Shown: positions 1-20,000, counted from the stretch's first letter. The stretch: 20,000 bases of DNA from an uncultured virus (IMG/VR IMGVR_UViG_3300043434_000674) (IMGVR_UViG_3300043434_000674), one strand, 5' to 3'. A program made the numbers and translations. The notes: a model not told the origin generated them from the sequence alone.

Positions 1-2
1 TC

Positions 3-557
3 TTAAACATTTCCGCAACAGATGAAGTATATCAAATGTGGCCAGATTTAAAAGATGCTAGAATTGGATTAGGTGTAACTAATATGGTAATTGAGTATTT
101 AGAATATACTAACAGATTTCAATTCGTAGAAGAAAAATCTGAAATTAAAAACAGAATGAAAGACCAATGGAAAGCATCTAAGAAAGGTGTATCCGAAAAT
201 GAGGTTTATGGGTTTGGTAAAATCAAATTAGCAAATTATTTTGTCACAATTGAAATTTATGATTTTTCAGTATCAGAGGATGAAGTTCTTTCTTTAAAGG
301 AAGGTTCTAAACAAACTCAAACAACTCGTTTAGGTCTTCAGGTTCGTTTCACTAATGCAATTGATGGAACTTATTTCGTAGGTTCTGGATTAGGTGAAGC
401 AAATACAGTCAAAACTCAAGAAGGATTATTGGGGTTAGATGTTGAAGAAATTAAATTTAGACAATCTGCAATCGGAGTAACTACTCGTAAAGCATTAGAA
501 ACTGCATCTGCACGCATTGTAAGTAGATTAATTAAAAAAGGTGTATTTCCTAACTAA
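3..557 (+). CDS. CsgG/HfaB-like (curli secretion channel-like) protein, 5'-truncated
   Basis: Frame is open to the window edge (LNISATDEVYQ precedes the ATG at 36). The pattern G(L)GVTNM..EYL..TNRFQFVE...A(N)YFVTIEIYDF...RLGLQVRFTNA.DG resembles the CsgG/TolB-N-like family. Confidence 0.6.
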   Translation, partial: LNISATDEVYQMWPDLKDARIGLGVTNMVIEYLEYTNRFQFVEEKSEIKNRMKDQWKASKKGVSENEVYGFGKIKLANYFVTIEIYDFSVSEDEVLSLKEGSKQTQTTRLGLQVRFTNAIDGTYFVGSGLGEANTVKTQEGLLGLDVEEIKFRQSAIGVTTRKALETASARIVSRLIKKGVFPN

Positions 558-559
558 AT

Positions 560-1993
560 GTGATAAAAAAATTATTATTCATATTACTACTAACCTTCAT
601 AGGTTTGAGTGGATACGGTCAAACTACGTTCACTCAAACCTTTGTTGATAGATGCACGGGTGATGTAAAGGTAGTTACGGCAACATTTGTAAATGGTAGA
701 GCAACCGTTGCATTTTATAATCGAATTAGAGTATTTACTCAACAAGAAGTTACAAACGGAACACTTCAAATGTGGTTAACCGAAACTTATAATTGGTGGT
801 ATGCACTTTCACCATGTTCGGTTGCAACTCAACAAGCACAACAAGCCCAACAAACTGCACAACAAGCACAACAAGCAGCTCAAACCGCATCTCAAGCAGC
901 ATCACAGGCTGCAAGTGCTGCATCTCAAGCAGCATCTGCAACTTCAAACATTCCATCAGTTCCGGTAGTTAATACACCACCACCTCCACCACCTGCAAGT
1001 AATAGTTCTTCACCACCTCCTGCACAAAGTGGGGGTAGTTCATCATCTTCATCAAGTAGTAGTTCTTCTTCATCTTCGTCACAAAGTGAGGGTAATTCTT
1101 CTTCATCTTCGTCACAAAGTGAGGGTAGTTCATCTTCAAAATCGGAAACGAAGAGTGAAACTAAATCCGAATCTAAATCAGAAAGTAAATCTGAAAGTAA
1201 GAGTGAGGAAAAGAAAGAAGAATCTAAATCGGAAACTAAAGAAGAAAAAAAGGAAGAGAAAAAAGAGGAAACTAAGGAAGAGAAAAAGAAAGAAGACGAT
1301 AAGAAAAAAGAAGATAAGAAAAAAGAAAAACAACAAAAACGTGCATCTGCACCACCAATGATGGTAAGTGGTGATATGATTGGTATGCAAAGTTTAACAG
1401 GTGGAATCGATGCAGTTCTTTCCGTTGGGGTATCTAAATCATCAATATTTGGTGATAGAAGTTATAACGCAGGAACAATGATTTGGTCTAACCTAAGACA
1501 ATTCAGTTTATCCGCATCAACTGCTAAAATTTATATGACATCTGATTATAAAGTAAGTGGGATTGAATCTATTTCAGCATCATACTCAAACAATTTCGGC
1601 ACAAATGCAACATCGATATCAATGAGTTGGATAGAACCAATGAGTGGTAGAAAAGGAACATTTGGTATTGGATTCAATGGTTCTGCAGTATGGGGTGAAA
1701 TGTTGGATTATGGAACATATACAATTGGTTGGAATGCATTATACACAAACTCATTTAAAGTAGGAAAGAACATAACATATTCTCCAGCTTTTATCGTAAC
1801 CAACACACCCGTTAACGCAGTAAATCAAATGCAAGAATTTAATGGAGATGTTATGTTTATATCATCAAACGGGTTTACTATACAATTAACCAAACGTTTT
1901 ATAGTAAATTTCAATTGGACGGGTATAAAATCCACAAATGAAATGTTACCATTGATAAATTCATTTATTATTGGATCAAAAATTAATTTATAA
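560..1993 (+). CDS. Secreted/outer-membrane-like protein: signal peptide, small N-domain, long low-complexity linker, C-terminal beta-rich (barrel-like) domain
   Basis: GTG start. Sec-type signal MIKKLLFILLLTFIGLSGYG|Q; Q/A-, P-, S- and E/K-rich tracts (aa ~90-262); C-terminal ~210 aa of amphipathic strands ending FIIGSKINL. Confidence 0.65.
   Translation: MIKKLLFILLLTFIGLSGYGQTTFTQTFVDRCTGDVKVVTATFVNGRATVAFYNRIRVFTQQEVTNGTLQMWLTETYNWWYALSPCSVATQQAQQAQQTAQQAQQAAQTASQAASQAASAASQAASATSNIPSVPVVNTPPPPPPASNSSSPPPAQSGGSSSSSSSSSSSSSSSQSEGNSSSSSSQSEGSSSSKSETKSETKSESKSESKSESKSEEKKEESKSETKEEKKEEKKEETKEEKKKEDDKKKEDKKKEKQQKRASAPPMMVSGDMIGMQSLTGGIDAVLSVGVSKSSIFGDRSYNAGTMIWSNLRQFSLSASTAKIYMTSDYKVSGIESISASYSNNFGTNATSISMSWIEPMSGRKGTFGIGFNGSAVWGEMLDYGTYTIGWNALYTNSFKVGKNITYSPAFIVTNTPVNAVNQMQEFNGDVMFISSNGFTIQLTKRFIVNFNWTGIKSTNEMLPLINSFIIGSKINL
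1063..1127 (+). repeat. Tandem direct repeat, 33-nt period, in the Ser-rich linker
   Basis: ttcttcttcatcttcgtcacaaagtgagggta is identical at 1063-1094 and 1096-1127 (SSSSSSQSEG x2). Confidence 0.9.
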
Positions 1994-2024
1994 TATACTT
2001 AAATAAAAGATAGTTACGTTTATA

Positions 2025-2831
2025 ATGAAAAAAGCAATATTTTTAGGAGCATCAAATACACATGGGGTTGGGTTACATTGGTTTAGAGATGTATATGAAT
2101 TTGAAGAAAATATAGATTTCCGATTTCCATTCGACCCTAGCATCGAAGATACCATATTCATAGAAGAAAATCGATTTTCAAAACAACTTTCAAAATATTT
2201 AAATGTTGAAGAAATAAATCTCTCTAGAGCAGGTGGTTCTCCTGCAGAAGCGTTATATTTACTTTCACAAGAAGATTTATCTGATGTTGAATACATAGTA
2301 TTTGAATTATCTGGCATTTACAACTACTTTGATAGATTTTTTCATGCTAATTCTACTGCATCAGAAAAAATACCAAGAACACCATCTGAAATTGAATCAT
2401 TTTTAACTAATAATAAAAATGATAATACCGAAATAAAAAACAAAATTATCGAATGGATTATAAACTATAATCCGCGTGAATTTATGAATGCAGTTTTTAT
2501 AAAACTCAACGATTTTATAAATGCAAATTCACATATAAAATTTTCAATACTAATTTGGAGAGATGTTTTAGATTTTACCAATATAAATTTACAATTTTTA
2601 GAAAAACATATTGTAAAATTTCCTCTACTAAACGATGAAACTAATATTTTAGTTGAAAAATATTTAATTGAAAATAAAAACATAATTCATGATGAATTTA
2701 AGTGGATTGATAAATTTCCATTACCACCAACTATGAAAGAATTACACCCATCGTTAAATGGCCATAATAAAATATTTGAAATACTAAAAAGTTACATAGA
2801 TGAAAGAAACACTCTTAATAATTGGAGATAG
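2025..2831 (+). CDS. SGNH/GDSL-like hydrolase-fold protein
   Basis: Block I FLGASNTHG, block II NLSRAGGS, C-terminal ELHPSLNGHNKI. Confidence 0.7.
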   Translation: MKKAIFLGASNTHGVGLHWFRDVYEFEENIDFRFPFDPSIEDTIFIEENRFSKQLSKYLNVEEINLSRAGGSPAEALYLLSQEDLSDVEYIVFELSGIYNYFDRFFHANSTASEKIPRTPSEIESFLTNNKNDNTEIKNKIIEWIINYNPREFMNAVFIKLNDFINANSHIKFSILIWRDVLDFTNINLQFLEKHIVKFPLLNDETNILVEKYLIENKNIIHDEFKWIDKFPLPPTMKELHPSLNGHNKIFEILKSYIDERNTLNNWR

Positions 2832-3369
2832 TTTTGCTGCTGATTGGAGTAGTAAATCAAACTCGTTGGGTTGGGTAAATAAATTAGAATTTGATTACGA
2901 TGTAACTAATTTAGCACAAGCAGGAGTTAGTGAATATAAATTGTATTTACAATTACAATCGGTGAATCCCAAAAACTATGACCATATAATTGTATCACAT
3001 ACATCAGCATACAGAATACCAATCGAAGAACATCCTATTCATAAGGGTGATTCACTTCATAATGATTGTGATATTATCTTTTCAGATGTCAAAGAACATT
3101 TAGAAAATCCAATAATGAAAACTGCATATGATTTTTATTCTGAAATATTTTACGCAGATTATTTTGTATTTATTAATGATTTGATTTTTGATAAGATATA
3201 CAAAGAAATCCCATCAGCAACACATATAACCTTCTTTGATTCATTTTATTCAGATAAAGTAATCAAATTCGAAGAAATATTTTTAAAACATCGAGGCTAT
3301 ACCAATCATTTAACTGATAAAGGTAATGAATATATCTACGATAATATTAAAAAATTGTTAGGTAAATAA
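2800..3369 (+). CDS. SGNH/GDSL-like hydrolase-fold protein
   Basis: IIGDSFA, NLAQAGVS and C-terminal TNHLTDKGN motifs. Overlaps the upstream gene by 32 nt. Confidence 0.7.
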   Translation: MKETLLIIGDSFAADWSSKSNSLGWVNKLEFDYDVTNLAQAGVSEYKLYLQLQSVNPKNYDHIIVSHTSAYRIPIEEHPIHKGDSLHNDCDIIFSDVKEHLENPIMKTAYDFYSEIFYADYFVFINDLIFDKIYKEIPSATHITFFDSFYSDKVIKFEEIFLKHRGYTNHLTDKGNEYIYDNIKKLLGK

Positions 3370-3390
3370 ACCTATAAATAAACATTTCTA

Positions 3391-3398
3391 TATTTATA
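3391..3398 (+). promoter_or_regulatory. Putative phage late-promoter motif TATTTATA
   Basis: Intergenic, 35 nt before the ATG at 3434. The motif recurs before several other genes. Confidence 0.5.
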
Positions 3399-3433
3399 TA
3401 AGTTAAAATATAGAGAATACAAAGGAACAAATT

Positions 3434-4684
3434 ATGAAGTTATCACAAGTAAAATCGGCAATAAAAGAAACAATTAGAGAAAAATTTAAACAATCTCTAA
3501 CAGAAGCATCATATAACTTAGGTAGTGAGCAATATACTAAGAGAAATATGACACCAGTTCAAATATTAGATTTGGCAATGGCATATGCAAAAGTACCAGG
3601 TAAAGGTAATCCTATGTATGGTAAGAAAATGCAAAAGATGATAGTTGTTGCTAATGATTTGGCTAGATTAAACGGAACTATTCAACAAGACCATAGAATT
3701 CGTACTAAAGAACCTGCACTTATATTAAGTTTGTTGAAAAATAAATTAGTTTCCAAAGAAGAATACGTTGAATTATATAACAATTTACTACAAAAACAAA
3801 TTAGTGTGATTGCTGCTTTGAAAAACGCAGACCCCGCATCAAGAATAGTGGGTGGTGCTGCAGCAAGACAAGCACACAAAGATATGAAGGGTGAGTTTGA
3901 AGAATCCGTAAACGAAGTAAAATATCCAACTGATTTAAAAATAGGTTCGGTTATTAAAGGACAAGGGTTTACTCGTTTAAAAGGAATTGATGGTGGTAAA
4001 TACTATAAGATTGTTGATATGGATGATACCACTGCAACATTGACTAGAACTGACCCATCAGGAAAAGTAAGTTCACCAACTAAAGTTAGACATAAATTAG
4101 ATTCAATCGAAGCCGGTATCAAAACTGCTAAGAGAGGTGATGAAAACGGAATCGTTGTAATCAAAGAATCAGTAAACGAATCATTAAAACATCTGATTCA
4201 CGTAGAAACTCCCAAAGAAATTTTATCAAAAGATGTTGCAAAACAAATTATGACATTAGCCAAAAAAGGTGTTCGTTCATCTGAAATTGGATTGAATATG
4301 GGATTCATTGGTAATAATACCGCAGCAGTTAATTCATTTCAAAAAGTTAAAAATCAAATATATTTTTCATTAGATAAAAGAAACGAATCAGTAAACGAAG
4401 CATTCCAAAAAGGTAAAACTTATGGTGGAACTAAATGTGAAGGTGGGTGTTTCATTGGTAAACAAGGTTTGATGAAAATAATTAAAATCTCAAAAGAAAA
4501 TCCAACGGATGTATTCATATTTAGAGATGATAATTACTCTGGACTACAACCACATTTTATTAAGAATGGTGTAATTGCAAAAGCAAACACAATAGGTAAT
4601 CCATCTTACGATTTAGAAAAGCATAAAATAAATAATTTAAAAATCGGTAATGATGTAATTCTTTCCGTAAGAATATTTGTCTAA
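3434..4684 (+). CDS. Modular putative internal head/cargo polyprotein: leader plus four modules separated by ESVNE
   Basis: Leader MKLSQVKSAIKETIRE...LTE. ESVNE occurs three times (3902, 4166, 4385), separating mutually unrelated segments. Confidence 0.55.
   Translation: MKLSQVKSAIKETIREKFKQSLTEASYNLGSEQYTKRNMTPVQILDLAMAYAKVPGKGNPMYGKKMQKMIVVANDLARLNGTIQQDHRIRTKEPALILSLLKNKLVSKEEYVELYNNLLQKQISVIAALKNADPASRIVGGAAARQAHKDMKGEFEESVNEVKYPTDLKIGSVIKGQGFTRLKGIDGGKYYKIVDMDDTTATLTRTDPSGKVSSPTKVRHKLDSIEAGIKTAKRGDENGIVVIKESVNESLKHLIHVETPKEILSKDVAKQIMTLAKKGVRSSEIGLNMGFIGNNTAAVNSFQKVKNQIYFSLDKRNESVNEAFQKGKTYGGTKCEGGCFIGKQGLMKIIKISKENPTDVFIFRDDNYSGLQPHFIKNGVIAKANTIGNPSYDLEKHKINNLKIGNDVILSVRIFV
3902..3916 (+). 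repeat. ESVNE linker repeat copy (gaatccgtaaacgaa)
   Basis: 14/15 identical to the copies at 4166 and 4385. Confidence 0.85.
4166..4180 (+). repeat. ESVNE linker repeat copy (gaatcagtaaacgaa)
   Basis: Identical to 4385-4399. Confidence 0.85.
4385..4399 (+). repeat. ESVNE linker repeat copy (gaatcagtaaacgaa)
   Basis: Identical to 4166-4180. The extended 4379-4402 matches 6397-6420 at 21/24. Confidence 0.85.
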
Positions 4685-4699
4685 TTAAGTAATATTAAA

Positions 4700-4999
4700 A
4701 TGATAAGTTTAAGAAATATAATGAGTAAAAATAAGTGGGAAGGTAAGAATATCGAATTAGGTAAAGTATATTCGAATCCATACCATACCGCATTTAAACC
4801 ATTGAAAGAAGAGGAAGACCATGAAGTATTTATGGGACACTCTCTTTTAGATGATATTATAAAAAACGCAACAGAGTTAAAAGAAAAAATAGGAGAAACG
4901 GAAACAGATATCCCCGCATGGATACAAGACCATATATCCCAGTCACAAAATTTTATTAACCAAGCCAATACAGGTTACTATGATAATAACTCCAAATAA
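4700..4999 (+). CDS. Hypothetical phage protein with leader (putative head-associated)
   Basis: Leader-like MISLRNIM...PLKE, then a helical module DHEV.M....L..II.NA.EL...I......PAWIQ.HI that I recall from large-myovirus hypotheticals. Confidence 0.55.
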   Translation: MISLRNIMSKNKWEGKNIELGKVYSNPYHTAFKPLKEEEDHEVFMGHSLLDDIIKNATELKEKIGETETDIPAWIQDHISQSQNFINQANTGYYDNNSK

Positions 5000-5010
5000 G
5001 TGGGTTAGAT

Positions 5011-5634
5011 ATGGAATTAAAATATATGGAAACAATCACAACAGTCGTAATAGCATTAATTACCGCAGTAGTAGGTCCGGCAACATTAGAGTGGGTTCGC
5101 GTTAAACTTAAAAAAGATGTAATGCCAGACCCGATTCGTAATGAGTTAGAATCTGCTAAAATTATAGATGAAGATATTGAAGATATTAGAGAATATCTCA
5201 ATGCAGATAGAATTTGGGTATCAATGTTTCACAATGGTGGACATTTCTTACATTCAAACAAATCTATCCAAAAATTTTCAATAATGTATGAATCTACCAA
5301 AAATGGTGTTTCAAAAATAGCCCCAACATTTACCAATATACCCGTATCACTTTTCCTAAAATCAAATGAGGAAATTTTAAATTCCGGTCATATATTCATA
5401 TCTAATTTTGAAGACCCAACTCAAGCAACATTTGGATTGAAAGAAGCAGCAGTTGCAAGTGGTGCTAAAGCAACATACGCAGTTGGTTTATTCGATATTA
5501 AAACTGAAATTTGCATTGGAACATTGGGGATTGATTATCTAACATCAAAGAAACTAACAATAGAACAAAAATCATTTTTGATCGAACGTTGTAATCGTTT
5601 ATCAGGATACATCTCAATATTCTTAAAAAGTTAA
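5011..5634 (+). CDS. N-terminal TM + GAF-like domain protein; putative holin (T4 T-like architecture)
   Basis: Single hydrophobic helix (TTVVIALITAVVGPA), then LNADRIWVSMFHNGG..FSIMYE...IGTLGIDY, a GAF-like pattern. Alternative start at 5026. Confidence 0.5.
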   Translation: MELKYMETITTVVIALITAVVGPATLEWVRVKLKKDVMPDPIRNELESAKIIDEDIEDIREYLNADRIWVSMFHNGGHFLHSNKSIQKFSIMYESTKNGVSKIAPTFTNIPVSLFLKSNEEILNSGHIFISNFEDPTQATFGLKEAAVASGAKATYAVGLFDIKTEICIGTLGIDYLTSKKLTIEQKSFLIERCNRLSGYISIFLKS

Positions 5635-5652
5635 AAAAACAATATAATATAT

Positions 5653-5679
5653 AACCCATTGATTTTCAATGGGTTTTTT
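5653..5679 (+). terminator. Rho-independent terminator
   Basis: Stem aacccattga/tcaatgggtt (5653-5662/5666-5675) running into a T-tract, 18 nt after the stop at 5634. Confidence 0.85.
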
Positions 5680-5705
5680 ATTGCCCAAAAATAAGTGGTA
5701 AAATA

Positions 5706-5737
5706 TTTGGAAAATCCATAAAATAGTTGTATATTAG
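5706..5737 (+). promoter_or_regulatory. Bacteroidota-type sigma promoter (TTTG-N20-TATATTAG)
   Basis: One mismatch to the -33 TTTG / -7 TAnnTTTG consensus. Lies just after the terminator. Confidence 0.7.
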
Positions 5738-5747
5738 CTCTATAAGA

Positions 5748-6119
5748 ATGAGAGATATGACCCAAAAAGAAATACAAAAATTAGTGTTTGAAGTCTATGA
5801 AAAAATTACCAAACATTATGGTGAATCCAATCATCAACACTCAATTCCATATGTAGTATTTGAAGATTCACCTTATGATGATGCGGATGATCCTGATTTA
5901 ATCGGTGAGTATTGTTCAATGATGAATGAAATTGTGGTGTATTGGAAGAATATACCATCTCCAGAGGTTTTAATCAGAACAATGGTTCACGAATACCAAC
6001 ACTACTTACAATCTCCCTCTTGGATGACTAGATATTATAAAATGGGATATGGATATAATAACCATCCATATGAGATTCAGGCATATAATGAAGAAGAAAA
6101 TTGGGTAAAGTTTGTTTAA
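5748..6119 (+). CDS. Small zincin-type metallopeptidase-like protein (HExxH)
   Basis: TMVHEYQHYLQ plus downstream NHPYEIQAY with a third-ligand Glu. The TTG at 5727 lies inside the promoter, so the start is more likely ATG 5748 or 5757. Confidence 0.7.
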   Translation: MRDMTQKEIQKLVFEVYEKITKHYGESNHQHSIPYVVFEDSPYDDADDPDLIGEYCSMMNEIVVYWKNIPSPEVLIRTMVHEYQHYLQSPSWMTRYYKMGYGYNNHPYEIQAYNEEENWVKFV

Positions 6120-6123
6120 TTTA

Positions 6124-6131
6124 TATTTATA
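6124..6131 (+). promoter_or_regulatory. Putative phage late-promoter motif TATTTATA
   Basis: 19 nt upstream of the ATG at 6151, heading a run of leader-bearing genes. Confidence 0.5.
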
Positions 6132-6150
6132 GTATAATAAAGGAATTAAT

Positions 6151-6711
6151 ATGAAATTACAAGATATTTTAAACGAAGTGAGTTTAACTCCAAAGGCAGC
6201 TAAGTTTTTAGATGCTATCCAAATTCACGATAGAGGTATTAAAGATTTAAAAAATATCACTGTCGATGCATCTCCACAAGGAAACTGGTCTGTCTATTAC
6301 AAAGGTAAAAGATTAGGGACAGTAAATTCTCGTTTATTGGACGATGATACAATTCGAAAATATGGGTTAGAACATTACGAACATTCTTATTTTGGAAGAA
6401 ATGAATCAGTAAATGAGGCAACTCAAAAAATCGTAAAAGATGCTGATGCTAAAAGAGATTTTATGAAACATTTAGAAAAGAATAACAAATCTATTCAAAA
6501 AATGGCAGATTTTCATAAAGTATCTACGGAAAGAATTGTCAAAGGTTTAGAAAAATTCATTAGAATACTACACTACGAATTACCAAATGGTAAACCATCG
6601 GTATTATCGATTAGTATAAAAATGAAAGAACCAAAAAGTAAAGTTAGTATTTATGATGGATTTGCTTATACTGAAAGTGGTGAACAGCTTCCATATAACG
6701 GACCATTTTAA
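6151..6711 (+). CDS. Putative internal head/cargo protein, two modules
   Basis: Leader MKLQDILNE; internal RNESVNEA linker (6397-6420). Confidence 0.55.
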   Translation: MKLQDILNEVSLTPKAAKFLDAIQIHDRGIKDLKNITVDASPQGNWSVYYKGKRLGTVNSRLLDDDTIRKYGLEHYEHSYFGRNESVNEATQKIVKDADAKRDFMKHLEKNNKSIQKMADFHKVSTERIVKGLEKFIRILHYELPNGKPSVLSISIKMKEPKSKVSIYDGFAYTESGEQLPYNGPF

Positions 6712-6726
6712 TAAAAATTAAATATC

Positions 6727-7053
6727 ATGATAACATTAAAGTCAATTATTGCTAACGCAAAAATAACACCAAGTATTAACGAGGTCAACGATACCTATTT
6801 TAACTCATTTACCGATGCAGTTTCTTACGCTAGAAAAGCAGCAGAAAAAAGAGGATTTGAAATCAACGAAGATGATTGGCAAACTCAAATTGCATTAGGT
6901 GGTAAGTATTCTCGTTCAAGACCAAGTGCTGGTAAAACTAATACATTTAGTGTTGGGGTATTAAAAGGTGGGAAACCACAAAGAAAAAACCTTAACATTT
7001 CAGTATATGGAATGGAGAGTGGTAAATTTGAATTAACTTATTATATTAACTAA
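6727..7053 (+). CDS. Hypothetical phage protein with leader
   Basis: Leader MITLKSII...SINE. The C-terminal L.I.VYGM..GK.EL..Y pattern is one I recall from T4-like phage hypotheticals. Confidence 0.55.
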   Translation: MITLKSIIANAKITPSINEVNDTYFNSFTDAVSYARKAAEKRGFEINEDDWQTQIALGGKYSRSRPSAGKTNTFSVGVLKGGKPQRKNLNISVYGMESGKFELTYYIN

Positions 7054-7054
7054 T

Positions 7055-7402
7055 ATGAAATTAAAAGATATATTAAAAGAAAGTAATGGGTTTGAGTTTC
7101 CACATTGGTCAGGAAATGTAAAATTTACACCGATACCAAAAAATGGTAAAATTATTTTATTACCATCATCAATGAAAGATGTGGATGGAATTGATTCAAT
7201 AAAACAAAAATTAAGTGGAAATCTTGCTCAATATACCTTAGCTAAAAGAGGAATGGGTAAAGGTGGCGATGCTGATTTTTTGGAATTATTAAAACAACAA
7301 TTAGAAAAAAAATTAAAATTAAAAGTCATCTTTGATAAGACATATAGTGGAGCAGGTTATGCTTTTGAGATTAATATGGATGATTTATTAAAGAGATTAT
7401 AA
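7055..7402 (+). CDS. Hypothetical phage protein with leader
   Basis: Leader MKLKDILKE; tightly packed, with a TAATG overlap to the next gene. Confidence 0.55.
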   Translation: MKLKDILKESNGFEFPHWSGNVKFTPIPKNGKIILLPSSMKDVDGIDSIKQKLSGNLAQYTLAKRGMGKGGDADFLELLKQQLEKKLKLKVIFDKTYSGAGYAFEINMDDLLKRL

Positions 7403-7761
7403 TGATTAAATTGGTTGATATATTACAAGAAATAAGTCCTACCTACAATTGTGGTGAGGTGGGGTGGAACTGGCCATTTGCAGATGAAGAAACTATTGCT
7501 AAGGGTTGGGAAAAAAGTAGATTATATCACATATTCAATGATTCATTAAAAGATTGGGAAGAAATTACATTTCACAAAATGGGAACTATTATGCATCAAC
7601 ATGATATTGACCACAACAATGCAGAATTGGCAGGTAAACCACAATCACATGATTCGATACATCATGGTGGATACGAATTTGTTAAAAATCTATATGATAA
7701 AAAAGAAGTAGACCAATATATCGATACAACACCCCATCCAGATCCTGAAAGGAAATATTAA
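7402..7761 (+). CDS. Hypothetical His-rich phage protein with leader
   Basis: Leader MIKLVDILQE; His cluster (HQHDIDH...HDSIHH). Confidence 0.55.
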   Translation: MIKLVDILQEISPTYNCGEVGWNWPFADEETIAKGWEKSRLYHIFNDSLKDWEEITFHKMGTIMHQHDIDHNNAELAGKPQSHDSIHHGGYEFVKNLYDKKEVDQYIDTTPHPDPERKY

Positions 7762-7766
7762 TTAAA

Positions 7767-8534
7767 ATGGAAGTAAGAGGATACGTTCACCCATATAAGA
7801 ATTTTGCAACTATTGCGGAGTGGGAGAGTATTGCCAAACAATTCATTGCATTAGAACAACAAGGATTTGATACAAGAGGTGGAATGATTGATAATAATCC
7901 CCAATTAGTTTCATTAGTAAATCAATGGTTTGGATTTCAATTGTATGTAGAAACTCAGCGATACCCACAACTTAAACAAAAAATGGTTTTAGATTTCATT
8001 GAAGATTTTGTAAATCATAGAGTTTGGGGATTAAAAGATGAATTTAAAGATTATATCGTTAATATAAACAATGATAAGTTTGCATTCTTTTATAGTAGGG
8101 GTGCAATTGAACCATATATCCTCCTAGATAAGAGTTTTACTGAAGATGTCTATGGAACTACCAATGAGATAGTTAAAACCCTACATTGGACAAATAAAGA
8201 GGGTTTAGCAAATATCATAGATGGTATTCAGAATAAATCACAATTTTCAATTTCAACCTTCACAACTCAGGCTAAAGAATTCTTCAGACCAGATAGTAAT
8301 ATCTTAGTAAGAATAAAAGGTAAATTAGTAGCAGCATTCAAATCTGATGTAAAATCATTGGTAGTTGATAATGGTGATAGAGCAGCAAATCTATTCCGTT
8401 TTGCATATCAAGATGAAGAATCGAACTTATGTAAAAACGTAGATGATTGCAGAGAAAATAAGACAAATCTGTGGAACGAAATTATCATAAAACCAACCGG
8501 AATAATTGATTATAAAGTGATAAAAAAGTATTAA
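7767..8534 (+). CDS. Hypothetical protein, possible ADP-ribosyltransferase-like C-terminal fold
   Basis: The ORF is solid. Motif order LHWT..GL..I / ISTFT / WNEIII resembles the three ART core strands, but the functional call is weak. Confidence 0.4.
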   Translation: MEVRGYVHPYKNFATIAEWESIAKQFIALEQQGFDTRGGMIDNNPQLVSLVNQWFGFQLYVETQRYPQLKQKMVLDFIEDFVNHRVWGLKDEFKDYIVNINNDKFAFFYSRGAIEPYILLDKSFTEDVYGTTNEIVKTLHWTNKEGLANIIDGIQNKSQFSISTFTTQAKEFFRPDSNILVRIKGKLVAAFKSDVKSLVVDNGDRAANLFRFAYQDEESNLCKNVDDCRENKTNLWNEIIIKPTGIIDYKVIKKY

Positions 8535-8539
8535 AAATA

Positions 8540-8571
8540 TTTGGTAATATCAAATATTATTACTATATTAG
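8540..8571 (+). promoter_or_regulatory. Bacteroidota-type sigma promoter (TTTG-N20-TATATTAG)
   Basis: Same architecture as 5706-5737. The inverted repeat aatatttg/caaatatt (8536-8558) overlaps the -33 box. Confidence 0.7.
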
Positions 8572-8594
8572 CTTTATAAACGTTAAGAGATAAG

Positions 8595-9398
8595 ATGATA
8601 AAATTAAGAGATTTACTAAATGAGGGAGAAACTAAAAATCCACTAATCAAACGATTATTGGCAGAATTAAAACCCTTAATTGCTGATATCATCGAAGATA
8701 CTAAACAAAGGTATAAAAAAGAAGATAAAGTGTTTAGTGATTATGATGCATATTACACCGAAATCACCTTAAAATATGATATGGTTAAGGCTTTGGAAAA
8801 ATATACATTATCTACTGATAAAATGAGTGAGGTTAAAGTAAAAAATTCATCTAAAGGTTCATTTCAAATCAGTTGTATAATCGAAAGAGATGGTAATAAA
8901 TACCCATTCAACACCGAAGTAATTTATGCAGGTGGGTATAACATTCAGAAATTACACTTTCGTTATTTAACTAAAACAACCTTACCACAAACTGGCCAAT
9001 CTATTGAAACTCAAAAGTTGAAAGCTGAATTGGTTAAATTATCCAAAGGTGAGAAATTACAAAAGGAAATTGAACATAATAAAAAAGTTATTGAATTAAA
9101 TCAGAATTTAATTGATAAAAATTCTAAATTCAATGATAAACAAATTTTGAAGATGGTTAATGATGGTGATAACGTATCGGGGAAACCATTCATCTGGCCA
9201 AGTTGGGAAGAAATTGTTAAAAGAGGTGTTGCTCAAAATTACAATAATGATGAAAAATATTACAATCAACAAAAGAAACAATCGGAAGAAGATAGTATAG
9301 TATTTTGGAAAAAGAAAAACATAAGTTGGAAACAAGATGCAATTAAAACCGCTCAACAAAATATAGTAAAAGCTCAAAAGAAATTGGACAATTTATAA
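8595..9398 (+). CDS. Hypothetical phage protein with leader; C-terminal coiled coil
   Basis: Leader MIKLRDLLNE; charged heptad-like C-terminal half. Confidence 0.55.
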   Translation: MIKLRDLLNEGETKNPLIKRLLAELKPLIADIIEDTKQRYKKEDKVFSDYDAYYTEITLKYDMVKALEKYTLSTDKMSEVKVKNSSKGSFQISCIIERDGNKYPFNTEVIYAGGYNIQKLHFRYLTKTTLPQTGQSIETQKLKAELVKLSKGEKLQKEIEHNKKVIELNQNLIDKNSKFNDKQILKMVNDGDNVSGKPFIWPSWEEIVKRGVAQNYNNDEKYYNQQKKQSEEDSIVFWKKKNISWKQDAIKTAQQNIVKAQKKLDNL

Positions 9399-9946
9399 TG
9401 ATAAAATTAACAGACATGATAAGTAGAAGTTTATTCGTAGAATCAAAAAAATTGAGGATATTCGATTTTGATGATACTCTAGTAAAAACAACATCATTTA
9501 TATACATTACACATTCAGATGGTAAAAAATCTAAATTAACTCCCGGTCAATACGCAGTTTATACTGAAAGACCAGGTGATGTATATGATTTTAAAGATTT
9601 TGAATCTGTTAAGAACCCAGAAGAAATTACTAAAATAACAAATATTCTTAAAAACATAATTAGAGTTAGTGGTGGAGAAGGTGTGTATATTTTAACTGCC
9701 CGTGCTGCATATCAACCAATTAAAAATTACTTAAAAGATATTGGAATCAATTCAAACAAAGTATTTGTAGTTGCGTTAGGTTCTAATAATCCAAAAGATA
9801 AAGCAGATTGGATTGAGAAGAAAATTGATAACGATGGGTATGATGATATTTACTTTGCAGATGATTCCGAAAAGAATGTTGAAGCAGCAAAACAAATGTT
9901 GCGTAGTAAGAATGTTAAGTGGAGAGTTCAGCAAATAAAACACTAA
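9398..9946 (+). CDS. HAD-superfamily phosphatase (PNK-phosphatase / RNA-repair-like HAD) with leader
   Basis: Motif I IFDFDDTLV, motif II ILTAR, motif III Lys (KDKA), motif IV FADDSEKNV; leader MIKLTDMI...FVE. Confidence 0.8.
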   Translation: MIKLTDMISRSLFVESKKLRIFDFDDTLVKTTSFIYITHSDGKKSKLTPGQYAVYTERPGDVYDFKDFESVKNPEEITKITNILKNIIRVSGGEGVYILTARAAYQPIKNYLKDIGINSNKVFVVALGSNNPKDKADWIEKKIDNDGYDDIYFADDSEKNVEAAKQMLRSKNVKWRVQQIKH

Positions 9947-9971
9947 TTTATATTTTGTAATCATTTTCTTA

Positions 9972-9979
9972 TATTTATA
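9972..9979 (+). promoter_or_regulatory. Putative phage late-promoter motif TATTTATA
   Basis: Intergenic, 22 nt upstream of the ATG at 10002. Confidence 0.45.
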
Positions 9980-10001
9980 TAAAATAAAGGGAGTATGATA
10001 C

Positions 10002-10226
10002 ATGAAAAGGTTTTTAACAAAATGTTCAGAGTTATTATTTAAAGGATTCGCAATATTCACACTAATGTGGATATCATTTGCATTATTATTTGATGTATTC
10101 TTCATCTACTTACATTTCACCAACCCAGAAAAAGGTCAATATTATTCCAATGAGATAATGTGGAGAATAGATGGCACTTTTAAGAACAATCCTAAAAATA
10201 TCTGGTACGAAGAAAAAACTAAATAA
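10002..10226 (+). CDS. Small membrane protein
   Basis: One long hydrophobic segment (FAIFTLMWISFALLFDVFFIYL); GGAG upstream. Confidence 0.55.
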   Translation: MKRFLTKCSELLFKGFAIFTLMWISFALLFDVFFIYLHFTNPEKGQYYSNEIMWRIDGTFKNNPKNIWYEEKTK

Positions 10227-10245
10227 CGGAAAACTCTAATTCATA

Positions 10246-10253
10246 TATTTATA
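10246..10253 (+). promoter_or_regulatory. Putative phage late-promoter motif TATTTATA
   Basis: Intergenic, 26 nt upstream of the ATG at 10280. Confidence 0.5.
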
Positions 10254-10279
10254 TGATATAAAGAATTATTGATAATACT

Positions 10280-11839
10280 ATGCCGTCATCATCAAAACAA
10301 CAACAAAAATTTATGGGTATGGTTCATGCACTTCAAAAAGGTGATATGAATCAATCTGATGCATCTGCTGAATTAAAGAAAGTTGCAAAAGATATGAATC
10401 CATCTGATGTTAATGATTTTGCATCTACCAAACATAAGGGATTACCTAAGAAGGTAAAGCAAGAAATTGTAAAACGATTAAAGGAATATGCAATGATGAT
10501 TCCAAACCATCAAACACAACCTTCTGCACCTAAAGATTCTTTACGTTCCGATGATGAAATGGATGTAAATGAAAACTTTCCAGCAAATTGGTTAGTAGGT
10601 AGAGTTTCAGACCAACATAGTCAATTAGGAACTACACCTAGAGAAGATTACGATGATACTAATTTTGATAAAGATGATTCTGGACAAGAAGATTTAGAAA
10701 GTGAAAATATGAACGAAGCACCTGAAATACAAACCATTACTAAAAAAGAGTGGTCTAAAATTAAAAACTTTAACAAACACATCGGCCAAGATGGAACTCA
10801 TTATGTAATGGCTTATAGTGATAAATTGGGAACACATTTAAACCCAGTAAAAATCGTAAAAGAATCTAAACTTAATGAAAGTTGGGATATAAAGGATGGT
10901 AAAGTTTTATACAATAATAAACTTATAGGATATTACTCATTTGATAGAGATTCTGATTCATTTTGGGTAGATGATGTGAAGAAAGGAAAAGGACAAATAT
11001 CATTTGATACCAAAAAAGAAGTTGAAGATTACTTTAAGAAGAATGCAAAAGATGCACTTAAACATTTAGGAAAAATGAGAGAATCGGTAACCGAATCATC
11101 TAACCCATCCGATATTATAAAGGATTTAGATAAAGTCAGAACTGATTTAATTAAAAAAGTAGATGTTTTAATTGCCAAAAAGAAAAAATTATATTCAGAT
11201 GTAGATATTGAATCACCAATGTCAGCAGATGAAAAAAAGTTGGATAAAGATATACAAACTATATTTTCACAAATTCAACAAATCATTCAACAAAAGAGAA
11301 AAATAAAAACCGAATCAATAAACGATGAACTTTCTGATAACGAAAGAGAAATGGTTGTTGGTATAATTGATATTTTAAAACAAGTTAAAGATAAAGAAAA
11401 TCGAAAAGAAATTGCTTTAAATATGATTAAGCAATTTAAAGAAGAGAATATTGATTTTGATTATTCTGTATTCTTATCTCAATTAAAAGAATATGGTTCT
11501 AATCTAACTGATACATTCTTATTACCACGTCATTCTGATAAATTATCCGGAACACCAACTGAAAAGAATGCAATTGATAATCCAGATAGTGAAGATGGTA
11601 ATTTATACGAAGTAGGGTTGGGTGATTGGCATTTTAAAGCAATTCAAAAATTATATCAAAAGGCCGGAGCGTTTGGAAGAAAAAAGATAGCAGCAGTTAT
11701 CACTAAAAATCCAAATTCGGCATGGAGTAAAATTGAAAGAGAACTTCAAGATTCCGATTACTATGAAATTTCAGATTATAGTGATAAATTAGGATTAAGT
11801 GAAGTTGTTGAAAATATAATTAAAAAACGAACTAAGTAG
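10280..11839 (+). CDS. Modular putative cargo polyprotein with N-terminal DUF3008-like domain
   Basis: N-terminal MPSSSKQQQK...DFASTKHKGLP matches my recollection of DUF3008. Internal linkers: DVNE, NMNE, KESKLNE, RESVTE, TESINDE, LKE, LYE. Confidence 0.6.
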   Translation: MPSSSKQQQKFMGMVHALQKGDMNQSDASAELKKVAKDMNPSDVNDFASTKHKGLPKKVKQEIVKRLKEYAMMIPNHQTQPSAPKDSLRSDDEMDVNENFPANWLVGRVSDQHSQLGTTPREDYDDTNFDKDDSGQEDLESENMNEAPEIQTITKKEWSKIKNFNKHIGQDGTHYVMAYSDKLGTHLNPVKIVKESKLNESWDIKDGKVLYNNKLIGYYSFDRDSDSFWVDDVKKGKGQISFDTKKEVEDYFKKNAKDALKHLGKMRESVTESSNPSDIIKDLDKVRTDLIKKVDVLIAKKKKLYSDVDIESPMSADEKKLDKDIQTIFSQIQQIIQQKRKIKTESINDELSDNEREMVVGIIDILKQVKDKENRKEIALNMIKQFKEENIDFDYSVFLSQLKEYGSNLTDTFLLPRHSDKLSGTPTEKNAIDNPDSEDGNLYEVGLGDWHFKAIQKLYQKAGAFGRKKIAAVITKNPNSAWSKIERELQDSDYYEISDYSDKLGLSEVVENIIKKRTK

Positions 11840-11861
11840 TTATAATAAAAAAAGTTACACA

Positions 11862-12332
11862 ATGATATATTGGTTTACAGGACAACCAGGAGCAGGTAAA
11901 ACTGTCTTAGGTAAAAAGTTACATAAGTTTTTAGAAACAGAAAAACGCAATTGGCGTAAAAACGTATTTCATTTAGATGGTGATCATCTGCGTGAAATTA
12001 CTAATAATAAAGATTATTCTGAAGAAGGTAGAAAGAATAATATCAGAACTGCACAGACAATAGTTGAATATCTACACTTAAATAGATGTGATGTTGTCGT
12101 TTCATTAGTTGCACCATTCATCGAACTACGGGAAGAGTTGAAAGATAAAATCGGACCAGATATGGTTGAGATTTACGTCCACACAACCGAACCTAGAGAA
12201 CGTGATCATTTCCACGTTAAAGATTACGAATCCCCTCAAGTAAATTTCATCGATGTGAATACTACAAAAGATTCACCGGATATTTCATTTTCAAAATTAA
12301 TAAATCATTTGAATAAATTAAAAAAATTATAA
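11862..12332 (+). CDS. cysC: Adenylylsulfate (APS) kinase-like protein, short form
   Basis: WFTGQPGAGKT P-loop, LDGDHLR, DYSEEGRKNNI, VVSLVAPF..LRE, EIYV and YESP motifs. Confidence 0.8.
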   Translation: MIYWFTGQPGAGKTVLGKKLHKFLETEKRNWRKNVFHLDGDHLREITNNKDYSEEGRKNNIRTAQTIVEYLHLNRCDVVVSLVAPFIELREELKDKIGPDMVEIYVHTTEPRERDHFHVKDYESPQVNFIDVNTTKDSPDISFSKLINHLNKLKKL

Positions 12333-12712
12333 TGAATAAAAAATACGCACTTTACATCGGTAGATGGCAAAACTGGCATTCTGGTCATCAATGGTTAATT
12401 GATCAACAATTCCAAAAAGGTAATAATGTTTGGATTGCAATTAGAGATGTTGATAGAGATGATAACAATCCCAAAACTGCAAAAGAAATATTAGATAATT
12501 TGACAGAAGAATTAAAAGGTTATTTATCTACGGGTAGATTATACATTTCAATCATACCAGATATCGAATCAGTAAATTATGGTAGAGGAGTTGGGTATGA
12601 TGTCATATACCACGAACCACCAACTGATATTGCATCAATTAGCGGAACTGCAATCAGAACTGGTCATATGAAACCAGATGGTTCATTAACCTACGATGAA
12701 AATAAAGGATAA
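12332..12712 (+). CDS. Cytidyltransferase-like (HxGH) nucleotidyltransferase
   Basis: IGRWQNWHSGH and ISGTAIR motifs; translationally coupled (TAATG). Confidence 0.8.
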   Translation: MNKKYALYIGRWQNWHSGHQWLIDQQFQKGNNVWIAIRDVDRDDNNPKTAKEILDNLTEELKGYLSTGRLYISIIPDIESVNYGRGVGYDVIYHEPPTDIASISGTAIRTGHMKPDGSLTYDENKG

Positions 12713-12933
12713 TGATAGTCCAACCTAAACGTCATATTGCTAAAACCATCTCCTATCGTATTTTAAGTACCCTTGTAGGGTTTCTTTTGATGTGGTGGAT
12801 AAGTGGTTCAATTGAAGTTGGAACTGCGTTTGGTATTGCAGAATTGGTGTATAAACCGATTCAATATTATCTACATGAACGAGTATGGTATAAGTGGATT
12901 AAATATGGTCTAAAGAAAGATGACAAAAATTAA
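12712..12933 (+). CDS. DUF2061-like small membrane protein
   Basis: RHIAKTISYRILST...AELVYKPIQYYLHERVW matches the DUF2061 pattern (K...WR...YY.HER.W). Confidence 0.8.
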   Translation: MIVQPKRHIAKTISYRILSTLVGFLLMWWISGSIEVGTAFGIAELVYKPIQYYLHERVWYKWIKYGLKKDDKN

Positions 12934-13798
12934 ATACATAAATTGTTTTGGAACATCAAACACTGCTGGAGGTGGTTTCGAATTCGATTCACCTACACAA
13001 GGGTGGTTCATTAATAAATTGTATGGCCATATAACAAACGAAGAAAAAACCATTTTTAACTTTTCATATCCAGGACAAATACAAAAGTTAGTTTCAAAAA
13101 ATGTAAAGGTTAATAATTTTGGAAAACAAGGATGTGGTAATGAAAGAGTAATTAGAAAATCATATGAAATTATTGATTCACATGGTTTTAATAAAGATGA
13201 ACATATTTTTATATTTGAAATTACTGGATTAGGTAGAAGAGAATTTTTCTTTAAGAAAATAAATGATTATATAATTTGTAATTATCAGATTGATGAAAAT
13301 GATAAAGCAGTTTTCTTAGCAACTGCAAATCATTACAATTATGATTCGGATGAAACTATTAAATTATTAGAAACCTATGACCCTTTTTTTGAAACTTATT
13401 TAACTGATTTTTTTGATATTAAAAATGAAGTTGATGAACATAGAAGAATGGTAGATTTGTTTCTTGCATATTTAGAATCCAAAAATATAAATTATTATTT
13501 TACAATGACACCACAGAATCATGAGTATCGAAAATCATGTGAATTATTATTCGGAGATGGAAAATATTTTCAACAAACAAAAGATATGATGGATTTTTCA
13601 TTTGTAAATAAATTAACAATTAAAGATGAAACTGGTCATCAATCAAACGATATGCACATTGGGTTAAAGGGTAATAAACTGATTGCAAATGTAATTTATA
13701 ATAAATTGGTAAACGATGGAATGTTGGATACACCAATTAAAGAAATAGATTGGGAAACCTACAAAAACACAAAATATATTATACCAAAAGTTATATAA
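12920..13798 (+). CDS. SGNH/GDSL-like hydrolase-fold protein
   Basis: CFGTSNTAGG, NNFGKQGCGN and DMHIGLKGNKLIA motifs. Confidence 0.7.
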   Translation: MTKIKYINCFGTSNTAGGGFEFDSPTQGWFINKLYGHITNEEKTIFNFSYPGQIQKLVSKNVKVNNFGKQGCGNERVIRKSYEIIDSHGFNKDEHIFIFEITGLGRREFFFKKINDYIICNYQIDENDKAVFLATANHYNYDSDETIKLLETYDPFFETYLTDFFDIKNEVDEHRRMVDLFLAYLESKNINYYFTMTPQNHEYRKSCELLFGDGKYFQQTKDMMDFSFVNKLTIKDETGHQSNDMHIGLKGNKLIANVIYNKLVNDGMLDTPIKEIDWETYKNTKYIIPKVI

Positions 13799-13801
13799 GT
13801 T

Positions 13802-14839
13802 ATGGAATTGATAAAACCGAATGTCCGAAATGAATGGGGACAATTAAGAGAAATTATAGTAGGAACTGCAGATTATGCACAGGTACCAACTAAAGGAGAT
13901 AAGTGTTTACATTCAATTGATTACGCACATTTATCCGATGAAGAATTTGCTAATAGACCAAGTGGGGTATATCCTCAAAAATTAATAGATGAAACTCGCG
14001 AAGATTTAGATGGGATAGCGAATACACTTCGTTCATTAGGAGTAAAAGTTCATAGACCAGAGGTTAGAGATTTCTCACAACCGATTATAACTGAAAATTG
14101 GGAAGTAGATGGTTATTACAATTATTGTCCAAGAGATTCAATGTTTGTGGTAAATGATAAGGTAATTGCAACACCCATGACACTACGCCATCGTTCAAAT
14201 GAAGCAGAGACTTGTAAACCTTTATTTGACCCGAATCATTGGGTAGATGCACCAAAACCAAAATTATTAGATTCAATTTATCAGAGAGAAGATTTATCAA
14301 TACCAACTCTATTAGATGGTGAACCAGTATTTGATGCTGCGAACGTAATCAAACATAATAATGATATTCTTTATTTAGTTTCAAATACAGGTAATAAGGA
14401 TGGTGCAAAATGGTTAGAAATTTATTGTAAAGAAACCTTCGGTAATGAATACAATGTTCATCTAGCAGAAAATGTTTACGCATATATACACATCGATACT
14501 ACCTTTGTATTTTTAGGTGAAGGTAAGGTTCTTTTGAATCCGGCTAGAGTTAGATGGCAAAACTTACCCGAATTTTTAAAAGATTTCGATAAGATTTGGG
14601 CACCCGAACCATATCCAACACAAGTATTAGAAGATTGGTGTCCTGCATCACCCTGGTTAGGAATGAATATTTTACCAATAAACGATAAACTTTGTATGGT
14701 AGAAGAACACCAAACTCTTTTAATGATGGAATTGAAAAAGTGGGGAATTGAATCTATTCCAACAAAGATGAGACATGCACGAACGTTTAGTGGAGGACCT
14801 CATTGTGTCACATTGGATGTAGTTAGGGATGAAAAATAA
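13802..14839 (+). CDS. Amidinotransferase (glycine / inosamine-phosphate amidinotransferase family)
   Basis: NEWGQLREIIVG, CPRD, FDAAN, HIDTT and GGPHCVTLD motifs; the Asp-His-Cys catalytic residues are intact. Confidence 0.9.
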   Translation: MELIKPNVRNEWGQLREIIVGTADYAQVPTKGDKCLHSIDYAHLSDEEFANRPSGVYPQKLIDETREDLDGIANTLRSLGVKVHRPEVRDFSQPIITENWEVDGYYNYCPRDSMFVVNDKVIATPMTLRHRSNEAETCKPLFDPNHWVDAPKPKLLDSIYQREDLSIPTLLDGEPVFDAANVIKHNNDILYLVSNTGNKDGAKWLEIYCKETFGNEYNVHLAENVYAYIHIDTTFVFLGEGKVLLNPARVRWQNLPEFLKDFDKIWAPEPYPTQVLEDWCPASPWLGMNILPINDKLCMVEEHQTLLMMELKKWGIESIPTKMRHARTFSGGPHCVTLDVVRDEK

Positions 14840-14871
14840 CGGAAACTATATCAAAAAATTATAATATACTA

Positions 14872-14879
14872 TACTTATA
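14872..14879 (+). promoter_or_regulatory. Putative late-promoter variant TACTTATA
   Basis: One mismatch to TATTTATA; 15 nt upstream of the ATG at 14895. Confidence 0.35.
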
Positions 14880-14894
14880 TTAAATAACATTAGT

Positions 14895-15461
14895 ATGGAA
14901 AATAATAAACACGATAAAATATTCCCAAATTACGATCCAACATCTGATTTATCACAAGCAAGTAAATCAAGAAGATTAAAACGTGGATTGGGTGCACAAC
15001 CTTTATTGGAATCTGAAATAAAAGCAGTTCAACAAAAGGCACGTTCCGCAATGGAAGCAGCAAGAATCTTAGGGGTATCATTCAACACCTATAAAAAATA
15101 CGCACGTAAATATGGTATATTCGATGATTTAAAGAATCCAGATGGTATTGGTATTCGTAAAGGATATAATATCAAAAGAGGTAAATTTTCATTGGATGAT
15201 ATCTTAAAAGGAAAATACCCAGAATATCCGGTTTGGAAATTAAAACAACGATTATTACTCAATGGGTATATGTTGGAAAAATGTAATAATTGTGGGTTTG
15301 AGGAAAGACGTATTACTGATAATAAAGTTCCATTGGTATTAGATTTTTTAGATGGTAATAAAACTAATCATTTATATGATAATTTGAGAATGTTATGTTT
15401 CAATTGTTCATTCTTAGTAAATGGTAATCTTACTGGTCCTAAAAAAGAATTTGAATATTAA
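14895..15461 (+). CDS. HTH + degenerate HNH-like Zn-finger protein
   Basis: SAMEAARILGVSFNTYKKY HTH; KLKQRLL...CNNCG...LVLDFLDGNKTN..DNLRMLCFNC HNH scaffold with the His positions substituted. Confidence 0.7.
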   Translation: MENNKHDKIFPNYDPTSDLSQASKSRRLKRGLGAQPLLESEIKAVQQKARSAMEAARILGVSFNTYKKYARKYGIFDDLKNPDGIGIRKGYNIKRGKFSLDDILKGKYPEYPVWKLKQRLLLNGYMLEKCNNCGFEERRITDNKVPLVLDFLDGNKTNHLYDNLRMLCFNCSFLVNGNLTGPKKEFEY

Positions 15462-15493
15462 TTTGGAAATTTGAAATAATTTTTGTATCTTTG
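15462..15493 (+). promoter_or_regulatory. Bacteroidota sigma promoter (TTTG-N20-TATCTTTG)
   Basis: Perfect match to the -33 TTTG / -7 TAnnTTTG consensus. Confidence 0.8.
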
Positions 15494-15497
15494 TATG

Positions 15498-15701
15498 ATG
15501 TTAGAATTTAAAAAACCAATACCGGTAATTGTAGAAGATACTAAAGAAGGATATGCTATCTATGTAACTAGTGGTGGGACATTTGAAAATGACATTTGGT
15601 GTGTAGTTTTATGTGAAGGTGGAATAGTTAGACACTATAATTCAGCACAAATAAAAATTTATCAAAACGAAACTTTTTATATTAAAAAATTAAAAGAATA
15701 A
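15498..15701 (+). CDS. Hypothetical beta-rich phage protein
   Basis: MLEFKKPIPV...EGYAIY...W.VVL..GG. The TTG at 15483 is inside the promoter, so the start is ATG 15495 or 15498. Confidence 0.6.
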   Translation: MLEFKKPIPVIVEDTKEGYAIYVTSGGTFENDIWCVVLCEGGIVRHYNSAQIKIYQNETFYIKKLKE

Positions 15702-15704
15702 ACT

Positions 15705-16019
15705 ATGAGTTATATAATCGGAAAAGCATGTGATGGGGTTTGTGATACTGCGTGTGTGCAAGTTTGTCCAGTAGATGTTATCAATGGTCCTATCAACATC
15801 GATGGATTAGGTAAAGAAGTTCTTGGTATGAGTGATGAGGAAAAGAAGGGATTACAACTCTACATTAATCCAGATGAATGTATTTTATGTGGAGCATGTA
15901 TTCCAGAGTGTCCGGTGGATGCTATATTTGAAACCGAAGAAGAGGCAATTGCAGTAGAAGGAAATGATGAATCGGTTCGTAAAAACTACGAATTCTATGG
16001 TATGAAGTGGAATGGATAA
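15705..16019 (+). CDS. Dicluster [4Fe-4S]/[3Fe-4S] ferredoxin
   Basis: CDGVCDTACVQVCPVD and INPDECILCGACIPECPVDAI motifs. Confidence 0.9.
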   Translation: MSYIIGKACDGVCDTACVQVCPVDVINGPINIDGLGKEVLGMSDEEKKGLQLYINPDECILCGACIPECPVDAIFETEEEAIAVEGNDESVRKNYEFYGMKWNG

Positions 16020-16035
16020 AAAATAATCAAAAAAG

Positions 16036-16067
16036 TTTGGTAAATTCAAATTTTTTTAGTATCTTTG
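16036..16067 (+). promoter_or_regulatory. Bacteroidota sigma promoter (TTTG-N20-TATCTTTG)
   Basis: Perfect consensus match; intergenic, before 16111. Confidence 0.8.
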
Positions 16068-16110
16068 TAAAATAAATAAATATATAATAATATAATCTAA
16101 AAAACAAGTT

Positions 16111-16323
16111 ATGAACAAGTATTTTGAAGTAATCGTTGAGGTCGTAGTAGCAACTCAAAAAAATGGTAAAGACAAGAAAGCAAAAGAAATCTATTTAGTA
16201 GATGCACAATCGGTAACCGAAGCAGAAGCAAGAGTAGTAAAAGATTTCGAAGAGGCAGGTGTCCAAATTGATTACAAAGTTAGTGGAGCAAAGGAATCCC
16301 GAGTTATTAGGGTAATTGAATAA
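16111..16323 (+). CDS. DUF4494-like protein (single repeat)
   Basis: YFEV.V...NGK.KK.KE.YLVDA.S.TEAEARV matches the Bacteroidota DUF4494 pattern. Confidence 0.7.
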   Translation: MNKYFEVIVEVVVATQKNGKDKKAKEIYLVDAQSVTEAEARVVKDFEEAGVQIDYKVSGAKESRVIRVIE

Positions 16324-16324
16324 A

Positions 16325-16591
16325 ATGGCAAAGACCGTTCAAATTAAAGAAGAAGAAGTAAAGACTAAAGTTGCAAAGAGAGTGCCACCGGGAGATAAGT
16401 GGCACCCTCTTGACAACACTACACTTTTATTAGAATCTCTTACTGAAGTATTAGAATACGTTTATCAGAAAACTGGTAAAACACAATTCTTTATGGATGC
16501 TAGAGAAGGTTATGTATATGTGGTTGATACTGAAGAAGTATTGGTAGAACCAGAACCTGAAAAGAAGTGGAGTTTATATGGCGAAGATTAG
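16325..16591 (+). CDS. Hypothetical protein
   Basis: ORF directly follows the DUF4494 gene; ATG 16325 preferred over TTG 16316. Confidence 0.6.
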   Translation: MAKTVQIKEEEVKTKVAKRVPPGDKWHPLDNTTLLLESLTEVLEYVYQKTGKTQFFMDAREGYVYVVDTEEVLVEPEPEKKWSLYGED

Positions 16592-16611
16592 AAAAATAGC
16601 ATATTCAATAT

Positions 16612-16619
16612 TATTTATA
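16612..16619 (+). promoter_or_regulatory. Putative late-promoter motif TATTTATA
   Basis: 6 nt upstream of the small-ORF ATG at 16626. Confidence 0.4.
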
Positions 16620-16625
16620 TACGCT

Positions 16626-16712
16626 ATGAATTTTCCTGCATCTCGATTAATAATAGAGATGAAATCCATAAATGATTCAGAGGATTCTGATGATATTCAT
16701 CTTTTTATTTAA
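16626..16712 (+). CDS. Possible 28-aa peptide MNFPASRLIIEMKSINDSEDSDDIHLFI
   Basis: Not in the ORF track. Fills the gap between two TATTTATA motifs. Confidence 0.4.
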   Translation: MNFPASRLIIEMKSINDSEDSDDIHLFI

Positions 16713-16720
16713 CGGAACAA

Positions 16721-16728
16721 TATTTATA
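16721..16728 (+). promoter_or_regulatory. Putative late-promoter motif TATTTATA
   Basis: 28 nt upstream of the ATG at 16757. Confidence 0.5.
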
Positions 16729-16756
16729 CTAAATTAATTAACAAAACCAAAAAATT

Positions 16757-17014
16757 ATGGGATTATTTGCATTTATTAAAAGTCTTTTTGTAAAGGCTGA
16801 ACAAATTGAAGAAGCGGTAGAAACATTTGTAGAACAAGTAGAAGAAATTGTACCTGAAGCTAAGAAAGTAACAACTAAGGCTAAAGCCGGAATTGCTAAA
16901 GCTAAAAAAGCAACTAAACAAGCAGAAACAATCGTTACTGAAAATGAAGCTGCTATTAACGTTGCAGAAGCAGTTGTTAAATCTGTTAAGAGTAAAAAAA
17001 CTACAAAGAAGTAA
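16757..17014 (+). CDS. Small Ala/Lys/Glu-rich protein with amphipathic N-terminus
   Basis: MGLFAFIKSLF followed by acidic and then basic low-complexity helices. Confidence 0.6.
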   Translation: MGLFAFIKSLFVKAEQIEEAVETFVEQVEEIVPEAKKVTTKAKAGIAKAKKATKQAETIVTENEAAINVAEAVVKSVKSKKTTKK

Positions 17015-17037
17015 TCACTTCAAAAACGGAGAATAAA

Positions 17038-17856
17038 TTGAATCAGAAGAAAACCCTTACTGAAGCTAAAATTGAAAAATCTATGCTTGATTTGGAAACA
17101 GAAATGTTTTCAATTAAAGAATCTATATTAGAACAACTAATATTAGAAGGTGTAGATGACCCTGGTATCCTAAAATGTGTATTTTTAGCAGGAGGACCGG
17201 GTAGTGGTAAATCATTTACTGCAAAGGAAATTTTTGGTGTAGGTAAATCATTCACATCATCATTCTCATCATACGGATTAAAATTAGTTAATTCAGATAC
17301 TGCTTTCGAAGCTGAACTTAAAAAAAATGGAATCAATCCAAAAGATTTAGGTAAGATTGAAAAAGAAGACCCAGCATTATGGGATATGATTACTAAGAAT
17401 CCTAATGGTATTAGAGATAGAGCAAAGAAAATCACTCAACAACAGCAATCATTTTATGAGGCAGGTAGATTGGGATTGATTATCGATGGAACTGGTGATG
17501 AATATACAAAGATTAAAAAGAAAAAAGACCATGCTGAAAGTTTAGGATACGATTGTTATATGGTATTCGTAAACACATCATTGGAGGTTGCACAAGAAAG
17601 AAACGCGAAGAGAGATAGAACTCTTCCCGAATCATTGGTTTCAGATATATGGAAGGCTTGTCAAGAAAATTTAGGAAAATTCCACAATTTATTTGGTGGT
17701 AATTTTGCTATCGTAGATAATACGGTATATAAATCAGTTGATACATCAGTCCAAAAAGCAGTTACTAAATTTATATCAAAACCAATTACAAACAAAATTG
17801 GATTGAAATGGATTGATACTGCAAGAGCTTTAAAGAAAAGTAATATTATCAAATAA
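17038..17856 (+). CDS. P-loop kinase (zeta-toxin-like / AAA_33-like) with N-terminal extension
   Basis: FLAGGPGSGKS Walker A, VNSD, LIIDGT, FVNTSLEVAQERN..R.R lid. TTG start with GGAG; alternative ATGs at 17083 and 17104. Confidence 0.75.
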   Translation: MNQKKTLTEAKIEKSMLDLETEMFSIKESILEQLILEGVDDPGILKCVFLAGGPGSGKSFTAKEIFGVGKSFTSSFSSYGLKLVNSDTAFEAELKKNGINPKDLGKIEKEDPALWDMITKNPNGIRDRAKKITQQQQSFYEAGRLGLIIDGTGDEYTKIKKKKDHAESLGYDCYMVFVNTSLEVAQERNAKRDRTLPESLVSDIWKACQENLGKFHNLFGGNFAIVDNTVYKSVDTSVQKAVTKFISKPITNKIGLKWIDTARALKKSNIIK

Positions 17857-17888
17857 TCAATCAGGAGACTCGATGAGAGTTACGTTAA

Positions 17889-18035
17889 ATGGCAAAAGCT
17901 AAAGGTGGTGCAACTACCTCAACTACACACAAAACAAAACAAGTATCAAGACCAGGTGTTCACGCTAAAACTAAAACATCGGTTCACAAACATAGTAAAA
18001 ACTACAAAAAGGCTTATAGAGGTCAAGGTAGATAA
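17889..18035 (+). CDS. Small basic 48-aa phage protein ending KKAYRGQGR
   Basis: Not in the ORF track. MAKAKGGATTSTTHKTKQVSRPGVHAKTKTSVHKHSKNYKKAYRGQGR; I recall the YRGQG(R/K) ending from many phage small proteins. Confidence 0.75.
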   Translation: MAKAKGGATTSTTHKTKQVSRPGVHAKTKTSVHKHSKNYKKAYRGQGR

Positions 18036-18050
18036 TAATAAAAATTAGTT

Positions 18051-18974
18051 ATGAGGTATAGGAATATTGCTTTTTTCGGTGATTCCTTTACTTGGGGTGA
18101 AGGGTTAGAATTGTATTCATCTAATCAAAAATGGATAACGCAACGTAATCTAAAATCAACTTGGCAAGAAATCCAGCCAATTGAAGATTCGGAATCTATT
18201 TTGTTTAGAGAAACTAACCGATTCCCCTATCTGGTAACTAAACATTTCAAATCAAATTTATCAATTGATCATCAGAATGGTGGATCATTTCGTAGTTTAA
18301 TGGTAAAATTAAATTCTGTATTTAATTCAATCAACAAACCCGAAATCCTCATATATCAATTTTCAGCATTCAATCGAAATGATATATGTTTTGAAGAAGA
18401 TTCTAGTAATTTCAATTGCAAATGTAATATATGTGAAGTTAGTGCTAAGTATGATAAATCCTGGCCAATTACATTCGATGTAATTTATCAAATTATCAAT
18501 CAAATGTATTATGGTAATTTAACAGAATATCAACAACACTTAAAAACTCAATTTTCCATTAAATACAATGTTGATTTTGAATTACCGATTGATGAATTAA
18601 TTGATTCGGTTAAATGCATTGAAATTTCAAAAACAAAAATACATTTAGAATATTTGTTTGATACTTACTTTAAGAAGTTGGAATCCGATGGTGTATCTGT
18701 ATTTTTTATTGATTCTTGGGATAATATGGCTAGAGAATCGTTATTTAAAAATGAGTATTTTTTAGAAAGAGTTATTCCATTAATTGGATATGATGACAAA
18801 TCGTATTCAAAATATTCAGAGTGGGAATCTACGTTTCAGTATAAAAGAATTCTTGATGAATTCCCAAACACACAAAATGCTCATCCAACTTTAATACAAC
18901 ATCAGTATATTGGAAAATCAATAATTGATTTTTTAGAGAAAAAAAACATTAAAAATAAAATTAAGTATATTTAA
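18051..18974 (+). CDS. SGNH/GDSL-like hydrolase-fold protein
   Basis: FFGDSFTWG, NGGS and NAHPTLIQHQYIG motifs. Confidence 0.7.
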   Translation: MRYRNIAFFGDSFTWGEGLELYSSNQKWITQRNLKSTWQEIQPIEDSESILFRETNRFPYLVTKHFKSNLSIDHQNGGSFRSLMVKLNSVFNSINKPEILIYQFSAFNRNDICFEEDSSNFNCKCNICEVSAKYDKSWPITFDVIYQIINQMYYGNLTEYQQHLKTQFSIKYNVDFELPIDELIDSVKCIEISKTKIHLEYLFDTYFKKLESDGVSVFFIDSWDNMARESLFKNEYFLERVIPLIGYDDKSYSKYSEWESTFQYKRILDEFPNTQNAHPTLIQHQYIGKSIIDFLEKKNIKNKIKYI

Positions 18975-19007
18975 TCATATTAAACTAACGAGGATTATAT
19001 TGAATAT

Positions 19008-19169
19008 ATGACAAACTTAACTGAAGAAATCGGCAGAATCTGTAATTTATTAGAGGATGCACACGAAGAACAAAACTGGCAGATAGTAAAAAAAATGATA
19101 GATGCTTTAGATAAAATCTATAATGAATTAGATAGAGCAGATAATGGTTTTATGGATTATGAAGATTAA
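19008..19169 (+). CDS. Hypothetical 53-aa acidic helical protein
   Basis: Not in the ORF track. MTNLTEEIGRICNLLEDAHEEQNWQIVKKMIDALDKIYNELDRADNGFMDYED fills the gap before the cupin. Confidence 0.6.
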   Translation: MTNLTEEIGRICNLLEDAHEEQNWQIVKKMIDALDKIYNELDRADNGFMDYED

Positions 19170-19548
19170 CGTAGATATACGATTACCAAAGAAAGTAGAA
19201 AAGAAGTGGGGTTATGAGTTATGGATACATAATGATGCCGAATATTGTGGTAAATTATTGGTATTTAATAACGAAGGTGATAAGTTCTCAATGCATTATC
19301 ATTTAAAGAAAAAAGAAAGTTGGTTTGTTCAACAAGGTTCATTCAAATTTGATTGGATTGATGTTGAAGATGCTAAACTACAATCTAAAGTAATTGGAGT
19401 TGGTGAATCTGTTTTAATTGAAAGAGGATTGCCACATCAACTAACTGCATTAGAATCCAATTCTACTATATTTGAAGTAAGCACCGAACACTTCGATGAA
19501 GATTCATACCGAATTTATCGTGATACTCCCGATGATTTAAAAAATTAA
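19159..19548 (+). CDS. Cupin (mannose-6-phosphate isomerase / sugar ketol-isomerase-like)
   Basis: VEKKWGYELWI, FSMHYH.KK.ESW, PHQL and FEVST..H..EDSYR motifs. The start is more likely ATG 19159 than 19144. Confidence 0.8.
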   Translation: MKINVDIRLPKKVEKKWGYELWIHNDAEYCGKLLVFNNEGDKFSMHYHLKKKESWFVQQGSFKFDWIDVEDAKLQSKVIGVGESVLIERGLPHQLTALESNSTIFEVSTEHFDEDSYRIYRDTPDDLKN

Positions 19549-19549
19549 C

Positions 19550-19723
19550 ATGACATATATTGTAAAGCATTTAGCGAATATCGAAGATTTGAAAAGAGAA
19601 TTAGAAACTAATCCAGATCATATCAAATATTATGCTAAATACGAAGGGTTCGATGGTTCATCTGAAGCCATTGATTATATAGATGAAAAAATAGAAGAAT
19701 ACATCCTAAACAAATCTAAATGA
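19550..19723 (+). CDS. Hypothetical 57-aa protein
   Basis: Not in the ORF track. MTYIVKHLANIEDLKRELETNPDHIKYYAKYEGFDGSSEAIDYIDEKIEEYILNKSK; ATGA overlap with the next gene. Confidence 0.65.
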   Translation: MTYIVKHLANIEDLKRELETNPDHIKYYAKYEGFDGSSEAIDYIDEKIEEYILNKSK

Positions 19724-20000
19724 TTTATCCATTTTCCATATTGGATACTCGTACTAAGGAATGGAAAGATAGAAAAAATTGGTGGTTACAAACTCATCAA
19801 ATCCAATCTGAACTTGGTAGAGAAGAAACTCAATCTAAAACTATATTTTGGGAATCCGAAACAAACGTATCGGTTTTTGATCCATTCTTATGTGAATTGA
19901 TGTATGATTGGTTTTGTCCGAAAGATGGTAAAATATTAGACCCATTCGCAGGAGGTTCGGTTAGAGGTATTGTTGCCGAAGAATTAGGATTTAATTATAC
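19720..20000 (+). CDS. DNA methyltransferase (N4C/N6A type), 3'-truncated
   Basis: MIYPFSILDTR...W..RK.WW...SELGR...SVFDP.LCELMY.WF...ILDPFAGGSVRGIVA contains the SAM-binding motif I. Confidence 0.85.
   Translation, partial: MIYPFSILDTRTKEWKDRKNWWLQTHQIQSELGREETQSKTIFWESETNVSVFDPFLCELMYDWFCPKDGKILDPFAGGSVRGIVAEELGFNY

Follow-up and report, generated by a model that had tools for sequence, protein, structure and literature searches.

Exchangeable modules joined by a conserved pentapeptide in a T4-superfamily phage locus: probable capsid-internal cargo cut by a prohead protease

Background

The T4 internal proteins IPI, IPII, IPIII and Alt are described as packaged, injected, anti-restriction proteins in passages of PMC9026906, PMC3012670 and PMC12373910. 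For the T4 prohead protease gp21, cleavage follows L/I-x-E or falls at Glu-Ala bonds (portions of PMC9026906), and the cutting of head proteins in phiKZ-like phages is attributed to a distant gp21 relative in parts of PMC9026906 and PMC5694885. Literature searches found no published description of a system such as the one presented here.

The window analyzed, a 20,000-nt stretch from an uncultured virus (IMGVR_UViG_3300043434_000674), would be a hypervariable locus of a ~290-kb T4-superfamily phage encoding capsid-internal cargo proteins, and it probably carries shuffled cargo chains cut by a protease. Each cargo unit would be a small, usually basic module, entering the prohead behind its own short leader (M-(I)-K-L-x-D-(I/L)-L-x-E, a counterpart of the T4 capsid targeting sequence) or else chained behind a leader or placed inside a core-protein carrier. 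Modules in a chain would be joined by E-S-(V/I)-N-E and a following small residue. A gp21-type (S77) prohead protease would cut leaders and linkers behind their final Glu at head maturation, freeing the modules within the capsid, from which they could be ejected into the host, possibly as effectors. The near-invariant 15-nt linker may also act as a homology patch, recombination at which would insert, delete, replace or reorder modules with the frame intact. Window features given below as start..end coordinates lie on the + strand.

The linker motif and the modules it separates

ESVNE occurred three times in the translation of ORF 3434-4684 (P0001), at residues 157, 245 and 318 (nt 3902, 4166 and 4385), and once in that of ORF 6151-6711 (P0002), at residue 85 (nt 6403). 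ORF 10280-11839 (P0003) harbored the variants KESKLNE (10859-10879), ESVTE (11081-11095) and ESINDE (11312-11329). Translation confirmed in this respect an earlier sequence-only reading of the window, to whose list two weaker candidate sites of P0003 can be added, DVNE (10562-10573) and ENMNE (10703-10717). ESINDE has Asn at P3, contrary to the (L/I/V)-x-E rule, and could represent a site that has decayed. The same reading had ESVNE splitting ORF 3434 into four unrelated segments, and no mutual similarity between modules was detected at blastp E < 0.01, in agreement with it.

Conservation of the linker as DNA, also claimed earlier, held as well. The 15-nt sequence GAATCAGTAAACGAA was present in exact copies at 4166 and 4385, and allowing two mismatches gave six window matches, each in frame on the + strand, compared to a mean of 0.06 in dinucleotide shuffles (six reached in 0/200). 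Positions 4379-4402 and 6397-6420 were identical at 21/24 nucleotides. In the 150 relatives listed (58,685 residues), ES[VI]NE was seen 241 times vs 0.16 expected from amino-acid composition. The site logo (n=297 sites) displayed E at P5, S at P4, V/I/L at P3, N at P2 and E at P1, with Ala, Gly or Ser at P1' in 199/297 sites, and the median spacing between linkers was 84 residues.

The P0001 gene (3434..4684, 416 aa) encompassed a leader, four modules and three ESVNE linkers. Its N-terminal leader (aa 1-24, 3434..3505) contained the candidate sites ..AIKE and ..SLTE; in many relatives the match to module 1 began only near residue 18-22, and P0159 kept the leader with a different first module. 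The module 1 core (aa 25-156, 3506..3901) was mostly helical, with a predicted pLDDT of 75-90 across ~aa 30-135 and a pI of 9.7 when taken as aa 1-161. Linker 1 (GAATCCGTAAACGAA, 3902..3916) was followed by module 2 (aa 162-244, 3917..4165), a small beta-plus-helix domain of pI 9.4, then by linker 2 (GAATCAGTAAACGAA, 4166..4180) and module 3 (aa 250-317, 4181..4384; helical, pI 9.6, pLDDT ~70-82), and finally by linker 3 (the same 15 nt, 4385..4399) and module 4 (aa 323-416, 4400..4681, pI 9.5). All four modules were basic (pI 9.4-9.7), with masses of 8-18 kDa. The full-length model was poor (mean pLDDT 57, low in modules 2 and 4 and in the linkers), so that modules may contact one another. 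The models, at low confidence, contained no linker-spanning fold and module 2 was predicted to fold alone (pLDDT 75, pTM 0.65), as expected if the segments are separate units.

P0002 (6151..6711) was composed of a leader, MKLQDILNE (6151-6177), module 1, an ESVNE linker (6403-6417) and module 2 (6418-6708). P0003 (10280..11839, 519 aa) comprised modules A (DUF3008, aa 1-98), B (99-146), C (147-200), D (201-272), E (273-350) and F (351-519), with the junctions DVNE, ENMNE, ESKLNE, ESVTE and ESINDE in this order. In the cyanophage S-SCSM1 record, 'virion protein' is the product assigned to a protein homologous to module A (54% identity across 70 aa); the S-SCSM1 supplement row for this ORF carries no 'virion protein' mark.

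Module exchange among relatives

A phmmer search with P0001 against 1.84 billion cluster representatives (E <= 1e-3) retrieved 283 matching protein clusters, in which the four modules recurred independently of one another and best-matching stretches coincided with module limits. In 50,697 phage records, tblastn gave no match to P0001. The earlier prediction that modules would recur rearranged or combined with different partners, always bounded by the linker, was well supported, with 62 architectures among the 150 relatives listed. Among 50%-identity cluster representatives of the matches listed, 93/113 module N-borders fell on the motif (52 strict motif, 32 [VILM]-x-E, 9 N-terminal leader) vs 7.5% of random positions, and 20/113 had no motif; in viral loci, borders on the motif were 48/60 vs 7.6% in the control, and all these counts concern sequences of shared descent, hence not independent events. 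The short (L/I/V)-x-E rule alone matched 4-6% of random positions.

In relatives spanning the full length of P0001, module 1, 2 or 3 was replaced precisely at ESVNE (e.g., another module in place of module 3 in P0158 and P0161). Module 1 was found stand-alone, N-terminal, internal or C-terminal, and the whole of module 2 was matched in 34 viral loci. The P0001 homologue of G001, a complete relative of 288.7 kb, lacked module 2, linker 1 being the left border of this insertion/deletion, and the G001 homologue of P0002 ended precisely at the linker start. Module E of P0003 was found within proteins of 201-1665 aa on dozens of contigs. In the sequences compared, ESVNE is thus the exact point of module gain, loss and reordering.

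Neighboring genes took part in the same exchange. The 99-aa ORF 4700..4999 was a fused N-terminal module in other genomes, as in the architectures o4700-x-M1 and o4700-M3-x, and in L035 and L037 its homologue runs on via SVNE into more sequence. The 108-aa ORF 6727..7053, whose N-terminal stretch ends in ..PSINE, was a C-terminal polyprotein module in relatives (e.g., M4-o6727, M2-o6727).

Leaders and a promoter-like motif

A shared leader was carried by ORFs 6151, 7055, 7402 and 8595 and by one ORF outside the window. Besides P0002, these were two small ORFs, 7055..7402 (MKLKDILKE..) and 7402..7761 (MIKLVDILQE..), and a 267-aa one, 8595..9398 (MIKLRDLLNE..). The leader endings (..ILNE, ..ILKE, ..ILQE, ..LLNE) were all hydrophobic-x-Glu. 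In G001, the leader pattern had eight coding-strand matches, all of which fell in the head module, the window-like locus or a single additional gene, and 19/150 listed relatives started with a leader.

The promoter-like motif TATATTTATA was located at 3389..3398, 35 nt upstream of ORF 3434, at 6122..6131, upstream of ORF 6151, and at 10244..10253, upstream of ORF 10280. Four window matches were obtained vs 0.51 expected (2/200 shuffles reached four). G001 had 35 sites on the coding strand and one on the other, some of them preceding head operons and others the counterparts of ORFs 3434, 6151 and 10280.

Association with a gp21-type protease

The sequence-only reading had suggested a gp21-like prohead protease as the enzyme cutting the linkers. 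G001 encoded a T4 gp21-type (Pfam S77) prohead protease, with S77 E-values of 1.7e-27 in G001, 2.8e-28 in G002 and 8e-27 in L013. The L013 protease scored 94.4 bits for S77, and an S80-family assignment was rejected (17.5 bits, below the S80 cut-off of 23.4). In G001, two ORFs between portal and protease, just upstream of the latter, held four and two linkers, and no PHROG family was found for either. The first of them, the carrier, was obtained in 11 distinct versions with constant N- and C-termini and 1-4 motif-bounded cargo pieces, and the protease ORF lay directly downstream in 11/11. Carrier cargo included the window modules M3 (in L013, L042, L051 and others), M4, P2-M1 (in carrier genes adjoining the protease gene), P3-D and P3-E, and the window-like locus of G001 lies ~100 kb away from the head module.

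No S77 match was obtained in the record from which the window comes, an 86-kb fragment that is 43% complete and has no head genes, so the protease link, seen in relatives as an S77 gene beside linker-rich carriers, is indirect and rests on those relatives, whose shared genes are ~80-97% identical. The nearest cultured phages by protease were Microcystis phage Mel-JY01 (62%) and Flavobacterium phage immuto (55%), and neither displayed ESVNE chains beside its protease. Val at P3 is assumed to be accepted as a cut site, the printed T4 rule having L/I at P3.

Carrier genes between portal and protease occupy the T4 core-protein gene position, and T4 core proteins yield several cleavage fragments, most of which leave the head (portions of PMC9026906). 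The chains could likewise be cut by the prohead protease as disposable core or scaffold, like T4 gp22, gp67 and gp68, and not be delivered effectors, their fragments mostly exiting the capsid or just filling the head and neutralizing DNA charge, which we consider rather unlikely. The basic modules would suit such a role, and Pfam and PHROG searches gave an enzymatic or anti-defence assignment for no module: DUF3008 in P0003 was the only Pfam family above cut-off, and the P0001-P0003 modules had no PHROG family. Filler would, however, not readily account for hundreds of unrelated, well-conserved, folded modules and their rapid exchange, and the 84% identity per column of module 2 across 14 sequences argues for a specific function. 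Moreover, the similarly led internal proteins of T4 are injected anti-restriction factors sharing the leader only, as described in passages of PMC12373910. Capsid-internal cargo delivered to the host is the preferred reading.

Linker DNA conservation and recombination

Silent sites were compared in 45 linkers with unrelated flanks. The Val codon was GTA in 33/36 (background 50%), the Asn codon AAC in 27/45 (background 29%) and the Ser codon TCA or TCG in 36/45 (background 41%), so that silent sites were conserved relative to background, as a check proposed with the earlier reading had anticipated. In IMG/VR, 88/104 matches of the exact 15-mer were in an open ESVNE frame, and spacings between copies were multiples of 3 in 24/24. 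Where the window and G001 differ by insertion or deletion of module 2, a linker stood on either side. The proposal that the linker serves as a crossover is partly upheld by these data: silent-site conservation and the linker repeats flanking the module-2 indel are both consistent with it.

Silent-site conservation points to DNA-level constraint or homogenization, and T4-type phages are known to recombine at conserved cassette-flanking motifs (the PeSLs, in the part of PMC2839356 concerned). Both would be compatible with chains that stay intact as multidomain proteins, ESVNE being a flexible linker whose DNA is kept as a recombination joint. This appears improbable given that the same border was served by a linker or a leader, with different DNA and the same (L/I/V)-x-E ending. 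In relatives, module 2 followed MIKLASLLKE (and in P0088 came immediately after an N-terminal leader), module E followed MRLKDILKE, module D followed MKLKDLLRE in L056 and L058 and KESVNE in L060, and module 4 opened the ORF after MISLKE (L007) or MKSLKE (L011, P0044) and elsewhere followed ESVNE. Leader and linker are thus interchangeable at the same module border for modules 2, 4, D and E in the sequences compared. Ser codons also varied (TCA, TCG, TCC, TCT) while the peptide stayed constant, the P1 Glu and small P1' match a gp21-type site, and the motif was concentrated in genes beside the protease gene, which favors cleavable cargo chains.

Cutting by another protease, either a host enzyme or the small HEYQH (HExxH motif) protein of ORF 5727-6119 (G001 homologue 85% identical), would resemble the zincin-like metallopeptidase proposed to process polyvalent proteins (sections of PMC5512222), but is very improbable, as ORF 5727 had no peptidase family match at E <= 1, the invariant P1 Glu is given as a hallmark of gp21-type proteases in passages of PMC9026906, and the linker-rich carrier was paired with the S77 gene in all its distinct versions.

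Comparison with known systems

Polyvalent proteins are likewise mosaics of many unrelated domains, for which delivery with DNA and processing are proposed (portions of PMC5512222). They hold 2-15 unrelated domains, and P0001 has 4, P0002 2 and P0003 up to 6. Pfam detected none of the domains by which they are defined, a set of known enzymatic and anti-restriction types (zincin-like peptidase, methylases, ParB-like, ArdC-N, LPD and others), 'DUF3008' is absent from the text of PMC5512222, and the modules described here are much smaller and separated by a pentapeptide fitting a prohead protease. In PeSL cassettes, a short conserved sequence also flanks variable units, and its use as a site of homologous recombination, by which cassettes are excised and inserted within hyperplastic regions, is proposed and partly demonstrated in the passages concerned of PMC2839356. 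PeSLs are, however, intergenic promoter-plus-stem-loop elements of ~100 bp that move whole genes, whereas here protein modules are moved by an in-frame linker of 15 coding nt, the likeness being functional only.

In phiKZ-like phages (201phi2-1, SPN3US), many head proteins, among them inner-body and ejection proteins, are similarly cleaved behind the Glu of a three-residue motif, frequently more than once per protein. The cuts there remove long propeptides, the passages concerned contain no exchangeable pentapeptide-linked chains, and by score the present protease falls in S77 rather than S80. The carriers are closer to T4 gp22, gp67 and gp68, with genes lying between those for portal and protease/scaffold and with multiple protease sites in each protein. 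No homology to these three was detected by PHROG for the two G001 carrier-region ORFs, and the segments here differ in being exchangeable, domain-sized, conserved modules in common with a distant locus.

Sequence similarity to T4 IPI, IPII, IPIII and Alt was found neither by Pfam or PHROG nor by tblastn of P0001 against the 50,697 phage records. The present system differs from them in chaining unrelated modules in one gene or embedding them in a core-protein carrier, and in a linker conserved at silent DNA positions. Like these T4 proteins, it has a short leader common to unrelated small proteins and ending in hydrophobic-x-Glu, a phage-encoded gp21-type (S77) protease, and genes placed in a variable hotspot.

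Occurrence of the linker motif

The linker coordinates proposed in the sequence-only reading were all correct, as displayed by ORF translations and pattern searches. P0001 (416 aa, ORF 3434-4684, plus strand) carried ESVNE at residues 157, 245 and 318, and P0002 (186 aa, ORF 6151-6711, plus strand) at residue 85. P0003 (519 aa, ORF 10280-11839, plus strand) harbored the variants ESKLNE, ESVTE and ESINDE, along with the weaker candidates DVNE and ENMNE. ESINDE breaks the rule at position P3 before the presumed cut and may be a dead site. A chance motif was ruled out by shuffle and composition expectations: the 15-nt linker pattern (up to two mismatches) matched six times, always in frame, against 0.06 expected, and 150 listed relatives contained 298 motifs (209 of them ESVNE) in 58,685 residues, for a composition-based expectation of 0.16 ES[VI]NE. 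At least one strict copy was present in 118 of these relatives, and motifs were spaced by a median of 84 residues (5-95% range 50-222). An internal repeat of one domain was also ruled out, since the modules between linkers showed no relation to one another.

Source genome and relatives

The window corresponded to the minus strand of G000:C1:27602-47601, part of a virus record of 86,089 bases estimated to be 43% complete. Its GC content was about 30%, and the genes considered were all on its plus strand. Outside the window, the record encoded replication proteins, chaperonin-like proteins and many sugar-modifying enzymes, as judged from ORF N-termini only. The best relative, G001, was a complete genome of 288,673 bases with direct terminal repeats, its shared genes having about 80-97% protein identity. 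G001 carried a T4-type head module with a large terminase (phrog_2), a portal (phrog_213), a head maturation protease (136380-136973; phrog_207; Pfam Peptidase_S77, E = 1.7e-27), an acidic scaffold-like protein and a gp23-like capsid protein (140738-142366). By protease similarity, the closest cultured phages were Microcystis phage Mel-JY01 (62%) and Flavobacterium phage immuto (55%), and neither isolate showed ESVNE chains beside its protease. Among 50,697 phage records, no match was found to the region by megablast or to P0001 by tblastn.

Module exchange

The three proteins were split at their linkers and each piece was searched separately. As the sequence-only reading had predicted, viral contigs and protein clusters contained the same modules in other orders and with other partners, bounded by the linker. 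Relatives of P0001 in viral contigs matched parts of it only, and the matching parts ended at linkers. Module 2 was precisely missing from the G001 homologue, module 1 was followed by other modules in one contig (L006), module 4 opened a gene in two others (L007 and L011), and a further one (L008) showed the order module 4, module 3 and module 1 of P0002. A phmmer search of 1.84 billion cluster representatives returned 283 proteins of 69-1229 aa at E <= 1e-3 (201 at <= 1e-10), whose best-matching stretches covered residues ~1-161, 155-250, 243-325 and 315-416 of P0001. Annotating 150 listed matches module by module with the modules of the window gave at least 62 architectures among those listed, none with the order M1-M2-M3-M4. 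Modules of P0001 were fused elsewhere to P3-A, P3-D and P3-E (from P0003), to P2-M1 and P2-M2 (from P0002), and to ORF 4700 and ORF 6727, all of them separate genes or parts of other chains in the window.

A word-indexed protein search gave 688 proteins of 228-728 aa, named 'hypothetical protein' in their sources apart from one evidently spurious oxidoreductase label. Eight of them, P0001 included, were aligned, and linkers 2 and 3 were invariant or almost so. All four modules were kept only in P0154 and P0156 (92-93% identity). Module 3 was replaced in P0158 and P0161, P0160 and P0164 were without module 2 and had one extra module, and P0159 retained the first ~24 residues with the module 1 core replaced. 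Collinear full-length homologues, named earlier as evidence against polyproteins, were confined in this alignment to the two closest relatives. A stable multidomain protein was rejected because only relatives at 92-93% identity shared the architecture.

Module borders and leaders

The test of N-terminal borders was kept free of circularity by leaving the preceding linker out of the query modules. Of 60 non-redundant N-borders in viral loci, 48 fell on a motif, which was the strict E[SGT][VIL][NTS]E in 21, the looser [VILM]-x-E in 21 and an N-terminal leader in 6; a random-position control gave 7.6%. Among 50%-identity representatives, the N-border lay on a motif in 93 of 113 cases (52 strict, 32 loose, 9 leader and 20 none), compared to 7.5% in the control. 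C-borders were on a motif in 35 of 41 cases; as the motif forms the end of the query, this test was circular in part.

The short leader M(I)KLxD(I/L)LxE, likened to the T4 capsid targeting sequence, started ORFs 6151, 7055, 7402 and 8595, and looser forms started ORFs 3434, 4700, 6727 and 9398. Relatives displayed either a leader or an internal linker at the same module border. Module 4 was preceded in relatives by MISLKE or MKSLKE, and module D of P0003 by MKLKDLLRE or KESVNE; module 2 followed MIKLASLLKE and module E of P0003 followed MRLKDILKE. Leader and linker differ in DNA and have the hydrophobic-x-Glu ending in common, which indicates a role in the protein. In G001, the leader pattern matched eight coding-strand ORFs: 131207, 137383 (from an internal start) and 138675 of the head module, four of the window-like locus and one further gene (16857); a single match on the non-coding strand was taken as spurious. 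A HAD/polynucleotide-kinase-phosphatase-like ORF (9398-9946; phrog_415, E = 8e-8) began in a leader-like way both here and in G001, and its homologues in three related loci (L035, L037 and L055) started six residues later, with MISR.

Conservation of linker DNA

The linker was conserved at silent sites relative to the codon usage of the same ORFs, in line with the earlier remark on its conservation as DNA. At 114 non-identical ES[VI]NE sites, codon choice differed from same-ORF usage: the Ser codon TCA reached 61% (35% in the background) and AGT 3% (22%), GTA made up 93% of Val codons (50%) and AAC 67% of Asn codons (29%). The effect was kept in a subset of 45 sites with mutually unrelated flanks (GTA 33/36, p = 1e-7; AAC 27/45, p = 1.5e-5; TCA or TCG 36/45, p = 1e-7). 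The 15-nt element lay on both sides of module 2, which is present in the window and absent from G001, and also began the extra module of P0002 relative to G001. The exact 15-mer occurred in at least 131 IMG/VR stretches; in the 80 stretches listed, 88 of 104 matches were in an open ESVNE frame. Among the matches listed, 20 loci had more than one copy (up to three), and each of the 24 spacings was a multiple of three. Genes of T-even internal proteins were reportedly exchanged via conserved leader DNA (Repoila et al. 1994). In T4-type phages, PeSL cassettes have been documented to recombine at the short conserved motifs beside them, and homology patches below 50 bp are cited as enough for the T4 recombination system (PMC2839356).

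Carrier gene and prohead protease

In relatives, linker-bearing genes were found next to the prohead protease. In L013, a related locus, the ORF following two linker-bearing genes was a Peptidase_S77 (E = 8e-27, 94.4 bits, cut-off 27). The strict motif was present in 11 of the 787 G001 ORFs of at least 50 aa, and only three had two or more copies, namely the P0001 homologue and two ORFs directly between portal and protease (134368-135651 with four strict motifs, 135651-136364 with two). ORF 134368-135651 looks like a carrier gene. Its family comprised 18 ORFs (11 distinct sequences) with constant N-terminal 71 and C-terminal 80 residues, between which 76-349 residues formed 1-4 motif-bounded pieces. 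An S77 ORF lay downstream in 11 of 11 distinct versions. In G001 and a related locus (L034), the order of the first two pieces was swapped, and the cargo included the window modules M3, M4, P2-M1, P3-D and P3-E.

A logo of 297 sites read E-S-(V/I/L)-N-E, and at 199 of them the P1' residue was Ala, Gly or Ser. The T4 protease gp21 cleaves after L/I-x-E and at Glu-Ala bonds, cutting core proteins at several sites and removing a 10-residue targeting peptide from internal proteins (PMC9026906, PMC5694885). In the G001 capsid protein, LLDE and an adjoining Ala lay close to where a propeptide border is expected. The carrier N-terminus ..ELDEATATGDIAGYETP.. (134368-135651) resembled ..LLDEATATGTSAGSEEW.. 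of the capsid protein (140738-142366), a likeness that suggests a cleavage context common to both. The S77 protease itself (G001 136380-136973; L013:6981-7574) had ..PLQESVNK.. near its C-terminus, which is linker-like and contains L-x-E; C-terminal self-cleavage is reported for related proteases (PMC5694885).

A putative promoter

The motif TATATTTATA was present at four window positions (3389, 6122, 9970 and 10244), where 0.51 copies were expected; of 200 shuffles, 2 reached four. The copies lay 22-35 nt upstream of the starts of ORFs 3434, 6151, 10002 and 10280, respectively. G001 had 35 coding-strand copies and a single one on the opposite strand, and the G000 record six and none. Copies were mostly 13-37 nt upstream of starts (extremes 3-4). 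G001 sites preceded head operons (131207, 133512, 139186 and 145724) as well as the homologues of the three chains. Being found before both head and cargo genes and almost only on the coding strand, TATATTTATA is therefore likely a phage promoter common to late structural and cargo genes, their co-regulation being suggestive only.

Structure and function of modules

Folding used two alignments (A3 and A4), and the full-length P0001 model came from A3, clean but shallow with 24 rows (mean pLDDT 57, pTM 0.34). Confidence was good for module 1 (~aa 30-135, pLDDT 75-90), moderate for module 3 (pLDDT 70-82) and below 50 at residues 138-191, 214-249 and 315-322, linkers included. Module 2 folded alone as a small beta-plus-helix domain (pLDDT 75, pTM 0.65) with a low-confidence ESVNE tail. 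The four P0001 modules were basic and of 8-18 kDa. Pfam and PHROGs assigned no function to modules. Foldseek gave no match at E <= 1e-3 for the full-length model in PDB and BFVD, and only weak SH3/KOW-like rows in PDB for module 2 (E 0.04-0.3). In the ESM Atlas, module 1 reached a best score of 0.78 with unnamed clusters and module 4 had no usable match.

Indirect evidence on packaging came from one module: the DUF3008 module of P0003 (P3-A) had stand-alone homologues in T4-like cyanophages (48 records). The S-SCSM1 homologue bears the product name 'virion protein' and adjoins an NMNAT gene, the product of which was detected in virions by mass spectrometry (PMC9602691); no virion detection mark was seen in the supplement row for the homologue itself (ORF93). 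This separate NMNAT starts with the leader-like MKSFLQFLKE. Just upstream of the head module, G001 encoded a 1502-aa protein (123643-128151; L022:3643-8151) with an N-terminal cytidyltransferase/NMNAT-like domain (phrog_395, E = 2e-13) followed by many further segments.

Other genes of the locus

A 194-aa ORF of the record (G000:C1:15111-15695; L300), outside the window at window-frame 31907-32491, started with the leader MIRLTDLLKEE. Two Pfam entries matched it below their cut-offs of 27 bits, the 2'-5' RNA ligase (2H) superfamily at 20.3 bits (E = 6e-4) and the anti-CBASS protein Acb1 at 19.5 bits (E = 8.7e-4). As a lead only, it is a candidate capsid-targeted counter-defence enzyme. The 130-aa ORF at 5727-6119 contained an HExxH motif (HEYQH) and had an 85% identical G001 homologue; no peptidase family matched it at E <= 1. 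A 477-aa ORF (560-1993) began like a signal peptide, continued through a long low-complexity region rich in Ser, Lys and Glu, and ended in a C-terminal part that was conserved in L011, and several of its upstream neighbours had secreted-protein- or lipoprotein-like starts. Four window ORFs (2025-2831, 2800-3369, 12920-13798 and 18051-18974) opened with a GDS/GTSNT-type block of the kind that occurs in SGNH hydrolases; none had a Pfam match at E <= 0.01. They lay among sugar- and sulfate-related genes, namely an APS kinase (11862-12332), a cytidyltransferase-like ORF (12332-12712), a DUF2061 gene and a phrog_25854 protein (13802-14839).

Interpretation and comparison with known systems

The data are best read as a T4-style set of capsid-targeted internal proteins, here also made as chains. 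Strings of modules would enter the prohead by way of a leader or a core-protein carrier and be released by the S77 protease, and the linker DNA would permit in-frame module exchange. The freed modules may be injected effectors or mere core material. More specifically, and tentatively, ESVNE may act both as prohead-protease site and as DNA recombination joint, giving integron-like cassette exchange for capsid-loaded, injected proteins of T4-like giant phages, with one leader or a carrier by the protease gene as loading platform and changing small effectors, some of them counter-defence, as cargo.

Provided that the chains are cut and packaged, a single leader would be enough to bring an entire, exchangeable group of small proteins into the virion. 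Such a T4-style chain system, if true, would account for the diversification of injected proteins among large aquatic T4-like phages, and several hundred protein clusters without known function (283 by phmmer, 688 by the word-indexed search) would become candidate injected proteins. The rule of leader or carrier, ESVNE and small residue is readable from sequence, so that capsid content could be predicted from metagenomes and tested by mass spectrometry. Modular cargo loading would have a compact natural design if one site served both for the protease and for in-frame recombination; comparable loading was built by hand in T4 with the capsid targeting sequence (PMC3012670, PMC9026906).

None of the literature matches listed linked ESVNE to phages, and our literature search found no comparable system of phage polyprotein, prohead protease or ejection protein. 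Polyvalent proteins differ, as a different processing enzyme was proposed for them and DUF3008 is not mentioned in that source (PMC5512222). The T4 internal proteins Ip1-3 each block a different restriction enzyme and have the leader alone in common (PMC12373910), whereas here modules are also chained behind a leader or carrier.
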